From Clostridiales bacterium (lineage in GTDB: Bacteria; Bacillota; Clostridia; Caldicoprobacterales; Xylanivirgaceae): a stretch of 64,000 bases of DNA. The notes under the pieces are model-generated. The model was not told the origin of the DNA. It saw nothing but the letters and a program-made list of their open reading frames with translations, and did not search any database. The position numbers were made by a program, and so were the translations under genes. Positions 1 through 64,000 of this stretch are shown here, one piece after another; within the stretch, counting starts at the first letter, position 1, and the number at the start of each line of letters is the position of its first letter. The stretch lies in the NCBI GenBank assembly GCA_012799205.1, contig JAAZLT010000178.1:13213-77212 (forward strand), written 5' to 3'.

Positions 1-634
1 TTATGGCAAAGTTTAGTTCCCTTTGCACCATTTCCTCTTTATATATGACCATATTATCTCTTAAATAGTCAAATCCAAACTCATTATTTGTCCCATATAC
101 TATATCGCAGGCATAACTTTTACGCCTTTCACTAGATTTTAGATCATTTACTATAAGGCCCACAGAGAGCCCCAAAAATTTATATATCTTGCCCATCCAT
201 TCACTATCACGGCTAGCAAGATAGTCGTTTACAGTTACTATATGAACACCCTTACCATCTAAAGCGTTTAAATATGCAGGCAGGGTTGCTACAAGGGTCT
301 TACCCTCACCTGTCTTCATCTCTGCAATGCGCCCCTGATGAAGGACAATTCCACCTAAAAGTTGTACCCTAAAATGGCGCATACCAAGCACCCTCACAGA
401 TGCCTCTCTGACAACTGCAAATGCCTCTATAAGAAGATCATCTAGGCTTTCGCCCTTTTCACCCTCAGTTTGTTTTAAACGCCTTTTAAATTCATCCGTC
501 TTAGCTCTAAGCTCATCATCGCTTAACCTTTGCATCTCAGGCTCTAGAGCCTCTATCTCATCTACAATTTTAAATATACTCTTTAGCTCTCTCTCGTTAC
601 TGTCGCCAAATATTCCCCTTAGCCATCCCAGCAT
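1..634 (-). CDS. secA: Preprotein translocase ATPase SecA, N-terminal portion (rest of gene lies beyond window start)
   Basis: Own minus-strand translation from ATG (complement of 632-634): [18 protein letters not shown]... The Walker-A stretch [29 protein letters not shown] reads across ~245-330. It is absent from the ORF track because it has no stop inside the window. Confidence 0.9.
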
Positions 635-714
635 TCAATACACCTCTGAATCTTCATTGTCAATACCTATACAATTTTAACACCATACTACAAAAGATTC
701 AAGATAAACCAGCC

Positions 715-753
715 CCAAAAAAATAATAGAGGAGAAGGCAGGCCCTCCCCTCT
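715..753 (-). terminator. Intrinsic terminator downstream of hpf
   Basis: Minus-strand RNA AGAGGGGAGGG-CCUG-CCUUCUCCUCU forms an 11-bp stem (two G-U pairs) followed by AUUAUUUUUUU. Confidence 0.6.
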
Positions 754-761
754 TTAAATAC

Positions 762-1301
762 TTAAAGGTACTCTGGCTCTATGAGCCCGTAGTTCCCATC
801 ATTTCGCTTATATACTACACTTACCTCGTTTGACTCTGCATCTGTAAATACAAAGAAGTTATGCCCTAGTAGCTCCATTTGAAGCACAGCCTCTTCTGCT
901 AGCATAGGCTTTACTGCAAATCTTTTTGTTCTCACAATCCGAGGATAATCCTCCTCCTCTTGTTCATAAGGCTCTGTAAATATAGGTGCGTCATATTTAA
1001 ATGCACCTGATTTCATCCTCTTATCCAATTTAGTCCTATACTTGTGTATCTGGCTTTCTAGCTTTTCTAGTATCAAATCCAATGTCTTATACATATCGTC
1101 TGTATAATCTTCGGCTCTAAGTACAACCCCATCAAATGGAATGGTTACCTCCATTATATGGCGATGCTTTTCTACAGACATGGTCACCTGTGCCTCGGTA
1201 TTGTCATCAAAATACCTCTCTAGTTTGCTCACCTTTTTTGTGATCTGTTCTCTCAAAGCATCTGTCAAATCTACGTTTTTCCCGCTAATTACTATACGCA
1301 T
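762..1301 (-). CDS. hpf: Ribosome hibernation promoting factor, long form
   Basis: 179 aa. The N-terminus MRIVISGKNVDLTDALREQITKKVSKLERYF and the C-terminal dimerisation-type segment ...MELLGHNFFVFTDAESNEVSVVYKRNDGNYGLIEP are typical of long HPF. RBS AAAGGAGC lies upstream. Confidence 0.9.
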   Translation of the reverse strand: MRIVISGKNVDLTDALREQITKKVSKLERYFDDNTEAQVTMSVEKHRHIMEVTIPFDGVVLRAEDYTDDMYKTLDLILEKLESQIHKYRTKLDKRMKSGAFKYDAPIFTEPYEQEEEDYPRIVRTKRFAVKPMLAEEAVLQMELLGHNFFVFTDAESNEVSVVYKRNDGNYGLIEPEYL

Positions 1302-1385
1302 TGCGGTCAGCTCCTTTCGGCTATTGGATTTTGGATAAGATATATGTGTCTTACTCTATTTATACCCCATAACCCATACCGTAAA

Positions 1386-1964
1386 CTACTTTATGACAAG
1401 AAATTTCATTTTAGAATCTATTTCTTCAACAGATTCCTCGTCTAAAATAGTAAATGATAATACCTTCCATTTGTTATCGCTGTTTTCCAGGCCTATTTCA
1501 ATATATATTGCATCTTCATCCTGTATATACTTACAATACATATTTTCATTGTCCCCATTTTTATATATCCTTTCGCTTAAATGCATATCATAATCTTTTG
1601 TAAAGTCTAATTCATTTATAATCTCATCATATCCTGATATGGATATGTTTCCAGACACTAATTTCTTATCGTATAATAGTTTTTCAAACTCAGCTTGATC
1701 TTTATTATTTATTCCAGCCTCTATGAAAACCTGACTTACTCTTTCTGCTACCAATGGTGCTTCATATCCTATTGTAAATCTAAATAGGCTTATAATCATT
1801 AATATGATAACAATGGCTGAAATAGTCAAATAGATAAATTGCCTATTAGCATCGGCCTTCCGCTTAAGCCTTATAAATTCTCTGATCTTTTTTATTTGAG
1901 ATGCAAATATGGGTATAAGTATCAAAATCGCTATTAGCGAATAGACAATTCTAGCAGCTTTCAA
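1386..1964 (-). CDS. Hypothetical membrane-anchored protein
   Basis: 192-aa ORF with two N-terminal hydrophobic segments (IVYSLIAILILIPIFA; LTISAIVIILMIISLF). No family recognised. Confidence 0.55.
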   Translation of the reverse strand: MKAARIVYSLIAILILIPIFASQIKKIREFIRLKRKADANRQFIYLTISAIVIILMIISLFRFTIGYEAPLVAERVSQVFIEAGINNKDQAEFEKLLYDKKLVSGNISISGYDEIINELDFTKDYDMHLSERIYKNGDNENMYCKYIQDEDAIYIEIGLENSDNKWKVLSFTILDEESVEEIDSKMKFLVIK

Positions 1965-1977
1965 ATATAACTCCCCC

Positions 1978-2700
1978 TCATAATATTTTGCTTAAGAATG
2001 CTCTAGTACGCTCTCTTTTTGAGTTTTCAAATATATCCTCTGGACTACCTTCCTCAGCTATAATGCCCTCATCCATAAACAGAATTCTATCGCCCATCTC
2101 CCTTGCAAAGCCCATTTCATGGGTCACCACTATCATGGTCATCCCCTCTATGGCGAGCTCTTTCATAACCTGCAACACTTCCCCCACCATTTCTGGATCC
2201 AAAGCCGATGTAGGTTCATCAAAGAGCATAATTTCAGGATCCATAGCAAGGGCTCTGGCTATAGCCACTCTCTGTTTTTGGCCGCCTGAGAGCTTGTTTG
2301 GATATTCATTGTCCTTATCTGAAAGCCCTACCTTCCTAAGCAGATCTATAGCTATCTCTTTAGCTTCATTTGTGGACATTCCTTTTAATTTTGAAGGCGC
2401 CAGCATTACATTATCTAATACAGTCATATGAGGAAAGAGATTAAATTGTTGAAATACCATCCCCACATTTTGTCTAAATTTATTTATGCCCTTTCCAAGC
2501 TCCATAATAGATACTCCATCTATATATATCTGACCATCTGTAGGCTCCTCTAGAAGGTTTAGACATCTTAAAAAGGTGCTCTTACCAGAGCCGCTGGCTC
2601 CTATTACGCATACTACCTCACCCTTTTTAACTGTAGTATTTACTCCCTTTAAAACTTCCAAGTCTCCAAAACTTTTATGAAGATCTATTACTTTAATCAC
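1978..2700 (-). CDS. Polar amino-acid ABC transporter, ATP-binding protein
   Basis: Walker [13 protein letters not shown] signature LSGGQKQR, Walker [12 protein letters not shown]. GlnQ/ArtP-like length (240 aa). Confidence 0.92.
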
Positions 2701-3385
2701 TTAGACGCATCCTCCCCTCTAATTTGCCCAAGAAATAGGTAAGTATGGATGTAATATATAGATATATAAGTGCAACCACAATAAAGGGTGTATATGCATC
2801 AAATGTCCTACTCCTTACAATGTCTCCCATTCTAGTCAGATCGTCTAGAGCAATATATCCAGCAATTGCTGTCTCTTTTAAAAGCACTATCACTTCACTA
2901 GCCAAGGCTGGAAGGATGTTTTTTATTGCCTGTGGAATTATTATATATCTCATAGATTGGCCTCGGGATAATCCTAAAGATCTGCCCGCCTCCATTTGGC
3001 CCTTATCCACTGCCTGAATACCAGCCCTTATAAGCTCTGCCACATAGGCACCGCTATTTATGCCAAAAGCCACTGAAGCTACTGCAACTTTAGGCAAGGT
3101 ACTACTGCCAAGTATGGCATAGTATATTATTACAAGCTGCACCACTGCCGGAGTCCCTCTTATAATATCTACATACAGAGAAGCTACCCTGTTTAAAGCT
3201 TTATTATTTGTCATTCTAGCAAAGGCTATTAAAAGTCCTATAATTACACCAATGGTGGCAGCATAAAGGGTAAGCCTTAAGGATATTCCAAGTCCTCTTA
3301 TAAATAGCATATATCTATCTTCCCGTATTAAATTAAAATAAATTGCATCAGATAATCTTTTATATATCTCTATAAGAAAAGTCAT
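2693..3385 (-). CDS. Polar amino-acid ABC transporter, permease
   Basis: 230 aa and multi-TM, with an EAA-type loop [23 protein letters not shown]. The stop overlaps the ATPase start by 8 nt. Confidence 0.9.
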
Positions 3386-3473
3386 CTATTCTCCCCTCTA
3401 ACCATCTATTTCTAAAATATATCTCATAAAATAAGCTAGCATTTGGATTATACCATATGCTAGCTTAGATGTC

Positions 3474-4244
3474 TTACTCACCGATGGAATATCTATTGAC
3501 AAGCTCTTCTAACTCTCCACTTGCCATCATCTCAGTTAATACCTCATCTATTACATCAATAAGCTCTTGATCTCCCTTTCTAACTGCAATGGCATACTTT
3601 TCTTCTTCCCCTGCAGGCTCGTCTAATAGCTTTATGCCATCGTGCTCTGATAGAAGAATTTCTGCTGGAAGAGCATCAATTACAACAGCATCCAAATTAC
3701 CATTTTTAAGATCCATCACTGCCTCTAATCCATTATTATATCTTTGTACATCTGTGCCCTCTATATCATCTGTAACTAAAAAGTCACCTGTAGTCCCGTT
3801 TTGTACGCCTATTTTTTTATTTTTTAGATCTTCTGCACCTGTTATCTCTTCATTTTCTTCCTCAACTAGTATAGCCTGCACAGCTGTAAAATACTCTACA
3901 CTAAATGTCATTTCTTCTTCTCTGTCAGGTCTTATACTGTAACCTGCAGCAATAAAGTCTATCTTTCCAGATTTTAAAGCAGCTGGAAGGGCATCAAATT
4001 TCATATCTTCTACCACCAGCTCTACACCAAGTTTATCTGCTATTTTTTCTGCTACATGAGAGTCAATGCCTATTACATCATCACCATCTCTCATTTCAAA
4101 GGGAGCAAATGCAGCATTTGTGCCCCAAACTACTTTCTCAGTCTTGTTTATGCGGGCCATAGTATCAATCTTTCCGCATGCTGCCATTGACACTAGCATG
4201 GCAAATATAATTGCCAAAAATAATACCTTTTTCAAACTCTTCAT
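3474..4244 (-). CDS. Amino-acid ABC transporter substrate-binding lipoprotein
   Basis: Signal peptide with lipobox (LVSMAAC-GK). Family-3 SBP-like body (VVWGTNAAFAPFEM..., KIDFIAAGYSIRPDR). Confidence 0.88.
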   Translation of the reverse strand: MKSLKKVLFLAIIFAMLVSMAACGKIDTMARINKTEKVVWGTNAAFAPFEMRDGDDVIGIDSHVAEKIADKLGVELVVEDMKFDALPAALKSGKIDFIAAGYSIRPDREEEMTFSVEYFTAVQAILVEEENEEITGAEDLKNKKIGVQNGTTGDFLVTDDIEGTDVQRYNNGLEAVMDLKNGNLDAVVIDALPAEILLSEHDGIKLLDEPAGEEEKYAIAVRKGDQELIDVIDEVLTEMMASGELEELVNRYSIGE

Positions 4245-4340
4245 TATATATTACCTCCTGTTATTGCATTAATATATATTCATATTATGTGCATAATAAT
4301 TATTATATACGAACAAATTCAAAATTGCAATACAAATTTT

Positions 4341-4378
4341 TAGCCCCTAACTCAAATGAGCTAGGGGCTAGTTTTTTA
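4341..4378. terminator. Hairpin between flagellar cluster and ABC operon (possible bidirectional terminator)
   Basis: TAGCCCCTA-N12-TAGGGGCTA is followed by GTTTTTT on plus. On the minus RNA the stem is preceded by an A-run, so the U-tract is weak. Confidence 0.4.
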
Positions 4379-4381
4379 TAT

Positions 4382-4870
4382 CTATTGTTTTTTATCTATA
4401 TATATTCCGCCATCTATTGGTCTATGGGGCCTATAGGCACTCTGCCCCTTTGCACCTCGCTGCACATTATGTATCTTCGATGCATATTCTCTTTGAATTT
4501 TCTTTAATAAATCTGAATTTTGCATATCTATGTCATAGGCTCTACTCAATATCTTATGATTTTCCTTAAAAGCCTTTTGCAGATCATCATATAGATTACT
4601 CTCCTTAAATGTCAAAATGTTGTTTTTACGCATACCCTTAATTTCCTCATATATATGCAGGAATTCTTCATCTAGATTATGTACATGCTCCGTATACTCT
4701 ATCCACTCTTCAGTGGAATCAAGTAGACTATCTATATCTCCAGCTTCTATAAAGGTAGATTGTTTCTTTGCTATATCTAAAATTTTCGCTAGACTCTGAC
4801 CCTTCTTATTTGCATAGTCTATTAAGCTTTTAAGCTTATTATATACATCTTTATTAGCCCTCATTGGCAT
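4382..4870 (-). CDS. Hypothetical protein of late flagellar cluster (possible FlgN/FliT-type chaperone)
   Basis: 162 aa, helical and charged. The start overlaps the fliS stop by 17 nt. The functional guess rests on position only. Confidence 0.45.
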   Translation of the reverse strand: MPMRANKDVYNKLKSLIDYANKKGQSLAKILDIAKKQSTFIEAGDIDSLLDSTEEWIEYTEHVHNLDEEFLHIYEEIKGMRKNNILTFKESNLYDDLQKAFKENHKILSRAYDIDMQNSDLLKKIQREYASKIHNVQRGAKGQSAYRPHRPIDGGIYIDKKQ

Positions 4871-5249
4871 ATCTCTGTTGTCTATTTATTTTTATAGCCT
4901 CAGCCCAGGTATCCCGAAGATCTACCATTAGATCTATTATCTCATTGAGCGTCTCTATATCCTTAGAGATATTTGCATCCACCAGCCTACCTCCCATATA
5001 ATCGTAGAGCTGCTCCATGGATTTAGATATCTCATAATCGGCGTCAAGTGTGAACATAAGCTCCTCTATAATGGCCTGCGCCCTTAAAATAGAATTGTGA
5101 GCCTTTTCTATTTCATTTCCCTGTATATATTCAATAGCTTGTCTTAAAAATCTAAGAAATCCATTATACAACATGAGGACCAATTCCCCGGCGCTTGCAG
5201 TCATCACATTTTGATTTTCATATTGTTTATATGGGTTATATATTGCCAT
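4854..5249 (-). CDS. fliS: Flagellar export chaperone FliS
   Basis: 131 aa. YENQNVMTASAGELVLMLYNGFLRFLRQA...KAHNSILRAQAIIEEL is a typical FliS four-helix pattern. It follows fliD. Confidence 0.88.
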   Translation of the reverse strand: MAIYNPYKQYENQNVMTASAGELVLMLYNGFLRFLRQAIEYIQGNEIEKAHNSILRAQAIIEELMFTLDADYEISKSMEQLYDYMGGRLVDANISKDIETLNEIIDLMVDLRDTWAEAIKINRQQRYANEG

Positions 5250-5272
5250 AGATTACCACTCCTTGTTATCTT

Positions 5273-6877
5273 TTAGTACATATCCATATTAAGCTGTTGA
5301 AATAGCCACGCACTTTGTGCATTCATCGCCTGCAAGGCCTTCTCCATTGCAGTAAATTGTCTCCAATAGCTCTCTTCCCTCATGACTAACATCTCATTTA
5401 ATGTATCTATCCTCTTATCAAATGCCTTTAGTTGATCATTTAATGCATTCTTAAACTCTGTTGTATCACCTTCAATACCAGCTCTCTCCAGCAATAGACC
5501 CTTATTATTATTCCTATCTCTATTAGTTCTTATATTATCATTTAGTATATCGGATATTCTATGGGCCAGTCCTACGTTTTTATATCTATCGGCACGAGCG
5601 CCAGCATCCATATCAGGGGAATATGATGAGCCATCTCTCTTTGAAAATAGCTCCATCACCTTTTCAGGATTTTCCGAAAGGAACTTTTTAAGTTTCCCTT
5701 CATCTATATATAGCTTTCCATGTTCATACCATTTCCCAGTGGTGATTCCGATTTCAGATAGGCTAACATCAGTACCCTCTACACTTTCAATAAGGGCCGA
5801 TCTCATGTTCGTCACCATCTTTTGCAGCACTGGGTCATTTCTTAAAAGCCCACTCATGGCCTTTTCTTCCCATTTTTCTATTTCCTTTTCGCTCATATCA
5901 TCCCTTTGCATTTCGGTCAATGGTGGAAAATCCCTGTACGCCTTTTCAAATAATTTGCCGTTTATATCCTCTATGAGCTTATTATAACTATCTACAAAGT
6001 TTTTTATCTTATCAAACGAAGCATCCACATCTTCTGTTACTCTTATTGTGATTTCTTCGTCTTTGCCTGTCACGTCATAGAGATTAAATGTCAGGCCATC
6101 TCTAGTAAAAGTATTTGATGGGGATGTAACTATACCCCCTTGACCATCTATATTTATATTTACTTCTGCATCCTTGCCTATATAATCATTACCCTCAGCT
6201 ATGCCTATTTTGGCTAAAAAACTATTATCTTTATCAGGGTCCTCCAGATCGGACCTAATATCTAATGTAGCCTCGCTCCCAGTAGTTTTGGTCTGTAGCG
6301 TAAATTTCTTGGTTATGCTGCTGTACGTAAGCTTGGCATTGGCTTCTTTACTAGCATTTATCTCATTCATAACCTGTCGTATGGTCATATCCTTGGTTAT
6401 TTCAATTTCGGCCCCATTTATATCTAGGGTCTCTCTCTCAAAACCGTGGATGAAATCTGATATCTTCTGGTTAAGATTAAGATCCTCATACGTCTTTCCA
6501 CCTACTGCCTTAGCAGATTCAGCTAGGCCATCTACCTGGACTTTATATATACCAGATACAGCATCTGAGTTGGCGCTGACAGATAATATATTCTGATCTC
6601 CTATTATAGTGGTCTTGAAATTATTATATGTGTTGGGCGAGAGCATGTAATTGTCTGGCCTTATAATATCAAAGAACTCATCCTTAAAAGCCCTTAGCTT
6701 ATTTGTAATATCTCTATAGGCATCTCTACGCCACTCTACTACTTGCCGATCTTGTCTTACTCTGTCTACTTTCATATTTTCGATACGCATCATATCGCGT
6801 ATCATGGTCTCTGTATCTATGCCCGATGCAAGCCCACCAAACCTTATATTATTTATTGGATTTATATAGTTAGACAT
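5273..6877 (-). CDS. fliD: Flagellar filament cap protein FliD (hook-associated protein 2)
   Basis: 534 aa. N-terminus IRFGGLASGIDTETMIRDMMRIE and C-terminal coiled coil ...YWRQFTAMEKALQAMNAQSAWL are typical of FliD. Confidence 0.9.
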   Translation of the reverse strand: MSNYINPINNIRFGGLASGIDTETMIRDMMRIENMKVDRVRQDRQVVEWRRDAYRDITNKLRAFKDEFFDIIRPDNYMLSPNTYNNFKTTIIGDQNILSVSANSDAVSGIYKVQVDGLAESAKAVGGKTYEDLNLNQKISDFIHGFERETLDINGAEIEITKDMTIRQVMNEINASKEANAKLTYSSITKKFTLQTKTTGSEATLDIRSDLEDPDKDNSFLAKIGIAEGNDYIGKDAEVNINIDGQGGIVTSPSNTFTRDGLTFNLYDVTGKDEEITIRVTEDVDASFDKIKNFVDSYNKLIEDINGKLFEKAYRDFPPLTEMQRDDMSEKEIEKWEEKAMSGLLRNDPVLQKMVTNMRSALIESVEGTDVSLSEIGITTGKWYEHGKLYIDEGKLKKFLSENPEKVMELFSKRDGSSYSPDMDAGARADRYKNVGLAHRISDILNDNIRTNRDRNNNKGLLLERAGIEGDTTEFKNALNDQLKAFDKRIDTLNEMLVMREESYWRQFTAMEKALQAMNAQSAWLFQQLNMDMY

Positions 6878-6890
6878 AGTACCAACTCCT

Positions 6891-7262
6891 TTAAATTTTC
6901 CTATCTATAATAATCCCAGCAAGTTCCCAAAGTGCGGCGGCCATATCCAGTATCTTCTCAGGGGGGATCTCCCTTATAATCTCATCTGTATTGGTATCTA
7001 TAACTTTTACCATTATTGTACCTGTATGCTCATGTATAGATATATCAAACCTTCTATTATGCGTCTCAAGCGCATTATTCGAATCATCTACGGCCTTAAC
7101 TAACATTTCATATCGCTCTTCGGGAGTTTTGATATCCAAGCTATGATCATTACCCTTATCTTCAATTTCGTTAGAAGGCATTCTTTTAACTGATGTCTTT
7201 TCTATAACCTCTATATTTTCAATCTTAGAAAAAGAAGAAACTCCATCTATTCGCATATACAT
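6891..7262 (-). CDS. flaG: Flagellar protein FlaG
   Basis: 123 aa. The C-terminal motif MVKVIDTNTDEIIREIPPEKILDMAAAL is typical of FlaG. It lies upstream of fliD. Confidence 0.85.
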   Translation of the reverse strand: MYMRIDGVSSFSKIENIEVIEKTSVKRMPSNEIEDKGNDHSLDIKTPEERYEMLVKAVDDSNNALETHNRRFDISIHEHTGTIMVKVIDTNTDEIIREIPPEKILDMAAALWELAGIIIDRKI

Positions 7263-7341
7263 ATATCCCCTTTCGATATCTTGCTATATATTATATCGGC
7301 TGGAATATGTATTTACTTTAGGAGTTTCCATATAATTTCTA

Positions 7342-8280
7342 TTATATAATAGCCACATCCATACCTGGCGCCTCTATATTCTCTTCTTTGATAATTTCTA
7401 AGTATATCCCTATCAGACTGTCAAGCTCCTGACTAATTTTTAATACATGTTTAGAACTTAACTCTTTTCCCAAAGATTCTACTACTAGTTTATTTAATCT
7501 ACTTCGGAGTTCTTCTATATGCTCCCCTATAATCTTTAAAGCTGATGTCTCTAGAGTAGTTAATAGCCCGTTCTTTCTCCTCTTTCTCTCTAGCATCCTT
7601 AGATCAGCTATATTAGCCGTAGTATCGAGGTCCTCCGTCGCCTTTCCTATGGCATAACCAGCACTTACACTTATCTTTATATCGTCAAATATATCTACAT
7701 TTCTTAGTTTTCCTTGTATTCTATATATTATATCTCTTATAAGCTTATCCTCATGCATATTGGGAATTAGGATCAAAAACTCGTCCCCGCCTATCCTAAA
7801 GGCCATATCTGCATCACGGATACAGCTTCTAATTATATCTGCAATACTAATTATGGCCTCATCACCGCCACCATGACCCTTTTGGCTATTTATGAGTTTT
7901 AGGTTATCCATATCAAGTATTATTATAGTATATTCACTGCATTCAGCAATAGTCACAACTCCAGATCTAATGTCCTCCCATAGGTTTCTATTATAAAGCC
8001 CTGTCAAAGAATCTCTATAGGCAAGCTTTTTATAATAATCTTCCTTTGGGCATTTATGTGATATATGCGCTATATTATAATGCTTGTCCCCAAGTTTTAT
8101 TTGATCTACTGAGATGCTATAATCTTCATAGTCTTCAATATATATGGGGTCACTTATATCCATGTTCATAGCACCCGCTTTTTTGAGTATATCTATATAT
8201 ATATCCTCATTATCCGCATTGCAATATACAACCTCATTGGATGTATATAAAAGTGTTATATATCCCGTTTTAGCTTTCAT
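7342..8280 (-). CDS. Diguanylate cyclase (GGDEF) with C-terminal Spo0E-like segment
   Basis: GGDEF domain: DSLTGLYNR, active site RIGGDEFLIL, I-site-like RDAD 5 aa upstream. The last ~55 aa read IEELRSRLNKLVVESLGKELSSKHVLKISQELDSLIGIY, which carries the Spo0E-family SQELD signature. Confidence 0.8.
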   Translation of the reverse strand: MKAKTGYITLLYTSNEVVYCNADNEDIYIDILKKAGAMNMDISDPIYIEDYEDYSISVDQIKLGDKHYNIAHISHKCPKEDYYKKLAYRDSLTGLYNRNLWEDIRSGVVTIAECSEYTIIILDMDNLKLINSQKGHGGGDEAIISIADIIRSCIRDADMAFRIGGDEFLILIPNMHEDKLIRDIIYRIQGKLRNVDIFDDIKISVSAGYAIGKATEDLDTTANIADLRMLERKRRKNGLLTTLETSALKIIGEHIEELRSRLNKLVVESLGKELSSKHVLKISQELDSLIGIYLEIIKEENIEAPGMDVAII

Positions 8281-8389
8281 TAAGATTCCTCCTGCGTCAA
8301 TAGATAGTTCTATAGAATAGCAAGATGTACTAGTACCTTTATCCTATTATGTTATATATACCTCTATCTTTTGTAATTAAACACATTAA

Positions 8390-8872
8390 TTAACTTCCAA
8401 AAATATACATGTACCATTCTATTATATGTCTACCTATTAATACGCTCAACGTTATGCCTATGGCTATATAGGGACCAAAGGGTATATAATCATCTCTTTT
8501 TATTTTCCCTATTACCATCAAAATTATAGATATAGATCCAGCTATATATATTGCAAGCAATAAAGAGAGAAGGGCTAGCTCCCAACCAATAAAAAGCCCC
8601 GCCATGGCCAAGAGCTTTACATCCCCTCCACCCATTCCAGGTTTTTTAAATATAAGAAATGATATATAGGATATAATGATTATAGTGATGCCTCCTATAA
8701 GCGCCCCTAAAAGTCCTTTAGATATGCCTATACCCCTACCTAAAACATTTAACAAAATAGCCCAAAAAGACCCTGCAATTATGTACTTATCCGGTATTTT
8801 CATGGTCTTTATGTCTGAAATAGATATGAGTATTAAAATAATAAGTAGGGGACCGTAATAGAGCATGTCCAT
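8390..8872 (-). CDS. A24-family prepilin peptidase (short form, no methyltransferase domain)
   Basis: 160 aa polytopic protein. Both Asp motifs are present (MKIPDKY; PGMGGGDVKLLA). Confidence 0.8.
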   Translation of the reverse strand: MDMLYYGPLLIILILISISDIKTMKIPDKYIIAGSFWAILLNVLGRGIGISKGLLGALIGGITIIIISYISFLIFKKPGMGGGDVKLLAMAGLFIGWELALLSLLLAIYIAGSISIILMVIGKIKRDDYIPFGPYIAIGITLSVLIGRHIIEWYMYIFGS

Positions 8873-9312
8873 TAGATCTCTGCACTATGAGTTGTTGTAT
8901 CTACTACCACTGGAGTTATCTCTATATTCCCATCTTCTTTTATTGTGATAGTATAACCTTCAGCACTCTTATCATTCTCTCCAATATTAGTAGCCCCCTT
9001 TGGCAAATTAGGCCACTTATCTATATAATCTTCTGCCTTATGTGTATCATTTTCACTATTTGATTCCTTCGATGTCCATATTATATCCTTACCTACCGGT
9101 AGTCCCTCTGTAGCAATGGCAGTTAGGGCCGCCTCCTCTAGCCTCCTTACATTGGCTATATGAGCCCTATTGGATGCAGATTCTTGCACCTTCCCATAAG
9201 TAGGTATTGCTATGGCAGTTAATACGCCTATTATCACAATTACTACCATGAGCTCAATTAGAGTAAAGCCGCTGTCGTCAAAATAGCAAAGCTCCTTTAA
9301 CAGTTTTCTCAT
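8872..9312 (-). CDS. Type IV pilin-like protein (prepilin N-terminal cleavage/methylation domain)
   Basis: Class III signal ...DDSG/FTLIELMVVIVIIGVLTAIAIP. 146 aa. The stop abuts the peptidase start. Confidence 0.85.
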   Translation of the reverse strand: MRKLLKELCYFDDSGFTLIELMVVIVIIGVLTAIAIPTYGKVQESASNRAHIANVRRLEEAALTAIATEGLPVGKDIIWTSKESNSENDTHKAEDYIDKWPNLPKGATNIGENDKSAEGYTITIKEDGNIEITPVVVDTTTHSAEI

Positions 9313-9710
9313 TTAAAAAGCCCCCCTTAAATTTTGATATCCCTTACTAGATTATCTATTATCAACTCCTAGTATCCTACCATCTTTGTATCTATGATTT
9401 TGGATGCCAGGGGTTGTAACTACCCAATAAATATAGATACATTTATCTTTGACTAACTTGTCCATTGTAGAGAGGCCAGCGGGCTCAATTTGATTAAATT
9501 CTGCCACTACTGGCCTATAATATATACTTGCGAATCATTATAAGGATTTAATATAGCTCTAGGATATATTACCGCTGCAAGTGCGATTTATCTATTTTCA
9601 CAGCACTTTCTCTTCCTAGGGTTGAATAGCCTTTCCGTGATATAACATAGGCATTAAGATATGTTTTATTATAGTCTTTTACACCTATAAATTCAACTAT
9701 TTTTCTAGGC

Positions 9711-10649
9711 CTAAAGGCTCAATCCTAAGGCACTCTTTGCAAGGAATATCAAAAGCGGTATAGTTACCATGCTTATAAGGGTGGTTATCATTACAAGTTT
9801 AGATGCTAGGGTATAGTCTCTGTCAAAATTCCTAGACATTACTACAGTGGATGCAGCAGTTGGCATTGCAAATTCTAGTAATAGTACATATTTCACTATA
9901 TCATCTATGGGTAGCTTCAATATAAGGGCACCAACTATAATTGGCAGTATTATAAGTTTTGAGAGTATAACCTTTGCCATACTCTTTAGCCCCTCAGCAT
10001 CTAAGCTAAATCTGGAAAATCCAGACCCTACCATCATAAGGGCTAAGGGCATTGTAGCATCCCCTACACTAGAGAGTGCACTATCTAAAAATACAGGTAA
10101 CTTTATATTTGCAAATAATATTATAATACCTATGACTATAGCTGCCATATTGGGATTTAGCATATTGGTAAATCTCTTTTTGCCTTTGCCACCGGTCATT
10201 ATACTAACACCTGCCGACCAGAAAAATATATCTTGCATAGCAGAATATATAGAGGCATATAGTAGGCCTATTTTGCCAAACAGAGCATAACATAATGGAA
10301 AACCTAGAAAGCTAGCATTACCAAATACTATGGCAAATCTGTAGACCCTATTTGCATCTTCTATTTTGTCATCTTTCTTTATCATATATATGCTAAATAT
10401 CCATGACAATACCAATACAAACAATGTAAGAAATGTAATTATTATAATATTTTTTATAATCTGAGGATCCAAATCCAATGTCATAGCAGATATTATAAGT
10501 GCAGGCGTAGTTACATTGACTATAAGGGAAGAGATTACCCTATCGCCATGATCGTCTAATATCTTAAAACGCTTTGCTATAATTCCTGTAATTATAATTG
10601 TAAGCATTATTAAAAGTTGTATTATCACTTCACTAAAATCAATCGTCAT
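9711..10649 (-). CDS. AEC (auxin efflux carrier) family transporter
   Basis: 312 aa, ~10 TM, with the two-repeat architecture typical of AEC/malate permease-like carriers. Confidence 0.75.
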   Translation of the reverse strand: MTIDFSEVIIQLLIMLTIIITGIIAKRFKILDDHGDRVISSLIVNVTTPALIISAMTLDLDPQIIKNIIIITFLTLFVLVLSWIFSIYMIKKDDKIEDANRVYRFAIVFGNASFLGFPLCYALFGKIGLLYASIYSAMQDIFFWSAGVSIMTGGKGKKRFTNMLNPNMAAIVIGIIILFANIKLPVFLDSALSSVGDATMPLALMMVGSGFSRFSLDAEGLKSMAKVILSKLIILPIIVGALILKLPIDDIVKYVLLLEFAMPTAASTVVMSRNFDRDYTLASKLVMITTLISMVTIPLLIFLAKSALGLSL

Positions 10650-10711
10650 AAAGAATCTCCTTTATACTTTTCTCATATATATAGATACATATTATATCAT
10701 AGAGAGGAAAG

Positions 10712-10762
10712 CTTTTACAAAATAGCCCCTGGACTAACATCTTAGATATTAATCCAGGGGCT
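10712..10762 (-). terminator. Intrinsic terminator after the NagB-like gene
   Basis: Minus RNA AGCCCCUGGA-N19-UCCAGGGGCU followed by AUUUUGUAAAA. Confidence 0.6.
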
Positions 10763-10788
10763 ATAGGTTTAATCTCTTATAATTTTGT

Positions 10789-11559
10789 TTAAATTATATA
10801 TTTTGCACTATCTGGATCTGCATAGAGTATGGCCCTATCATGTCTTCTAAGTATTGTAGCGGGACAATCCTCTGTAATTGGACCCTCTACAGTGTCTCTT
10901 ATGGCATTTGCCTTACTTGGTGCAGGAACTATGCAATATGCATACTCCGCCGCCATAAGGGCTGGTATTGTAAGTGTTATAGCATGAGTTGGCACATCAT
11001 CTATTCTATCAAAACACCCATCATTTACCTGTTGCGTTCTACAGGCCATGTCTAAATCTACTACTTTGACCCATTTTTCATCATCAAAAAATGCCACATG
11101 AGGGTCGTTAAATGCAATATGCCCATTTTCTCCTATGCCCATGCATGCAATATCTATGGGGTTCTCCTTTAAGAGGTTTGTATATCTTTCACATTCGGCC
11201 TCAGGATCTTCTACATTCCCGTTTATATAATAAATGGCTTTAAATGATACCTTATCAAATATGTTTTCCTTTAAATAGTTTCCAAATCTTTGGGGTGCAT
11301 CATCGCTAAGGCCTATGTACTCGTCCATATGAAAGGCATTTATCCTTCCCCAATCAATATCCTTATCAGCTAGTAGTGATGCTATAAAATCACTTTGAGA
11401 GGGCGCTGCAGCAAAAAGCATATTTATTTCTTCTCTTTCATTTAGAAGCTCCTTTATCTTTGGCCCTACATCATTAGCTGAACCCTTTCCCATCTCTTCT
11501 CTAGAGCTATATACCTTCACCTTTAGCTTATCGACTATTAACTCTTTAATAATAGACAT
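10789..11559 (-). CDS. Glucosamine-6-phosphate deaminase / 6-phosphogluconolactonase family protein
   Basis: 256 aa. MLFAAAPSQSDF...IDWGRINAFHMDEYIGL...GIGENGHIAFNDP is the NagB/Pgl fold signature. Confidence 0.8.
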   Translation of the reverse strand: MSIIKELIVDKLKVKVYSSREEMGKGSANDVGPKIKELLNEREEINMLFAAAPSQSDFIASLLADKDIDWGRINAFHMDEYIGLSDDAPQRFGNYLKENIFDKVSFKAIYYINGNVEDPEAECERYTNLLKENPIDIACMGIGENGHIAFNDPHVAFFDDEKWVKVVDLDMACRTQQVNDGCFDRIDDVPTHAITLTIPALMAAEYAYCIVPAPSKANAIRDTVEGPITEDCPATILRRHDRAILYADPDSAKYII

Positions 11560-11585
11560 GTTCCTGCCTCCTGTATTAAAATTAA

Positions 11586-12533
11586 TTACCTTTTCCTTAA
11601 TTCTAACATACGTACAAGGTTTTGTGTAGCCTGCTCTACCATTCTCTCTGTACTCTCTCTTGTATATGCACCTGTGTGAGGTGTCAAAACAAAGTTTGGC
11701 AGATCCAAAAGCTTATGTTTACCTGCCGGTTCTTTAGAAAATACATCCTGGGCAGCCCCTGCGATTGTTTTCCCTATCAGAGCTTTATATAGAGCCTCTT
11801 CATCAACTAGCTCTCCTCTTGATGTATTTATAAGATAGGCTGTAGTTTTCATAATAGATAAAGTATCTTCGTCTATAATATGCCTTGTTTCATCTGTAAG
11901 GGGACAGTGAAGGGAGATGAAATCAGCTGTTTTAAATAACTCATCTAATTCTACCATAGATATATCATATGTTCTTATAACGTCTTTATCCTTGAGATAG
12001 GGATCAAATGCAATTACATCCATACCTATGCCCTTTACCATTTTTGCAACTTCCTTGCCTATTGCTCCTAAGCCCACTATACCTGCTGTCTTACCCCTTA
12101 GTTCGCATCCTGCAACCTTAGCTCTCTCCCAAATGCCCCTCTTTACATTTATAGCAGTAGGCACTATATCCCTAGCTATTGTAAACATAAGTCCTACTGC
12201 AAGCTCTGCCACGGAAAGCGCATTGGCATTTGCAGCCCTATCTACCTCTATATTAAGCTTTTTAGTCATATCCAAATCTATATTATCTAGGCCTGCACCA
12301 TACTTAGATATGGCCTTGAGCCTTTTTGCCCCCTTTAGCACCTTTACGCTCATAGGGTCTATACCAACTATTACTCCATCTATATCGCTACAAAGCTTAG
12401 CCATATTTTCCTCCGACAAAGTCTTACCCGTAGTATTTTCAACTATCTCTATCTGCTCGTAATTTGCCAGTATGTTATCAGCTACATGCCTTGCCTTAGA
12501 AAATGAACGGGGAGTTATGAGTATTTTCTTCAT
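11586..12533 (-). CDS. D-isomer-specific 2-hydroxyacid dehydrogenase (phosphoglycerate dehydrogenase-like)
   Basis: NAD-binding motif GIVGLGAIGKEVAKM. Catalytic-region pattern LINTSRGELVDEEAL...DVF..EP...TPHTGA. Confidence 0.85.
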   Translation of the reverse strand: MKKILITPRSFSKARHVADNILANYEQIEIVENTTGKTLSEENMAKLCSDIDGVIVGIDPMSVKVLKGAKRLKAISKYGAGLDNIDLDMTKKLNIEVDRAANANALSVAELAVGLMFTIARDIVPTAINVKRGIWERAKVAGCELRGKTAGIVGLGAIGKEVAKMVKGIGMDVIAFDPYLKDKDVIRTYDISMVELDELFKTADFISLHCPLTDETRHIIDEDTLSIMKTTAYLINTSRGELVDEEALYKALIGKTIAGAAQDVFSKEPAGKHKLLDLPNFVLTPHTGAYTRESTERMVEQATQNLVRMLELRKR

Positions 12534-12551
12534 ATCAATACCTCCTAAGAC

Positions 12552-13745
12552 CTACTTAGCTACATGCATGGTAAGTGCACCTGTAGGACAAAGTGATACA
12601 CATATTCCACAGCCTAAGCATTTATCCGGATATACCACTGCCTTCTTATCTATCATCTCAATGGCGTCACAATGGGCTGGTTTTGCACATATAGTACATC
12701 CATTACATTTGTCCACATCAACTACCGGCCACCCATCAAGCGCTTCTAATTTGCTAGAGGATCTCAAGTATTGTAATGATTTGCCGATGAAATCATAGTA
12801 GCTACCATATCCCATCTTTTTAAGATAATCTTCCATGCCCCTTACTTGCCTTTGTATTACCTCCCAGCCATACCACATTGCTGCGGTACATACAGTCACA
12901 AGATGTGCTCCCCACATCATCATCATGATGCAGTCCTCAGCACTTTCAAGGCCGCCTCCTCCAACTATTGGTATATTGGTCTTTTTAGCTATATTGGCCA
13001 CATGTGAAAAGCACATAAGTTTTGTAGATGGGCCACCTAGGCTTCCATGGGAGACTCCATTTAGTAGATAATATTTAGGTCTTCCCTCATCATATATATC
13101 CACAAGTGGCAGTGATGTCTGGGCCCCTGCCAAACATACAGCATCGGCCCCACCCCTTTCTGCCGCCCTTGCCGTCACGCCAATATCGTCTACATTTGGA
13201 GTGAGCTTTACAACTACCGGTATATCCACGCTTTCTTTTAATGTCCTAGTTATGGCCTCTATTCTCTCAGGATTTTGCCCCGTAACTGCGCCTCCTTGCT
13301 CTGAGCCGCTTAGGGACTCTTCGCCAGCTATATTCTTAGTAGAAAGCCCTACATTTGGGCAGACCATATTGGCCTCTATTAAATCCGCGCCGGCATTTTC
13401 ATGGGCCTTTGCAAGGTATGCCCATCCATCTAGGTCATAGTCATCATTTGTAATATTTGCAAATAATATAAGATCGGTTCTTTTCTTGCCCTCGTCTATA
13501 AGCTTCAAGCTCTCATCCATGTCTTTTCGTCTATCGTAGCAAATTATGCTAGAGTTTCTCCTATAGGTATGCATCCTAAGTTTTCCGTAAAAGGGCTGTT
13601 TTATAAATGCAAGCTTAGTGCTAGCTGCAGCAGCTCCGTGTCTATCGGCCTCTATTAGCCATTCTATCTTACTTGTAAGAGGGCTAGATGCTATTACCAT
13701 AGGATTTTTAAAATTTACCCCGCAAAACTTTATCATATGCCCCAT
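12552..13745 (-). CDS. Dihydroorotate/dihydropyrimidine dehydrogenase-like flavoprotein with C-terminal 2x[4Fe-4S] ferredoxin domain (PreA-like)
   Basis: TIM-barrel DHOD-like body (IEANMVCPN, VVVKLTPN, IVGGGG) plus CNGCTICAKPAHC and CLGCGICVSLCP cysteine motifs. Confidence 0.75.
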   Translation of the reverse strand: MGHMIKFCGVNFKNPMVIASSPLTSKIEWLIEADRHGAAAASTKLAFIKQPFYGKLRMHTYRRNSSIICYDRRKDMDESLKLIDEGKKRTDLILFANITNDDYDLDGWAYLAKAHENAGADLIEANMVCPNVGLSTKNIAGEESLSGSEQGGAVTGQNPERIEAITRTLKESVDIPVVVKLTPNVDDIGVTARAAERGGADAVCLAGAQTSLPLVDIYDEGRPKYYLLNGVSHGSLGGPSTKLMCFSHVANIAKKTNIPIVGGGGLESAEDCIMMMMWGAHLVTVCTAAMWYGWEVIQRQVRGMEDYLKKMGYGSYYDFIGKSLQYLRSSSKLEALDGWPVVDVDKCNGCTICAKPAHCDAIEMIDKKAVVYPDKCLGCGICVSLCPTGALTMHVAK

Positions 13746-13797
13746 CTCCTTATATAGACCTACATGATACTTATTTGGCTACATCAAAGGTCTTATT

Positions 13798-14871
13798 TTA
13801 AAGCCTATCATTGACTATTCTCTTGCCCTCTCTTGCCGATTCGTATGCAAGATTTATAACCCTCAATGTCTCTAACCCATCTATTCCCCTAAGGCCCACC
13901 ATGGCCTCTTTATCCTCTATTATGCATTCCATAAAATGTCTTATCTCATCTACATAGCCTAGATTATACTTCTCATCTACAGCCGGACGGGACCAACCAG
14001 TTGTAATTTCAGCCTTTTCAACGCTATACTCTACACCTGGTATGGAGAAGCATTTTACCGGGGATGACATGGTCAGATCTATCTGTATACGCCCCTTCGT
14101 TCCATAAAAATCTATAATATCCTCCATGCCGCCAAAGGTTATATAATGCGCCTCTACCATAGCCCTAGTACCATCCTCAAATTTTAATGTACACATGGCC
14201 CAATCTTCGCCCTCTAAGCCCTTATGTAGCATATTAGCATCTTCACCGCCTGATGTTACTGCGCTAAGCTCTGTCCATCTGTTTTCTTTGAGCGAGAGCA
14301 CATATGCAAGTGGATGAGTCCCTAGATGTATAAGGCTTCCTCCGCCGCAATACTCTATTGTCTGAGCAAATGGCGAATGTGAGCCACTATGACATTCCCT
14401 GGCCCTTATGTAGAGTAGATCACCTATGGCGCCCTCATCTATTATCTCCTTAGCCCTTATAAGGGCCGGGGCAAATATCCAATCCTCCGCATAATAGACC
14501 CTCTTTCCTGCTTTTTCCGCCTCTTTTAATATCTTCTTACCGTATTCTAATTTAGTTGCTAAAGGCTTTTCTACTATTACATGACGGCCCCTTTGAAGCG
14601 CCTCTATGGCTACCTCATGGTGCAAAAAGTTTGGCAGGCATATATCCACCACATCGCAGCTTACATTTTCAATAGCTTCGCTGTAGTCTGTATATACCTC
14701 GTACTCTTCAAGACCATATTCTCTTGCCAAAGCCCTTACCTTAGATTCATCCTTATCGCAGATTGCTACAACTTTGGCAATATCTTTGCACCTGTCATAA
14801 CCTGTCATATGGAGATCTCCGGCAAATGCGGCTCCTACTATTAATACCTTTACCTTCTTTCCATTTTCCAT
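13798..14871 (-). CDS. Gfo/Idh/MocA family oxidoreductase
   Basis: N-terminal Rossmann VKVLIVGAAFAGDLH and EKPLA motif (VIVEKPLATK). 357 aa. Confidence 0.85.
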   Translation of the reverse strand: MENGKKVKVLIVGAAFAGDLHMTGYDRCKDIAKVVAICDKDESKVRALAREYGLEEYEVYTDYSEAIENVSCDVVDICLPNFLHHEVAIEALQRGRHVIVEKPLATKLEYGKKILKEAEKAGKRVYYAEDWIFAPALIRAKEIIDEGAIGDLLYIRARECHSGSHSPFAQTIEYCGGGSLIHLGTHPLAYVLSLKENRWTELSAVTSGGEDANMLHKGLEGEDWAMCTLKFEDGTRAMVEAHYITFGGMEDIIDFYGTKGRIQIDLTMSSPVKCFSIPGVEYSVEKAEITTGWSRPAVDEKYNLGYVDEIRHFMECIIEDKEAMVGLRGIDGLETLRVINLAYESAREGKRIVNDRL

Positions 14872-14949
14872 GGTATCCCCTCCAAGAAATGATAACTTAC
14901 ATTGGGTAAATAACCGTTTAGTTACTTAGCATTATATAGTAATATCCTA

Positions 14950-16542
14950 TCAATTGCAACTAGAATATACAGTCCTTCCACCTACTATTGTATGGACTGA
15001 TGTAATATTTGGTATCTCCTCTAATGGGCATGTAAAATAGTCTTTAGATAGGACTGAAAAATCAGCAAGCTTTCCAGCCTCTAGACTCCCCTTTACATCT
15101 TCATCAAATGTCACATATGAGGCTTTAGATGTATAAAATTTAAGTGCCTCATCTCTATCAACGCTATACTCCTCCCCTATTATATGCCCATCCATGGTTT
15201 TTGCAGTTATCATATTATACATCCCCCAAAATGGATTATAGGGGTTTTGTGATAGCAGAGAATCATATTTTACCATATGGTCACTTCCAGCTGCTGCGGC
15301 TATATTAAAATCTATATATTTTTTATACGGAAGGAAATTTTGAAATGTCTCCTCATCTAAGACCTTTTTTAATATGTATGCATCTTTAAAATGCCATGCA
15401 GGTTGAAACAATAGTGAAAGGCCTAATTTCTTTATAGCTATAAGTGCACTATCATCTGTAAAATCTCCATGTATTATAGAAAACCTTCTACCTCTTATAT
15501 CATTTGTCTGTTGATAATTGCTATAGCTTTTAAGTAATATATCAAGAGCACCATCTCCAATACAATGGGCCGTCATTTGATATCCTTTTTTATATGCTAT
15601 ATCTATAAATTTCTCTATAGAAACTGTATCATAGTTAATAAGCCCTTTAAAGCCCTCGTCTATTTCAAATATATCTATATTATCTATATATGGATTTCGC
15701 ATGTAGGAGGTGCCAGTAAGGATGCCCCCATCTAAGGTGATCTTTAAAAAGTCTAGCCTCCCCCATTTCTTTGGGATTTTAATAAAAGATTCTAATCTTT
15801 TTATATTCTCTACGGTATTTTCTTTATTCTCGGTCACATGTGTAAAGGATAGTCTTATATCTAATTGATCTTCATAATAGAGTTCATTTATAGCCTTTAT
15901 GCCTATATCGCTGGATGATCCGTCTATAATACTTGTTATTCCAAATGCATTATATTTTCTTTGTATGTTTTTAATACCTTCTTTATGATCCTTCAAATCG
16001 AACTTTCTACTTACTATACTCTTTCTAACCTTATCTATAATCTTTCCTATAGATGCTTCCCTCTCAAGCCCTATATGTTTTAGGGCATAGCTATTCACCC
16101 TTCCTGCATAGGCCCCGTCTATAAATACCGGATGATTAGGTGATACTCTATCTAGTTCTTCTATTGTTGGGTATCTGTATTCCTTTAATCTAGTAGGGTA
16201 TATATTTTTTAGATGTATCCACTCCCCTTTTGGAATCTCTCTCGCCTTTTTGTCTACATAGCTTAAAAGCTCCTCTATAGATCTTGGCACAAAAAGCTTT
16301 TCATATAATTCACTTACTCCAGCCCAAAATATATGTGCATGGGTATCTATTATGCCAGGTATTATAGCTTTTCCTTTAAGATCATATACATTGGTTCTAT
16401 CTCCCTTAAGCTTTAATATTTCCCCACTACTGCCTACTTTTAATATGCTATCTTCCTTTATGGCCAACGCCTCTACAACCCTATAATCTTTATCCATTGT
16501 ATGAATCCGCCCATTAAAAAATATTTTGTCTGCATATTTCAT
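14950..16542 (-). CDS. Amidohydrolase (amidohydrolase-3 / YtcJ-like metal-dependent hydrolase)
   Basis: 530 aa. HxH motif GIIDTHAHIF, internal MTAHCIGDGA, C-terminal GSDH and GKLADFSVL. Confidence 0.8.
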   Translation of the reverse strand: MKYADKIFFNGRIHTMDKDYRVVEALAIKEDSILKVGSSGEILKLKGDRTNVYDLKGKAIIPGIIDTHAHIFWAGVSELYEKLFVPRSIEELLSYVDKKAREIPKGEWIHLKNIYPTRLKEYRYPTIEELDRVSPNHPVFIDGAYAGRVNSYALKHIGLEREASIGKIIDKVRKSIVSRKFDLKDHKEGIKNIQRKYNAFGITSIIDGSSSDIGIKAINELYYEDQLDIRLSFTHVTENKENTVENIKRLESFIKIPKKWGRLDFLKITLDGGILTGTSYMRNPYIDNIDIFEIDEGFKGLINYDTVSIEKFIDIAYKKGYQMTAHCIGDGALDILLKSYSNYQQTNDIRGRRFSIIHGDFTDDSALIAIKKLGLSLLFQPAWHFKDAYILKKVLDEETFQNFLPYKKYIDFNIAAAAGSDHMVKYDSLLSQNPYNPFWGMYNMITAKTMDGHIIGEEYSVDRDEALKFYTSKASYVTFDEDVKGSLEAGKLADFSVLSKDYFTCPLEEIPNITSVHTIVGGRTVYSSCN

Positions 16543-16606
16543 ATATAGCCCCCCATATAAATATCTTTATATCAATTATACAATACTTAAGCCGAACTTT
16601 ACCAAA

Positions 16607-16644
16607 ATACAAAAATAATCACAGGACCTACATCCTGTGATTAT
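16607..16644 (-). terminator. Intrinsic terminator after leuA
   Basis: Minus RNA AUAAUCACAGGA-UGUAGG-UCCUGUGAUUAU followed by UUUUGUAUUUU. Confidence 0.7.
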
Positions 16645-16654
16645 CCCTTTTTCT

Positions 16655-18232
16655 TTATATATTCTCTGCCTTAGGGATTATACTCTCTGCTATAATACTG
16701 TTTATAGCATTTATATAGGCATAGGCGCTAGATCTTAGTATATTTGTATCAAAGGCCTTAGCTATAAACTTTTCCCCTTCATATTCTACCTGAATCTGCA
16801 CTTTACCTAAAGCTTCCTTCCCTCTAGATACGCTTCTAATATCGTATTGGATGAGTTTTATATCTAAATCACATACATCTATAATTGCAGAATATAGTGC
16901 ATCTATAGGCCCAGATCCAACCGCATTGCCCTTCATAAACTGATCACCCTTTTTAAGTTCTACACTGGCCGAAGGAAACTTTGTATTATCTATTACCTGA
17001 AGATCAAGTAGCTCATAGAAGTAATCACTATAGGAATTGGCCTTTTCACCTTCTTTATGCCGCTTTTTATAATAGTTTTCTACAATTACATATAGATCAT
17101 GGCTATAAACTTCCTTTTTCACATCTGCAAGTTCTAAAAAGCTTTCAAATACCTCTTCAAACTCCGCATCTTCAAACTGGTTTATGCCAAGTCTCTCAAA
17201 TGCTGCCCTTACAGCATGTCGACCGGAGCGGGCTGTAAGCACAAGCTCCATATCCTCTAGTCCAATGTCTTTTGGATCTATTATCTCATATGTGTCCCTG
17301 GATTTTAATAGCCCATCTTGATGTATACCAGATGAATGTGCAAATGCATTCTCGCCCGTTATAGCCTTATTAACCTGCACATCTAGACCCATAAACTCAC
17401 TTACCATCCTAGATGTATTCATTATCTCTCTAGTTACTATATCTGTATGGGCGTTATAAGCGTCTGGCCGCGTCTTTATGGCCATTACTACTTCCTCTAA
17501 AGATGCATTCCCCGCTCTTTCACCTATCCCGTTTATAGTGCACTCTACCTTATTGGCACCATTTTTCACAGCGGCCAAGGTATTTGCCGTAGCCATTCCC
17601 AAATCATTATGACAGTGAACACTTAGTATAACGCTATCATTTAGGTTTCTTAGACGCTCGTTTATCCTATATATAAGATGGCCAAATTCTTCTGGATCAG
17701 CATATCCCACAGTGTCTGGAACATTTATCATAGTAGCCCCTGCCTTAACCACAGCTTCTATAGTTGACCAAAGATATTCAAAATCGGACCTAGATGCATC
17801 CTCTGTAGAGTATTGGACATCTGGCAGGAGAGTTTTAGCATATTTAACTGCCTCTACCCCAATATCCAATATCTGATCCTTAGATTTCCCAAATTTCTTC
17901 TCCACATGTACATTTGAGGTTCCAAGTACCATATGAATAAGCGGACGTTTTGCATACTTTATACTATTATATACTGCATCTATATCGGATTTTACTGCTC
18001 TGGCTAGCGCTGTAATCATAATATCATCTGTATTCCCCACTTTTTTTGCAACTTCTTTAACAGAGTTAAAATCGCCTGCTGACGAGGAGGGGAAGCCGGC
18101 TTCGATTATATCAACTTTAAGCCTTTTAAGCTGTCTTGCAATACCAAGTTTTTCTCGCAGATTTAGCTTCGCCCCTGGAACCTGTTCTCCATCTCTCAAA
18201 GTCGTATCAAATACCCAGATCTTTCTAGTCAT
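16655..18232 (-). CDS. leuA: 2-isopropylmalate synthase (LeuA/CimA family, with C-terminal LeuA-dimer regulatory domain)
   Basis: IWVFDTTLRDGEQ, HCHNDLGMATAN, ~525 aa. I prefer the ATG at 18232 (GGAGG 10 nt upstream) over the track GTG at 18241. The Leu-specific T-box upstream supports leuA over cimA. Confidence 0.85.
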   Translation of the reverse strand: MTRKIWVFDTTLRDGEQVPGAKLNLREKLGIARQLKRLKVDIIEAGFPSSSAGDFNSVKEVAKKVGNTDDIMITALARAVKSDIDAVYNSIKYAKRPLIHMVLGTSNVHVEKKFGKSKDQILDIGVEAVKYAKTLLPDVQYSTEDASRSDFEYLWSTIEAVVKAGATMINVPDTVGYADPEEFGHLIYRINERLRNLNDSVILSVHCHNDLGMATANTLAAVKNGANKVECTINGIGERAGNASLEEVVMAIKTRPDAYNAHTDIVTREIMNTSRMVSEFMGLDVQVNKAITGENAFAHSSGIHQDGLLKSRDTYEIIDPKDIGLEDMELVLTARSGRHAVRAAFERLGINQFEDAEFEEVFESFLELADVKKEVYSHDLYVIVENYYKKRHKEGEKANSYSDYFYELLDLQVIDNTKFPSASVELKKGDQFMKGNAVGSGPIDALYSAIIDVCDLDIKLIQYDIRSVSRGKEALGKVQIQVEYEGEKFIAKAFDTNILRSSAYAYINAINSIIAESIIPKAENI

Positions 18233-18261
18233 ACAAAACACTCCTCCATTTTTTATTTAAA

Positions 18262-18530
18262 ATATAAAATAAGCCCCGTCTCTATATAAAATATAGAGAC
18301 GGGGCATTACCCGCGTTACCACTCTAATTAGCTAATTTCAATAATTAACTCCCTCAATTCGGCGGCCAACACCACCTATCCTTATAACGATGGAATTTCG
18401 ACATCCCCTACTACAAGTTTTTCAGGGAGTAGCTCTTGGATGAGTTCAAAGGATATAACTTCCGATTTTCACCAACCATCGGCTCTCTAATTAAGATTAT
18501 ATGCCTCCTACTACTTCCAATCAACGCTCT
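18262..18530 (-). promoter_or_regulatory. T-box riboswitch leader, probable Leu (CUC) specifier, with terminator/antiterminator
   Basis: The minus strand has the stem I elements AGAGAG...UGGUGAAAA and a specifier-loop-like GAA-CUC-A. The T-box sequence AAUUAGAGUGGUAACGCGGG is the complement of 18311-18330. The terminator GCCCCGUCUCUAUAU/AUAUAGAGACGGGGC (18272-18305) is followed by a U-rich tail. Confidence 0.85.
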
Positions 18531-18550
18531 TTTATGTGTAATTAAAAATA

Positions 18551-18579
18551 ACCATATATCAACTTATTTGATTTGTCAA
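18551..18579 (-). promoter_or_regulatory. Putative sigma-A promoter of the T-box/leuA transcript
   Basis: Minus strand TTGACA-17 nt-TATGGT immediately upstream of the leader. Confidence 0.45.
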
Positions 18580-18623
18580 GTATAATTTTTAATTTTGTGT
18601 TGTTAAATTTATTTTTTCTATTC

Positions 18624-18652
18624 TTGCCTGCCATAGAGATGTGGTATATAAT
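18624..18652 (+). promoter_or_regulatory. Putative sigma-A promoter of the Ldh_2-family gene
   Basis: TTGCCT-17 nt-TATAAT, ~45 nt upstream of RBS GGAGGAGG and the ATG at 18698. Confidence 0.5.
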
Positions 18653-18697
18653 TATACAGTGATGTAAGCGATAAATTAAGCGGAGGAGGAAATACAT

Positions 18698-19822
18698 ATG
18701 AAACCACTAGATGAGAATGTCACATGGGTTGATTTTAAGCTATTAGAAGATTTTATGACGGATGTCTTTAAAGGACTAGGAGTCCCGGAAGATGAAGCAA
18801 AGATCTGCTCTGATATACTTATTACTGCAGATAAACACGGCATAGACTCTCATGGAGTGAGCAGATTAAAGCCTATATATTATGACAGAATAAACTTAGG
18901 TATACAAAATCCTATATCAAAGTTTGAAATAATCAAGGAAGGGCCTACCACTGCTGTAGTAGATGGACATGATGGCATGGGAAAGGTTATTTCTAAAAAA
19001 GCAATGGATCTTGCCATTGAAAAGGCTAAAAAGTACGGCCTTGGCATGGTGGCTGTTAGAAACTCTACACATTACGGCATAGCAGGTTATTATCCATTAA
19101 TGGCTATAGAAGAAGGTATGATAGGAATTACAGGTACTAATGCTAGACCCTCTATTGCCCCCACATTTGGAGTTCAAAATATGCTTGGCACTAATCCTTT
19201 AACATTTGGAATGCCAACAGATGAAGAATTTCCCTTTATAATTGACTGCTCTACAGCAGTTACCCAAAGAGGAAAAATCGAAGTATATGCTAGAGTAAAT
19301 AAAGATGTGCCTGAAGGATGGGTCATTGGCGATGATGGCAAGGCTAAGACAGATAGTAACCAAATACTGGAGGACCTAGTAGCCGGCACTGCTGCTTTAG
19401 TTCCACTAGGCGGTATGGGTGAAGAGACTAGTGGCTACAAGGGTTATGGATATGCTACGGTAGTTGAAATCCTATCAGCTGCACTGCAAGATGGAAGCTT
19501 CCTACATGATCTATCTGGTGTGGATGAAGACGGCAATAGAGTGCCCTATAGATTAGGACATTTCTTTATAGCCATAGACACAAATGCATTCTTAGGTGAG
19601 GATATATTTAAAAAAGTAGCAGGCAATATTGTTAGAGAGCTTAGAGCTTCTAAAAAGGCACCTGGTCAAGATAGAATCTATACTGCCTGGGAAAAAGAGT
19701 ATTTAGAATGGCAATATAGAAAGGATAAAGGCGTACCTATAAATAAATCCATTGCAGATGAGCTTATACAGGTTAGAGACGAGTTAGGCTTAGATAATTA
19801 TAAATTCCCCTTTGAAGATTAA
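18698..19822 (+). CDS. Ldh_2 family (malate/L-lactate/ureidoglycolate dehydrogenase type 2) oxidoreductase
   Basis: 374 aa. HGIDSHGVSRL, VRNSTHYGIAGYY and GTNPLTFGMP are characteristic of the type-2 Mdh/Ldh family. Confidence 0.8.
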   Translation: MKPLDENVTWVDFKLLEDFMTDVFKGLGVPEDEAKICSDILITADKHGIDSHGVSRLKPIYYDRINLGIQNPISKFEIIKEGPTTAVVDGHDGMGKVISKKAMDLAIEKAKKYGLGMVAVRNSTHYGIAGYYPLMAIEEGMIGITGTNARPSIAPTFGVQNMLGTNPLTFGMPTDEEFPFIIDCSTAVTQRGKIEVYARVNKDVPEGWVIGDDGKAKTDSNQILEDLVAGTAALVPLGGMGEETSGYKGYGYATVVEILSAALQDGSFLHDLSGVDEDGNRVPYRLGHFFIAIDTNAFLGEDIFKKVAGNIVRELRASKKAPGQDRIYTAWEKEYLEWQYRKDKGVPINKSIADELIQVRDELGLDNYKFPFED

Positions 19823-19825
19823 TAT

Positions 19826-19866
19826 AAAAAGCCCCATATAGATAATAATTTATATGGGGTCTTTTT
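19826..19866. terminator. Bidirectional intrinsic terminator between convergent genes
   Basis: AAAAAGCCCCATATA-N10-TATATGGGGTCTTTTT has an A-run and a T-run flanking a 10-bp stem. Confidence 0.8.
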
Positions 19867-19872
19867 CTATGT

Positions 19873-20430
19873 TTAAAATGATACTGTTGGTGCTTGCCTG
19901 CTTGCCTCGTCTATTTCAAAGAATGTCTCTTCTTTGAAGTTAAACATGCCGGCAACAATGTTTCTCGGGAATCTTTGGATAGATGTATTATAGCCCATAA
20001 CTATGTCATTATAAAACTGTCTAGAAAAACTTATCTTATCCTCTGTGGCTGAGAGCTCTCCCTGAAGCTGTATAAAGCCTTGGTTAGCTTTTAAATCAGG
20101 GTATCTTTCCACCACTACCATAAGCCTATCTAGTGTTCTTGTCAGTTCATTATTGGCCTCCATCCTATCCTCTGGTGTAGATGCAGATGTAAACTTATTT
20201 CTTGCCTCTACAACCCTCTCTAGAGTTTCTTTTTCATGCTCTGCATATCCCTTTACAGTATTTACGATATTCGGTATTAAATCAAATCTGCGCTTTAACT
20301 GCACATCTATCTGAGCCCAAGAGTTTTTCACCTTATTTCTCATACTGATCAATGAATTATAAACTCCAATTACATACAAAGCGATAATTACAATAACACC
20401 TAGTATTATCCATAAAGCCATTTCTTTCAT
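19873..20430 (-). CDS. LemA family protein
   Basis: 185 aa with an N-terminal TM. WAQIDVQLKRRFDLIPNIV...ERYPDLKANQGF..LQ..L..TE..I...R..YN is the typical LemA pattern. Confidence 0.88.
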   Translation of the reverse strand: MKEMALWIILGVIVIIALYVIGVYNSLISMRNKVKNSWAQIDVQLKRRFDLIPNIVNTVKGYAEHEKETLERVVEARNKFTSASTPEDRMEANNELTRTLDRLMVVVERYPDLKANQGFIQLQGELSATEDKISFSRQFYNDIVMGYNTSIQRFPRNIVAGMFNFKEETFFEIDEASRQAPTVSF

Positions 20431-20444
20431 CTCCTTTTGATTTT

Positions 20445-22337
20445 TTAAAACGCACCACCGCCACCGCCGCTACCTCCACCACCTCCGCCACCACCGCTAA
20501 AGCCGCCACCAGTTCCCATGGTAGAAGATTCTGTGCTACTGGCTATAGCAGTATTTATAGTTCGCTCCATAGTTCTAGTAGTATTTTCTATTCTATCCAT
20601 GGCCATAAAATGCCTAGTCGCACTTGCCGTATATAGATAGGTTAAGGACGGATTTGTCAGCTCCTCAGGTGGTATAACAATCTTAAGCTGGCTAATTACC
20701 TCTTTTGCTACCCCAAGGGATATGGCATATACAAGGTAATGTTCCCATATCACTATGGATGGTGGTGTATATTCTTTTATATTGCTAAATTCTAATAAAA
20801 ATCTTCTAAAGGCTTTCCACAAATTATACTGCTCTGCCCCATAGGGAGTCCGACGCTTAAATGCAATGCTATATATAAGCATCAAGATTCCCGATGTAAG
20901 AGATATAAATCCTAGACCATTGCCCAAAGACATAATGAATATAGATATGATTATCCCAAGTACTCCCGTCGTTCCCCCAATAAGCTTTCCTGTTCCTAAA
21001 TTCTCATCAAAAAATTTCTCACTTTTAGCTTCTGCTCTGACCTTTGTTTGCCATGCCTGATAATTATTTTGGAAGCTTCGAGCCCCTGATGTGCTCTGTG
21101 TATAGCTCGTTAGTGCGTTAAGGGACATAGATGCACCATTTCCTATCTTGCCTATAAACCAATCTAAAAGGTAGCTTTCATGAGGTCTAAGCCCATCATC
21201 TTGCTTGTTTGTCCTTGTAAATATATAGTCTTCTTCCTTCTTTTTTACGAATAAGACCCGTCTTTCTATCTCTGCTGTATCTAGTTTTAAATATCCTCTT
21301 CGAACTAGATCCATCATAGTAGCTGTTATATCTTTGGTGCCTACAGAGCCAAAGCTATAAAGTACGCTCATTACTGCCGGTGAATAGTCTCCAGGCAGTT
21401 CCCTATAGTATCTTATATCCTTATTTACTCTATGTTCTTTATCATATTTTCTATACACATGTACAAATATTATGATGTATATAACTAATAGCAGGATAAC
21501 TAGGGCATTAGTCAATGCATAATATGTTCTATGCCTCTCTCTTTCGATATTAGCCTCCTCTGCCCAGCCCCTCTCTTCATCCATTATATCCTCTTTTACA
21601 TCCTCTCTTATAGTCTCCCTAACATCTGGGACAAGATCTGTAGGAAATAAAAGTCTTGCCTCTAGAAACTCCCCTGGCTCTATTTTAGGTGCTGTTAATA
21701 AAAGGTTTTGTCCATCTACCCGGGTGGACTCTCCAGTCAATGGGCCATGACCAAATATCTTCAAATCCTCTACACTGGCCCCTTTTGGTATATTTATATG
21801 AACGTCTACATTTTCTAGATCAAAATCCCAGCCTCCAGGTATAAACTGCCAGTAGAGTTCGGCTATATCCTCATATTTTGTAACTACATCCTTTAATATA
21901 TAGGTTATAACAAATGTCTTTCTTTCGTTTTGTGATGGCGAGAATATGGTAAGTCCCTTTATACTACCCTGATCCTCTATTGTAAATACGCCATCATCTC
22001 CTCTGTTGGCTCCATCTACTTTAGTAAACTTTAACAATCTAGATGTATCTAATGTATCAGGGGCAATTTCAGCTGATACATAAATATTTATATCCTCTAT
22101 ACCCCCAGAGCCACTTACATCTATATCTCTTAAGGCACCATTAAAGCTACCCCTAAAATTATATGTCATAATTTCTTGAATAGTCATAGAGCCGTCTGTA
22201 TCAACTTGTGCATATATAGTGTATTTGTCAATCTTTACAGATCCATCTGCAAAAGCAGTCGGTATAGCCATTACAATTAATAATAGGGTTATAATAATAA
22301 CTGTATACATATGTTTGTAATTTCCCAAGACTCTCAC
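20445..22337 (-). CDS. DUF2207-type membrane protein (LemA partner) with C-terminal poly-Gly tail
   Basis: 630 aa with a signal peptide, a large extracytoplasmic domain, several TMs and the tail GGGFSGGGGGGGGSGGGGGAF. It sits immediately upstream of LemA, as in the conserved pair. Confidence 0.75.
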   Translation of the reverse strand: MRVLGNYKHMYTVIIITLLLIVMAIPTAFADGSVKIDKYTIYAQVDTDGSMTIQEIMTYNFRGSFNGALRDIDVSGSGGIEDINIYVSAEIAPDTLDTSRLLKFTKVDGANRGDDGVFTIEDQGSIKGLTIFSPSQNERKTFVITYILKDVVTKYEDIAELYWQFIPGGWDFDLENVDVHINIPKGASVEDLKIFGHGPLTGESTRVDGQNLLLTAPKIEPGEFLEARLLFPTDLVPDVRETIREDVKEDIMDEERGWAEEANIERERHRTYYALTNALVILLLVIYIIIFVHVYRKYDKEHRVNKDIRYYRELPGDYSPAVMSVLYSFGSVGTKDITATMMDLVRRGYLKLDTAEIERRVLFVKKKEEDYIFTRTNKQDDGLRPHESYLLDWFIGKIGNGASMSLNALTSYTQSTSGARSFQNNYQAWQTKVRAEAKSEKFFDENLGTGKLIGGTTGVLGIIISIFIMSLGNGLGFISLTSGILMLIYSIAFKRRTPYGAEQYNLWKAFRRFLLEFSNIKEYTPPSIVIWEHYLVYAISLGVAKEVISQLKIVIPPEELTNPSLTYLYTASATRHFMAMDRIENTTRTMERTINTAIASSTESSTMGTGGGFSGGGGGGGGSGGGGGAF

Positions 22338-22410
22338 CTCCCATATCTTTAGAGCTATCTATATTATACTAGAATCTCAAAGAAATAACATAGTATTTAA
22401 CAAAGAATAT

Positions 22411-22433
22411 AAAAAAAAGGGAGCCGCGCTCCC
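22411..22433 (-). terminator. Intrinsic terminator after the heptad-repeat gene
   Basis: Minus RNA GGGAGC-GCG-GCUCCC followed by UUUUUUUU. Confidence 0.65.
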
Positions 22434-22478
22434 TCTCTCAACAATTTTATTATACAATCCTTCCAATCGATGACACCC

Positions 22479-22901
22479 TCACCTTATTTTTCTTAAAATG
22501 ATTTCCTCATGTTTTGACACCTCTTCTTCTATACGTGCAAGGCTTTCAGTATTCTGTTTGTATCCGTCAAATAGAGCATCAATCTTAGGCTTTATATCAT
22601 TTTCAATCTTTATATTAGTCTTTCTAATCTCTTTTTCCACATTGTTGAGCCTGCTATCCATACTATCGAGCCTGCTATCCATACTATCGAGCCTGCTATC
22701 CACACTATCGAGCCTGCTATCCACATTGTTGAGCCTGCTATCCACATTATCGAGCCTGCTATCCACATTATCGAGCCTGCTATCCACATTATCGAGCCTG
22801 CTATCCATACTATCGAGCCGTTTATCTACCTTTTGAAACCCCTCTTGCATCTCACCATATATCTTAGTTATCATCTGAAATAGTCTGTCTTCATCGCCCA
22901 T
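22479..22901 (-). CDS. Coiled-coil protein with tandem heptad repeats (V/M)DSRL(D/N)(N/S)
   Basis: 140-aa ORF with its own terminator. The central part is 8-9 consecutive 7-aa repeats encoded by 21-bp DNA repeats, between unique N- and C-terminal helical regions. Confidence 0.7.
   Translation of the reverse strand: MGDEDRLFQMITKIYGEMQEGFQKVDKRLDSMDSRLDNVDSRLDNVDSRLDNVDSRLNNVDSRLDSVDSRLDSMDSRLDSMDSRLNNVEKEIRKTNIKIENDIKPKIDALFDGYKQNTESLARIEEEVSKHEEIILRKIR
22647..22814. repeat. Tandem 21-bp repeat, 8 near-identical units (plus degenerate flanking units)
   Basis: Units of GAGCCTGCTATCCA(T/C)A(C/T)T(A/G)T(C/T) counted by hand at 22647, 22668, 22689, 22710, 22731, 22752, 22773 and 22794. They are in frame within the CDS. 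Confidence 0.95.
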
Positions 22902-22954
22902 TGTGGCTATCCTCCCCTCATACTTATTTGTATATAATAGGAGCTAATTTTGAT

Positions 22955-22992
22955 ATCTGAGAGAGTGTAATCATCCTTGCACTCTCTCAGAT
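22955..22992. promoter_or_regulatory. Perfect 13-bp inverted repeat (hairpin/operator candidate) upstream of the repeat gene
   Basis: ATCTGAGAGAGTG-N12-CACTCTCTCAGAT. There is no U-tract on either strand. It overlaps the expected -35 region of the downstream minus-strand gene. Confidence 0.35.
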
Positions 22993-23044
22993 AAGCAATT
23001 ACATTGCTAGTCTTGCTAATATCTTTATAAACTCTGCAGCCTAT

Positions 23045-23908
23045 CTAGATCATTTTAATATAGTTTTCTAAGTTTTCCTTTCCTATTCTTATCCCTCTTA
23101 TAGGATCCTCTATTCCTTCAAATTCTATGGATATCACTCCATCATATCCAGACTTGTCTAAAAGTCTTAGGCATTGGACTACTGGCACCACTCCATGGCC
23201 TACGATTGCACCTCTTATATAGTTTCCACCTCTAGTCATAAACCAGCCTTCACCTGGATTTGGGGTATCCCCAGATTTAAAGTGAAAATCTTTAGCATGT
23301 ACATGAAATACATATGGAAGTAGCCTGCCAACAGCCTTTACAGGGTCTTCATCCACACATAAAAAGTTTCCTATATCTAAAAGCAGACCAAAGTTTGGAT
23401 GCCCTACACCTGTGATAAGCCTTTCAATTCTGTCGCTATCTTGACAAAAGTATCCGTGATTTTCTACCATGGTCTTTATGCCAAGACTTTCGGCATATTC
23501 GGTTACCGCTGTATACCCTTCTATTAATACGGGTAGTGCCTGGTCAAAACCCTTTGCACCATCATCTCTTTTGCCGTAGCCGGCGCTTGCATCATGTCGC
23601 ATCATAGGAGATCCTAGTGCCTTTGCCACATCTACCTCGCCTTTGAGCCTTTCTATCTCATCTTCCAAGCCCCTATTTATAAAATCCGCTCCAACTGGAT
23701 AGTTGAGTATTGTGAGTCCTACTTTTGCACACTCTTCTCTGACCTGTTTTGCATAATCAATCATATTCACATTCTCTGGAGGATTTGGTAGACCAGAAAA
23801 TTCAATATAGTCAATCCCCATTTCCTTTGCCTTATGTACTATCTCAATGGCATTAAGATTAAGCTTATTATAGCTATAGGAACTTACCCCTATTTTCATA
23901 TATATCAT
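23045..23908 (-). CDS. Sugar phosphate isomerase/epimerase (xylose isomerase-like TIM barrel)
   Basis: 287 aa. IDYIEFSG, the pattern VENHG...LLDIGNF...HVHAKD, and the C-terminal ISIEFEG. Confidence 0.8.
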   Translation of the reverse strand: MIYMKIGVSSYSYNKLNLNAIEIVHKAKEMGIDYIEFSGLPNPPENVNMIDYAKQVREECAKVGLTILNYPVGADFINRGLEDEIERLKGEVDVAKALGSPMMRHDASAGYGKRDDGAKGFDQALPVLIEGYTAVTEYAESLGIKTMVENHGYFCQDSDRIERLITGVGHPNFGLLLDIGNFLCVDEDPVKAVGRLLPYVFHVHAKDFHFKSGDTPNPGEGWFMTRGGNYIRGAIVGHGVVPVVQCLRLLDKSGYDGVISIEFEGIEDPIRGIRIGKENLENYIKMI

Positions 23909-23992
23909 TCCTTCCGGTTTTCTTCTATTATACCCAGTAATATTAGATGAATCAATTATATTTTAAGAAAGTAGGATCTTTTGCATTATCCG

Positions 23993-24375
23993 TCAACTCT
24001 TTTGGATAAAACTAACCCTTTTACGGACCTTTATTCCAATAAAAGATGCAATGTATGCTTTTCTGCATTTTCTGTCACTTTACCTACTATAAAGGCCGTC
24101 GCTGCAAATCCTAATAGATAGCCAAATGTGGGATGAAATATATATTGAGGCCCTCCCCCTTCTGTGAATATGGGTATTCCAATTAGCCCAAGAGCTATAT
24201 ATACAAGCTGGGAGAAAAGACCACCGCGTGCCCCCAGAAGTATCCCTGATAATATGACAAAAAATATCTGTAGGGTAAATGGCACTGGTGGCAAGGGTAT
24301 TCTAATAAACGCCCCCACTGCTGTGAGGGCTGCAAATATAGATACTAAAATCATCTTATAGGTTCTATTTTTCAA
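23993..24375 (-). pseudogene. bioY: bioY pseudogene (internal out-of-frame deletion)
   Basis: The first ~105 aa align almost residue-for-residue with the intact BioY at 28216-28770. The ORF then stops (…HLLLE*). The last 18 codons of BioY (ASFIGIKVRKRVSFIQKS*) are readable in another frame, so ~55 codons are missing. Confidence 0.8.
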
Positions 24376-24412
24376 ATGTATTCCTCCAGTTAAACCCGTG
24401 AAGCTAGCTTAT

Positions 24413-25363
24413 TTATATTTTATTACGTTCTATAGAGTTTATAGCCAAGTTTCTTTCTTCTCTAGATAGATCTGGCCCATTATCATAGCTTTCAATAAAG
24501 TCTAATAATTGATCTACCTTTATAACTTTCGTTGGAGAATACTGAGCACCTTCTATTATACTTTCTACATTTGCCCAAACAATTAAATCTACTATTGGAA
24601 ATTTCCCTTCTAAGACACTGTCCAAAACCTTATGATGTCTTATAATTTGAAAGTTCACATTCTCTGTTCCTGTCTTTCTATCCCCTATTGTCCTATACCA
24701 ATTTCCTTCTTCATCTATAGTAAGATCACCAATAAAGTTTTTAATTTCAATGTTAAATACTGCCTTATCTCCAACGATTACAGTATCAAATTGCTGGGAT
24801 CTTCCATTGTATGGGAGTCTTATATCATTAAAAACTTTAAACCTATCTCTATCAAGCCACTCTAGTGCGTGTAAGACATCCTCTTCGCCTTTTTTTCCTG
24901 CCCTTCTTATCTTTACATCTTGTTCCTCTTTCGATATGTACGTTGACTTTTTAGGGTAATAGACTCCCCTTGTCCCTTTAACTTGCAATGCTTCAAATAA
25001 TTGAAGTTTAAGATTATAATCTATATCATCTCGCTCTGAAACCTGTCTATATGTTTCCCGTAAATTCCCCCATATACTTGGAGAATTTGGAGTGGCCATC
25101 TTTTTTATAAACTTAATGTAAGCTTTTACTGTTCTATTTGTTGGATTCTTTCTTAATTTCTTGCCAAACTTTCTTACTCCATAATACATCTTTATATTTC
25201 TTGAAACTACTATTATGAAGAGCGTAATAAAGGCTCCTCCAAAAAAGATAGGAGCTGTATTGCCTGCCTTCTGAATGGCGCCTGCTATATATACAAGTCG
25301 AAGCCACATAAACAACCATACCCCAAATAAAATTTTAAGAATAATGCCGAATATAAAACCCAT
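24413..25363 (-). CDS. NERD (nuclease-related domain) protein with N-terminal membrane anchor
   Basis: 316 aa with two N-terminal TM helices. The NERD-like core is EEDVLHALEWLDRDRFKVFNDIRLPYNGRSQQFDTVIVGDKAVFNIEIKNFIG. Confidence 0.7.
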   Translation of the reverse strand: MGFIFGIILKILFGVWLFMWLRLVYIAGAIQKAGNTAPIFFGGAFITLFIIVVSRNIKMYYGVRKFGKKLRKNPTNRTVKAYIKFIKKMATPNSPSIWGNLRETYRQVSERDDIDYNLKLQLFEALQVKGTRGVYYPKKSTYISKEEQDVKIRRAGKKGEEDVLHALEWLDRDRFKVFNDIRLPYNGRSQQFDTVIVGDKAVFNIEIKNFIGDLTIDEEGNWYRTIGDRKTGTENVNFQIIRHHKVLDSVLEGKFPIVDLIVWANVESIIEGAQYSPTKVIKVDQLLDFIESYDNGPDLSREERNLAINSIERNKI

Positions 25364-25629
25364 GCCTCTTAAAGCCTCCTCTTATTATAATTGTTTATAT
25401 ATATTCGACATATTACCACAGTTCTCCGCCTAATCCAATATCATCCCTAAGCTGTATTCTATTTTTATTAGAAATAGGAATTAAGACCCTTTCATTACAT
25501 CCCTTCCCCGCATATTATAAAGATAATTAATTATCTTTTACTAGTCCTATATACGGCTATGAAGGGCTTTGTGTAATACAAAATGCCTAGCTTATATATT
25601 CCTGCTTCTACAGCTACATTTTAATATAT

Positions 25630-26643
25630 TTACTTATTGACGTCTATAATCTGTTCAACAGTTTCCTTATCAATATCATTTAATCTGTTATAGGCTATTC
25701 CAGAATATTCATAAAACATACCTGATATTCCAGTATATTTTAATCCATCAATGGTACTTTTATTTGCCAAATTAAAAGTAAGATATCTACCTTGCCTTAC
25801 CGATTCTACCATGCTTACATCGTTTGCTCCGTAGTCAATCATATCCCAATTATCATCACCATAGCATATCATAGTAGATATGATTTTATATATATCCCTT
25901 ATATCGTCCGGATTTGTAACAGATAATGTCCCTATTTCATTTTGGATCTTTTTACCCGCATCAGTATTATCCATATCTGCCGGCTCTACAGTAATTGAAA
26001 TTATGTCCTTCTCCGAATCTATCCCATATATCAATTTAAGCACATCACTATACGGGTATTCATCACATGCAAAGTTTTGAAATTTGAATAATTCGTACGT
26101 CCCATCGTCTGCTTTTTGGATGATATATTGTAAATCATTATGCCCTGAAATATGGAATGTATCTCTTAAATCCCCTACATTTTTTCCTTTGCTTTTGTCT
26201 AGATCTTCGCTTGATATCGCATCTACTTTAGAATAGATAGCTTCATATTTTTCAATCTTTATTCTGGTAGTAATCAATATTTCCTCTTTTGCATCAGATG
26301 AATCAACTATCAGGTCTGACGCATTTACATATGCTTCACCTAAGCCGACATCCTTTTCGTCTGGTCCCAATTCTTCGATATTTTTATTGTCCTCAGATAT
26401 AATGGGATTTTCTAACCTATCGCCTATTAAATCATCTTGTTTTGGAACTAAAAATCTATGGGCTAAAAATGCTGATATAGCTAAAATACCAACGCAAGCA
26501 ACCGATATTATCCTCTTAATAAATACATTTTTCATTCTCTTATTTTTTACTACAAGATATTCTTTCTCCTTTTTGGGTTCAGCCTCAATTATATATTTAT
26601 CATCAATAGCGCCAATAAGATCCACAAGCTTTTTCTTTTTCAT
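25630..26643 (-). CDS. Putative anti-sigma factor (single-pass membrane protein)
   Basis: The start overlaps the sigma-factor stop (ATGA). N-terminus LIGAIDDKYIIEAEP, one TM (IISVACVGILAISAFLA), and a large extracytoplasmic domain. Confidence 0.6.
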   Translation of the reverse strand: MKKKKLVDLIGAIDDKYIIEAEPKKEKEYLVVKNKRMKNVFIKRIISVACVGILAISAFLAHRFLVPKQDDLIGDRLENPIISEDNKNIEELGPDEKDVGLGEAYVNASDLIVDSSDAKEEILITTRIKIEKYEAIYSKVDAISSEDLDKSKGKNVGDLRDTFHISGHNDLQYIIQKADDGTYELFKFQNFACDEYPYSDVLKLIYGIDSEKDIISITVEPADMDNTDAGKKIQNEIGTLSVTNPDDIRDIYKIISTMICYGDDNWDMIDYGANDVSMVESVRQGRYLTFNLANKSTIDGLKYTGISGMFYEYSGIAYNRLNDIDKETVEQIIDVNK

Positions 26644-27242
26644 AATGCAATCCCTTCTTTCTCTAGTTTTCTCTTTAAGCCCTTTCTGAGCCTAAAGAGG
26701 ATTGATTTTACCTTGCTTTCAGTGAAGCCATAGTCCTTCCCTATTGCCTTTATTTTACTCCCATACCAATAACGCCGTACAAATACTTTGCGCTGATCTT
26801 TACTTAATCCTTTGAGAAAATTATTAATCACATCTATCACGGCTCTTTCATTTAAAATTTCTTCTATATCCATTTGTATCGAGGGTATGCACTCCTCCAG
26901 TTCCGATAAGATAATATCAACCTGGTTTCCACCTCGCTTTAGAGCATTCATCTTCTCTAAATAATTTAAAGAAATGTTGCGAGTAATTCTACCAAGATAG
27001 GTACGCAGTATTGAGGGGCGTGCAGGCGGTATTGCATTCCAAGCCCTCAAAAAAGTTTCATTAACACATTCTTCTGCATCCTCTCTGTTTTGTAAAATTC
27101 TATAAGATATTGAATATAAATATCTTGAATATCTCGATTCTGCCCTAGCTATAGCTAATTCAGATCTTTGCCAAAATAGATCAACAATTTTTTCATCCTC
27201 TATTTTAAACACCTCCCTAGGGCTGATTTTAAAGGCCTTCAT
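26640..27242 (-). CDS. ECF-type RNA polymerase sigma-70 family factor
   Basis: 200 aa. Region 2 reads YLYSISYRILQNREDAEECVNETFLRAW. Region 4 reads LSKDQRKVFVRRYWYGSKIKAIGKDYGFTESKVKSILFRLRKGL. Confidence 0.85.
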   Translation of the reverse strand: MKAFKISPREVFKIEDEKIVDLFWQRSELAIARAESRYSRYLYSISYRILQNREDAEECVNETFLRAWNAIPPARPSILRTYLGRITRNISLNYLEKMNALKRGGNQVDIILSELEECIPSIQMDIEEILNERAVIDVINNFLKGLSKDQRKVFVRRYWYGSKIKAIGKDYGFTESKVKSILFRLRKGLKRKLEKEGIAL

Positions 27243-27292
27243 CTATATACACCAAAAGTATCACTTAAGGTTGCATTTTTCCGTTATTTCCC

Positions 27293-27327
27293 CCAAAAAA
27301 AATAATGACACCCTATTGTGTCATTAT
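27293..27327 (-). terminator. Intrinsic terminator after fic
   Basis: Minus RNA AUAAUGACAC-AAUAGG-GUGUCAUUAU followed by UUUUUUUU. Confidence 0.7.
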
Positions 27328-27378
27328 CATACGTTCTATTGTAAGATCTTTCTAATTTCTTATATATTTGATTATTTA

Positions 27379-28125
27379 TCATATATTATTGGCCGTTTCC
27401 AAAATCAGAATATACCTTTGTAACTCTTCTTCCACATATCCTGTGAGCATTTTCGTTAGCATTATTGGATTAGACTCATTTTTATGATAATCTGTAAAGC
27501 AATCATAATATTTTCGTCTATCCTTAAATTTAATATTAATAGGAGGATAACCTTCTTTCATAAGCTCAAGGTTTATAATAAGTCTCCCTGTTCTGCCATT
27601 TCCATCTATAAATGGATGTATGAATTCGAATTGTAGATGAAACATAGCAATCCTTTCTATTAAATGCTTATTTTCTATGTTTTTCTCATATTCTTGCATT
27701 AACTGTCCCATCAATACTGGTACTAGGTATGGTTGAGGCGGTTCGTGTATGGCCCCTGAAATAGTGACCGGGATTCGCCTATATCTTCCTTTATCTTGAG
27801 GTTTGTCCATCAAAACTATGCTATGGATATCTTTAATTATCTTTTCAGATAGTATAGATTTACCTTTAACTAAATCTTCAATGTATAGAAAGGCCTCTTT
27901 ATGCCCGATAGCTTCTAGATGCTCTCTTAAAGGTTTTTTATCTATTGTAATTCCCTCTTGGAGCACAAGGGCGGTTTCATGTAGTGTTAAAGTATTCCCT
28001 TCGATTGCATTGGAATTATATGTGAAATCTATTAAAAATTCATCCCTAATCCTTTTTACTTCACCCTCAGTTAAAGGCCTATGTTCATTTAATTTATTTA
28101 GTAAATCATCTACCTTTTTAAACAT
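27379..28125 (-). CDS. fic: Fic family protein (canonical AMPylase-type motif, N-terminal inhibitory helix)
   Basis: HPFIDGNGRTGR matches HxFx(D/E)GNGRxxR. The N-terminal SNAIEG matches the (S/T)xxxE(G/N) auto-inhibition motif. 248 aa. Confidence 0.88.
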   Translation of the reverse strand: MFKKVDDLLNKLNEHRPLTEGEVKRIRDEFLIDFTYNSNAIEGNTLTLHETALVLQEGITIDKKPLREHLEAIGHKEAFLYIEDLVKGKSILSEKIIKDIHSIVLMDKPQDKGRYRRIPVTISGAIHEPPQPYLVPVLMGQLMQEYEKNIENKHLIERIAMFHLQFEFIHPFIDGNGRTGRLIINLELMKEGYPPINIKFKDRRKYYDCFTDYHKNESNPIMLTKMLTGYVEEELQRYILILETANNI

Positions 28126-28215
28126 AAAGTTGCCTCCTGATTTTATTCTATTATATCCAGTTAGAGCTAATGAATCAATTGCATCTTTAGAAAGTATGAA
28201 ATATTGTATTATCCG

Positions 28216-28770
28216 TCAATTTTTTTGCATAAAATTGACTCTCTTTCGAACCTCAATCCCAATAAATGATGCCACAAACATCTTGGCAATATCCCATGGC
28301 AAAAATACAATAAAACCACTTAAAAGTATCTTGGGCATAGACGTTGGGACTTTACTAATATATTTTAGAATTATATATAGGTGTCCCACACCAAATGCAT
28401 AACTAACTACAAGGCCAACAAGTGTAGCCTTTAGATATTTTAAAAATGTATGATCTGCAATGCCCTCGGTCATCTTGCCTACTATGAAAGCTGCAAATGC
28501 AAATCCTATAAGATATCCAAATGTGGGATTAAGTACATATTGGGGCCCTCCACCCTCTGTAAATATGGGTATTCCAATTAGCCCAAGCACTATATATACA
28601 AGCTGTGACGCTAAGCCGCCGCGTGAGCCCAATAGGATGCCCGATAATACAACGAAGAATATTTGTAGTGTAAACGGTACTGGCGGCAATGGAATTTTAA
28701 TAAATGCACCAACTGCAGTAAGGGCCGCAAATATAGATATTAAAATCATCATATAAGTTCTGTTTTTCAC
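28216..28770 (-). CDS. bioY: Biotin transporter BioY (ECF S-component)
   Basis: 184 aa with 5-6 TM. IPLPPVPFTLQ...GGGPQY...PTFGYLIGF and the C-terminal FLPWDIAKM are characteristic of BioY. Confidence 0.88.
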   Translation of the reverse strand: MKNRTYMMILISIFAALTAVGAFIKIPLPPVPFTLQIFFVVLSGILLGSRGGLASQLVYIVLGLIGIPIFTEGGGPQYVLNPTFGYLIGFAFAAFIVGKMTEGIADHTFLKYLKATLVGLVVSYAFGVGHLYIILKYISKVPTSMPKILLSGFIVFLPWDIAKMFVASFIGIEVRKRVNFMQKN

Positions 28771-28820
28771 TAGAAATCACCTCTTTTAATCTTCAGATTT
28801 AAAACAGACTGCTTTACGCT

Positions 28821-28849
28821 TATAATAGATGAAATCTAAAACATCGTCA
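28821..28849 (-). promoter_or_regulatory. Putative sigma-A promoter of bioY-fic
   Basis: Minus strand TTGACG-17 nt-TATTAT, ~45 nt upstream of the bioY start. Confidence 0.4.
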
Positions 28850-29136
28850 ATATGATGATATGCCCATATATAATGCTACAACTAAAATTTCATACCTAAT
28901 TAACAGGAAACTATGAATATTTCCATAGATCAATAATATGAATGATGCAAACCTTATAATCTAATTTCTACATACATTAAAGCTTTATCCACTAAACTGA
29001 TTTCAGTATAATATTCTCTGTCTCATTTTCCCATATTTATTTTGAAAATTCCCTTATCTTATGCTAAGATAAGAAAAATAAGATTATTTGTCTAATTTAG
29101 AGATATCCTGACGACATAGGGGGTAAGATAGCGCCT

Positions 29137-30474
29137 ATGAAAACTATCAATAGACAGTTTTTTATATGCATACTAATTGGCCTTTTGGCATTTGTAGTGT
29201 TCTTTGGCTTTCTATTTCATTTTCATATTTCAGATATTTTAATGGATACAAAACAAAAACAGGAAGATAGTGCATACAAAATGGCCATCCGATTAGAGGA
29301 AAAACTCCACCAATCCCGTGAATGCCTTGAGATGCTCGCCACAAATCCAGTAATAGGAGATGGCGATCCTCGATGTATAGAGGACTTGCTTACTAATATA
29401 TCAAGCCGCTCTCCCTTATACAGAGGGCTAATTGTGACTAATCATGATGGATATTTAATTGCTGAGGCACCCCAAGATTTAAAATTTAGTTGCCCAGACA
29501 TAAATAAATTACGCTCACTACTGACAAAATGCGATTTAGCCTACATAACCATTGCAGATAAAAAAGAACATGTATTTGTTAGTGCAGCGCAGGTATCTAA
29601 CCCTAAAGATAAAGGACAGATAATTATCGCATTACTAGATTTAGATTATGTCGCAGAAACTGCCATATTGGAGAATAATTCTTCCGAGATATCTATATAT
29701 ACTGGCTCTGATACTGCAAAAATTTTGTACACTCCTGAATATAGCCCGGAATCTTATCCAATTCCCGCTATTTTAAATATAATTGGACGCACAATAAAGA
29801 AAAAGGCCTCCCCCTATCTCGTGGGGACAGCCTCTATGACAAAACCAAATTGGGACATTACTATTATAAAATCCTTTGAAGCTTTTTTATACGATAGTAT
29901 GCAAACAGCTTCCTTGGGGTTTCGTTTTTTCTCGTTACTTTCATTTCCAATCCTTATTACGCTCTTATTTACGATACTAATAATTAATTTTTCTCGTAAA
30001 CATTTAAAGGAATTAGCCATTAGAGATGGCCTAACAAATCTTTACAACCATAGATTTTTCCAAACCGAATTGCGCAATATCATAAGTAGCAATAAATACA
30101 AAGAAATATCGCTGCTCATGATAGATCTGGACAATTTTAAGCTTTATAATGATTGCCATGGGCATCTAGCGGGAGATGAGGTTTTAAAGGATATTTCCCG
30201 TATTTTCGTTCAAAATATTCGAAATACAGACATTGCAGCCCGCTATGGAGGTGAAGAATTCGCCATTATTTTACCAGATGTCGGTTTAGAAGAAGCCACG
30301 AAGATTGCAGAGCGCATAAGAAAGACTATAAAATCTAATTGTCCATGTACGATTTCCATAGGGATATCTTCATTCCCAAAATATGCCTCTACCGCAGAAG
30401 AATTAATTAGTAGGGCTGATGACGCACTTTATAGAGCCAAGAATATATCAAAAGATAGAGTAGAAAAATGCTAG
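29137..30474 (+). CDS. Membrane-bound diguanylate cyclase with extracytoplasmic sensor domain
   Basis: 445 aa with TM1 at the N-terminus, a ~230-aa periplasmic-type (Cache-like?) region and TM2. The GGDEF domain has DGLTNLYNHR, the active site GGEEF and HLAGDEVL. Confidence 0.85.
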   Translation: MKTINRQFFICILIGLLAFVVFFGFLFHFHISDILMDTKQKQEDSAYKMAIRLEEKLHQSRECLEMLATNPVIGDGDPRCIEDLLTNISSRSPLYRGLIVTNHDGYLIAEAPQDLKFSCPDINKLRSLLTKCDLAYITIADKKEHVFVSAAQVSNPKDKGQIIIALLDLDYVAETAILENNSSEISIYTGSDTAKILYTPEYSPESYPIPAILNIIGRTIKKKASPYLVGTASMTKPNWDITIIKSFEAFLYDSMQTASLGFRFFSLLSFPILITLLFTILIINFSRKHLKELAIRDGLTNLYNHRFFQTELRNIISSNKYKEISLLMIDLDNFKLYNDCHGHLAGDEVLKDISRIFVQNIRNTDIAARYGGEEFAIILPDVGLEEATKIAERIRKTIKSNCPCTISIGISSFPKYASTAEELISRADDALYRAKNISKDRVEKC

Positions 30475-30547
30475 GCATGGCTACTCTATTGTATATGCTA
30501 ACATTTGCACTTTAGTAATATTCCCCAATAATCATTGATATAAGTTT

Positions 30548-31076
30548 CTAAATCGGAAAGTATAAGTATACATTAGGAGAATAACCTTCCTTCATAAGTT
30601 CAAGATTTATAATCAGTCTACCTGTTCTGCCTTTTCCATCTACGAATGGATGTATGGATTCGAATTGCAGGTGAAACATAGCAATCCTTTCTATTAAATG
30701 CTTATTTTCTATGTTTTTCTCATATTCTTGCATTAACTGTTCCATCAATACTGGTACTAGGTATGGTTGAGGCGGCTCATGTATGGCTTCTGAAATAGTG
30801 ACCGGGAGTCGCCTATATCTTCCCTTATCTTAAGGTTTGTCCACCAAAACTATGCTCCGATAGCTTCTAGATGTTCTCTCAAAGATTTTTTATCTATTGT
30901 AACTCCCTTTTGGAACACAAGGGTGGTTTCATATAGTGTTAGGGTATTGCCCTCGATTGCATTGAAGTAATATGTAAAGTCTATTAGAAATTCATCCCTA
31001 ATCCTTTTTACTTCACCCTCAGTTAAAAGATTGTAGTCGGTCAGTTCGTTGAGCAGGTTATTTTTTTCTCAAACAT
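30548..31076 (-). pseudogene. fic: fic pseudogene (decayed copy of 27379-28125)
   Basis: It is nucleotide-level alignable to the intact fic. It has an in-frame TAA where fic has CAA (GACAAACCTTAAGA vs GACAAACCTCAAGA), an internal deletion of ~90 nt, and a replaced 3' end. The motif reads HPFVDGKGRTGR. Confidence 0.85.
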
Positions 31077-31270
31077 AAAGCTCCTCCAATTCATACATGT
31101 AAATTATCGTCAAATTATCCAAACTTTATACCTATGTTTCATTATGAAATACCTTTTAATAGCCCAGAGTTTATCAAAACAATAACAACTGATTCTAATA
31201 TCATTATAGCATGCTTAAAAGAACTATCCTGTTAAAATGGTATAAAGAATAGATTAGGAAGCTCATTCCC

Positions 31271-31298
31271 TGACTTTACAGGCAATATGTGATATAAT
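31271..31298 (+). promoter_or_regulatory. Putative extended -10 promoter of the MTase/helicase operon
   Basis: TGACTT-16 nt-TATAAT with a TGn extension (TGATATAAT at 31290-31298). It lies in a ~390-bp AT-rich non-coding stretch. Confidence 0.45.
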
Positions 31299-31469
31299 GA
31301 TACTAGTCTAGACATACAGTTCTAGAGATTTTAGTCATATACCTTTATTATTTCTGTATTAGGCAATCTAAAACCAATTTAAATTTATGATTTTAGCCTT
31401 ATATAAAATTATATACTATTTTTATTGCAAGTCATACTATATTTAAAATCCAAAAAGGAGGCTTGCCTT

Positions 31470-32135
31470 TTGGAAAAAGCAAATGAACAAATTAAATCAA
31501 GACAAAGGGTTACAGACCATGGAGAAGTTTTTACTGCCGAAAGAGAGGTCAATGCCATGCTGGATTTAGTCAAGCAAGAAACGGAAAGAATAGATAGCCG
31601 ATTTCTAGAGCCAGCGTGTGGAACAGGCAATTTCCTTGAGGAAATCCTACGGAGAAAGTTAAATGTGGTAAAAAGTAGATATTCAAAGAGTAAATCAGAT
31701 TATGAAAGATATTCCATAGTGGCTGTTACTAGTATTTATGGAGTTGATATTTTAGAAGATAATATTTTAGAATGTCGTAATCGAATGTATTCCATCCTAG
31801 AAAAACAATATAAAAAATTATGGAAAGAAGACATGGGAAAAGAATATAGTGAAGCTGTAAAATATATATTAACCAAAAATATTTTACATGGCGATGCTCT
31901 ATCTATGAAAACTCTTGACAAAAATCCAATTATATTTTCTGAATGGACTCTAGTAAGCGGGAATATGATAAAGCGTAGGGATTATCGCTTTGATGAACTA
32001 TTAGAAGGAAACCAAGATCAACGATCAGTTTTTACTATGGAGTGGGAGTATGATGAAGAGATACAAGCCTTTATCCCAGCACCCATAAAAGAATATCCTC
32101 TTGTGGACTATAGGAGGGTACAATATGCTGAATAA
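31470..32135 (+). CDS. Short DNA-methyltransferase-like protein with SAM-binding motifs but no catalytic (D/N)PPY motif
   Basis: The TTG at 31470 lies 8 nt after AAAGGAGG; the track start at 31425 has no RBS. Motifs: GEVFTAEREVNAMLDLV, motif I FLEPACGTGNFL (31605-31637), IYGVDI, NILHGDAL. There is no NPPY-type tetrapeptide. The stop overlaps the next start by 11 nt. Confidence 0.65.
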   Translation: MEKANEQIKSRQRVTDHGEVFTAEREVNAMLDLVKQETERIDSRFLEPACGTGNFLEEILRRKLNVVKSRYSKSKSDYERYSIVAVTSIYGVDILEDNILECRNRMYSILEKQYKKLWKEDMGKEYSEAVKYILTKNILHGDALSMKTLDKNPIIFSEWTLVSGNMIKRRDYRFDELLEGNQDQRSVFTMEWEYDEEIQAFIPAPIKEYPLVDYRRVQYAE

Positions 32136-33630
32136 GGATTTATATTCAAACGTGTATAATCCAGATGTTTTATCAACTTTAGCAAATTTATCAAGTGATG
32201 AGGTATTTACACCTCCCGAGATAGTAAACCAGATGTTAGACTTATTGCCAGAAGATTTATGGTCTAACCCAGAGACAACTTTTCTTGATCCCGCATGTAA
32301 ATCAGGCGTGTTTTTAAGGGAAATTGCCAAACGGTTAATTAAAAGTTTAGAGGATCAGATCCCTGAACTGCAAGAGAGATTAGACCATATTTTCCATAAA
32401 CAACTCTATGGTATTGCAATTACCGAGATTACAAGTCTACTTTCTAGACTCAGTGCATATGGTTCAAAATATGCCAATAGCATATTTTCTTTTAGCGAAT
32501 TTGATAATCCCATAGGTAATATAAAGTTTAATATTATTCCACATACTTGGGAACGTAATAAGTGTAAATACTGTGGTGCCTCAAAAGCAGAATACAAAAG
32601 AGATGACGAGTTGGAGACTCATGCATATGAGTTTATACATATAGAAAAACCAGAGGAGATATTTAAAATGAGATTTGATGTAATAATAGGTAATCCACCA
32701 TATCAACTAAGTGATGGTGGAGCTGGCGCTAGCGCTAAACCGATATATCATTTGTTTGTCGAACAGGCTATAAAGATGAACCCGAGATATTTAAGTATGA
32801 TTATACCTGCAAGATGGTATGCAGGCGGTAAGGGGCTAAATGATTTCAGGAGATTTATGTTAAATAATAATCATATTACATACTTAGTAGATTATGCTGA
32901 TTCCTCTGATTGCTTCACAGGTGTTAATATAGCTGGAGGTGTATGCTATTTTTTATGGGAAAGAGATAATGCCGGTGACTGTGAAATTATAAATATTAAA
33001 AAGAATAAAGAAAATAGAATGAAAAGGAAATTAAATGAGTTTCCCATGCTAGTCAGAGATAATATATCTGTAAAAATAATACGAAAGGTTTTAAAGTCAA
33101 CAGGTGCAGATATGACAGATATTGTTAAAGCAAGAAATCCATTTGGAATTCCTACGAATTTTATTAATAAGAATTCCAAGAAAGAGATTAAGGTATTTAC
33201 CTCAAGAGGGGAAACATGGATAAAAGAAGCAGATATTCATGATAGAGATAACATTCTAAATCGTTATAAGGTGATTACCACAAGAGCTATGTCAGGTGGC
33301 CACAAGCCTAGCTCCGATGGCGATTACATGGTATTGTCATCTTTAAGTATAATTAAACCTAAAGAGGCCTTCTCTGAAACATATTTATGTATAGGTGATT
33401 TTGAAAAAAAACAACATGCTAATAACTTGTTATCTTATGCAAGTACAAAATTTTTTAGATTTCTTTTACTGCAGGCATTAACGTCAATAAATATTACTAG
33501 ACAAAGATTTGTATTTGTTCCCCAACAAGATTTTTCCAAGTCTTGGACAGATCAAGAGCTGTATAAAAAGTATAATCTAAATCAGGAAGAGATTAGTTTT
33601 ATTGAATCAATGATTAGGCCAATGGAATAG
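32125..33630 (+). CDS. Eco57I-like (gamma-class) N6-adenine DNA methyltransferase with C-terminal target-recognition region
   Basis: ATG at 32125 after TAGGAGGG. Motifs: DEVFTPPEIVNQMLDLL, motif I LDPACKSGVFL, motif IV IIGNPPYQ (32692-32703), AKPIYHLFVEQA, ARWYAGGKGLNDFR. ~500 aa. Confidence 0.8.
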   Translation: MLNKDLYSNVYNPDVLSTLANLSSDEVFTPPEIVNQMLDLLPEDLWSNPETTFLDPACKSGVFLREIAKRLIKSLEDQIPELQERLDHIFHKQLYGIAITEITSLLSRLSAYGSKYANSIFSFSEFDNPIGNIKFNIIPHTWERNKCKYCGASKAEYKRDDELETHAYEFIHIEKPEEIFKMRFDVIIGNPPYQLSDGGAGASAKPIYHLFVEQAIKMNPRYLSMIIPARWYAGGKGLNDFRRFMLNNNHITYLVDYADSSDCFTGVNIAGGVCYFLWERDNAGDCEIINIKKNKENRMKRKLNEFPMLVRDNISVKIIRKVLKSTGADMTDIVKARNPFGIPTNFINKNSKKEIKVFTSRGETWIKEADIHDRDNILNRYKVITTRAMSGGHKPSSDGDYMVLSSLSIIKPKEAFSETYLCIGDFEKKQHANNLLSYASTKFFRFLLLQALTSINITRQRFVFVPQQDFSKSWTDQELYKKYNLNQEEISFIESMIRPME

Positions 33631-33632
33631 GG

Positions 33633-36578
33633 GTGATATTAATGACAGATAGCCAATTCTTTCCTCAACGACCAAAATATAAACCTATGATTTATGCTTA
33701 TAAAGATAGAAATTATCCCGGGCTGTTAAAAATAGGATATACAACTATAGACGTCAAAAAACGGGTAGAGCAACAATACCCTGTAATTTTACCGGATACA
33801 AAGCCTTATAAGATAGTTTTCGCCAAGCCTGCCATTCGGAATGATGGCTCTAGCTTTATGGACCATGAAATTCATAATAGGCTAAAGAAATCCAAGTTTG
33901 AAAATCCCGATGGAGAATGGTTTAAATGTAATGTAGATGAATTAAATGCAGCCTATATTTCTGTTAGAGATAGAGTAGAAAATATAGAAAATAGAACTAG
34001 AGATTTTCAAATGAGGCCAGAGCAAAAAGATGCAGTGGATAAGACCATCTCTTTCTATAGGAGTGCAAAAAGAGAATATCCTGATAGGGCCCCAAAATTT
34101 CTATGGAATGCTAAGATGAGATTTGGCAAGACTTTTGCTGCCTATCAGCTGGCTAAAAAGATAAATTTGAAGAAAATCTTAGTACTCACATTTAAACCTG
34201 CGGTTGAAAGTGCCTGGGAAGAAGACCTAATGACTCATATAGACTTTGAGGGCTGGCAGTTTATTAGTAAGAAAAACGAGTTTAGCGTAACAGATTTAGA
34301 TGAATCTAGGCCTATGGTGTGTTTTGGTTCTTTTCAAGATTTACTGGGAGTAGATAGGAATACTGGCGGAATTAAAGCAAAAAACGAGTGGATTCACACT
34401 ACTCACTGGGATATGGTTATATTCGATGAATACCATTTTGGTGCTTGGCGTGATAGTGCGCAAAAATTATTCGAAAAAGAAGATGAGGATGAATATGACT
34501 CCCTCGATATAGAAGAATATAAAGAAAGGGAAGCAGACAATGCCTATAATGAGACATTCTTGCCTATAACCACATCATATTATCTGTTTTTATCCGGAAC
34601 ACCTTTTAGAGCTATAAATTCGGGGGAATTTATAGAAGATCAGATTTTCAATTGGACGTATTCTGATGAACAAGATGCAAAAGAAAAATGGGGCAATAGG
34701 CCCGACAATCCCTACAAATCGTTGCCTAGAATGGTTATGATGACCTATAGAATGCCAGATGATATCAGGAAGATTGCTCTACAGGGAGAGTTTGATGAAT
34801 TTGATTTAAATGTGTTTTTCTCTGCAGAAGGAGAAGAGGATAATGCAAAATTCATATATGAAAATGAAGTTCAAAAATGGCTAGACTTAATAAGGGGAGC
34901 TCATCTTCCTGCAAATATTGATGATTTGAGATTGGGTAGAGATAGAAGGCCCCCTATGCCATATTCCGATGAAAGATTATTAAGTGTATTAACCCACACA
35001 TTGTGGTTTATGCCATCTGTAGCATCTGCTTATGCAATGAAAAACTTGTTACTTAAAAAACATAATACATTTTTTCATGATTACAATATAAATGTGGCCG
35101 CTGGACCTAGGGCAGGGATTGGATTAGATGCCTTGGCTCCTGTTCAAAAATCTATGGGCAACCCTTTAGAAACCAAAACTATTACATTATCTTGTGGGAA
35201 ATTAACTACAGGTGTAACTATTAGGCCCTGGACAGGTATATTTATGCTGAGAAACTTATCTAGTCCCGAAACTTATTTTCAAGCTGCATTTAGAGTGCAG
35301 AGCCCTTGGGTTGTAGATGGAGAAATGGGTAAAAAGGAAATCATGAAAGAAGAATGTTATGTATTTGATTTTGCTTTAGACAGAGCCTTGAGGCAAATAG
35401 CCGATTATAGTACAAGGTTGAATGTAGAAGAATCTGATCCCGAGATAAAGGTGGGAGAGTTTATAAAATTCCTTCCGGTGCTTGCTTACGATGGCAGTAC
35501 TATGAAACAGGTAAATGCTACAGATATATTAGATATTGCCATGGCAGGAACATCAGCAACATTATTAGCTAGAAGATGGGAAAGTGCTCTTTTGGTCAAT
35601 GTTGATAATGATACCCTTACACGACTTATGGAAAATGAAGAAGCTATGAATGCTTTAATGAGTATAGAAGGGTTTAGAAGCCTGAATAGTGATATAGAAA
35701 CCATTATCAATAAGTCTAATTCTGTAAAAAAGGCGCGTAAAGAAGGAGAGGATTTAAGTACTAAGGAAAAAAGGGAGCTTACTAAAGAGGAGAGAGAATA
35801 TAAAACCCTACGTAAAGAAGTCCAGGAAAAGCTTATTAAGTTTGCTACAAGGATCCCTATTTTCATGTATCTTACTGATTATAGGGAGAAGTCTTTGAGA
35901 GATGTAATAACTCAGTTAGAACCTGGATTATTTAAAAAAGTAACAGGCTTAAATGTTAGAGATTTCGAACTTTTAGTATCTCTAGGTGTATTTAATGGTC
36001 CCTTGATGAATGATGCAGTTTATAAATTTAAAAGGTATGAGGATGCGAGTCTAGAATATACAGGTATCAATAAGCACAAGGACATGGATATAGGTCTTTG
36101 GGATACAGTAATAAGTCCCGACGATTACGAGAATATGTTTAGGATGCAACAGGCCTCTCTGGGGGTCTCAGTTATGAGATCGGAAATAGATAATGAAATA
36201 CGCAAAACCATAGAAGACAAAGAAGAAATAAAAAATGGAAAAGGTCATAATGCAAAAATCCACGATATCAAAATTAAGGATACTATCAGTATAAATAGAA
36301 ACAATAAACATAAGCAAAATATGGGCCAATTAAAAGCTGCGGAAGATTCGGAAAAAGAATTATCTAATAAAAAGACTAAAGCAAGATTAGGGAATGACAC
36401 AATAGATTATACTGAAATTATCAGCAACGGTGATACAGTAGAGCACAATAAGTTTGGAAAAGGAATAGTTATGGCTATAGACAAAGAAAATAACCGCATT
36501 ACAATTAAGTTTAAATTCGGAGAGAAGATGTTTATATTTCCCAAGACTTTTGAAAATGGTTTCTTAATGGTAAAATAG
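33633..36578 (+). CDS. T5orf172/GIY-YIG-like nuclease domain fused to SF2 (ResIII/DEAH-type) helicase, with Tudor-like C-terminal tail; putative restriction/defence effector
   Basis: N-domain (aa ~18-110): MIYAYKDRNYPGLLKIGYTT..KKRVEQ..DHEIHNRL..DGEWFKC. Helicase: Walker A RFGKTFAA (34125), DEYH (34425-34436), LSGTPF, QAAFRVQSP. C-terminus: GDTVEHNKFGKGIVMAIDKENNRITIKFKFGEKMF. The true start may be the ATG at 33642 (GGGGTG RBS). Confidence 0.7.
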   Translation: MILMTDSQFFPQRPKYKPMIYAYKDRNYPGLLKIGYTTIDVKKRVEQQYPVILPDTKPYKIVFAKPAIRNDGSSFMDHEIHNRLKKSKFENPDGEWFKCNVDELNAAYISVRDRVENIENRTRDFQMRPEQKDAVDKTISFYRSAKREYPDRAPKFLWNAKMRFGKTFAAYQLAKKINLKKILVLTFKPAVESAWEEDLMTHIDFEGWQFISKKNEFSVTDLDESRPMVCFGSFQDLLGVDRNTGGIKAKNEWIHTTHWDMVIFDEYHFGAWRDSAQKLFEKEDEDEYDSLDIEEYKEREADNAYNETFLPITTSYYLFLSGTPFRAINSGEFIEDQIFNWTYSDEQDAKEKWGNRPDNPYKSLPRMVMMTYRMPDDIRKIALQGEFDEFDLNVFFSAEGEEDNAKFIYENEVQKWLDLIRGAHLPANIDDLRLGRDRRPPMPYSDERLLSVLTHTLWFMPSVASAYAMKNLLLKKHNTFFHDYNINVAAGPRAGIGLDALAPVQKSMGNPLETKTITLSCGKLTTGVTIRPWTGIFMLRNLSSPETYFQAAFRVQSPWVVDGEMGKKEIMKEECYVFDFALDRALRQIADYSTRLNVEESDPEIKVGEFIKFLPVLAYDGSTMKQVNATDILDIAMAGTSATLLARRWESALLVNVDNDTLTRLMENEEAMNALMSIEGFRSLNSDIETIINKSNSVKKARKEGEDLSTKEKRELTKEEREYKTLRKEVQEKLIKFATRIPIFMYLTDYREKSLRDVITQLEPGLFKKVTGLNVRDFELLVSLGVFNGPLMNDAVYKFKRYEDASLEYTGINKHKDMDIGLWDTVISPDDYENMFRMQQASLGVSVMRSEIDNEIRKTIEDKEEIKNGKGHNAKIHDIKIKDTISINRNNKHKQNMGQLKAAEDSEKELSNKKTKARLGNDTIDYTEIISNGDTVEHNKFGKGIVMAIDKENNRITIKFKFGEKMFIFPKTFENGFLMVK

Positions 36579-36771
36579 GTTATCCATATATTGTCTCATA
36601 TATATTCTATAGAGGGGCAATTTGGCTATTATCATGAATTAGTATAATAACTACCCTATCAAAATACGCCAATACACAAAATTATTTGCACACCCTGTTT
36701 TTACTGAGTAAGACAAGATGCCAGTTAAAAGATGTTTGTCTTGATTTTCACAGGGTGAATATCAAGAAATA

Positions 36772-36820
36772 AAAATCATGAAATCTCGATTATGTTCTCA
36801 TGATATTTCATGATTTTTTT
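36772..36820 (+). terminator. Stem-loop with T7 run ~190 nt after the helicase gene (probable operon terminator, potentially bidirectional)
   Basis: AAAATCATGAAAT-N20-ATTTCATGATTTT followed by TTT. Confidence 0.5.
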
Positions 36821-37261
36821 CGCCTTTGAGATAACATGCAACTATTTTTTCTCTAGCGTCTACTCTTTTATTGCTTTCCCAGTAAGATTATTTCTGATTT
36901 TATTCATATCTTTGGGGTTAGATGACCCTTGTCTAATGCACCCGAAGTTTTTCTATACCATAAAAGAGCTCGCCCGTTCGCCCATACTTTATAGGTTTCA
37001 AATAATCATTCTACTTCACTAAAATCTACTCCCATAATTACCTCCTCGGTAATTACTGCCATATCATCCTAGGCATCCATGAAATCTTCAACTGTGCTGT
37101 ATTTTGTTCCTGATATGATTTTAGTCAAAGGATCTAATGCACTGTATGTTACCTATATAAATATTCCCATCTGTTATTATATCTCATCCCCATCTATACC
37201 TAATTCTTTCAATAATTCTTTCTGCTAATAAATCACTATCAAATGCTACTAGTGTCTGATA

Positions 37262-37882
37262 TCATTCATCATCTATTATAAGTCCATGGATACAATTATC
37301 ATATATAAAACTATCTATCTCACTGTAATTCCCCGTATTGTAAAACTTACTTAGGCGTATGTTAAATTCTTGTATATATTTTTCGGGTATGCTTAAGACT
37401 CCCTTGCCCCTGCTTATTAAAATCTTATTAGCTCCTAAAGTAGAAATCCTTTTATTCCCATTCCAAAATAGCCGACTTCTCATTCCCCATAAAAAATATC
37501 TGATAGCTCTCTCTGTGACATTTTCAATATCAAGAATGTTGTTTATCTCTTCTAAAACATATTCTCTCTTAGGAACAGGTGGAACATAATCTACGCCTGA
37601 TATGGATATTCTTCCATTTCTCAACACGCCCCATTCGAGGCTCCCATTTCTTGATACATAGTAATTGAGCTTGCATATAAATTCTAGATTGAATTCTTTT
37701 TCTATATTAGAAAAGAGATATCTCCAAGCATCCCTTAAGTTTAATATAACTTCCACGTCATCCATCTTAAGATTTGCCACACTTACTCCATCAAGAATAG
37801 TTTTTGTATCTGAAAAGGTTACATTACACCCCTCTAGCCTAGCACTATTATATATACTCTCTACAATCAGTTTTTTGGCCAA
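37262..37882 (-). CDS. Fic/Doc-family protein with degenerate active-site motif
   Basis: 206 aa. The N-terminal SARLEG matches the inhibitory (S/T)xxxE(G/N) motif. The core reads RLFWNGNKRIST, which has a Doc-like GNKR but no catalytic His of HxFx(D/E)GN(G/K)R. Confidence 0.6.
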   Translation of the reverse strand: MAKKLIVESIYNSARLEGCNVTFSDTKTILDGVSVANLKMDDVEVILNLRDAWRYLFSNIEKEFNLEFICKLNYYVSRNGSLEWGVLRNGRISISGVDYVPPVPKREYVLEEINNILDIENVTERAIRYFLWGMRSRLFWNGNKRISTLGANKILISRGKGVLSIPEKYIQEFNIRLSKFYNTGNYSEIDSFIYDNCIHGLIIDDE

Positions 37883-37985
37883 GAATATATTTTGCTCAGT
37901 GTTAAATTATATTTATCCTTAAACAATGGCTGCACCTCTCTCCAATCAATTCCTATATTATTCATTCAAAATTCAATTCTTAGCT

Positions 37986-39080
37986 CTAATCCTCCAAAAA
38001 CTTCAATATATCCATGGCAGAGGGAGGACATCCCGGTACATGCTTTACAAATCCTCTTGTACACTGCCCTACGCCAAGCCCTGTATCTTTAACTTTCCCC
38101 TTAAAATATTGACCTATATATACCTTTTCATCAATTTTACCTAACTCTCCCCTGGTCCTTAGTCTATCCATAGCATGTATTAAACTACCATAGCAGGCAG
38201 AACATGCATCTCTTTCTTCAATATATTTAGCAAACAGTCCTACCTTATCTATTCCCCTATCTATCTTTACACTCTCACTAGTATTTAGCTCTATAATACT
38301 ATCTTCTGACCAATTGCTACTTCCTACACCTATATCCTCTGCAATTGCTATATAGGGAATGTCCTCTATATCAAATCCTAAGAGATTAGCTGCATAGCTA
38401 TCCATCATGACTGGGTCTGTACCTGCCAATATGCGGTTCATTCTAACAGGGTTTCCACCTTCCTCAAAGTTTAAATCTCCCATTATGCCATCTACAATGA
38501 TAAGGTCTTGCCTTATGGCCTTGTTTAAATAGCCAATAGGCTTGTGCAGCCCCATGGTGTGATATCTTCTCTTTTCTGAATTTGGTATGCAGCCTTTCAT
38601 ATTCTTAAGGGCGCATGTAATTTTTGTCTGGCAATGCCCCTTTAGTACTGGCACATTTATTAGATAGTCTATTTTGTCCATCTCACTGCATATATCTAGC
38701 TTTAAGCCATTAACATTTCGCTCTAATGGGCTATCCTTTTGTAGATCTATAAGTGGCACATCATAGCGCCTTGAAATATCTTCATAACCACATACTTTAA
38801 AGGCTCTAGAGGTTCTATCCCCAATCCAGGAGCCCTCCATAATACTTATATCTTCATAGCCTTTTCCCTTAAAATATTCTATAATCCCCTCTACAATCTC
38901 TGGCGATGTTGTGGCGCCGCTAGTTGAAGGTCTTGCTAGAACTAGGTTAGGCTTTATCCCAATCTTTGCGGTCTTTGGAATTCCCCTTTCCGGCTTCATC
39001 TCGTTTAAGGTCTCAATGACCATAGACTTTGGTTTATCACCATAGATTATATATATATTATTATTCTGCATATAGATCAC
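37986..39080 (-). CDS. DUF362 domain protein (putative Fe-S binding)
   Basis: 364 aa. KIGIKPNLV and the VPVLKGHCQT core are typical of DUF362. C-terminal Cys motifs CSACYGSL and GQCTRGFVKHVPGCPP. Confidence 0.7.
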   Translation of the reverse strand: MIYMQNNNIYIIYGDKPKSMVIETLNEMKPERGIPKTAKIGIKPNLVLARPSTSGATTSPEIVEGIIEYFKGKGYEDISIMEGSWIGDRTSRAFKVCGYEDISRRYDVPLIDLQKDSPLERNVNGLKLDICSEMDKIDYLINVPVLKGHCQTKITCALKNMKGCIPNSEKRRYHTMGLHKPIGYLNKAIRQDLIIVDGIMGDLNFEEGGNPVRMNRILAGTDPVMMDSYAANLLGFDIEDIPYIAIAEDIGVGSSNWSEDSIIELNTSESVKIDRGIDKVGLFAKYIEERDACSACYGSLIHAMDRLRTRGELGKIDEKVYIGQYFKGKVKDTGLGVGQCTRGFVKHVPGCPPSAMDILKFLED

Positions 39081-39368
39081 TTCCTTTTTTTAAGCTCTGA
39101 TAGCGGAATATGAAGAAACGGTAGACAGTCCTTCTGCGATTCTAGGACGAGTTTATATTAACTTTGTAAATCCTTCCTTTAATATGTTCTGTTTTTCGAG
39201 GGAGAAACCCTCTTTATCCAATAGATTTACTATATCCTTAGAGTCAAGTCCATCTAAACATCTCCTTTTATAATATTATCAATATCCATTTCGCACTCTT
39301 TCTCTATTAATATATAATTTAGTCCATACCTTTCACAGAGCATAAAATTATTATCATAATTATATCAT

Positions 39369-39406
39369 AAAAAAGACCGCAAATTGACATTTAATCAATT
39401 GCGGCC
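39369..39406 (-). terminator. Intrinsic terminator overlapping the end of the DUF134 gene
   Basis: Minus RNA GGCCGCAAUUGA-N8-UCAAUUUGCGGUC followed by UUUUUU. Confidence 0.65.
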
Positions 39407-39763
39407 CCTTCCACCCCTGAATCTACGCCTATTTCTATAGCATCTGCCACATCTTTCATCTTCCTCTAACTGGTTACATAATCTATAATGCCCACCCTCT
39501 ATTTTAAGCACCTTTCCATTTACAATGCTATCTGCAATCTTTTGCCTTGCAATCTCATAGAGCCTTTGCACTGTAGATCTTCCTATCTCCATAAATTCGG
39601 CACACTCTGCCTGGGTAAACCCCTCATGGTCGATATGCCTTATGGTTTCATATTCCTCTACAGTCATATTTATATAATCATCTGTAATATCGTCCATATA
39701 GGGCCCAAAAGCATCTATAGCCGGCATACTACAAACCCTTTTATGTTTTCTTGGTCTAGCCAT
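39395..39763 (-). CDS. DUF134 (UPF0251) predicted DNA-binding protein
   Basis: MARPRKHKRVC...P, a sigma-70 region-4-like HTH (FTQAECAEFMEIGRSTVQRLYEIARQKIA) and a C-terminal Cys/Arg-rich tail. Confidence 0.8.
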   Translation of the reverse strand: MARPRKHKRVCSMPAIDAFGPYMDDITDDYINMTVEEYETIRHIDHEGFTQAECAEFMEIGRSTVQRLYEIARQKIADSIVNGKVLKIEGGHYRLCNQLEEDERCGRCYRNRRRFRGGRGRN

Positions 39764-39792
39764 ACAATCACCATACTTTCTAGTACAAATTT

Positions 39793-39828
39793 AAAGCAAA
39801 ATATATAGGGGATCTCTCCCCTATATAT
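39793..39828 (-). terminator. Perfect 12-bp stem terminator/attenuator between DUF5320 and DUF134 genes
   Basis: ATATATAGGGGA-TCTC-TCCCCTATATAT. On the minus RNA it is followed by UUUUGCUUUAAAUUU. Confidence 0.65.
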
Positions 39829-39845
39829 TCTCTGTACTACTCAAT

Positions 39846-40145
39846 TTATCCTTCTAGTTCTTTCTCTATGGCTTCGAGCTCTGCCTCTAAGAGTTCCTTT
39901 TCCCTTAAGAGGATCTCTTTTTCTTCCTCGGGACTTATTCTATATGCTCTAGGGGCTACATCATAGCCGTATCCATATGGAACTCTCCCATAGCCATACC
40001 CTCGGCCAAAGCCTCTTCCAAATCCTAGCCCCATTCCTCTGCGTCCATAAAACCTGCGTCCACCTCTATAATCTCCACAATAACCAAAACCTCTCCCAGT
40101 CATAGGGCCCATTCCCATTGGACCTGTTCCGTCAAATCTGGGCAT
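39846..40145 (-). CDS. DUF5320 protein (Gly/Arg/Tyr-rich N-terminal half, C-terminal coiled coil)
   Basis: MPRFDGTGPMGMGPMTGRGFGYC... followed by EEEKEILLREKELLEAELEAIEKEL. This is typical of DUF5320. Confidence 0.75.
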   Translation of the reverse strand: MPRFDGTGPMGMGPMTGRGFGYCGDYRGGRRFYGRRGMGLGFGRGFGRGYGYGRVPYGYGYDVAPRAYRISPEEEKEILLREKELLEAELEAIEKELEG

Positions 40146-40190
40146 GAAATCAACCTCCTAAATGATTTCGGGCATATACCCGTTATGATT

Positions 40191-40240
40191 AGTCTATAAC
40201 GATTATGGGTATATGTCAATAATTATTATAACCCATAATC
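40191..40240 (-). promoter_or_regulatory. Putative promoter (TTGACA-17-TAGACT) bracketed by perfect 10-bp inverted repeat GATTATGGGT-N20-ACCCATAATC
   Basis: The arms are at 40201-40210 and 40231-40240. The -35 (complement of 40214-40219) lies inside the spacer. One arm fills the -35/-10 spacer. Confidence 0.4.
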
Positions 40241-40332
40241 ACATTTTTTATGCCTATATGCACCATTTCTACAAACTAGCAGAGCTTTCCTAATTTTTTC
40301 ATTAATTTAGTCCATGTATTTCCCATTTTGTT

Positions 40333-40689
40333 TTATTTTTGATCTAGATAGTGTTCATGACATATACTTTCCGTAGATTTCAGTTGGCCTTTTATATATT
40401 TTTCTATTACATCATCACATAAACCCTGCGCTCCCACAACCACTTCGATTCCGTTTTTATCAAATATTGTCTGTGCATTTGAACCCATACCATCTGCTAT
40501 TATTATATCTACGCCGCCTTCTTTTAAAAAATTTGGTAAAAAGCCAGGTCTATGTCCAGGGTTTTCTACAAATTTTTTATCTTCTATATTCCCCTCTTTA
40601 ACATCATATATCATAAACCCCTCACAATATCCAAAATGTTGGCTTACTCTTTTATCTTCACATGCAATGGCTATTTTCATATTATTCAT
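40333..40689 (-). CDS. NifB/NifX-family (dinitrogenase FeMo-cofactor-binding-like) small protein
   Basis: 118 aa. MKIAIA...V..HFG.C..F.IYD...PGHRPGFLP.FL...GVD.IIA.GMG is the typical NifX/NifB-C fold pattern. Confidence 0.8.
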   Translation of the reverse strand: MNNMKIAIACEDKRVSQHFGYCEGFMIYDVKEGNIEDKKFVENPGHRPGFLPNFLKEGGVDIIIADGMGSNAQTIFDKNGIEVVVGAQGLCDDVIEKYIKGQLKSTESICHEHYLDQK

Positions 40690-40692
40690 CTC

Positions 40693-41559
40693 CTAAAATA
40701 TAATATTTTCTATATTTCTCCACATAGTCTCTATAGCCTTAGCTGCTTTGCTACCTTTATAATATGTTATTGGCTTTAGATTATATATGGACTCCATTAT
40801 TGTTTCATCATATGGAATCTTACCTACGAGCTTTAGGTTTTCGGTTTGTGCGAACTCTAATATTTTATTGCTCATATTTTCATTTATATCAAACTTGTTT
40901 ATACATACCATAGGATCTATATCAAACTGCCTAGACAGCTCTACCACTCTTTTAAGATCCAATAACCCCGATTGGGTAGGTTCTGTGACTGCCAAAACTG
41001 CATCGCTTCCAGTGACAGATGCAATTACTGGGCAGCCTATACCAGGCGATGCATCTATTATGGTAAGCTTATCTCTTTTTATATCTTTCTGCTTTTGTCC
41101 ATGTTCTATTGCATTTTCCCTAAGACGTGTTATAAGTAGGCCAGATCCATCGCTCCCTATCCCCATATCGGCTCTTGATAGGATTCCATCCTCTAGCTTT
41201 GTTATCATGGCATCAGCGGCCTTTTCATCCTTTAGTAAAATTGCATCCTCAGGGCATACCAATACACAAGCTCCGCAGCCCTCGCAGGCAATTTCATCTA
41301 TAGTAAAGTTTTCTATTGCATCAAATCTACATACTCTTTCGCATTTTCCACATCTTGTACATCTTTCATTATCTATAATAGCTACTTTCCCGCCAAAAAA
41401 GTCCTCCCTGTATATATCTTTTCCCGGGTAATAAAGGTATAGATTGGAGGCATCCACATCGCAATCAACTCGCACAACATCTTTTGCAAGCTCTGAAATG
41501 GCCGCTGCAATGGTGGTCTTTCCGGTTCCGCCCTTGCCACTTAGAATTACTAAATCCAT
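40693..41559 (-). CDS. MinD/ParA-type P-loop ATPase with inserted 2x[4Fe-4S] ferredoxin domain
   Basis: Walker A SGKGGTGKTT. CTRCGKCERVC and CEGCGACVLVCP. 288 aa. Confidence 0.85.
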   Translation of the reverse strand: MDLVILSGKGGTGKTTIAAAISELAKDVVRVDCDVDASNLYLYYPGKDIYREDFFGGKVAIIDNERCTRCGKCERVCRFDAIENFTIDEIACEGCGACVLVCPEDAILLKDEKAADAMITKLEDGILSRADMGIGSDGSGLLITRLRENAIEHGQKQKDIKRDKLTIIDASPGIGCPVIASVTGSDAVLAVTEPTQSGLLDLKRVVELSRQFDIDPMVCINKFDINENMSNKILEFAQTENLKLVGKIPYDETIMESIYNLKPITYYKGSKAAKAIETMWRNIENIIF

Positions 41560-42413
41560 CTGAATACCTCCTCTATCTTTGACACTATATCATCAAATAT
41601 AACCTTTGTCTTGGGTAGCTCATATAATATGTCCCCGTTTGAATATGCTAAGGCTATATCGCTACTATAAGGAATGGAGCCAAGTATAGGAATATCTCTA
41701 TCTTTGCAGTACTCGGTTATCATATTATCTTTACTGCTCCCCTTATTTATTATAATGCTAAAGGGAATGTTAAATATATTTACCAATTTAACGGCCCTAT
41801 CTAAATCGTGAAGCCCAAATTTGGTAGGCTCTGTTACAAGTATTGCACTATCTGCAAATCTTAAAGAGGTTACCACATTGCAAGATGTCCCAGGGGGGCA
41901 ATCTATAATATTTATTCCGCTCTTTGTACCTTTAAGTAGCTCTCTTATAACTGTCACAGCTATTGGCTCTCCAATATCAAGCACACCCCTACTTGAATCT
42001 ATATCATAGCCTATGCCCCTTTCAATAAGACCAACTTTTCTATTAGCATAGTGCAGCGCGTCATATTTACATGCAATCTCACATGCACCGCAGCTATGAC
42101 AGAGCTTATTAAACACCACAATATCTTCCCCTACCTTGGCTAGGGCATTAAATTGACATGCATCTACGCAGTCGCCACATAGCGTACATTTTTCTTTATC
42201 TATCATAGGGTATTCTGACATTACCTCGACCTTTTCATATATATCTGGCTTTAAAAACACAAATCCATTTGGCTCCTCCACATCGCAGTCTATGTAATTT
42301 GCTTCCATTGCCAACGCCAGATTCGTAGAAATGGTGGTCTTGCCAGTCCCTCCCTTTCCGCTCAAAACCGCTATATTCATATTACAGACATCCATAAAAC
42401 TAAAATCCTCCAT
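41550..42413 (-). CDS. MinD/ParA-type P-loop ATPase with inserted 2x[4Fe-4S] ferredoxin domain (paralogue)
   Basis: SGKGGTGKTT, CTLCGDCVDAC and CHSCGACEIAC. By analogy with the paralogue, the real start may be the internal MNIAVLSG (42380). Confidence 0.85.
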   Translation of the reverse strand: MEDFSFMDVCNMNIAVLSGKGGTGKTTISTNLALAMEANYIDCDVEEPNGFVFLKPDIYEKVEVMSEYPMIDKEKCTLCGDCVDACQFNALAKVGEDIVVFNKLCHSCGACEIACKYDALHYANRKVGLIERGIGYDIDSSRGVLDIGEPIAVTVIRELLKGTKSGINIIDCPPGTSCNVVTSLRFADSAILVTEPTKFGLHDLDRAVKLVNIFNIPFSIIINKGSSKDNMITEYCKDRDIPILGSIPYSSDIALAYSNGDILYELPKTKVIFDDIVSKIEEVFRWI

Positions 42414-42762
42414 GTGAAGCTGGACCTGCTTTTTTAATCTCTGGTAGCTTCCCGTCGTTAAATCTGTCTAATGCATCCTGTATTACTATTTCATCGCTTT
42501 TGTAGGCCTTAATATCTGCCTTGTCAATTAGATGAAATGCATTAGGTCCTAGATTGCCTGTTATCACTACATCCACCTTTCGATCAATTATCTGCTGGGT
42601 TGCTGTTATAGCTGCACCACTTTCAGATTTTACGCCTTCATTTTTTATCACCTCTACCTCATTTGTATCGGTGTCCTTAATTAAAAAGTATTTACACCTT
42701 CCAAACCTCTTATCTAGTGTACTCTCTAAAGTCTCGCCCTTTGAAGAAATAGCTATTTTCAT
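42400..42762 (-). CDS. NifB/NifX-family small protein (paralogue)
   Basis: 120 aa. MKIAISSKGETLESTLDKRFGRCKYFLI...VDVVITGNLGPNAF. Confidence 0.8.
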   Translation of the reverse strand: MKIAISSKGETLESTLDKRFGRCKYFLIKDTDTNEVEVIKNEGVKSESGAAITATQQIIDRKVDVVITGNLGPNAFHLIDKADIKAYKSDEIVIQDALDRFNDGKLPEIKKAGPASHGGF

Positions 42763-42789
42763 AAAAATACCTCCCTAAATAATATAAAA

Positions 42790-42809
42790 TTATTGGCAAA
42801 TGCCAATAA
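42790..42809. promoter_or_regulatory. Perfect palindrome TTATTGGCA-AA-TGCCAATAA in the leader of the NifX/MinD cluster
   Basis: It has 9-bp arms and lies between the putative -10 and the RBS. On the minus RNA it is followed by UUUUAUAUUAUUU. It is an operator or leader-hairpin candidate. Confidence 0.35.
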
Positions 42810-42813
42810 CTTT

Positions 42814-42854
42814 ATATTATACTTTCTTATGGTTATTGTCAAATACCCATAACC
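42814..42854 (-). promoter_or_regulatory. Putative promoter (TTGACA, TATAAT/TAATAT) bracketed by TTATGGGT / AACCATAA inverted repeat
   Basis: The minus strand reads GGTTATGGGT-ATTTGACAAT-AACCATAAG-AAAG-TATAAT. The half-site is the same as at 40201-40240, with a 10-nt instead of a 20-nt spacer. Confidence 0.4.
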
Positions 42855-42865
42855 ACAATTATACA

Positions 42866-43517
42866 TTATTGTCTTAAATTCTGGCTATCCTTCACATAAT
42901 TTTTGAGAGTTCCTACGCCTTCTAATGTGATCTCTACTATATCTCCATCTTTTAGGGGCTCTACACCGCTAGGTGTTCCTGTAGTAATCATATCTCCCGG
43001 GCGTAGCGGGATCACATTTGATATGAACTCTATAAGTTCCTCTACATTCCATATGAGATTCTTTGTATTAGAGCTTTGTTTTATCTCACCATTTAGCTTA
43101 AGCTCAATATCTAGATTATTATAGGCTAAATCCGTGACTATATGGGGCCCTATGGGACAGAAGGTCTCAAAGTTTTTGCCTCTAGTCCACTGCCCATCCC
43201 CCCTTTGGATATCCCTAGCAGTCACATCGTTTAAGCATGTCACACCTAGTATATAGTCCTTTGCATCTTCCTTTTTTACCCTGCTGCAAAATTTCTTTAT
43301 GACAACTGCCATCTCTGCCTCATAGTCTACTCTATTTGACTCTTTTGGCAAAAATATTGTATCCTCTGGGCCTATTATGGTATGTGGCAGCTTTATAAAT
43401 AGGGTTGGAGTCTTTGGCACATCCCTATCACCAAATTCTTTTATATGATCCATATAATTAAGCCCCACAGCCACTATCTTTGTAGGTTTAATATTCTCTA
43501 AGCTTATCCTTTGCATA
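42866..43517 (-). CDS. Fumarylacetoacetate hydrolase (FAH) family protein
   Basis: KIVAVGLNYMDHIKE, the pattern YEAEMAVVI, GDMITTGTPSGV. I prefer the ATG at 43517 (GGAGAG 7 nt upstream) to the track TTG at 43531. Confidence 0.85.
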
Positions 43518-44216
43518 TGTTCACTCTCCAATTAATTTCTATCAAGGTCTTGTATATTTCATCTTTATCAAATGGACGACCATCTTTTTTTAATACCCTA
43601 TGACTACATGCTATGAGGCCTTGTTCTCTAATAGGGCCCTCGAGCTGTGCGGTTGCATTTTGCTCCATATCTATTATGTTTTTCTCCTGCCAGCTAAGTC
43701 TTTTAGCATCTTAATTGGCAACGGCCAAATATCTCCAAATACCAATACTCCTGTAGACACCCCTTCATCCACTAATCTCTCTACAATCCTCTTTACTGCT
43801 CCATAAGTAGATCCCCAAAAAAATATCAAGTATTCAGGATTATTAGCTCTTATTAATATTGGCTCTTCTATTTCTCCTTTTATGCCTTCTAGATTTTTCA
43901 TACGCTTGTTGACCATAGCCACTCTCATGGTGCTGCTTTCTGTTATATGACCCTTCTCATCATGTTCATCGCTAGATACTAATACAGTTTGCCCTTTTAC
44001 CTTTCCTAGTATGAGCCTTGGAGATATTTCATCCTCTGTAAGTTTAAACCTTTTATATCCCCCATTCCCTAAGGCATCCTCATCTGCCAAATACCTATCT
44101 ATGCTTATTCTACTAAAATCAAAGGACTCTACGACCATATTATAATCTGCTAAATGCTTGTCTATTAAGAGTATCATCGGCATCTGGTACTTATCTGCCA
44201 AGTTAAATGCCTTGCT
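43504..44216 (-). pseudogene. 2-oxoacid:ferredoxin oxidoreductase alpha-subunit (KorA/VorA-like) relic: N-terminal half missing, frameshift near 3' end
   Basis: The reading starts just after a stop, with SKAFNLADKYQMPMILLIDKHLA. After ...MLKDLAG the frame breaks at an A-run (GGAGAAAAAC). It continues in another frame as EKNIIDMEQNATAQLEGPIREQ...DEIYKTLIEIN. Confidence 0.6.
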
Positions 44217-44608
44217 TTAATTTTGCGTTGTTAAACCTAGTTTTCATTAATAGGTCCCATTACAATACCTCCAAATTTTAAATTTACTCTTATATAGATA
44301 TTGTAACGGTCAAGGCATACTTACTTCAAAGGTACTTTTTGTCCTGGAGGATATATGTTCATCAAAAATCATTTATGCACCCCTTAAGGTACTAGGCATA
44401 GTAATGGCTAATTTAGCACTGAGCCTTTTAGCCGATATCAGCGCAGTGAGCAGACACTAGTACTTGCCATGATGGAGATAGTAATAGTTAGGAAATATAT
44501 ATCCACATTTTGCACTATTCCTTTATATCCAGTCTCGTCTTCATTAGGCAGCTTTCTCATGATAACCTAAATCTAGAGCCAGCCAAGAAGTCAGCTAACT
44601 TATGCAAG

Positions 44609-46762
44609 TCATAGGCTACTACGATATTCACCAGGTGTTATACCTTCAATATTTTTAAAAACTTTTATAAAATAGGAAGGATAATCGAAACCGGCCCTCT
44701 CAGCAACTTCTTTAACAGTTAACCGTTCATCCTGCAATATTTGTTTAGCATGATCTATTCTCCTGTAGTTAATATAATCCGTATAATTCCTTCCAGTCAT
44801 CTCATTTATAATATTGCTAATATAATTGCGATTTAGATTGAAAATATCTGCTACTTTATTAAGGTTAATATCAGTCTGCGTATAATGTTTATCTATATAA
44901 TCTAAAATTTCATTGTGTAGTTTGGCCTTTTCATCTTTGCTATTTTTTATTACCTTTAGGCAGGCTTCTTCTAATATTTTCAAAATATAGGTCTTAATAT
45001 TTTCTATACTCTGAGCAGTTGATATATTAATATCTATAGGGTATTCTACTAATATAGACATTTTATTAATCTCCTTAAGTATCGAAGTTTCAAGACGATA
45101 AATACTATCTTTTGCGATGTTGTCATCTATGCTTAAATCGGGATTCATAAGATGTAGAAAGAAATCATCTAAAATCGATTTGCAAGATTCATAGCATCCT
45201 CCGGAGAGGGAATTTAGTATTTGTCTTTCAAAATGGCTAGGATAGCTATAGGTCTCCTTCCTATTTTCTATATCTACGAAATATAGTATATTAGAATCGG
45301 ATATAAGCCTATACTCGAATGTTTCAACACATTCCTTATATAGAGATGGGAGTAAATTAAAATGATCTCCTATAGTACTTATACCTAAATATATTTCTCC
45401 ATAAGATTTACCATCCATCTCTTCATATAACATACTTGCAATTTTCATATGTTGTTTGTAGCAGGCTGAATCAGAATGGTCATTTGCATAACAGATGGCG
45501 ATGGCGGTCAAATTTTTACCAGTTGTTATAATTTTCATTTCCAGATCTTCCTGCTCCATAATAGAATTAATATTATTATATAATGCTGTTTTATAATTGC
45601 CGAAGGCATCATTTTCTATTGCATCACTTACTTTGCTTGATAGCAATACAATCATTCCAAATTTTGCATTGCCCCTTTTAATCCATTCGTCTGCAAGCCC
45701 CTTTTTTATATCATCAGTAAAATATGCATCATCTGTTATGAAGTCCTCCCATAATTTCTCATCATATTTTGTCTCCATTCTGTTTATTGGAATTGTAAAA
45801 AATATAATAGCTATTAGGCTAAAGATCAACCAAAAAACTGATATCTTCAATAGCTGAGACAAATTTTTGATATAATTGTTTGGAACCTCAACACCAAAAT
45901 TGGTTTCAAGAATAAACGTTAGTTTAAGAGGTTTTGAATCATAGACCGAAGTGACAATTATATCGTTATTTTTTAGCCCACTCCAAGAGTTTTTAAATAA
46001 GACTCTCGCACTTTTTGCTAGCGTTTCGTCAAAGTTATCATTGGCTTCGTCTAAAGGAGTATTAGCACTCTGCATATTATCTACATAAAAGCGCATATTT
46101 GCAGTTTTACCAAACTTAGTTAGCATGTCATATCGTAAACGGTCTAAATCCACGTTCATCACCAAAAATGCAGTATTCTTTTGAGCATGAAGGGGTAATG
46201 AAGACACGATTGATAAAACTTGTTTTTTACTATTATCGTTTTCTACATTTCTAGGCCCGAGCGTATAATGTCCTATCTCTTTGATTTTACTGAAAACAAC
46301 CTGATCAGAGAATTTATCATATGATGATAGTTTATTAATATTATTAGAAGTACTGAAAACTTGGTTATAAGCTGGTATATATAAGTATGCCGACTGTATA
46401 TATGAGCTGGCAAGCACAATATTATACAATTCCTGAAAAACATTATTTTTATCATCGAAACTATTTTCATAGCCTTGAACCTGTCCCGTAAAACTTGTAT
46501 CGGCTAAAGTTGTTTTATATAGAGTAGTTTTTACATTTTTAATAACCGTCTCGTACGAAAATCCGATTTGGTTAATTAAATTGTCATTTGAGATTTTAAG
46601 TTGCTCAATATGGTTTTTCTGAACAAATGTAGAAAACAATAGAAAATTAGATATAGCGAACACCAAAATAAAGAAATAAATAGAAATAATTAATTTTCTT
46701 CTAATATTTCTCATTTTTAATAAATCTGTAATACTATCATATCGCTTATTAGAAAAATGCAT
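44609..46762 (-). CDS. Membrane-bound AraC-family transcriptional regulator with extracytoplasmic sensor region
   Basis: 717 aa. TM near aa 25-45, a ~260-aa external region, a second TM (~aa 300-320), a cytoplasmic linker, and a C-terminal AraC double HTH (YISNIINEMTGRNYTDYINYRRIDHAKQIL...GFDYPSYFIKVFKNIEGITPGEYR). Confidence 0.8.
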   Translation of the reverse strand: MHFSNKRYDSITDLLKMRNIRRKLIISIYFFILVFAISNFLLFSTFVQKNHIEQLKISNDNLINQIGFSYETVIKNVKTTLYKTTLADTSFTGQVQGYENSFDDKNNVFQELYNIVLASSYIQSAYLYIPAYNQVFSTSNNINKLSSYDKFSDQVVFSKIKEIGHYTLGPRNVENDNSKKQVLSIVSSLPLHAQKNTAFLVMNVDLDRLRYDMLTKFGKTANMRFYVDNMQSANTPLDEANDNFDETLAKSARVLFKNSWSGLKNNDIIVTSVYDSKPLKLTFILETNFGVEVPNNYIKNLSQLLKISVFWLIFSLIAIIFFTIPINRMETKYDEKLWEDFITDDAYFTDDIKKGLADEWIKRGNAKFGMIVLLSSKVSDAIENDAFGNYKTALYNNINSIMEQEDLEMKIITTGKNLTAIAICYANDHSDSACYKQHMKIASMLYEEMDGKSYGEIYLGISTIGDHFNLLPSLYKECVETFEYRLISDSNILYFVDIENRKETYSYPSHFERQILNSLSGGCYESCKSILDDFFLHLMNPDLSIDDNIAKDSIYRLETSILKEINKMSILVEYPIDINISTAQSIENIKTYILKILEEACLKVIKNSKDEKAKLHNEILDYIDKHYTQTDINLNKVADIFNLNRNYISNIINEMTGRNYTDYINYRRIDHAKQILQDERLTVKEVAERAGFDYPSYFIKVFKNIEGITPGEYRSSL

Positions 46763-47016
46763 TTAAAACCTTCCTTATATTATGCTAATTTCGATATTTA
46801 AACAATCCATACCCCATTTAAATTTGAAGACTTTATTTAGCTACGTCCGAACTATAATTTATGTCACTACTCCAATGGCTACGCTATGCTCAGCTAGGCT
46901 TGAGGATATAAATGATATCAATCTAAGGAGTATAATTATTATAGCAGTGAAGTTTGTGCAAGTCAACGGATTGAGTTGTTTGGCAGTTATTTCATATAAG
47001 TATATAGCCTCATAAA

Positions 47017-47059
47017 TATAAAGATGCCCACCAAATACTAGGATGCTTTTAAATAGTGT
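47017..47059 (-). terminator. Intrinsic terminator after the sugar-binding protein gene
   Basis: Minus RNA GCCCACCGAA-N23-UUUGGUGGGC followed by AUCUUUAUAUUUAU. Confidence 0.55.
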
Positions 47060-47122
47060 TCGGTGGGCTATGCCTTTTGTCCTATGCAGTATATTCAAGT
47101 CTGTCTAGGCATTAAATGAAAC

Positions 47123-48736
47123 TTACTTGTTTATGGCAGATTCCTTGATTATATTAATATATTCTTCATATGCAGGTATATATTCATTGTTTATAAAATC
47201 CATAAACTGATCACGAGTGATTTCATTACAAATGTATTTTGTTTCGTACTCGTCATATTTTGTATCTATACCCTCATCAGTAATTTTAACTAGAGCCTCA
47301 CTGATACCAGGTACTGCATTAGCACTTAGATAACTAATTCTGTTGGTCAATCCCCCTACTTCTTCTTCAGCCTGCAAGAATCGGTTAAGTTCCTCTTCAG
47401 TGTCACCTTTGGATACTAGCAAACCTTTATCTTCACGTTGGAAGTTAATTGAAGCGAAGTTTGATACAAAGTCTGCATTTTCTTTATTCTCTTCTGTCCT
47501 AGTAACAAATCTTCTTACAGGATCAAAGCTTTCATAAGTTATCCCTTCCATTCCTATAACCAGTAACTCATTACATTCGTCTGTATATCCATAGTCGAGA
47601 AATGCAATAGCATGATCTATATTTTCACTTTCTGCATTTACGGCATAATTCCCCCATACTTGTGGATTATAATATACATCTGCAACTGATTGACCTTCTT
47701 GTCTTAATGGCGGTCCAACGGTTAGCTTTGCTTCCGTGTCTACATCCTTGATCTTTTGGGTTCCGCCACCTACTAAATGATCATTAATTTTATTGGCATA
47801 TACGGCGCCTAATTTTCCTGCATTCCATTTATCGTCATCTTCATACGTAGTCGTAAGGTACCACTCCGGATCTAGCGCACCATTTTTATACATGTCACGT
47901 AGCCAATCTATAAATACCATGTACCCTTCTTGTGCTTGCATTATTTCATAATCCCCGTCTTCATTCGGTACGGATTCTGGCCTTATATTGAATCCGGAAA
48001 CTAGACTTCGATATAAAGGACCCATGGCTCTATTATAGGACCATCCAAATGTATCATCTTTGCCATTTCCATCTGGGTCTTCCTTTGCAAATGCTAACAT
48101 AGTCTTTGCAAATTCTTCGGGAGTCTCAGGCACTTTCATATCTAAGGCTTTGAGCCAATCTTCACGATAGATAATGCTATCATATGATTTTGTCTGAACT
48201 CGTGGTAATGAATATAAACCATTCTCTAAGCTTGGAACACGCACTACAGATAGTTCATCATCTGTTAGCACTTTGCTTGCATTGGGCATAGAGTCATTAA
48301 AATAATCATCTAATTCTAGCAATAATCCATCTTTAGCCCAGCCATGATAAAGTGCCCCAGTATTATTCAAGAATATAATATCAGGAAGATCACCCGATGC
48401 CATTACAATATTTAGACGGTCACCGTAATTATTTACAGGTGGTGCCTCTATCTCTATGATTGTGTTCGTCCTTTTGCCCCATTCCTCAATAATAGGATTA
48501 TCCTCTACAACATAAGTAGCGTTTAAACGCTGGATCATTCTAAGAGTCACAGGTTCCTGTTCAATCGGGTCCTTATCTTTTGATTCACCCTTGTCTTTTT
48601 CGATGCCACCTGCCCCTTCTTTTTGTTCATTGTCTTTGTCATCAGCCTTCTCTACTGTATCCTTACAAGCTATTACAGTAAAGATCATTATAATAACAAG
48701 CCCAATCAACACTGATTTTTTGAAAAGTTTATTCAT
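47123..48736 (-). CDS. Extracellular solute-binding lipoprotein (LplA-type carbohydrate ABC transporter)
   Basis: 537 aa with lipobox FTVIAC-KD and a Glu/Lys/Asp-rich linker, then a large family-1 SBP body. It is adjacent to two sugar permeases. Confidence 0.8.
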   Translation of the reverse strand: MNKLFKKSVLIGLVIIMIFTVIACKDTVEKADDKDNEQKEGAGGIEKDKGESKDKDPIEQEPVTLRMIQRLNATYVVEDNPIIEEWGKRTNTIIEIEAPPVNNYGDRLNIVMASGDLPDIIFLNNTGALYHGWAKDGLLLELDDYFNDSMPNASKVLTDDELSVVRVPSLENGLYSLPRVQTKSYDSIIYREDWLKALDMKVPETPEEFAKTMLAFAKEDPDGNGKDDTFGWSYNRAMGPLYRSLVSGFNIRPESVPNEDGDYEIMQAQEGYMVFIDWLRDMYKNGALDPEWYLTTTYEDDDKWNAGKLGAVYANKINDHLVGGGTQKIKDVDTEAKLTVGPPLRQEGQSVADVYYNPQVWGNYAVNAESENIDHAIAFLDYGYTDECNELLVIGMEGITYESFDPVRRFVTRTEENKENADFVSNFASINFQREDKGLLVSKGDTEEELNRFLQAEEEVGGLTNRISYLSANAVPGISEALVKITDEGIDTKYDEYETKYICNEITRDQFMDFINNEYIPAYEEYINIIKESAINK

Positions 48737-48820
48737 TTTCTAAGTCCTCCTTATAAATTAATGATTTCATATTGAAAGTGCATAATTATGTTTGAATTTA
48801 ATGCACATAGCAATATCGTT

Positions 48821-49771
48821 TTAAAATAATGCTTCCCCACGGAGCCTATTGGCAATTCGGTTAGTAGAGAAAAGCATTATCGCTGCTACAAGGGATTTAA
48901 ACAATCCGACCGCTGTCGAATAGGAGTATCTGCCCCCCACTATTCCAATTCTATAAGTATAAGTCTCAAATACCTCAGACACTGAAATATTTAATCCATT
49001 CTGAAAAAGGTATATTTGTTCAAACCCATTATTCATGAGGCCACCTACAGCTAAAATCAGCGTTACCACTATAGTGCTAGCAAGACTAGGTAAAGTTATA
49101 TACAACAGCTGCTGATACCGATTTGCGCCATCCATAATTGCGGCCTCATAGTATTCCGGATTTATAGATGATAATGCAGCAAGATAGATAATTGTCCCCC
49201 ACCCTGCTTCCTTCCATATATTCCCGGCTATAATCACAGTTCTAAACCACTCAGCAGATCCCAAAAAATTAATTTTCTGACCTATCAAACTATCCATAAG
49301 TATGTTTATTAGGCCGTCATTAACTGATAGGAAATTTGTTAAGATTCCACCTAAAACAACCCAAGATATGAAATGCGGTAGATACATAAGTGTCTGGAAC
49401 ATACGCTTAAACTTTTCAGCCCTAATCTCATTTAATAACAAAGCCAATATAATGGGTATGGGAAACGTAATTACAAGCCTTGCAACACTCAACAACAATG
49501 AATTTTGTAAAACAGCATAAAACTTTTCGCTCCCGAATAATTGCCTAAAGTTAGCAAAGTTATTTAATGGACTCTTTAAAATTCCTAACTTGAAACTAAA
49601 ATCTTTAAAAGCCAAAGTTATACCATATAGGGGTATATATTTAAAAATCAAAAGGTATATAAGTCCTGGTATACACATCAGGTACTGGTAGCGGTTTCTA
49701 AATATATAGGATTTTAAACTGCCCGATCTTCGGGAAAAATCTTTATTTATTTTAGATGTTAATCCCTTCAT
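48821..49771 (-). CDS. Carbohydrate ABC transporter permease (LplB-type)
   Basis: 316 aa with 6 TM. EAA loop EYYEAAIMDGANRYQQLLYITLP. Confidence 0.85.
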   Translation of the reverse strand: MKGLTSKINKDFSRRSGSLKSYIFRNRYQYLMCIPGLIYLLIFKYIPLYGITLAFKDFSFKLGILKSPLNNFANFRQLFGSEKFYAVLQNSLLLSVARLVITFPIPIILALLLNEIRAEKFKRMFQTLMYLPHFISWVVLGGILTNFLSVNDGLINILMDSLIGQKINFLGSAEWFRTVIIAGNIWKEAGWGTIIYLAALSSINPEYYEAAIMDGANRYQQLLYITLPSLASTIVVTLILAVGGLMNNGFEQIYLFQNGLNISVSEVFETYTYRIGIVGGRYSYSTAVGLFKSLVAAIMLFSTNRIANRLRGEALF

Positions 49772-49814
49772 ACTTTTCCTCCTTGATATTTTGTTTAATA
49801 CAATAACCTAAGAC

Positions 49815-50774
49815 CTATTCTTTGACGCCACCCAAAACTAATCCAGTCATGAAGTATTTCTGAAGAAATGGATAGACACACATAATAGGCAAAGTAGCTA
49901 TAACAATCGAAGACATTTTCAAAGTAAATGGCTGTGTAATGCGCTCCTCAGCTGCCATTCCATGTTGCATCTCAGCAGCAGCCGATTCAAAAACAATCTC
50001 ACGCAACACCAATTGTAGAGGCCATTTATCCCGCTTTGTCAAATATATAATAGCTGTAAAATAGGTATTCCAATAGCCCACTACAGTGAACAACCCCAAT
50101 GTAGCCAATATAGGCAAACATAATGGCAATATTATCTTAAAAAGAGTCTGCACGTCATTCGCGCCATCAATTAGTGCAGCCTCTTCTATAGATGTTGGTA
50201 GACCCGAAATGTAGTTTATCATCAATATTAGATTATAAGTCCCCAATAAACTAGGTAAAATGATAGACCATAGATTATTCAAAAGTCCAAGATTGCGTAT
50301 TAAAAAATAATTTGGTATCATCCCTCCGCCAAAAAACATCGTTATGATCCAAAGAACCATTATCATTTTGCGCCCTTTTAAATTTCTTTTAGTTAATGGA
50401 TAAGCAGTCATTACAAGCAAAGCCATTGAGCATATTGTACCAATCAAAGCTATGAATAATGTGTTTTTATAGCCAGTCCAAATATATCTATAATCCATTG
50501 CCATTTTATAAGCATTTAAAGTTGGATTTTTTAGTATTAAACTAAATGGATTCTGTAGATATTCTTCATAAGGAGTAATGGAATATTTTATTACATAAAT
50601 AAATGGTGTTACACAAATAATAGCAAATAATCCCGCTATTATAAATGATATACCTGATATGGTTATATCATCCCAACTTGCATTGTCAGCCTTAAAGAAA
50701 TTAATCATTTTAGTTTTTCTATTTGCATACCTGGTTCCCATATAAATAATTATCCTCCATTTCGCATCTGTCAA
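49815..50774 (-). CDS. Carbohydrate ABC transporter permease (LplC-type)
   Basis: EAA loop IEEAALIDGANDVQTLFKIILP with 6 TM. The real start is probably one of the internal Met codons (MGTRY... or MINFF...). Confidence 0.85.
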   Translation of the reverse strand: MTDAKWRIIIYMGTRYANRKTKMINFFKADNASWDDITISGISFIIAGLFAIICVTPFIYVIKYSITPYEEYLQNPFSLILKNPTLNAYKMAMDYRYIWTGYKNTLFIALIGTICSMALLVMTAYPLTKRNLKGRKMIMVLWIITMFFGGGMIPNYFLIRNLGLLNNLWSIILPSLLGTYNLILMINYISGLPTSIEEAALIDGANDVQTLFKIILPLCLPILATLGLFTVVGYWNTYFTAIIYLTKRDKWPLQLVLREIVFESAAAEMQHGMAAEERITQPFTLKMSSIVIATLPIMCVYPFLQKYFMTGLVLGGVKE

Positions 50775-51046
50775 TTCATCAATTCATATCTATAAAGATA
50801 GTGCTAACGAACATTCATTTCAGCGGTTTATATTCTAGCTGACTTTATATAAAATGTAAATAATCATTCCTCCAAAAGTAACAAAAATGCCTCCAATGAT
50901 ACATTGTAGCATTTTTGTTATCCTAACCAATATTGGTATGCTATGCAAATTATCTACTCTAAACCCCATCTATTTCTGCAGTACCTGCCACTTCTTTTAC
51001 CTTCATCTCACTTGTTGCATAGTCTATAATATTTATAATATCTGCA

Positions 51047-51187
51047 TCATTCTCTATCAAAATAATGATCCTGACATATACTGCCTGTAGACCTTACTCC
51101 ACCATTGATATACTTTTTTATCGCATCATCACAGGCACTCTGGGTCCCTGCCACCACTCCAATTTCATTTTCATTAAATATACCCTG
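51047..51187 (-). pseudogene. Relic of a NifX-family gene (C-terminal ~46 codons only)
   Basis: The minus-strand reading QGIFNENEIGVVAGTQSACDDAIKKYINGGVRSTGSICQDHYFDRE* aligns with the C-terminus of 40333-40689 (QTIFDKNGIEVVVGAQGLCDDVIEKYIKGQLKSTESICHEHYLDQK*). A stop precedes it. Confidence 0.65.
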
Positions 51188-51343
51188 TCATCTGATTCGT
51201 AGTGTCAAATATATTGACTATTAAATCTATATAATTATTGGTAGCAGCAGGGTATAGTGACCTCTCATCTACATTCCTCCCCTGAAGATACCAAAATAAC
51301 TGCTATAGCTATAAAAAACATCGTAATTAATATTATGGAGCTT

Positions 51344-51426
51344 ATGGTAAAGTTTATTTAGGATTGGTAATGCTTGTTGGCCACAGTTCGAAACTTAGTA
51401 TTACCTGCATAAATAGACTTTACCAT
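51344..51426. other. Long imperfect hairpin (~83 nt) in non-coding DNA
   Basis: ATGGTAAAGT/ACTTTACCAT, TATTTA/TAAATA and GGTAAT/ATTACC are nested inverted repeats. No ORF and no obvious terminator tail. Confidence 0.4.
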
Positions 51427-51671
51427 TAAATCCATAATAATACTTATTTGCTCTGACGCTTAGAAATTTAAATAAAATTGACAATGATCACCCGCACATT
51501 ATATGGTATAGGTGTAAGTCCCGCCATAAAATATACGAGGTGACCACTGTAAAACTTATTATACCGTCTTTATTAAATTCAATTAAGTTCCTAATCGATA
51601 TCTTTTTTAAAAACCAATGTTTCCTCACAAATAAATATATGAAAAATTCTCCATGAGTTATAGGACTTTAT

Positions 51672-52466
51672 TTAAACATCTATATTCAGTAGCTTACATG
51701 CATTTTCATACAGAATTAGCCTAAGCTCCTCTTCAGATAGTCCTAAGCTCAATATATTTTCCAATTCCCCTTCATGTGTCCACATGGGATAGTCCACACC
51801 AAATAATATCTTATCAGCTCCATGGGTCCTTATCATATCCACCATCTTTTGTTTATCTAAAAACTCCATAGTGCTCGAAGTATCAAAGTAAACATCCCTG
51901 CCTACAAGAAAATCCCCAGACTCTCCCCATCTCATATAGCCCCCCATATGAGCTGCAATAATAGTTAGATCGGGAAATATATCAAGCACTCTGGCAAGTC
52001 TTCTAGGTGTAGAATATGTCTTATTCTCATCTCCCATATGCATAAGTATGGGAAGTCTATCTCCTATAATCCTATATATAGGTATCATATTCTCCCCGTC
52101 TATATTAAATCTTTGAAAATCTGGATGGAGTTTTATACCCTTAAATCCAAGAGATATAAGCCTTTCTATTTCCCCTGGTATATCTTCCAAATCTGGGTGC
52201 ACAGTTCCAAACCCTATAAATCTACTATCTGCCTCTTTCACTGATGCAATAAAATTATTTACAGACACTACTTGATCAGCTCTGGTGGCTGTTGAATGTA
52301 TTACATATCTTTTAGTGCCTATTTTCTCTCCCTTTTCTAAAAGATCTTGTACTGTACCGTCTCCATACATCTCAATGCCGTAATAGTCTCCGGTAGATGA
52401 AGATGCTTTCTTGGCGATCTTCTCTGGAAATACATGTGCATGTATGTCTATTATACTTCTATCCAT
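51672..52466 (-). CDS. Amidohydrolase-2 family metal-dependent hydrolase (TIM barrel)
   Basis: 264 aa. N-terminal IIDIHAHVFPEKIA, internal ILMHMG and AAHMGG, C-terminal ILFGVDYPMW. Confidence 0.75.
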   Translation of the reverse strand: MDRSIIDIHAHVFPEKIAKKASSSTGDYYGIEMYGDGTVQDLLEKGEKIGTKRYVIHSTATRADQVVSVNNFIASVKEADSRFIGFGTVHPDLEDIPGEIERLISLGFKGIKLHPDFQRFNIDGENMIPIYRIIGDRLPILMHMGDENKTYSTPRRLARVLDIFPDLTIIAAHMGGYMRWGESGDFLVGRDVYFDTSSTMEFLDKQKMVDMIRTHGADKILFGVDYPMWTHEGELENILSLGLSEEELRLILYENACKLLNIDV

Positions 52467-52495
52467 ATATCCTTCACCTTCGTTATAATTTCAAA

Positions 52496-54337
52496 TTATT
52501 TGCACTCTCGTATAAGCTTATCAAAATTAAGGTATAGCTCTTTACCTTCATGAGATATGTATATCTCCTCTGGCTTTCTTGGGACCTTACCATATGGTGA
52601 TTCAAGCCTATCGTAGTTAGTTTTCACTACTTCCCCATTTAATGTAAACTCACCCTTGTATGTTAGGCTATAGGTATCTTTCCCCTTATATTTTAGCTGA
52701 CTCTTACTAAATTCTACTTCCCTAGTTTTTATATCATCTATAAATTTATCAAAAGATGAATAAGAATCAGATGTACCAATTTCACATATCCAATAAGTCA
52801 CCTTTCCCCCTTGTATTATATCCGCCGAATCCTTGGGGTTTATATTCAATCCATTGCGGCCTATTAGTGCTATAAATACATTTCCCAAAGCTCCGAATAT
52901 ATAATTATTGTCAAGCTTAAACTTGTCAAACTTTTCAGTGGGAAAGTATGCATGGGTGAATTGCGCCCGCTTTGTTTCCATAAATCCTTTGCGCCCTCTA
53001 AGATCATATATACTCATATGCACATTTTTATGCTGCACTGAATGGGGTAAAATGCCACTGCCAACCCAGTAGCTAGGAGAGAAGTTTCTATCATCGTCTG
53101 AAAAGGCTGAAACGCTAGGATGGGTTGTAAATACGGTGACAGAGTCAGACAGTGTTGCCTGCCATATATGTTGCTGATCGGCAAATTCACCTGGGTGGTA
53201 GCCTTGAGCTGTGGATAACATATAATCCTTTGTCTTATATGTATACGTATTTGCCCTTTGGATAGCTATACCTTGGGTTACAGGATTTAAAAGTCTTATT
53301 ATAAAGGGTAAAAGCCCACTTTTTCTAAGTATCTTATAATTTATCATCTTAAGGTCTGCAAGAAAATTATTTTCATACAGGTTCCATTCATTAAATATCT
53401 TTAGTGCCATATCAATAGACTCTGGATTTGTAAAACTCTCCATAGCCCATAGAAACATTCCTGTAGTATCTATATCTTCTAATTCTTCAAATTCATATTG
53501 TATTTCGTCTAAGTTTAACCCCATAGAACCCTTAATTTCTACATCTCTAGTATCTTGTCCTATCTTTTTTATCACCTCTGGTATATCATATTCTTTCATA
53601 AGAAGGAAGCTTGCAGAGGTTCTGCTATAGTCATATGTCTCTAAGTTGCCATGCTGCCATACGGCCTCGGCTATTTGCAATGTGCCGTGTCTCAATGGGT
53701 TCTTTTTTTGCATTTCATAGCACCTACCGCTAGTTGCACAAAACAGCCCTTTCCAGGAATGCATAGCCATATCCAGTAGCAAAAGATCCATTATCATCTT
53801 AGATCTTTGAACGATTTTCTCATCCTCACAAAAATCTATTAATATAGATAGAGCCGCCACATCCTCTTCATAATATGTATTAGAATGCCACTCTATAAAT
53901 CCATATGTGAATCTATCATATAGCCAACGCTCTATTCTTTGCTTTGCCTTCTCTATATGTTCTTTTCCTGTCATATCTGCATTTGTAAATATCTCCTCGG
54001 GATAGAGTTGTCCTGCAAGATATTCAACCGCCGCAAAAAGTATCTGATGATTTTCAGACCAATAGCACATGCTATCTATACCTGGTTCATCCATCCAATA
54101 TTTAAAATTTAGTATAGCATCTTTCATATATTCTATTGTTTCTTTACTAATAAGATTAGTATAATCATATAGTGTCCGGATGATTGCCACCAGTCGAAAA
54201 TCTGCACAATCGTATCTTCTATCTATATAATCGCATATAAGCCTTATCTGAGCTTCATCTATAGTCTTACCCTCATCTAACTGCTTAATACCAGAAAAAC
54301 ACGCCGGTCCCATCTTAATAGTCATATCAGGTTGCAT
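52496..54337 (-). CDS. Hypothetical protein, possibly heparinase II/III-like polysaccharide lyase fold
   Basis: 613 aa. An alpha-helical N-half (WSENHQILFAAVEYLAGQ..., IEWHSNTYYEEDV) and a beta-rich C-half recall the alpha/alpha-toroid plus beta-sandwich lyases. The family assignment is not secure. Confidence 0.35.
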   Translation of the reverse strand: MQPDMTIKMGPACFSGIKQLDEGKTIDEAQIRLICDYIDRRYDCADFRLVAIIRTLYDYTNLISKETIEYMKDAILNFKYWMDEPGIDSMCYWSENHQILFAAVEYLAGQLYPEEIFTNADMTGKEHIEKAKQRIERWLYDRFTYGFIEWHSNTYYEEDVAALSILIDFCEDEKIVQRSKMIMDLLLLDMAMHSWKGLFCATSGRCYEMQKKNPLRHGTLQIAEAVWQHGNLETYDYSRTSASFLLMKEYDIPEVIKKIGQDTRDVEIKGSMGLNLDEIQYEFEELEDIDTTGMFLWAMESFTNPESIDMALKIFNEWNLYENNFLADLKMINYKILRKSGLLPFIIRLLNPVTQGIAIQRANTYTYKTKDYMLSTAQGYHPGEFADQQHIWQATLSDSVTVFTTHPSVSAFSDDDRNFSPSYWVGSGILPHSVQHKNVHMSIYDLRGRKGFMETKRAQFTHAYFPTEKFDKFKLDNNYIFGALGNVFIALIGRNGLNINPKDSADIIQGGKVTYWICEIGTSDSYSSFDKFIDDIKTREVEFSKSQLKYKGKDTYSLTYKGEFTLNGEVVKTNYDRLESPYGKVPRKPEEIYISHEGKELYLNFDKLIRECK

Positions 54338-54362
54338 ATATTCTCCTCCTCGTATATTTTCC

Positions 54363-55793
54363 TTATATGAGCGATTTCTTCATGTTCTCTAGCTCATCCT
54401 TTGTCAGGGGATTCTCTGCTAATTTACCATTTTTATAATCTAAATATATCATTAATCTTTTTTGAAGCTGCCTATTTAGTGGATATTTCATAGCACCCCG
54501 GAATGTGAAAAAAAGTAGAACAAAGGGAAATAGTATCACAATCACTTTTAAAGCTGTTATAACTGCCTCAGGTTGATCTTGCATTATCACCTGTACTCCA
54601 TCTTCAATTGGCTCAATATATCCGGCAATATCGAGTATGTAGGATACTATAAATATCCCAACTGCAGAAGAAAACTTTCGCATGAATGTCATTATGCCAC
54701 TAAAAGATCCCGAGCTTCGCCTGCCAAAGGCCAGTTCACCTACATCTGTAATATCAGGATACATGGTCCAGGGCATCACTACACAACCTATAATGCCAAG
54801 TCCCATTATAACTGCATCTACATATATGACCCACGCAGGCCATGTAGGCTGAATTTGCGACATTAGCAATATACCTACTGCCCATATTGCAATTGAAACC
54901 ATCACTGTCTTTGCTTTACCTATTTTATTTGCTAGCTTTATTACTGCAAACACCATAATTACCTGAGTGATAAGCATAGCACCCAATACATAGTTGAGCT
55001 CACCAGGCCTTTTTAAATAATAGTTCATATAATAGGCAAATACGGTAGATACAATATCCATAGCCAAAAATGCGGATAGATAGATCATAATTAGGTTTCT
55101 AAAAGCTTTTACTTTAAAAGGCTTTAGAAAAAAACTTATATCAAACTTAGAATCCTCTTTTGTGCCCTCAACTCTCTCTTTTGTGAAAAAGAACATGAGT
55201 AAAAAAGGTATAGCAAAGAAGAATCCAAAGGATATAGCCATAGCTATATAACCTGCCCTCTCATCCGCAAAGAGCTTAACTATCTCCATAGGCACTACGG
55301 CACAAATTAAACTAGAGAGCTGAGAGAAAAATAGACGAGTACCATTTACAATATTTCTCTCTTCATAATCCTGGCTAATCTCACTACTCATGGCAGAGTA
55401 GGGTACCATAACCATAGTGGATACGCTGGAATATAGTAGATATGCAAATAACATATACAGAAATTTTATCATTTGGCTGTCATTTGATATTGGATACCAA
55501 AGTAAAAAGAATGCTGCTACTATCCCAAAAAATCCGATCAGAAAATAAGGCTTGCGTCTTCCCCATCGGGTGTTGGTATTATCCGTTATAAGGCCCATGA
55601 GAGGATCTGAGATGGCATCCCATACCTTGCTAAATAATATGACCACACCTGCCAAAGCTGGACGGATCTTAATTATATCTGTCAAAAATATCAGGTAGTA
55701 GAAACTGATTATAAGTTGGGCTCCACCTCCAAATAGATCCCCTGCGCCAAATATTAGGATTTCCCCTTTAGAAACTTTATCTTGTTTTTTCAT
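54363..55793 (-). CDS. GPH-family (glycoside-pentoside-hexuronide:cation) symporter
   Basis: 476 aa with 12 TM. Signature WDAISDPLMGLITDNTNTRWGRRKPYF. Confidence 0.85.
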   Translation of the reverse strand: MKKQDKVSKGEILIFGAGDLFGGGAQLIISFYYLIFLTDIIKIRPALAGVVILFSKVWDAISDPLMGLITDNTNTRWGRRKPYFLIGFFGIVAAFFLLWYPISNDSQMIKFLYMLFAYLLYSSVSTMVMVPYSAMSSEISQDYEERNIVNGTRLFFSQLSSLICAVVPMEIVKLFADERAGYIAMAISFGFFFAIPFLLMFFFTKERVEGTKEDSKFDISFFLKPFKVKAFRNLIMIYLSAFLAMDIVSTVFAYYMNYYLKRPGELNYVLGAMLITQVIMVFAVIKLANKIGKAKTVMVSIAIWAVGILLMSQIQPTWPAWVIYVDAVIMGLGIIGCVVMPWTMYPDITDVGELAFGRRSSGSFSGIMTFMRKFSSAVGIFIVSYILDIAGYIEPIEDGVQVIMQDQPEAVITALKVIVILFPFVLLFFTFRGAMKYPLNRQLQKRLMIYLDYKNGKLAENPLTKDELENMKKSLI

Positions 55794-55814
55794 AGTAAAT
55801 CCCCCTCCCTATTG

Positions 55815-56822
55815 CTATAATTTCACTTTCTCAACTTCTCCGGTTTTCGCAGATTCGTAGATAGAAAGAATACTAGAGAGTACTGAAATTGCCTCTCTTC
55901 CCGTAATATGATATTTTATATCGCCCTTTAAAACCCATCTAGTAAATGCCCTTAGACTTCTATCCAGGGCATGTAGGCCAAATACATTGAGTCTATGGCG
56001 AGACACCTTAGCACTTTTAAATTTCACCCTAGGAAAACTTGGCCCCCTATATATGGCAGTTCCCTTTGAGCCATATAGATTTATTGTAACAGATTGCTCC
56101 GGAAGAGCTGCCATAGAGCTTGTGACCTGTAACACTGTACCATTTTCAAGTTCTATAATTCCCATTGCTAAATCTTCCACTTCTACATCTCTAAACTTCA
56201 TATTTTTTATCATGCCTTGTGCTTTAACCGGCTTTGAATTGCATGCCCAAAGAAGTATATCAAGTGCATGGGAGCCCTGGGTCAAGAGCGTACCACCTCC
56301 TGATGATTCGATATTTTTATGCCAACTGCTATTTTTAAAATAGCTATCATCTCTATACCAAGGTATATTACATATGCCATAATATATTTCGCCTAGCTCT
56401 CCTTTTTGTGCTGCCATTGCTAATCTATAGCAGGCTTTATCATATCTGTATTGATAATTTATGCCGATCTTTACATCCTTAGATTCTGCAAAATCTACTA
56501 TATATATGGCTTCTTCTAAAGATATAGTAATTGGCTTTTCGCATAGTATATGTATATTTTTTTCTATGAGATCTTTCATTATTGGAAAATGTAGATTATG
56601 AGGCACTGCCAGGTACGCGGCATCTAGATCAAGCTCTGAAATCATCTTTATATAATCATCATACGCCCTAGCCCCTTTAAACCAAGAGGCATACCTATTG
56701 GCCCTTTCAAAGTCTATATCTGCGCAACCCACTACCTGGATATGTCTATTAAGCCTTGCAAATAGGAGCACATATTTTGAAATATCCCCACATCCTATAA
56801 CCCCAAGCCTTAATCTTTTCAT
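55815..56822 (-). CDS. Gfo/Idh/MocA family oxidoreductase
   Basis: Rossmann LRLGVIGCGDIS and EKP motif ILCEKPITIS. 335 aa. Confidence 0.85.
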   Translation of the reverse strand: MKRLRLGVIGCGDISKYVLLFARLNRHIQVVGCADIDFERANRYASWFKGARAYDDYIKMISELDLDAAYLAVPHNLHFPIMKDLIEKNIHILCEKPITISLEEAIYIVDFAESKDVKIGINYQYRYDKACYRLAMAAQKGELGEIYYGICNIPWYRDDSYFKNSSWHKNIESSGGGTLLTQGSHALDILLWACNSKPVKAQGMIKNMKFRDVEVEDLAMGIIELENGTVLQVTSSMAALPEQSVTINLYGSKGTAIYRGPSFPRVKFKSAKVSRHRLNVFGLHALDRSLRAFTRWVLKGDIKYHITGREAISVLSSILSIYESAKTGEVEKVKL

Positions 56823-56824
56823 GT

Positions 56825-57448
56825 TTACACCTCCCGAGTGCTAATCCAATTTAAGACTTTCTCTATTATAGACTTCACTTCATTTTGTTCAAATACAGCC
56901 TTTCGATGACCCAAAGATAAATATGCCACTTTCCCATTTCCATAGCATTTAATCCAGAGGATAGGCTCTTCAATACCGTTTTGCACACCTTCTAGTAATA
57001 TATCATTATCGCTATCATAATCATGTATATACAGCTCGTCCTTTATTGAAAATGATATAGATTTAAGACCAATATCAATCTTACTGGGAACATTTCTAAT
57101 AGCTATATCATCTATCGGTCCATGACCTGTAAATCTACCACCTAAAATTTTTTGGTATCTACTGCTAGTCTTAAATGATGCCATTGCAGAGTGAATTGCG
57201 AATACTCCGCCACCTTTAGATGCAAAAGCCTCTAGCCCGCTGAGTGCACTCTCCTTTATTCTCTTTTTATGAAAGTATAATATAACTGCACTGTAGGCCT
57301 TCTCCCTCAAGGCACTCAATACATTTATATTCTTTGTAAACTCAAAATGGAAGTCTTCATCCAAATCTGTTAATAATCTTTTAAATGCATATCGACATAT
57401 TAACGAAGGATGAAAAAAGCCATCGGAGATAACTAATATCCTATGCAT
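56825..57448 (-). CDS. ThuA-like (trehalose-utilisation / class-I glutamine amidotransferase-like) protein
   Basis: 207 aa. YSAVILYFH...GGGVFAIHSAMASF...ILGGRFTGHGP resembles the ThuA domain. Confidence 0.55.
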   Translation of the reverse strand: MHRILVISDGFFHPSLICRYAFKRLLTDLDEDFHFEFTKNINVLSALREKAYSAVILYFHKKRIKESALSGLEAFASKGGGVFAIHSAMASFKTSSRYQKILGGRFTGHGPIDDIAIRNVPSKIDIGLKSISFSIKDELYIHDYDSDNDILLEGVQNGIEEPILWIKCYGNGKVAYLSLGHRKAVFEQNEVKSIIEKVLNWISTREV

Positions 57449-57475
57449 AATAATCCCCCCAAAAAAATCCCTAGA

Positions 57476-58336
57476 CTATAATATTTTCTTCATAAACCGT
57501 ATATCATCATATTCAATGCCAAGCGCCTCAAAGCAATCAACTGGCACATATTGACCGATATTCCCAACTCCGGCTACAAATCCATGTAGATCGCTTCCCG
57601 GCACCAAATCTACGCCCTCGTCCAATATTACTCCAAGAGCTGCCCATAGTATTTGAAGTGCAGCGGGAAGGTTGGATGAACGCGTCCTATACTGAGTATT
57701 CCCATTTATCTCTATGGGAATATCCAATTTGCGTGATGCTTTAGCCACCCTTTTAATATCCAGCATGAAAAAGTCTCTTATCTCCTCATAGCTAAAATCT
57801 CCCCAATGATCTCTATATACTATCCTAGTCACCCAGGGTTCTATCTTTCTTTTTATTAGTCTATGATTTATAGCGGAGCGAAAAGGATGAGCCGTATAGA
57901 TTGGTTTGCCTGTAGCTTGCATAAAGTCTGAGATTTCATAGAGTCTACTTATAAAGCTATTTGTATTATCATCTATACTTCCCTCTGTATGTAGCGGTTC
58001 CGCTATAAAATAGTCAGACATATCTATGACCTGGGAAGGCATAGACTTAAGATCATCCCTTGGTCCAATCTCAGGTGCAAATAGTATTGTAATGTCTGGA
58101 AAAGAGCTCTTAAGTGCTTCCACATCTTCTCTATACTCAATTAACCCATCTAGACTATTTTTATACATACATCTTCTAGTAATTTCTCTTTGGGGGAAAT
58201 ATAGTCCATAGTGATCAGTTACCCCAAGGATTTTGCGTCCAGTCTTTTGAGCGTAGTCAAAATATTGTCCTAAAGTCACATCAGGCTGTCTCTCTTGCCC
58301 AGCATGAAAATGTAAATCTACATTATGGATAAACAT
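57476..58336 (-). CDS. Hypothetical metal-dependent hydrolase (PHP-like?)
   Basis: 286 aa. The N-terminal VDLHFHAG and ILGVTDHY are reminiscent of PHP/histidinol-phosphatase-type metal sites. Weak assignment. Confidence 0.35.
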   Translation of the reverse strand: MFIHNVDLHFHAGQERQPDVTLGQYFDYAQKTGRKILGVTDHYGLYFPQREITRRCMYKNSLDGLIEYREDVEALKSSFPDITILFAPEIGPRDDLKSMPSQVIDMSDYFIAEPLHTEGSIDDNTNSFISRLYEISDFMQATGKPIYTAHPFRSAINHRLIKRKIEPWVTRIVYRDHWGDFSYEEIRDFFMLDIKRVAKASRKLDIPIEINGNTQYRTRSSNLPAALQILWAALGVILDEGVDLVPGSDLHGFVAGVGNIGQYVPVDCFEALGIEYDDIRFMKKIL

Positions 58337-58419
58337 TTTTGTTACTTCCCTTCCCCATTTTTATTTATAAACAACAATCTTTACCTGTCAATATAGTGTT
58401 ATCTATATTGATATATTCT

Positions 58420-58746
58420 CTAATCTACAAACTTAACGGCAGTTCCATATACTATTACCTCTGCAGCGCCGCTCATAACAGTAGATGATGCATAGCGAAT
58501 ATTTACCACTGCATCTGCATTTAAACTCTCGGCTTCCTCCACCATTCTCTTTGTAGCAAGTGCCCTAGCATCGTTCATCATCTCATTATATTCCCTTAGC
58601 TCTCCTCCTACTAGGTGTTTAAATGCTTGAGAGATGTCCTTCCCTAGATGTTTAGTCTGAATTGTACTCCCCTTTACTATACTTATCATCTCCAACTCTT
58701 TACCTGTTATATAGTCAGTATTTACTAAGATCATCTTCTTCACCAC
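58420..58746 (-). CDS. YbjQ/UPF0145 family protein
   Basis: 108 aa. TGKELEMISIVKGSTIQTKHLGKDI...GGELREYNEMM..AR..A..RM.EEA..LNADAVVNIRY. Confidence 0.85.
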   Translation of the reverse strand: MVKKMILVNTDYITGKELEMISIVKGSTIQTKHLGKDISQAFKHLVGGELREYNEMMNDARALATKRMVEEAESLNADAVVNIRYASSTVMSGAAEVIVYGTAVKFVD

Positions 58747-58942
58747 CCCTTATCTCTTTTACTCTCTCTACAAGCACATATACACTAACCCCCATTAATA
58801 TCAAGGGAACTACACTCCCTACTATCTTAACCCAAAGAGGATCAATAATATTGACAGCAACTACTAAAAATCCTGTGAAGTATAAAACAAGTACAATTGT
58901 CACCACAACGGGCGCTAATATTCTTTTATCCATCATATTCAA
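58715..58942 (-). CDS. Small two-TM membrane protein
   Basis: 75 aa with two hydrophobic helices and an acidic tail. It overlaps the YbjQ start by 32 nt. Confidence 0.5.
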   Translation of the reverse strand: MNMMDKRILAPVVVTIVLVLYFTGFLVVAVNIIDPLWVKIVGSVVPLILMGVSVYVLVERVKEIRGGEEDDLSKY

Positions 58943-58957
58943 CTCCTTTTTTATCTA

Positions 58958-61135
58958 TCATCTGGAGCTAGGATTTTGATAGTCCTTAACATAATCTACA
59001 AAGCGTTTAGGATAGTCTACAGCAAACCATCTTATGCCGATGTCTAGTAGAGTGTATATATCTTCTCTACTAAATTCAAACGGCAATACTTCAAGATCTA
59101 TGCCATAGTCTTCGGCTATATCATAGCAATATCTAATAAAGTCTAAATCCAAATCGTATCTCCAACCCTCATGCGGCGTGCTTTTATCATTTAGGTGAAG
59201 CTGTACCTGCGTCAGACCTTTGAAATTTGATGCCCTAGCCCTTTCAAACTTCTCTTTTATAGCATCCGCCTTGCCACCTATCCAGAGCATAGTGCCTATG
59301 CCATCTAACATACTCTTTACTTTTATGCAATTGTCATGGCTATTGTGCGCAAATATGATTCTATTTCCGATATCGTATTCTTCTATTAAATTCACCAATT
59401 CTTCCAAAACTACATCTTTAAAGTCTAAATATAAGAGTCTGTCGTCTGACTGTTTCATAGCTTTAAACACATCTCTAAGAGCAGGAATTCCCTCGCCCTT
59501 ATATTGCTTGCCATATTTACTGCCTACATCTATTTGCCTTAAATCCTCAAAATTAAGCAGCGATGCATCTACATCTTTATAGCTATCTGGCACCTCATAT
59601 CCTGTTCTCATAAGAGCACTGTCATGAAGACATATTATGACCCTATCCTTAGTAGTTCGGATATCTGCCTCTGGGATCCCTCCCAGATTCCAAGCATATT
59701 CAAAGGCCGCCATTGTGTTTTCTGGAACCTCTGTAGTGGAACTTTGATGTGCCTGCCAAGAGACTTTGCCGCCTCTTGTAAGATCTATAGCTAAATCTTC
59801 CAATAGCCCTAGATCCCATAATAGCTGAAGGATTGTATACCTTTGTCTTACCTCTTTTGCATATAATATGGTATCTAATATTAGATTCCTATCAAATCCT
59901 ACATCTATTGGTCTTGTGGCTACATTCCTACCAACTGTCTTATAAAGCTTCTCTATTTGCCTTGACTCTGGCCCTTTCTTTAAAGTCCTTAATATTTCAT
60001 TCCAGTTATCTCTTATAGAAATTACCCTTTTTTTACGCTCGCTTATCATTTCATGCAAGGGCTTTTTATTTAGTTTAATGGTCTCTTGCGCAGCATCCTT
60101 ATATACCCTGCCAATTTCATCTTCCCATCTATCAATATCAATAGATGCTACACTATCTAGTATATTATCAAAATCTACATCCATATCTATCAGCTTTTTT
60201 GCAAGGCCAGTGGTGATGAGTGTAGCTATGCCTACCTGTATGCCATGTGCTACAGGTGTCCTTTGTTCCATGAGAGATATGAGCTCCCAAAAATGGGACA
60301 TATGATGCTCTGAACCAGATGCAGGTCTTGAGTTTCCTATAAAGCTCATGGCAATCCCGGCCAAGACAAGTCCTTCCATGAGATGGCCTATGGCAGCTTC
60401 ATCTCTCCTTGCATAGCCCTCTATATTTTCGATGCATTTTTCTAAAGACGAGCGAACCATATATTCTACAATACTACAGTGATATTCTCCAGTCACTATA
60501 TTAGAGAGCTTCCAATCCCTCAGAGAAGAATATTTACCTAACATGTCTCCAAGGCCCGCCACAATCATGTCCATAGGCGCCCGTCTTAGCACGTCTATAT
60601 CGCCTATAATTATATTAGGCGGCATTGAATTTAATGATATCTTTGTACTTTTTAGTATAAATGCAGATCCAACAGATGCATATCCATCCATAGAGGGCGC
60701 TGTAGCTACCATTATAGATGGAATATCCAGCATATGACTTATATATTTTGATATATCACTCAATACCCCTGAGCCGACAACTATTAATACGTCCACATCC
60801 TTATGATAGTAAGCCATAAATTCCCCAAGGGCCCTCTCATCAGGAACTAGATGGCCCTTCCTCTCATATATAAGGGACCTAGTATTATACTTGTTATCTC
60901 TAAGTATGCCCTCTACCTTTTTTCCAGCCGCTAAATATGTATTATTATCTGAAACTACAAATGCCTTCTTATATCCATTTTCCTTCATAATCTGAGGTAG
61001 CCTATTAATCGCTCCGCTTTCTATTATTACATCCTCTATACCTACACCATGTTTTCTGCCACACTTACAATCAAATTTCTTACCCAAATAATCTTTAATT
61101 TCAAATACATCAACATCTTCTCTAGTTAGCTGCAT
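58958..61135 (-). CDS. Fusion protein: sn-glycerol-1-phosphate dehydrogenase-like (AraM/EgsA, Fe-ADH superfamily) N-domain + glycerophosphodiester phosphodiesterase (GDPD) C-domain
   Basis: N-part: VGSGVLSDISKY, APSMDGYASVGS, GSEHHMSHFWE. C-part (aa ~470-725): AHQSSTTEVPENTMAAFEYAWNLGG.PEADIRTTKDRVIICLHDSAL. Confidence 0.65.
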   Translation of the reverse strand: MQLTREDVDVFEIKDYLGKKFDCKCGRKHGVGIEDVIIESGAINRLPQIMKENGYKKAFVVSDNNTYLAAGKKVEGILRDNKYNTRSLIYERKGHLVPDERALGEFMAYYHKDVDVLIVVGSGVLSDISKYISHMLDIPSIMVATAPSMDGYASVGSAFILKSTKISLNSMPPNIIIGDIDVLRRAPMDMIVAGLGDMLGKYSSLRDWKLSNIVTGEYHCSIVEYMVRSSLEKCIENIEGYARRDEAAIGHLMEGLVLAGIAMSFIGNSRPASGSEHHMSHFWELISLMEQRTPVAHGIQVGIATLITTGLAKKLIDMDVDFDNILDSVASIDIDRWEDEIGRVYKDAAQETIKLNKKPLHEMISERKKRVISIRDNWNEILRTLKKGPESRQIEKLYKTVGRNVATRPIDVGFDRNLILDTILYAKEVRQRYTILQLLWDLGLLEDLAIDLTRGGKVSWQAHQSSTTEVPENTMAAFEYAWNLGGIPEADIRTTKDRVIICLHDSALMRTGYEVPDSYKDVDASLLNFEDLRQIDVGSKYGKQYKGEGIPALRDVFKAMKQSDDRLLYLDFKDVVLEELVNLIEEYDIGNRIIFAHNSHDNCIKVKSMLDGIGTMLWIGGKADAIKEKFERARASNFKGLTQVQLHLNDKSTPHEGWRYDLDLDFIRYCYDIAEDYGIDLEVLPFEFSREDIYTLLDIGIRWFAVDYPKRFVDYVKDYQNPSSR

Positions 61136-61339
61136 ATTGGCCTCCTCATATGGCTTATATCCAATTTTATACTAGCCTAATTATAATATGGAAAACTTTT
61201 AAAGTAAAGAAAATCTAGGGTATTTGTATGTTCCAATCTCTTGTGATTTTCTAAGTAACATGCTATACTATGGGTACACAGCCCTATGCGAATCTAGCAT
61301 TTGTGTAGGAGTATTGTCCCAATATAATCAATCTAATAT

Positions 61340-61435
61340 TGTTGAGCTTGATAAAGGCACACTTATCGAAAGGTAAGGTCGCAAAGCCATGGGTCTAAGG
61401 ATTCTTCTATGACTGCCAGGCCGCCGAGGTCGTCT
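61340..61435 (+). promoter_or_regulatory. c-di-GMP-I (GEMM-I) riboswitch aptamer
   Basis: GGCACACUUAUCGAAAGGUAAGGUCGCAAAGCCAUGGGUCUAAGG... closely parallels the Vc2 core GGCAAACCAUUCGAAAGAGUGGGACGCAAAGCCUCCGGCCUAAACC. It lies in the 5' leader of an HD-GYP gene. Confidence 0.75.
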
Positions 61436-61443
61436 TTTATTCT

Positions 61444-61477
61444 GGCAAGGCGCCTATGGGCTGCCCTTGCCTTTTTT
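61444..61477 (+). terminator. Expression-platform terminator of the riboswitch
   Basis: GGCAAGG-CGCCTATGGGCTGC-CCTTGCC followed by TTTTTT, ~20 nt before the RBS GGGAGG. Confidence 0.7.
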
Positions 61478-61497
61478 ATTAACGGGAGGTAATATTT

Positions 61498-63228
61498 ATG
61501 TATGAGTTTATTGATATAGAGGGATTTGAGAGAAACCTACATAGTGAACTAAAATGTTCGGCGGCTACTCTATGTGAATATTTAGGTTTTGATAATTGGA
61601 AAATGATAAGATTTAACAAAGATGGTCTATATGGTACAGTACAATATTCATCTAATAATAATGAAGTATCCGATAAACAGTATAGACTATACCTGAGTAG
61701 ATCAGGTCAAACTTCATACCTAGATGCAATTTATAATGAAAAAAAGGCTATACTTCATAGGTTTGGAGATGGTGCTAAATTCAAATATAAACCCCTGTGT
61801 GAAAATGCCAAAGTTGAATTATACTTTCCTATATTTTCTGTACGCTCTGCAGACAATAGGGTCATAGGATGTCTGTATCTGTCAAAAGCTCTTGATCTTA
61901 AAGATAACATCTACACCCTCTTAACGGATACAAATATAATAAAAACACTTAGAGACATCCAGCTTATATTCGAAGCAATATACATGGAACATGTGGAGGA
62001 TTCTAATCTTTTCAATCTAATACATTTATTCTCCGGTATCATACAGGCTAGAGAGCCCTTTATGAAGAGCCATCCCTATAATGTTGCCCTTTTATGTAGT
62101 CTTATGGGACTAGAACTTAAATTTTCAAGTGAAAGGCTGCATAGGTTGTACATAGCTGCGGTGCTCCACGATATAGGCAAGGTCTATATTCCAGAGGCGA
62201 TAGCTAGTAAAAAGGGAGATTATACTGAACATGAAAGGGATATTATGAAAAGGCATCCTATCTATAGCTATAATATTGTAAAAGATTTATTCTACAGAAC
62301 TAAGCGACTATATGGTATAGGTGAGATTGTACTCAGGCATCATGAAAATTATAATGGAACTGGATATCCAGATGGTTTAAAAGGTGATGATATTCCCCTA
62401 GAAAGTAGAATAATTGCAATTTGTGACGCTGTGGATGCCATGTTATCAGGGAGAAGTTATAAGGGGGCAAAGCCCATAAATGCTATAATCCGCGAACTTG
62501 TATCTAATAAAGGTAGGCAATTTGACCCTCAGCTTGTAGATATAATGGTAAATATATTAATGACCAAACAAAAGAATCAACAGGTCATATTACAAAGCCC
62601 TGCTATATTAGGCACACTAGAGATATGCACAAAAGAAAATGTATGCCAGGCGCAAGGTACTTTGATTAGGTCTAATCTAGGTTATAGATTTAAGATAGAT
62701 TCTGGCGAATGTCTATGTGTAAGATGCAACTGCCCTGTGGATAAGATTATAAAGGCTACATTCCATACAGTGGATAATGGCAAAATTCATGAATATGATG
62801 CCCAAGTAATATATAGAGGTGATGGGGAGATGTATATAGATAAACTAACTCCCAACTCATCTACAGATTACTTTAGTCTCCTTTGGGAATTAGAGGGCAA
62901 TATCATTATAAAAAATACCCTACCAACTAGAGTCACTATAAATAGAATTGGCGGCGACTTTTTAAGTTTCTATATAAAAGCGGATCAACTAGAGAACATG
63001 AATACTATTAAAAATGCTAATATAATCACCATCCGCTTTGATGATGGCAATACGGTAATCATTCCGGGAATAGTAATCAGCGCAGTGGAAGTGGGGCTCA
63101 ACACATATTGTAATTTTAAATATATTAATATATTAGAGGGCACTAGAGATGAAATATTTAGACAGATCTTTAAAAAACAGGTTGAGTTCCGCAAAAGTCT
63201 GTTTGAACTAGTAGATAGTAAAAGATAA
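61498..63228 (+). CDS. HD-GYP domain c-di-GMP phosphodiesterase with N- and C-terminal extensions
   Basis: 576 aa. HDIGKVYIP, HHENYNGTGYPDGLKGDDIPLESRIIAICDAVDAM. There is ~170 aa of unknown N-domain and ~210 aa of unknown C-region. Confidence 0.85.
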   Translation: MYEFIDIEGFERNLHSELKCSAATLCEYLGFDNWKMIRFNKDGLYGTVQYSSNNNEVSDKQYRLYLSRSGQTSYLDAIYNEKKAILHRFGDGAKFKYKPLCENAKVELYFPIFSVRSADNRVIGCLYLSKALDLKDNIYTLLTDTNIIKTLRDIQLIFEAIYMEHVEDSNLFNLIHLFSGIIQAREPFMKSHPYNVALLCSLMGLELKFSSERLHRLYIAAVLHDIGKVYIPEAIASKKGDYTEHERDIMKRHPIYSYNIVKDLFYRTKRLYGIGEIVLRHHENYNGTGYPDGLKGDDIPLESRIIAICDAVDAMLSGRSYKGAKPINAIIRELVSNKGRQFDPQLVDIMVNILMTKQKNQQVILQSPAILGTLEICTKENVCQAQGTLIRSNLGYRFKIDSGECLCVRCNCPVDKIIKATFHTVDNGKIHEYDAQVIYRGDGEMYIDKLTPNSSTDYFSLLWELEGNIIIKNTLPTRVTINRIGGDFLSFYIKADQLENMNTIKNANIITIRFDDGNTVIIPGIVISAVEVGLNTYCNFKYINILEGTRDEIFRQIFKKQVEFRKSLFELVDSKR

Positions 63229-63264
63229 GAGATGATCTATAAATACATCAGCTCTTATCTTTTA
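63225..63264 (+). terminator. Probable terminator between convergent genes
   Basis: ATAAGAGATGAT-N9-ATCAGCTCTTAT (imperfect) followed by CTTTTATATTATTTATT. Confidence 0.45.
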
Positions 63265-63292
63265 TATTATTTATTCGGTTTAATATTTTAAA

Positions 63293-64000
63293 TTATATTA
63301 TATCTAAAGCCTGTCTTAAGGCCTTTGCATCCTCTATCAGCTGTGCCGGCTCATCCCCTTTTACAAACTCTATAAGTGCATAGCAGTTCTTATCTGCCTT
63401 TTTGACAATATCAAAATATCCTCTCCATTCGTCTATGCCTTCACTTAGCTCTAGCCTTTCCCTTATATCCCACTGAAATGTGTGTATATGAGCTAAATAG
63501 GGAAGTACAGAGGTAAGCCCCTCAATTCTGCTGGGAATATCAAGGCCCACAGGTGGCTGCCAATAGCTTTTTATATTTGGATGGTCCACCTCTTTGAGAA
63601 GCCTCATAGCAGCTTTATCAGTATCCGTTAGGGTGTTTCCGTGATATTCAAATGCTACGCTAATACCTTCCTTTTCTGCCATTGAAGCTACCCTCTGTGA
63701 ATCTTGTATTACATTCTTCCACCAAGCTTCGTCAGCCTTATCAGAGCCAAGGTTTCCCGCCCAGATGCGTATGCAATCTGTTTCAAGCGCTAGTGCACTT
63801 TCGAGTACTGCCTCAAATTTCGGGTTTTTAGGGTCGTCTACACCTGCTCTATAATAGGAACCATATGCGGGGATCTCTATTCCTGCATCATATGTTAGCT
63901 TTGCCACCTCTTTTGCTCTTTTGATATCTCCATGGGGTACATGTATATCGCCGCCCCACTCAACTCCCTCTAGCTTTGCCTCTAGCATTAAATCTATTAC
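63293..64000 (-). CDS. Sugar phosphate isomerase/epimerase (xylose isomerase-like TIM barrel), probably truncated by the window end
   Basis: GVEWGGDIHVPHGD, IRIWAG, VAFEYHGNTLTD, HIHTFQW. The reading frame is still open at 64000. Confidence 0.75.
   Translation of the reverse strand, partial: VIDLMLEAKLEGVEWGGDIHVPHGDIKRAKEVAKLTYDAGIEIPAYGSYYRAGVDDPKNPKFEAVLESALALETDCIRIWAGNLGSDKADEAWWKNVIQDSQRVASMAEKEGISVAFEYHGNTLTDTDKAAMRLLKEVDHPNIKSYWQPPVGLDIPSRIEGLTSVLPYLAHIHTFQWDIRERLELSEGIDEWRGYFDIVKKADKNCYALIEFVKGDEPAQLIEDAKALRQALDII

Follow-up and report, generated by a model that had tools for sequence, protein, structure and literature searches.

Three adjacent genes, here g1, g2 and g3, lie in a 64,000-nt stretch of a Clostridiales contig (the window; JAAZLT010000178.1, positions 13,213 to 77,212) and join methyltransferase sequences to a nuclease-like domain and a helicase-type motor. 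A first-pass annotation had singled them out as the window's best candidate for an undescribed or poorly described defence system, which raises the question of what this operon encodes. The answer that we favour, with a probability of about 0.7, is a split, ATP-dependent restriction-modification (R-M) system.

Organization of the operon and its surroundings

The trio is an intact copy of three translationally coupled plus-strand ORFs, whose positions and junctions proved to be as first annotated. The genes and the features around them are:

31470-32135, + strand: g1, ORF of 221 aa
32125-33630, + strand: g2, ORF of 501 aa
33633/33642-36578, + strand: g3, ORF of 981 aa (start GTG 33633) or 978 aa (start ATG 33642)
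31270-31298, + strand: promoter-like site (CTGACT, 17-nt spacer, TG-extended TATAAT; 10/12 matches)
31449-31474, + strand: 9-bp hairpin spanning the AGGAGG ribosome-binding site and TTG start of g1 (RNAfold, −7.7 kcal/mol)
36771-36826, + strand: terminator-like AT-rich hairpin, then a T-run
29137-30474, + strand: GGDEF gene, the directly upstream neighbour of the operon
30548-31083, − strand: disrupted Fic pseudogene, within upstream DNA that had been called non-coding

An AGGAGG stands 8 nt ahead of the g1 start codon, TTG 31470; g2 begins at ATG 32125 and shares 11 nt with the end of g1, and g3 begins at GTG 33633 or ATG 33642, 2-11 nt past the g2 stop. The extended −10 reported upstream does exist, as the best plus-strand match and the sole top match with a TG before the −10, and we infer that it acts as the operon promoter, although such sites are no commoner in the region than expected by chance (31 found versus 31.8 expected). 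The hairpin over the start of g1 may damp its translation. The stem plus T-run noted downstream of g3 was recovered as inverted repeat I9 (36771-36818, 17-nt arms, 94% complementary), and RNAfold gave −17.5 kcal/mol for 36760-36830.

The description of the surroundings needed some correction. The operon had been placed head-on against the surrounding genes, but the upstream GGDEF gene is likewise on the plus strand, and the operon is therefore not head-on against every neighbour. Part of the supposedly non-coding upstream DNA is the Fic pseudogene. This decayed gene bears out one of the two proposed Fic-family flanks, whereas the downstream 'Fic' match fell below threshold.

A methyltransferase and a half-methyltransferase

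By its motifs, g2 is a gamma-class N6-adenine methyltransferase of the Eco57I family (Pfam Eco57I 3.9e-39, N6_Mtase 1.9e-9), complete as originally described. Motif X and motif I (FLDPACKSGVFL) lie at aa 26-64 and motif IV (FDVIIGNPPYQ, which includes the GNPPYQ quoted before) at aa 184-194, with a Zn-site-like insertion (H140/C147/C150/H172) between motifs III and IV. Residue conservation was judged across 121 orthologues: the usual acid of motif II is replaced by Ala or Ser in all 121, and a conserved Glu stands three residues past the lost acid in 120. The C-terminal target-recognition domain (TRD) proposed earlier corresponds to a region that varies among the orthologues:

32965-33444 (aa 281-440 of g2), + strand: variable region, putative TRD, marked by a drop in identity among orthologues

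Identity to orthologues is 23-38% here versus ~70% in the catalytic part, and in alignments to REBASE-derived methyltransferase profiles the region falls on their C-terminal part. A conserved catalytic part with a divergent aa 281-440 is the pattern of diversifying, R-M-like specificity.

A database protein of a Clostridiales MAG, P0121, named 'SAM-dependent DNA methyltransferase', has the same sequence as the g1 product. The SAM-binding motifs X (HGEVFT), I (FLEPACGTGNFL), II (YGVD) and III (GDAL) are kept in g1, and a small beta module (PIIFSEW...) comes after them; its sequence contains no motif IV (NPPY) and no TRD. Its description as a short methyltransferase paralogue without the catalytic motif thus holds, and its paralogue is the N half of g2, to which it is 35% identical across 91 aa (E = 1e-8). 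Among 114 diverse representatives, motifs I-III hardly vary: E47, C50, G51 and F55 are unchanged in all of them, G53 is kept by 113, and every one has D or E as the motif II acid. Among PDB structures, the AF2 model (pLDDT 77) best matches CamA, an adenine methyltransferase, over that enzyme's N half (probability 0.99). A g1-type gene lies upstream of every intact relative examined, split or fused. As judged from these sequences, g1 is a universally co-inherited half-methyltransferase, its SAM-binding motifs kept and its catalytic loop gone.

A nuclease-like domain fused to a motor

Pfam searches of g3 returned T5orf172 (5e-11), MUG113 (4e-7) and ResIII (8e-7), in agreement with its first description as a T5orf172/GIY-YIG-like domain fused to an SF2 motor with GKT, DEYH, SGTP and QAAFRVQSP motifs. 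The protein divides as follows:

33681-33953 (aa 17-107), + strand: T5orf172 (GIY-YIG superfamily) domain, from the T5orf172 and MUG113 matches
34005-35432 (~aa 125-600), + strand: SF2 ATPase/translocase core, from the ResIII match
35433-36122 (~aa 600-830), + strand: conserved helical C-terminal region, 63-81% identity to orthologues
36420-36575 (aa 930-981), + strand: small Tudor-like beta domain at the C-terminus (pLDDT ~85, five strands)

The T5orf172 domain was modelled at pLDDT 80-88, and Y21/Y23, K33-G35-T37, R44 and E95 are invariant in an alignment of 40 sequences (A1); R44 and E95 are the equivalents of the GIY-YIG catalytic Arg and Glu. T5orf172 falls within the GIY-YIG endonuclease superfamily; against a nuclease role in g3, some T5orf172 domains reportedly bind DNA in place of cutting it, as with a phage-satellite protein that the title of PMC8096241 calls a 'domesticated endonuclease'. 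Gp88 of phage ICP1, a reported origin-directed nuclease, keeps the catalytic Arg and Glu (PMC8263062). This precedent and the superfamily membership together indicate that a T5orf172 domain can be a nuclease.

In the motor, Walker A (GKT, 165-167), DEYH (265-268), SGTP (321-324) and QAAFRVQ (550-556) are all invariant in the same alignment. Snf2/Rad54-type dsDNA translocases were its top Foldseek matches (E = 4e-8, from a low-confidence model), with EcoR124I HsdR and SauUSI ranking below them. With a pLDDT of 55 the g3 model is poor overall, and the case for a translocase is therefore made by motifs, weak Pfam matches and low-TM Foldseek matches. No sequence-detectable match was found among solved structures, the PADLOC and NCBIfam models of Type I and Type III restriction subunits all failed to match g3, and g3 itself contains no recognisable recognition domain. 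The region at ~aa 600-830 partly aligns with the stretch ahead of the methyltransferase module in the fused profile described below, and may serve to dock or couple the methyltransferase. The Tudor-like tail of the first-pass annotation stands as a five-stranded beta domain, but its Pfam match (PcrA_UvrD_tudor, 0.005) is below the cut-off; it also has weak profile matches to UvrD/PcrA C-terminal domains (E ~0.8), follows a variable linker and is absent in ~850-aa orthologues.

Distribution, gene order and fused relatives

Database searches with g1, g2 and g3 each gave at least 8,000 clusters of relatives; for g3, the best 120 of at least 8,000 are full-length at 62-78% identity. Of 14 related loci, 12 have the order g1-g2-g3; they span at least six phyla, and other defence genes often adjoin them. 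It recurs with overlapping junctions in Thermincola and one further genome, in Clostridiales, Desulfovibrionaceae, Limisphaerales, Prevotellaceae and Tissierellaceae, and on a Rhizobium plasmid and three other contigs. The accompanying defence genes include Gabija-like genes and a RelB/YafQ pair at one locus and, at a related locus, DarT with an ADP-ribosylglycohydrolase-family gene (DarTG-like) and UvrD; at one related locus a RhuM gene is inserted within the operon. In one degraded copy (L001), all that is left besides g3 is the final 61 codons of g2, and next to the g3 of a Corynebacterium plasmid (locus L015) neither a g1 nor a g2 match was found. Failure of the three genes to co-occur in other genomes had been named as grounds against a defence operon; since they are found together across phyla, that objection falls. 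The trio is a very widespread putative bacterial defence module and not a local oddity.

Fused relatives of 1,446 and 1,456 aa, on Enterococcus and Lactococcus plasmids, span both g3 and g2 in the order nuclease, helicase, methyltransferase, TRD, which is that of Type ISP enzymes, and each has a g1-like gene upstream. The nuclease position of fused homologues holds either a T5orf172 or an HsdR-like domain: the N-terminus of the Lactococcus protein is an HsdR-type nuclease domain (NF008521, 1.5e-24) in place of T5orf172, which supports a nuclease role for that position. The methyltransferase part of the fused proteins has no acid near motif II, and their small partners keep canonical motifs. 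In single-gene hybrid methyltransferases (P0279, P0331, P0332, P0341 and P0374) a g1-type N half is joined directly to a g2-type C half from FDVIIGNPPY onwards; g1-type and g2-type parts can therefore form one enzyme.

The PADLOC/REBASE check proposed earlier gave one REBASE-derived fused profile, PDLC03626 (1,359 positions), labelled 'Type IIG restriction enzyme-methyltransferase'. Residues 121-763 of g3 match its positions 152-801 (E = 4e-32) and residues 26-508 of g2 its positions 862-1359 (E = 5e-51). As g3 and g2 align to consecutive parts of this profile, the fused form is already catalogued, although the window's system is split. 'Undescribed' is thus too strong for a huge family with generic annotation names. 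For the trio family, our literature search found no biochemical study, no methylation motif and no data from cleavage assays or on phage protection. R-M relatives, uncharacterised and equipped with helicase and GIY-YIG parts, were mentioned in passing by Morgan et al. in 2009 (PMC2731913) and likewise in a 2012 Type ISP paper (PMC3553950).

Proposed mechanism and alternatives

As an R-M system, the operon would work through g2 binding a short, probably asymmetric site and methylating host DNA. On incoming DNA with unmethylated sites, g2 would recruit or activate g3, ATP hydrolysis by g3 would drive DNA translocation or looping, and its N-terminal nuclease would cut away from the site, as Type ISP and Type I enzymes do. 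g1 would bind SAM and complete or activate the methyltransferase; alternatively, whether the system methylates or restricts might be tied through g1 to the availability of SAM. A stricter division of labour is unlikely, in which g1 would be the functional SAM-binding half, the N half of g2 would have drifted, and methylation, perhaps also nuclease licensing, would need the g1-g2 complex as a SAM checkpoint. The hybrid methyltransferases, the motif II acid lost from g2 and fused relatives alike, and the well-kept motifs of g1 and of the small partners all point that way, but motif X is retained in g2, its motif I resembles that of TaqI (compare EPACAHGPFL), its fold is already complete, and the Glu past the lost acid could still bind SAM.

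We give little credence to BREX-like, methylation-based exclusion without cleavage, whereby the methyltransferase would mark self, and the motor with a T5orf172 domain that only binds DNA would block replication of unmodified DNA. Weak matches of g2 to PglX models and the existence of DNA-binding T5orf172 domains fit this idea; R44, E95 and both Tyr being invariant in 40 sequences, the bona fide HsdR-type nuclease at the T5orf172 position of one fused homologue, and an operon without PglZ, BrxC or BrxL-like partners do not. The recognition motif of the methyltransferase DnmA is not depleted in phage genomes, from which its authors infer a mechanism other than canonical R-M (PMC9973331), a further point for exclusion without cleavage. 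That study found neither restriction nor phage protection by Bacillus subtilis DnmA-YeeB-YeeC, a cluster with a comparable set of parts. This counts against an R-M system and would suit a relic, with the methyltransferase serving as an orphan epigenetic regulator and restriction by g1 and g3 lost, as proposed for that cluster. Degraded copies exist (L001 and L015) and the window's copy adjoins a decayed Fic gene, yet a relic is very unlikely here: the three ORFs are full-length with every family-invariant residue, their junctions are still translationally coupled, and the full-length g3 relatives at 62-78% identity, some of them attributed to Clostridiales, Thermincola, Anaerolineaceae and Fastidiosipila, imply continuing selection on all parts.

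Comparison with known systems

Type ISP enzymes (LlaGI, LlaBIII) likewise combine a nuclease, an SF2 ATPase, a gamma-class N6-adenine methyltransferase and a TRD; the fused g3-g2 relatives have their exact domain order and are plasmid-borne in lactic acid bacteria. In contrast, the window's system occupies three genes, with the methyltransferase gene ahead of the motor gene, has a T5orf172/GIY-YIG-like domain where Type ISP has an Mrr-type PD-(D/E)xK nuclease, and adds the conserved half-methyltransferase subunit g1. The solved LlaBIII and LlaGI chains show no detectable sequence similarity to the window's system.

The DnmA(YeeA)-YeeB-YeeC cluster, for which an ATP-dependent R-M-like system has long been predicted (PMC2731913), is also a conserved operon in defence islands and combines a gamma-class methyltransferase that carries no nuclease with a helicase and a T5orf172 domain; phage protection or altered phage sensitivity is reported for its Vibrio crassostreae homologues (PMC9973331). 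Its helicase and T5orf172 protein are separate, with T5orf172 C-terminal, whereas in g3 the domain is fused N-terminal to the motor. DnmA is MmeI-like, unlike the 501-aa Eco57I-type g2, and no small g1-like gene is described there.

Type III systems (EcoP15I type) share a separate TRD-bearing methyltransferase and an SF2 ATPase-nuclease without recognition domain, and Pfam ResIII matches g3. However, Mod is beta-class with an internal TRD and g2 gamma-class with a C-terminal one, Res has a C-terminal PD-(D/E)xK nuclease and g3 an N-terminal GIY-YIG-like one, and none of the PADLOC Type III models match. With Type I (HsdR/HsdM/HsdS) the system shares a nuclease that, like that of HsdR, precedes the SF2 motor, a gamma-class methyltransferase, the HsdR-type domain of one fused relative, and RhuM or Fic genes, which can be embedded in Type I loci (PMC9881135); unlike Type I, it has no HsdS, its TRD lies within the methyltransferase and g3 matches no HsdR model. 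The Type IIG label of PDLC03626 implies an ATP-independent single-chain enzyme, yet that profile holds a helicase module, and the window's system is split, with the T5orf172 domain of g3 not aligned to the profile's N-terminus. As initially judged, none of the established R-M types accommodates this architecture cleanly, and the best reading of these comparisons is a system that is Type ISP-like in parts, yet no member of Types I, ISP, III or IIG.

Organization of the operon and its flanks

The operon under study comprises three + strand genes: g1 encodes a half-methyltransferase, g2 an Eco57I-family N6-adenine methyltransferase (MTase) with a putative target-recognition domain (TRD), and g3 a protein that joins a T5orf172 domain to an SF2 motor.

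Features of the operon and its surroundings (window positions)
29137-30474, + strand: GGDEF gene upstream of the operon
30548-31083, - strand: disrupted Fic pseudogene, whose N-terminal part (...FNAIEGNTLTLYETTL...LEAIGA) stops at a stop codon
31270-31298, + strand: promoter-like site with a TG-extended -10, the top-scoring + strand match
31449-31474: 9-bp hairpin covering the AGGAGG and the TTG start of g1, -7.7 kcal/mol
31470-32135, + strand: g1, 221 aa, TTG start with AGGAGG 8 nt upstream; identical to the database protein P0121 (Clostridiales MAG)
32125-33630, + strand: g2, 501 aa, overlapping g1 by 11 nt; identical to the database protein P0391
33633 or 33642 to 36578, + strand: g3, 981 or 978 aa, starting 2-11 nt past the g2 stop
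36420-36575, + strand: small beta domain of g3 (aa 930-981), pLDDT about 85
36771-36826, + strand: AT-rich hairpin of 17 bp followed by a T-run, 3' of g3
37262-37882, - strand: 206-aa ORF downstream of the operon, with a sub-threshold Fic/DOC match (E 9.6e-4, 20.4 bits against a cut-off of 24)

The three reading frames proposed by the first-pass annotation are real, with the 11-nt overlap that it gave and a gap of 2-11 nt, and the positive turn of the GC skew coincides exactly with the g1-g2-g3 block. The extended -10 and the downstream stem with its T-run are likewise present, although the region has no more promoter-like sites than chance would give. The 9-bp hairpin over the start of g1 may keep translation of this gene low.

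The description of the flanks required correction. The DNA upstream of the operon had been read as plain non-coding sequence and contains the disrupted Fic gene, in which the Fic motif HPFVDGKGRTGR resumes in another frame within a 66-aa ORF (Pfam Fic, 2.9e-13). A Fic-family flank is thus confirmed upstream, as a pseudogene, and its supposed downstream counterpart has only the sub-threshold match. The operon had also been said to run head-on against surrounding - strand genes; this stands for the downstream ORF but not on the upstream side, where the GGDEF gene has the same + orientation.

An inverted repeat, long but imperfect (CACCCTG ... CAGGGTG, enclosing AGACAA/TTGTCT), was spotted by eye at 36680-36760, in the 3' UTR before the terminator hairpin. 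It has no Rfam match, and no Rfam element was detected in the operon flanks. Insertion marked by flanking direct repeats was considered and dropped, none in the window being convincing, as were silent TRD cassettes or phase-variation repeats, of which the window has none. An upstream HTH controller was also dropped as a core part: only some loci have a small HTH gene ahead of g1, and the window is not one of them.

g2 is a gamma-class adenine methyltransferase

The product of g2 has an Eco57I-type gamma MTase catalytic domain (Pfam PF07669, 3.9e-39) and no nuclease domain. Its motifs follow the gamma-class order X, I, IV, and then a C-terminal variable region. In comparisons with nine orthologues, the catalytic part of the window protein is ∼70% identical; identity drops to 23-38% across residues 281-440, and conservation resumes in the final 60 residues. 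Such low identity between conserved parts is the pattern expected of a TRD under diversifying selection, and the initial assignment of gene 2 as a gamma-class MTase with a putative TRD is borne out. Between motifs III and IV lies an insertion (32542-32640, aa 140-172) whose residues H140, C147, C150 and H172 are invariant in 121 orthologues and which looks like a zinc site.

g3 combines a putative GIY-YIG-type nuclease with an SF2 motor

The GIY-YIG endonuclease superfamily includes the T5orf172 domains, and g3 begins with a T5orf172/MUG113 domain (Pfam, 5e-11 and 4e-7). Across 40 sequences this domain shows no variation in IYAY (Y21/Y23), KIGYT including G35, R44 or E95. With the GIY and YIG strands and equivalents of the catalytic Arg and Glu, it can be placed in the T5orf172 branch of the superfamily as a putative nuclease. 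The same catalytic Arg and Glu are retained in Gp88 of phage ICP1, reported to be an origin-directed nuclease (PMC8263062).

The SF2 ATPase motifs GKT (Walker A), DEYH, SGTP and QxxFRVQ are intact and invariant. A conserved helical region follows at ∼600-830, and further along the chain a poorly conserved, variable linker precedes the small beta domain. This domain matches the RNA-polymerase-binding Tudor domain of PcrA/UvrD weakly and is missing from the ∼850-aa orthologues of Rhizobium, Desulfovibrionaceae and Limisphaerales. The fusion of a T5orf172/GIY-YIG-like domain to an SF2 motor, as first annotated, is therefore upheld by the Pfam matches and invariant motifs, and the Tudor-like tail by a weak match only.

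The AF2 model of the whole protein is poor (pLDDT 55, pTM 0.33). Its best Foldseek matches are double-stranded DNA translocases of the Snf2/Rad54 type, with the HsdR subunit of EcoR124I (rank 43) and SauUSI lower. Coming from a low-confidence model, these matches support an SF2 translocase core and nothing beyond it. Sequence searches of the PDB with g1, g2, g3, a g3 profile and a fused Lactococcus relative returned nothing useful.

The three genes are inherited together in many phyla

Relatives of g1, g2 and g3 fall into at least 8,000 clusters each. Of 14 distinct loci whose upstream sequence was long enough, 12 have the order g1-g2-g3 with overlapping junctions, in agreement with the expectation that the genes co-occur in other genomes. 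This order is present in Thermincola and one further genome of 2.5 Mb, in MAGs of two Clostridiales, one Desulfovibrionaceae, Limisphaerales, Prevotellaceae and Tissierellaceae, on a Rhizobium phaseoli plasmid and on three more long contigs. Carriers available in culture include R. phaseoli N671 (pRphaN671a), Facklamia sp. P12934, E. faecium E6055 (plasmid 2) and L. cremoris 1196 (p1196B). The two exceptions look degraded: in the homologous locus L001 only the last 61 codons of g2 are left, and in L015, on a Corynebacterium plasmid, neither g1 nor g2 could be matched next to g3. A scan of genome contigs returned only 8 loci because it relies on exact peptide patterns.

Some homologous operons have a defence-island context. 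In the Thermincola loci L002-L004 (4932-6008) a RhuM gene interrupts the operon between the homologues of g2 and g3, and in L002 (8996-11055) Gabija-like OLD-TOPRIM and UvrD genes adjoin the operon. Locus L021 (8940-13506) adds DarT with an ADP-ribosylglycohydrolase-family gene (DarTG-like), UvrD and DUF4357, and a RelB/YafQ pair is also among the neighbours in related loci. Homologues of g3 occur in a few records of the phage collection, mostly from human faeces. The neighbour annotations in a paper on programmed inversions include the names under which relatives of g1 and g3 are publicly annotated, together with RhuM; the system is not described there (PMC9881135).

Fused relatives

PADLOC aligned g3 residues 121-763 and g2 residues 26-508 to consecutive parts of one 1,359-position profile labelled Type IIG. 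Searching plasmids with tblastn recovered fused proteins of 1,446 aa in Enterococcus faecium and 1,456 aa in Lactococcus, both containing ResIII and Eco57I domains and each encoded after a g1 homologue of 230-250 aa (37% identity). The family therefore exists in single-chain and split forms, and the former shows the domain order of Type ISP enzymes. The N-terminal part of the Enterococcus chain can be aligned to the T5orf172 region of g3; the Lactococcus protein has an HsdR-type domain there instead (NF008521, 1.5e-24), indicating that the nuclease module ahead of the motor is exchangeable. Among the comparative arguments, this exchange speaks most strongly for the T5orf172 domain of g3 as the putative cleavage module.

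A conserved half-methyltransferase accompanies the system

The view of gene 1 as a short MTase paralogue without the catalytic motif proved correct. It is 35% identical to the N half of g2 over 91 aa, has motifs X, I, II and III followed by a small beta module starting PIIFSEW, and terminates before strand 4, without NPPY. Structurally it comes closest to the N half of the adenine methyltransferase CamA; LlaBIII ranked 20th in the same fold search (probability 0.33). An exhaustive search yielded 477 clusters (50% identity) at E ≤ 1e-30, and among the 150 of these that were listed nearly all are stand-alone proteins of about 210-290 aa. As a conserved stand-alone family, g1 cannot be dismissed as a pseudogene fragment. 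No described counterpart of this subunit was found in the literature, and the universally conserved, SAM-binding half-MTase is the most original element of the system.

The cofactor motifs of the two proteins differ. Relatives of g1 show hardly any change in their SAM-contacting motifs, with the motif II acid being D or E in 114/114 representatives; the equivalent position in g2 orthologues is Ala or Ser in 121/121. Fused relatives also lack an acid near this position, and their small partners have canonical motifs. Near-invariance in g1 and loss of the acid in g2 suggest a complementary specialization, in which g1 would bind SAM and g2 would supply the catalytic loop and recognition. Five single-chain 'hybrid' MTases of 500-580 aa (database proteins P0279, P0331, P0332, P0341 and P0374) indicate that the two kinds of half are able to form one enzyme: the N half, with its PIIFSEW module, is of the g1 type, the C half from FDVIIGNPPY onwards is of the g2 type, and the halves are joined at three different junction points. 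The zinc-site-like insertion of g2 is not present in them. Only P0279 (positions 276-1778 of locus L018) has usable context, with no g3-like gene downstream and a serine recombinase nearby. Against such a division of labour, g2 still has motif X, its motif I resembles that of the active M.TaqI, and three residues beyond the position of the missing motif II acid there is a conserved Glu. Loss of SAM binding by g2 is accordingly no firmer than a hypothesis, and we give the division between a cofactor-binding g1 and a catalytic g2 a fairly low probability.

A broader proposal is that g1, stand-alone, catalytically dead and SAM-binding, is the obligatory third subunit of a distinct restriction-modification (R-M) class spanning the split and single-polypeptide forms. 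It would either complete a two-chain gamma N6-adenine MTase, part of the cofactor site of the large subunit having been lost, or sense SAM to gate a translocating GIY-YIG nuclease. To this proposal we assign a probability of roughly one in four.

Proposed mechanism and significance

Judged from its genes, the window operon is intact and belongs to a very common ATP-dependent, R-M-like family whose biochemistry is unstudied. In such a system g2 would recognize the site and methylate it, and g3, which has no recognition domain, would be recruited by g2 at unmethylated sites. The parts probably involved are the conserved 600-830 region of g3 and the conserved N-terminal end of g2, which fused relatives join in a single chain. 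Translocation or looping would be powered by ATP hydrolysis, the GIY-YIG-type domain would cut away from the site, and g1 would bind SAM and either activate methylation or gate restriction.

To our knowledge, the mechanism of ATP-dependent restriction is understood for no more than a handful of families, namely Types I, ISP and III and those of CglI and SauUSI. The present family, found in many phyla and also on plasmids, is apparently one of the commoner uncharacterized ones, and public annotation gives it mislabelled or generic names. Knowing its rules of recognition, methylation and cleavage would improve the annotation of defence systems, explain methylome motifs without an assigned enzyme and show how a SAM-binding module is reused as a regulatory or complementing subunit.

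Comparison with known restriction-modification systems

Type ISP enzymes are single polypeptides with an N-terminal Mrr-family PD-(D/E)xK nuclease, an SF2 ATPase, a gamma N6-adenine MTase and a TRD. The last three are also found in the window system, on two chains. However, its activities are divided among three ORFs, fused only in distant relatives, and the N-terminus of g3 is T5orf172/MUG113 rather than PD-(D/E)xK. Searches of PDB sequences with g2, g3, the g3 profile and the fused Lactococcus relative gave no match to LlaGI or LlaBIII.

In Type III systems a beta-class Mod with an internal TRD pairs with a Res whose N-terminal SF2 motor is followed by a C-terminal PD-(D/E)xK nuclease. By contrast, g2 is gamma-class with a C-terminal variable region, and the nuclease-like domain of g3 is N-terminal and of the GIY-YIG type; g3 matched none of the PADLOC Type III REase models. 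Type I systems have a separate HsdS with two TRDs, a gene absent from the window operon and from 12 related loci, and none of the HsdR models of PADLOC or NCBIfam matches g3. Type IIG/IIL enzymes such as Eco57I and MmeI, with which g2 shares the Eco57I-type gamma catalytic domain, carry nuclease and MTase on one chain, with neither ATP nor a helicase, unlike the SF2 motor-containing window system.

By parts list, the nearest described cluster is DnmA-YeeB-YeeC, predicted in 2009 to be an R-M system with a helicase and a GIY-YIG nuclease (PMC2731913). On the published descriptions (PMC9973331, PMC2731913), it consists of an ∼880-aa MmeI-like MTase followed by separate helicase and T5orf172 genes, so that gene sizes and order differ from the window operon, and it has no described g1-like gene. 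It showed no defence activity in B. subtilis, and an effect on phage sensitivity was reported for its homologues in Vibrio crassostreae (PMC9973331). A 2012 paper on Type ISP enzymes mentions uncharacterized relatives with helicase subunits and GIY-YIG nucleases (PMC3553950). We found no paper on the exact g1-g2-g3 trio, and no R-M biochemistry in the literature on the pairing of a GIY-YIG-type nuclease with a double-stranded DNA motor.

The first-pass interpretation, that this architecture fits no established R-M class cleanly, is thus essentially right. The window system is nevertheless not categorically new, as its fused form has already been catalogued under a misleading Type IIG label. 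While failing the defining features of each, it would work most like a Type ISP enzyme, or like a hybrid of Types I and III.

Follow-up and report, generated by a model that had tools for sequence, protein, structure and literature searches.

A probable three-gene restriction-modification-type operon whose effector combines a putative GIY-YIG-type nuclease, an SF2 motor and a PcrA/UvrD-like Tudor tail

Organization of the locus

The stretch of DNA analysed here (64,000 nucleotides from a Clostridiales bacterium, referred to below as the window) contains on its forward strand an operon of three genes, all with intact reading frames, which encode in order a small methyltransferase-like protein, an Eco57I-family adenine methyltransferase and, last, the effector that is the main subject of this work. 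Start and stop codons overlap or almost abut throughout. Upstream of the operon a consensus scan found a sigma-70-like site (CTGACT-17-TATAAT with an extended TG, 10 of 12 matches; 31270..31298, forward strand), which is no more than a candidate promoter, since such sites are no commoner in the region than in shuffled sequence. The flanks of the window hold Fic-family genes, one of them broken, of a kind common around defence loci.

The first gene (31470..32135, forward strand) starts with TTG behind an AAGGAGG element and encodes 221 residues. Its translation contains a motif X (GEVFT), a motif I (FLEPACGTGNFL) and the segment NILHGDAL. It lacks NPPY, the place of which is taken by a conserved PIIFSEW, and profile searches gave weak matches to MmeI_Mtase and to the N-terminal domain of MTase_II. 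More than 8000 database proteins, at the least, match it; among the 120 listed the length is about 220 residues, and some of those listed are named SAM-dependent DNA methyltransferase. Homologues 49–75% identical occur in seven related loci, every time with the methyltransferase immediately downstream. With NPPY replaced by FSEW, this subunit might have lost catalysis and serve to read SAM or the methylation state.

The stop codon of this gene overlaps the start of the second (32125..33630, forward strand), whose 501-residue product is an N6-adenine DNA methyltransferase of the Eco57I family (Pfam Eco57I, E=3.9e-39; N6_Mtase, 1.9e-9) with a motif I (FLDPACKSGVFL) and a motif IV (GNPPYQ). The Pfam match to MmeI_Mtase is weak (24.1 bits against a cut-off of 27). 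The C-terminal 230 or so residues are presumably the target-recognition region, and homologues 46–77% identical are found in seven related loci.

The effector gene (33642..36578, forward strand) begins 11 nt past the stop of the methyltransferase gene. A reading frame from 33633 to 36578 does exist on this strand and would give the 981 residues of the initial annotation if a GTG start were used, but the true start is most likely the ATG at 33642, giving 978 residues, because homologues begin MxxxxFFPQRP and a ribosome-binding-like element (GGGGTG) precedes this ATG. Residue numbers are counted from here and are 3 lower than in the initial annotation. The domains proposed there stood up to profile and structure tests. 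The effector does not stand alone and is the third member of a conserved operon with a methyltransferase and a small methyltransferase-like protein. It is built of five parts: a T5orf172 domain, an SF2 ATPase, a helical domain, a disordered linker and a C-terminal beta-barrel of about 50 residues.

The T5orf172 domain and the motor

Residues ~12–112 (33675..33977) form the T5orf172 domain of the GIY-YIG clan, as the initial annotation had proposed from its sequence pattern. The Pfam profile PF10544 matches residues 20–107 (E=5e-11, 43.4 bits, cut-off 20), MUG113 also scores above its cut-off (30.9 bits against 22.3), and the T5orf172 match holds in relatives of the effector too. In alignments Y18, K30, G32, T34, R41, E92 and W93 are invariant even at 31–39% identity, and the AlphaFold2 model of the domain (pLDDT 80–89) has the beta-beta-alpha-beta-alpha-alpha order expected for the GIY-YIG type. 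Among the invariant residues Y18, R41 and E92 would be the strand-1 Tyr, the helix-1 Arg and the metal-binding Glu of such a core. Of the two Tyr of the classical GIY-YIG motif the second is unconserved, as is typical of T5orf172. A profile of the domain found no match among solved structures, and the only structural match to a phage T5 Orf172 protein is weak (Foldseek E=5e-4, TM 0.38). We consider the domain confirmed, on sequence grounds, as T5orf172, a putative nuclease of GIY-YIG type.

Residues ~121–600 (34002..35441) make up the SF2 ATPase/translocase core. ResIII spans residues 125–282 (E=8e-7), and the helicase motifs that had been picked out at the start are all in place: motif I RFGKTF (K163), motif II DEYH (262–265), motif III SGTP (318–321) and a VI-like QAAFRVQ (R551), to which a V-like GKLTTGVT can be added. 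Motifs I, II, III and the VI-like QAAFRVQSP are invariant in an alignment of 40 sequences. The best Foldseek matches of the motor are Swi2/Snf2 ATPases, ZorD and XPB (E down to 7.5e-7), the second lobe being of low confidence in the model. The full-length model is poor (pLDDT 59), with lobe 2 below 50.

The helical domain and the linker

The motor is followed by a conserved helical domain (residues ~601–844; 35442..36173). The long alpha-helical region seen in the initial annotation is recovered in the AlphaFold2 model, where residues 576–864 are nearly all helix, and it is strongly conserved in the 40-sequence alignment. All 87 full-length cluster representatives contain the domain, and in 71 of the 87 the chain ends no more than 30 residues beyond it. 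Relatives that are single polypeptides run from it into the methyltransferase, so it is likely a docking or coupler element.

Residues 845–925 (36174..36416) are a disordered linker rich in Lys, Glu and Asn (17% K, 11% E, 11% N), with pLDDT below 50 for residues 845–919, in keeping with the low-complexity Lys/Glu linker that had been described. The linker has no sequence conservation and varies from 39 to 109 residues among homologues. Its K/E richness is limited to the window's effector and other low-GC members, linkers elsewhere being rich in P/A/S or D/E.

[quoted passage not shown] A profile of the tail searched against 177,635 PDB sequences matched the C-terminal domain of E. coli UvrD (E=8e-6), and also the UvrD proteins of T. 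thermophilus and D. radiodurans and PcrA. Comparison with PcrA/UvrD C-terminal domains by hhalign gave 96% probability (E=2e-9). The Pfam profile PcrA_UvrD_tudor (PF21196) scores 17 bits on the whole effector and 22.5 bits on the isolated tail, below its cut-off of 23.9 in both, though only just for the isolated tail; of 30 family tails, 27 match the profile. The model of the isolated tail (pLDDT 85.6) is a five-stranded Tudor/SH3-like barrel superposable on the solved domains, and its first four PDB matches in Foldseek are all UvrD/PcrA Tudor domains (7egt_B, 7egs_B, 6yi2 and 5dma; rmsd 1.8–2.7 Å), with a TM of 0.84 on the target and an rmsd of 1.8 Å for 7egt_B. The small size of the domain keeps the E-values of these matches modest (4e-3).

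The likeness extends to the signature G-x-x-V-x-H-x-x-F/W-G-x-G ... V-x-F ... G-x-K-x-L/F and to the position of the domain at the extreme C-terminus of a DNA motor; for PcrA/UvrD, too, a motor core followed by a long disordered linker and then the Tudor domain has been described. Within the tail H935, F938, G939, G941, F957, K962 and P967 are invariant and F964 is nearly so. Mutation of PcrA H681, W684, K712 or L714 lowers binding to RNA polymerase (PMC5397179), and these four correspond to H935, F938, K962 (all invariant) and F964 (at least 90% conserved) of the effector, so that the residues needed for polymerase binding are conserved in the tail. The K712 and L714 correspondences were made by inspection and structural superposition, outside the local hhalign alignment, and the PcrA numbering was checked. 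The effector tail differs from the PcrA/UvrD Tudor domain in having a family-specific extension, F-x-F-P-x-x-F-E-N-G-F-L. The tail is an add-on of one subfamily, and most relatives do without it, including those of loci L005 and L007, which are 64–66% identical to the effector.

This distribution bears on what the tail might do. It might be an internal assembly element, binding the methyltransferase, the small subunit or, in trans, a second R subunit, with domain-swapped dimerisation licensing cleavage; related ATP-dependent restriction enzymes generally depend on collision or dimers for cleavage. The tail cannot, however, be required for core assembly, because most relatives (the 71 of 87 representatives that stop after the helical domain, with L005 and L007) use the same three-gene set without it. 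Additionally, the three operon proteins contain no hairpin motif of the type found in PcrA partners, and the residues conserved match the face with which PcrA binds external partners, which makes this explanation rather unlikely. A strict form of the helicase interaction motif is absent both from the three operon proteins and from the window, which bears neither way on a partner in the host.

It is also unlikely that the tail holds DNA non-specifically, as a clamp giving the motor higher affinity for DNA or greater processivity. The Tudor domain of E. coli UvrD is described in the literature as having a non-specific affinity for nucleic acid besides binding RNA polymerase, and the tail in the window is Lys-rich (15% K), but the invariant positions form a cluster of aromatic, His and Lys residues on the protein-binding face and not a general basic surface. 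A tether of 39–109 residues fits capture of a separate partner better than clamping, and again most family members manage without such a clamp.

Relatives, distribution and fused forms

The effector matches more than 8000 database proteins at the least, and the best 120 listed are 62–78% identical, nearly all over 99–100% of the length, so its architecture is not a chance pattern. The order of small protein, methyltransferase and effector is shared by loci of Clostridiales, Tissierellaceae, Desulfovibrionaceae, Limisphaerales and Prevotellaceae; the cassette is spread over several phyla and is present on plasmids and in a gut temperate phage, and relatives of the effector are carried on plasmids of many genera. 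In one close homologue locus (L001) the methyltransferase has been lost beside an intact effector, and some copies may therefore be decaying or act without modification.

These observations make it very improbable that the effector is a housekeeping helicase-nuclease for repair or transcription coupling, with a role like that of UvrD or Mfd. The homology of its tail to that of UvrD/PcrA would suit such a role, but the motor is SF2 and not SF1, linkage or fusion of the effector to a DNA methyltransferase is strict, the effector occurs patchily and has spread by lateral transfer, plasmids and phage included, and the tail is missing from most relatives.

Natural single chains of 1193–1464 residues combine T5orf172, ResIII and Eco57I domains, and are only distant relatives (34–41% identity). 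A similar protein from an E. faecium plasmid (1446 residues) has ResIII and Eco57I and no Pfam match to T5orf172 at E≤0.01, and retains upstream of it a small protein 39% identical to the product of our first gene (E=3e-44). PADLOC classes single-chain T5orf172-helicase-methyltransferase relatives as Type IIG restriction-modification, and its profile PDLC03626 (REase_MTase_IIG, 1359 positions) is matched by both proteins of the window, positions 152–801 by the effector (E=4e-32) and 862–1359 by the methyltransferase (E=5e-51). Type IIG enzymes such as MmeI and Eco57I unite nuclease and methyltransferase in one chain without an ATP-dependent motor. The window system is not Type IIG proper, since nuclease and methyltransferase belong to different genes and have a complete SF2 ATPase between them.

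The initial annotation had allowed that the protein might belong to a well-known annotated restriction endonuclease family. The family is indeed very large, automatically annotated and already listed as restriction-modification-associated: homologues bear names such as 'restriction endonuclease' and 'GIY-YIG nuclease family protein', PF10544 with ResIII is among combinations so listed, and helicase-associated restriction enzymes with GIY-YIG nucleases were anticipated in the literature, having been noticed in passing since 2009. We found no characterised member of the effector family in the literature.

Comparison with known systems

The closest parallel in design is with Type ISP enzymes (LlaGI, LlaBIII), which likewise have a nuclease, an SF2 motor, a coupler, a gamma-class adenine methyltransferase and a recognition region, an order reproduced exactly in the single-chain relatives. 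By analogy the expected logic would be the same, with recognition of a site, ATP-driven translocation and cleavage off-site. In contrast, the window system is split into R and M genes with a third small gene, its effector has a T5orf172/GIY-YIG-type domain where LlaGI has an Mrr, PD-(D/E)xK nuclease, and a Tudor tail ends the effector. With separate R and M genes and this N-terminal domain, it is neither the single polypeptide nor the carrier of an Mrr-type nuclease that membership of Type ISP calls for. Sequence searches detected no similarity to solved Type ISP chains, and for neither helicase nor methyltransferase could a relative be detected by sequence among solved structures, those of Type ISP, I and III enzymes included; the mechanistic analogy thus rests on architecture.

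The nuclease comes before the motor in Type I HsdR and Type ISP enzymes and after it in Type III Res. The effector shares with Type III Res a Pfam ResIII-type helicase N-terminal domain and a separate methyltransferase partner that gives specificity. Its domain order is the opposite, as had been pointed out at the start: the effector nuclease is N-terminal and of GIY-YIG type, that of Res is C-terminal and PD-(D/E)xK, and the methyltransferase is of Eco57I/gamma type, unlike the beta-class Mod. The N-terminal GIY-YIG-type nuclease and the Eco57I-family partner place the system outside Type III.

Tudor domains occur in other motors as well. RapA and the BREX type 3 BrxHII and BREX-related helicases similarly equip a Swi2/Snf2-like motor with a Tudor domain for accessory interactions, but there it is N-terminal and of RapA type and the nuclease, if present, is PD-(D/E)xK or HKD, whereas the effector Tudor domain is C-terminal and of PcrA/UvrD type. 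PcrA and UvrD themselves are SF1 motors of repair, unlike the effector with its SF2 motor and restriction-modification context.

The nearest studied relative by architecture is DnmA(YeeA)-YeeB-YeeC of B. subtilis, in which one operon likewise combines an SF2 helicase and a T5orf172 nuclease with an adenine methyltransferase that has a specificity of its own, the three activities being predicted to act as a Type I-style enzyme. Comparing the two by architecture, the window differs in having helicase and T5orf172 in one polypeptide with the nuclease N-terminal, a short Eco57I-family methyltransferase instead of the long MmeI-like DnmA, an extra small methyltransferase-like subunit and the Tudor tail. 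The B. subtilis system had no restriction or anti-phage activity under the conditions tested: deletion of yeeB or yeeC left phage sensitivity unchanged and deletion of dnmA left DNA uptake unchanged. The B. subtilis paper, however, cites Vibrio homologues whose deletion raised phage sensitivity.

The B. subtilis deletions, together with the loss of the methyltransferase in L001, would be consistent with the window locus being a relic or a non-restricting epigenetic module, with an active methyltransferase and a silent or regulatory helicase-nuclease, as proposed for DnmA-YeeB-YeeC. We regard this as improbable, given that all three frames are intact in the window, that the Fic-family neighbours are of a sort usual near defence loci, and that the residues of ATPase and nuclease do not vary among thousands of homologues, whether from several phyla, plasmids or phage, which argues for selection on activity.

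A proposed mechanism

The conserved operon, the spread of the cassette over several phyla, plasmids and phage, and the single-chain relatives filed as Type IIG therefore lead us to conclude that the effector quite probably serves as restriction (R) subunit in an ATP-dependent defence system of restriction-modification type made up of three genes. The plan of this system is best read, by analogy, as that of a Type ISP enzyme divided over separate genes and equipped with a GIY-YIG-type nuclease. The Eco57I-family methyltransferase, using its own recognition region, would read a specific, probably asymmetric site and methylate adenine in host DNA. The R subunit would dock on it via the helical C-terminal domain, the segment that is covalently joined in single-chain relatives. 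At unmethylated sites the SF2 motor, Swi2/Snf2-like and of ResIII type, would hydrolyse ATP and travel along double-stranded DNA, and the N-terminal T5orf172/GIY-YIG-type nuclease would nick or cut, probably off-site once a collision or stall has occurred, as Type ISP, I and III enzymes do. The small protein lacking NPPY would be a third core subunit, perhaps a regulator or reader.

In the subfamily with the tail, the flexible linker carries a Tudor domain, by which the enzyme would be held to a partner, by analogy one such as RNA polymerase beta or UvrB, at a beta-hairpin 'helicase interaction motif'. The most reasonable reading of the effector is, we infer, a translocating nuclease with a partner-docking tail. 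Only tentatively do we suggest the further possibility of a populous subfamily of ATP-dependent restriction enzymes leashed by their Tudor domain to the beta-hairpin motif of RNA polymerase beta (or UvrB) to which the repair helicases bind, coupling restriction to transcription or nucleotide excision repair.

Implications

Members of the effector family number in the thousands and come from gut, soil and industrial bacteria, from plasmids (those of Enterococcus among them) and from phages, and the window locus provides a compact, intact three-gene example of a probable helicase-linked GIY-YIG-type restriction system. Its Tudor tail offers a concrete and cheaply testable hypothesis. If the tail binds RNA polymerase or UvrB, a restriction motor would be linked to the transcription or repair machinery, which lies outside current models of Type I, ISP and III enzymes. 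Such a tether could gather the motor-nuclease on DNA being transcribed by the host RNA polymerase, for instance phage early regions; alternatively, it could help to resolve the collisions of the translocating enzyme with RNA polymerase. If the tail is only an aid to DNA binding or assembly, the system would still be a new combination of nuclease and motor among ATP-dependent restriction enzymes.

Domains of the effector

The effector is encoded by the last gene of a three-gene operon. The open reading frame listed in the initial annotation (33633..36578, forward strand, 981 codons counted from GTG) is real, but its start is better moved from GTG 33633 to ATG 33642, since homologues begin with M-x-x-x-x-F-F-P-Q-R-P and a GGGGTG lies at a suitable distance before this ATG, which is 11 nt past the stop codon of gene 2. 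We thus take the gene as 33642-36578 (978 aa), and the residue numbers used here are those of the initial annotation minus 3. No NCBIfam model matches the protein.

Residues 20-107 match the Pfam family T5orf172 (PF10544, E=5e-11, well over the curated cut-off), and the family MUG113 matches this N-terminal domain as well. Both families belong to the GIY-YIG clan, the relationship proposed originally from the sequence pattern. Residues Y18, K30, G32, T34, R41, E92 and W93 are unchanged in 40 close and 9 distant homologues (identity down to 31%) and are assigned as the strand-1 Tyr, helix-1 Arg and metal-binding Glu of GIY-YIG nucleases together with the K-I/V-G-x-T strand typical of T5orf172. 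In the AlphaFold2 model the domain has pLDDT values of 80-89 and the expected beta-beta-alpha-beta-alpha-alpha order; when the whole model was searched, its sole structural match to a T5 Orf172 protein was weak.

The SF2 ATPase follows at residues ~121-600 (ResIII match, E=8e-7), and the helicase motifs picked out earlier by eye, I (RFGKTF), II (DEYH), III (SGTP) and the VI-like QAAFRVQSP, are all invariant in the effector alignment. The nearest Foldseek neighbours of the modelled motor core are Swi2/Snf2 ATPases, ZorD and XPB. Because the full-length model, built from 40 close homologues, is poor (pLDDT 59, pTM 0.33) and its second lobe bad, we place the motor no finer than SF2, Snf2/ResIII-like or Snf2/XPB-like. 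The long alpha-helical region expected after the motor was also recovered, at residues ~601-844, which are mostly helical in the model and strongly conserved in the alignment. Searches of PDB sequences with the whole effector, the family profile, the N-domain profile, the methyltransferase and the small-protein profile gave no informative relative besides that of the C-terminal tail; matches to NAP1-like and other proteins, with E of 0.008 or worse, were set aside as chance similarities of charged helices.

The helical region is joined to the tail by the low-complexity Lys/Glu linker of the initial annotation, here residues 845-925 (17% K, 11% E and also 11% N), with a model pLDDT below 50 over residues 845-919. 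Its sequence is not conserved, its length varies from 39 to 109 residues across homologues, and in other lineages it is P/A/S- or D/E-rich.

Operon partners and conservation of the cassette

Gene 1 (31470-32135, forward strand) encodes a 221-residue methyltransferase-like protein with the SAM-binding motifs (X, I) GEVFT, FLEPACGTGNFL and NILHGDAL; it has no NPPY, carrying a conserved PIIFSEW at that position, and could serve as a reader or regulator subunit without catalytic activity. The product is 49-75% identical among cassette loci and matches more than 8000 database proteins, with a length of ~220 aa among the 120 matches listed. Gene 2 (32125-33630, forward strand), whose start overlaps the end of gene 1, is complete and encodes a 501-residue Eco57I-family N6-adenine methyltransferase (Pfam E=3.9e-39; motifs FLDPACKSG and GNPPYQ). 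Between motif I and NPPY it carries an insertion at residues ~125-170 (32500-32640, forward strand) containing HTWERNKCKYCG...ETHAYEFIH, by eye a candidate for a small Cys/His metal-binding element.

Metagenome-assembled genomes of Clostridiales, Tissierellaceae, Desulfovibrionaceae, Limisphaerales and Prevotellaceae have the three genes in the same order, with the small protein first and the effector last. These context counts cover about a dozen loci; a single-sequence scan of genome contigs gave 8 loci. All three genes, including the tail, are also found at 60% identity in a temperate gut phage (PV036449.1, 10793-16024 of the record), where they adjoin an excisionase-like gene. A further locus (L001:7805-10910, GCA_900198705.1) has a full-length, 75% identical effector preceded by a 61-residue methyltransferase remnant and is without the small gene; this apparently orphaned R gene should be toxic or inactive.

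On its flanks the window carries a diguanylate cyclase, an intact Fic-family gene (27379-28125, reverse strand, Pfam E=1.6e-22), a frameshifted Fic/DOC pseudogene (30480-31090, reverse strand) and a weak, degenerate Fic-like gene (37262-37882, reverse strand, E=9.5e-4, motif LFWNGNKRIS). The pseudogene has the active-site motif HPFVDGKGRTGR and its C-terminal half in one frame, and its N-terminal half, with internal stops, in another. The intact and the Fic-like gene flank the operon, giving with the pseudogene three Fic-type genes in 10 kb.

The effector and gene 2 both match a single PADLOC profile, REase_MTase_IIG (1359 positions), the effector covering 152-801 and the methyltransferase 862-1359, and are thus the halves of a protein found elsewhere as one chain. 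Such single chains were found in the representative search (T5orf172, ResIII and Eco57I, 1193-1464 aa), and also on Enterococcus plasmids, where a 248-residue gene 1 homologue (39% identity) lies directly upstream. Among the best structural neighbours of the effector in BFVD are A0A1V0SG34 (Hokovirus), a 1324-residue giant-virus 'adenine-specific DNA methyltransferase', and cyanophage proteins such as A0A0E3I7S5 (Synechococcus phage); by these structural matches, viruses that infect eukaryotes or cyanobacteria also have helicase-methyltransferase fusions of this kind.

A probable ATP-dependent restriction-modification system

The fusions, the conservation of the operon, its mobile and patchy distribution and the selection on ATPase and nuclease residues all indicate that the effector most likely serves as the restriction (R) subunit in a restriction-modification system that depends on ATP, a reading drawn from homology and context. 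In such a system the methyltransferase would recognise and mark the site, and the R subunit would dock onto it through its helical C-terminal domain, since the same segment joins the methyltransferase in the fused forms. An unmethylated site would trigger ATP-driven movement along duplex DNA, and the T5orf172 domain would nick or cut, probably at a distance, following collision or stall.

The modules follow one another as in Type ISP enzymes (nuclease, motor, coupler, methyltransferase, recognition region), with the R and M genes split here; a classical Type ISP enzyme is ruled out by this split and by a nuclease other than the Mrr type. Type III is ruled out as well, since the nuclease is N-terminal, contrary to the order of Type III Res as was pointed out at the outset, and the nuclease and methyltransferase classes also differ. 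The presence of an ATPase excludes a strict Type IIG enzyme, which would be the PADLOC label for the locus, and classical Type I is excluded by the absence of an HsdS gene and by a methyltransferase that bears its own C-terminal region. A homing endonuclease or mobile T5orf172 element finds no support, the domain being fused within a conserved operon. The nearest described relative by gene content is the DnmA(YeeA)-YeeB-YeeC cluster, predicted by Morgan et al. to be a Type I-like enzyme; it was inactive in B. subtilis in the conditions tested, and Vibrio homologues affect phage sensitivity. That cluster has an MmeI-like methyltransferase and encodes its helicase and its T5orf172 domain as two proteins, whereas here helicase and T5orf172 form one chain and the methyltransferase is of the Eco57I family.

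The initial annotation counted membership of a well-known, annotated REase family as a refutation, and in this respect the core architecture is not new: defence-island surveys list T5orf172 with ResIII among restriction-modification families, homologues carry database names such as 'restriction endonuclease' and 'GIY-YIG nuclease family protein', and papers on Type ISP enzymes and MmeI mention helicase-associated GIY-YIG-nuclease relatives as uncharacterised. In the open-access literature that was searched we found no paper characterising any member of the effector family, nor any on the PcrA/UvrD-type tail of such an enzyme or on the conserved NPPY-less small subunit.

A PcrA/UvrD-type Tudor domain as an optional tail

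The likeness of the last ~53 residues to the C-terminus of UvrD/PcrA, first seen by eye, held in four tests. The segment is conserved, with the signature G-x-x-V-x-H-K-x-F-G-x-G-x-V ... I-x-V-x-F ... G-E-K-x-F-x-F-P-x-x-F-E-N-G-F-L, and the best Pfam family for 27 of 30 tails is PcrA_UvrD_tudor, every score being slightly below the gathering score. A tail profile searched against 177,635 PDB sequences finds the C-terminal domain of E. coli UvrD (7egs_B, 6yi2; E=8e-6) and, lower down, UvrD of T. thermophilus and D. radiodurans, a mycobacterial UvrD1 and PcrA. Compared profile against profile, the tail matches PcrA/UvrD C-terminal domains at 96% probability (E=2e-9), and its AlphaFold2 model (pLDDT 85.6, five strands) has as its first four PDB neighbours four solved UvrD/PcrA Tudor domains (TM up to 0.84, rmsd 1.8 A). 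All four tests identify the tail as a PcrA/UvrD Tudor domain.

Sanders et al. chose the conserved surface residues H681, W684, K712 and L714 of G. stearothermophilus PcrA for mutagenesis, and the mutations substantially lowered RNA polymerase binding (PMC5397179). With the PcrA numbering confirmed against the 1pjr sequence, these correspond to H935, F938, K962 and F964 of the tail, the last two by inspection and structural superposition as the local profile alignment stops before both. H935, F938 and K962 are invariant in the alignment and F964 is at least 90% conserved. PcrA consists of a motor core, a long disordered linker and a Tudor domain that grips a beta-hairpin, the 'helicase interaction motif', of RpoB and UvrB (Urrutia-Irazabal et al., PMC8318588); the effector repeats this layout, but on an SF2 motor. 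The PcrA partner motif [VIL]-D-x-x-T-G-E-[VIL]-[VILT] is absent from the three operon proteins and from the six frames of the window; the lone TGE-like site, NSGEF by helicase motif III, was rejected as an instance. A recent precedent for such accessories is found in BREX type 3 and BREX-related Swi2/Snf2 motors, whose Tudor domains are N-terminal and of RapA type.

We surveyed the family with the best 150 representatives of 50%-identity clusters, 87 of them apparently full length. Only 2 of the 87 have the tail, and in 71 the C-terminus lies at most 30 residues past the helical domain. The methyltransferase is fused in 5, and a few have other C-terminal additions, by eye two PD-(D/E)xK-like and two RAMA-like. 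These tail-less relatives with other modules are P0122 and P0155 (C-terminal ~270 aa), whose extensions had no match in a Pfam scan, and P0134 and P0235 (~100-130 aa). One tail-less relative has GDGDF..D..WDFKTSK, which by eye looks like PD-(D/E)xK and would be a second nuclease, and another ends in a RAMA-like sequence. The best 120 effector homologues listed are 847-1006 aa long. Two loci at 64-66% identity (L005 and L007) lack the tail, whereas a Prevotellaceae locus has it at 56%. At L005, in a Desulfovibrionaceae metagenome-assembled genome (L005:4601-7402), the stop codon of the tail-less effector overlaps the start codon of the next gene. That gene encodes a 934-residue SIR2_2-domain protein and is a candidate either for a neighbouring defence gene or for an alternative accessory.

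One populous subfamily thus carries the tail as an optional accessory module, and its optional occurrence speaks for a role in targeting or regulation and against one in core assembly. Among the roles that we consider, non-specific DNA binding, also a property of the UvrD domain, ranks third, and action in trans within or between enzyme complexes, in line with a domain swap already raised for UvrD, ranks second. Because the interface residues are conserved and the architecture is that of a leash, we rank first a putative role in which the tail would bind the hairpin motif of a host protein, for example RNA polymerase beta or UvrB.
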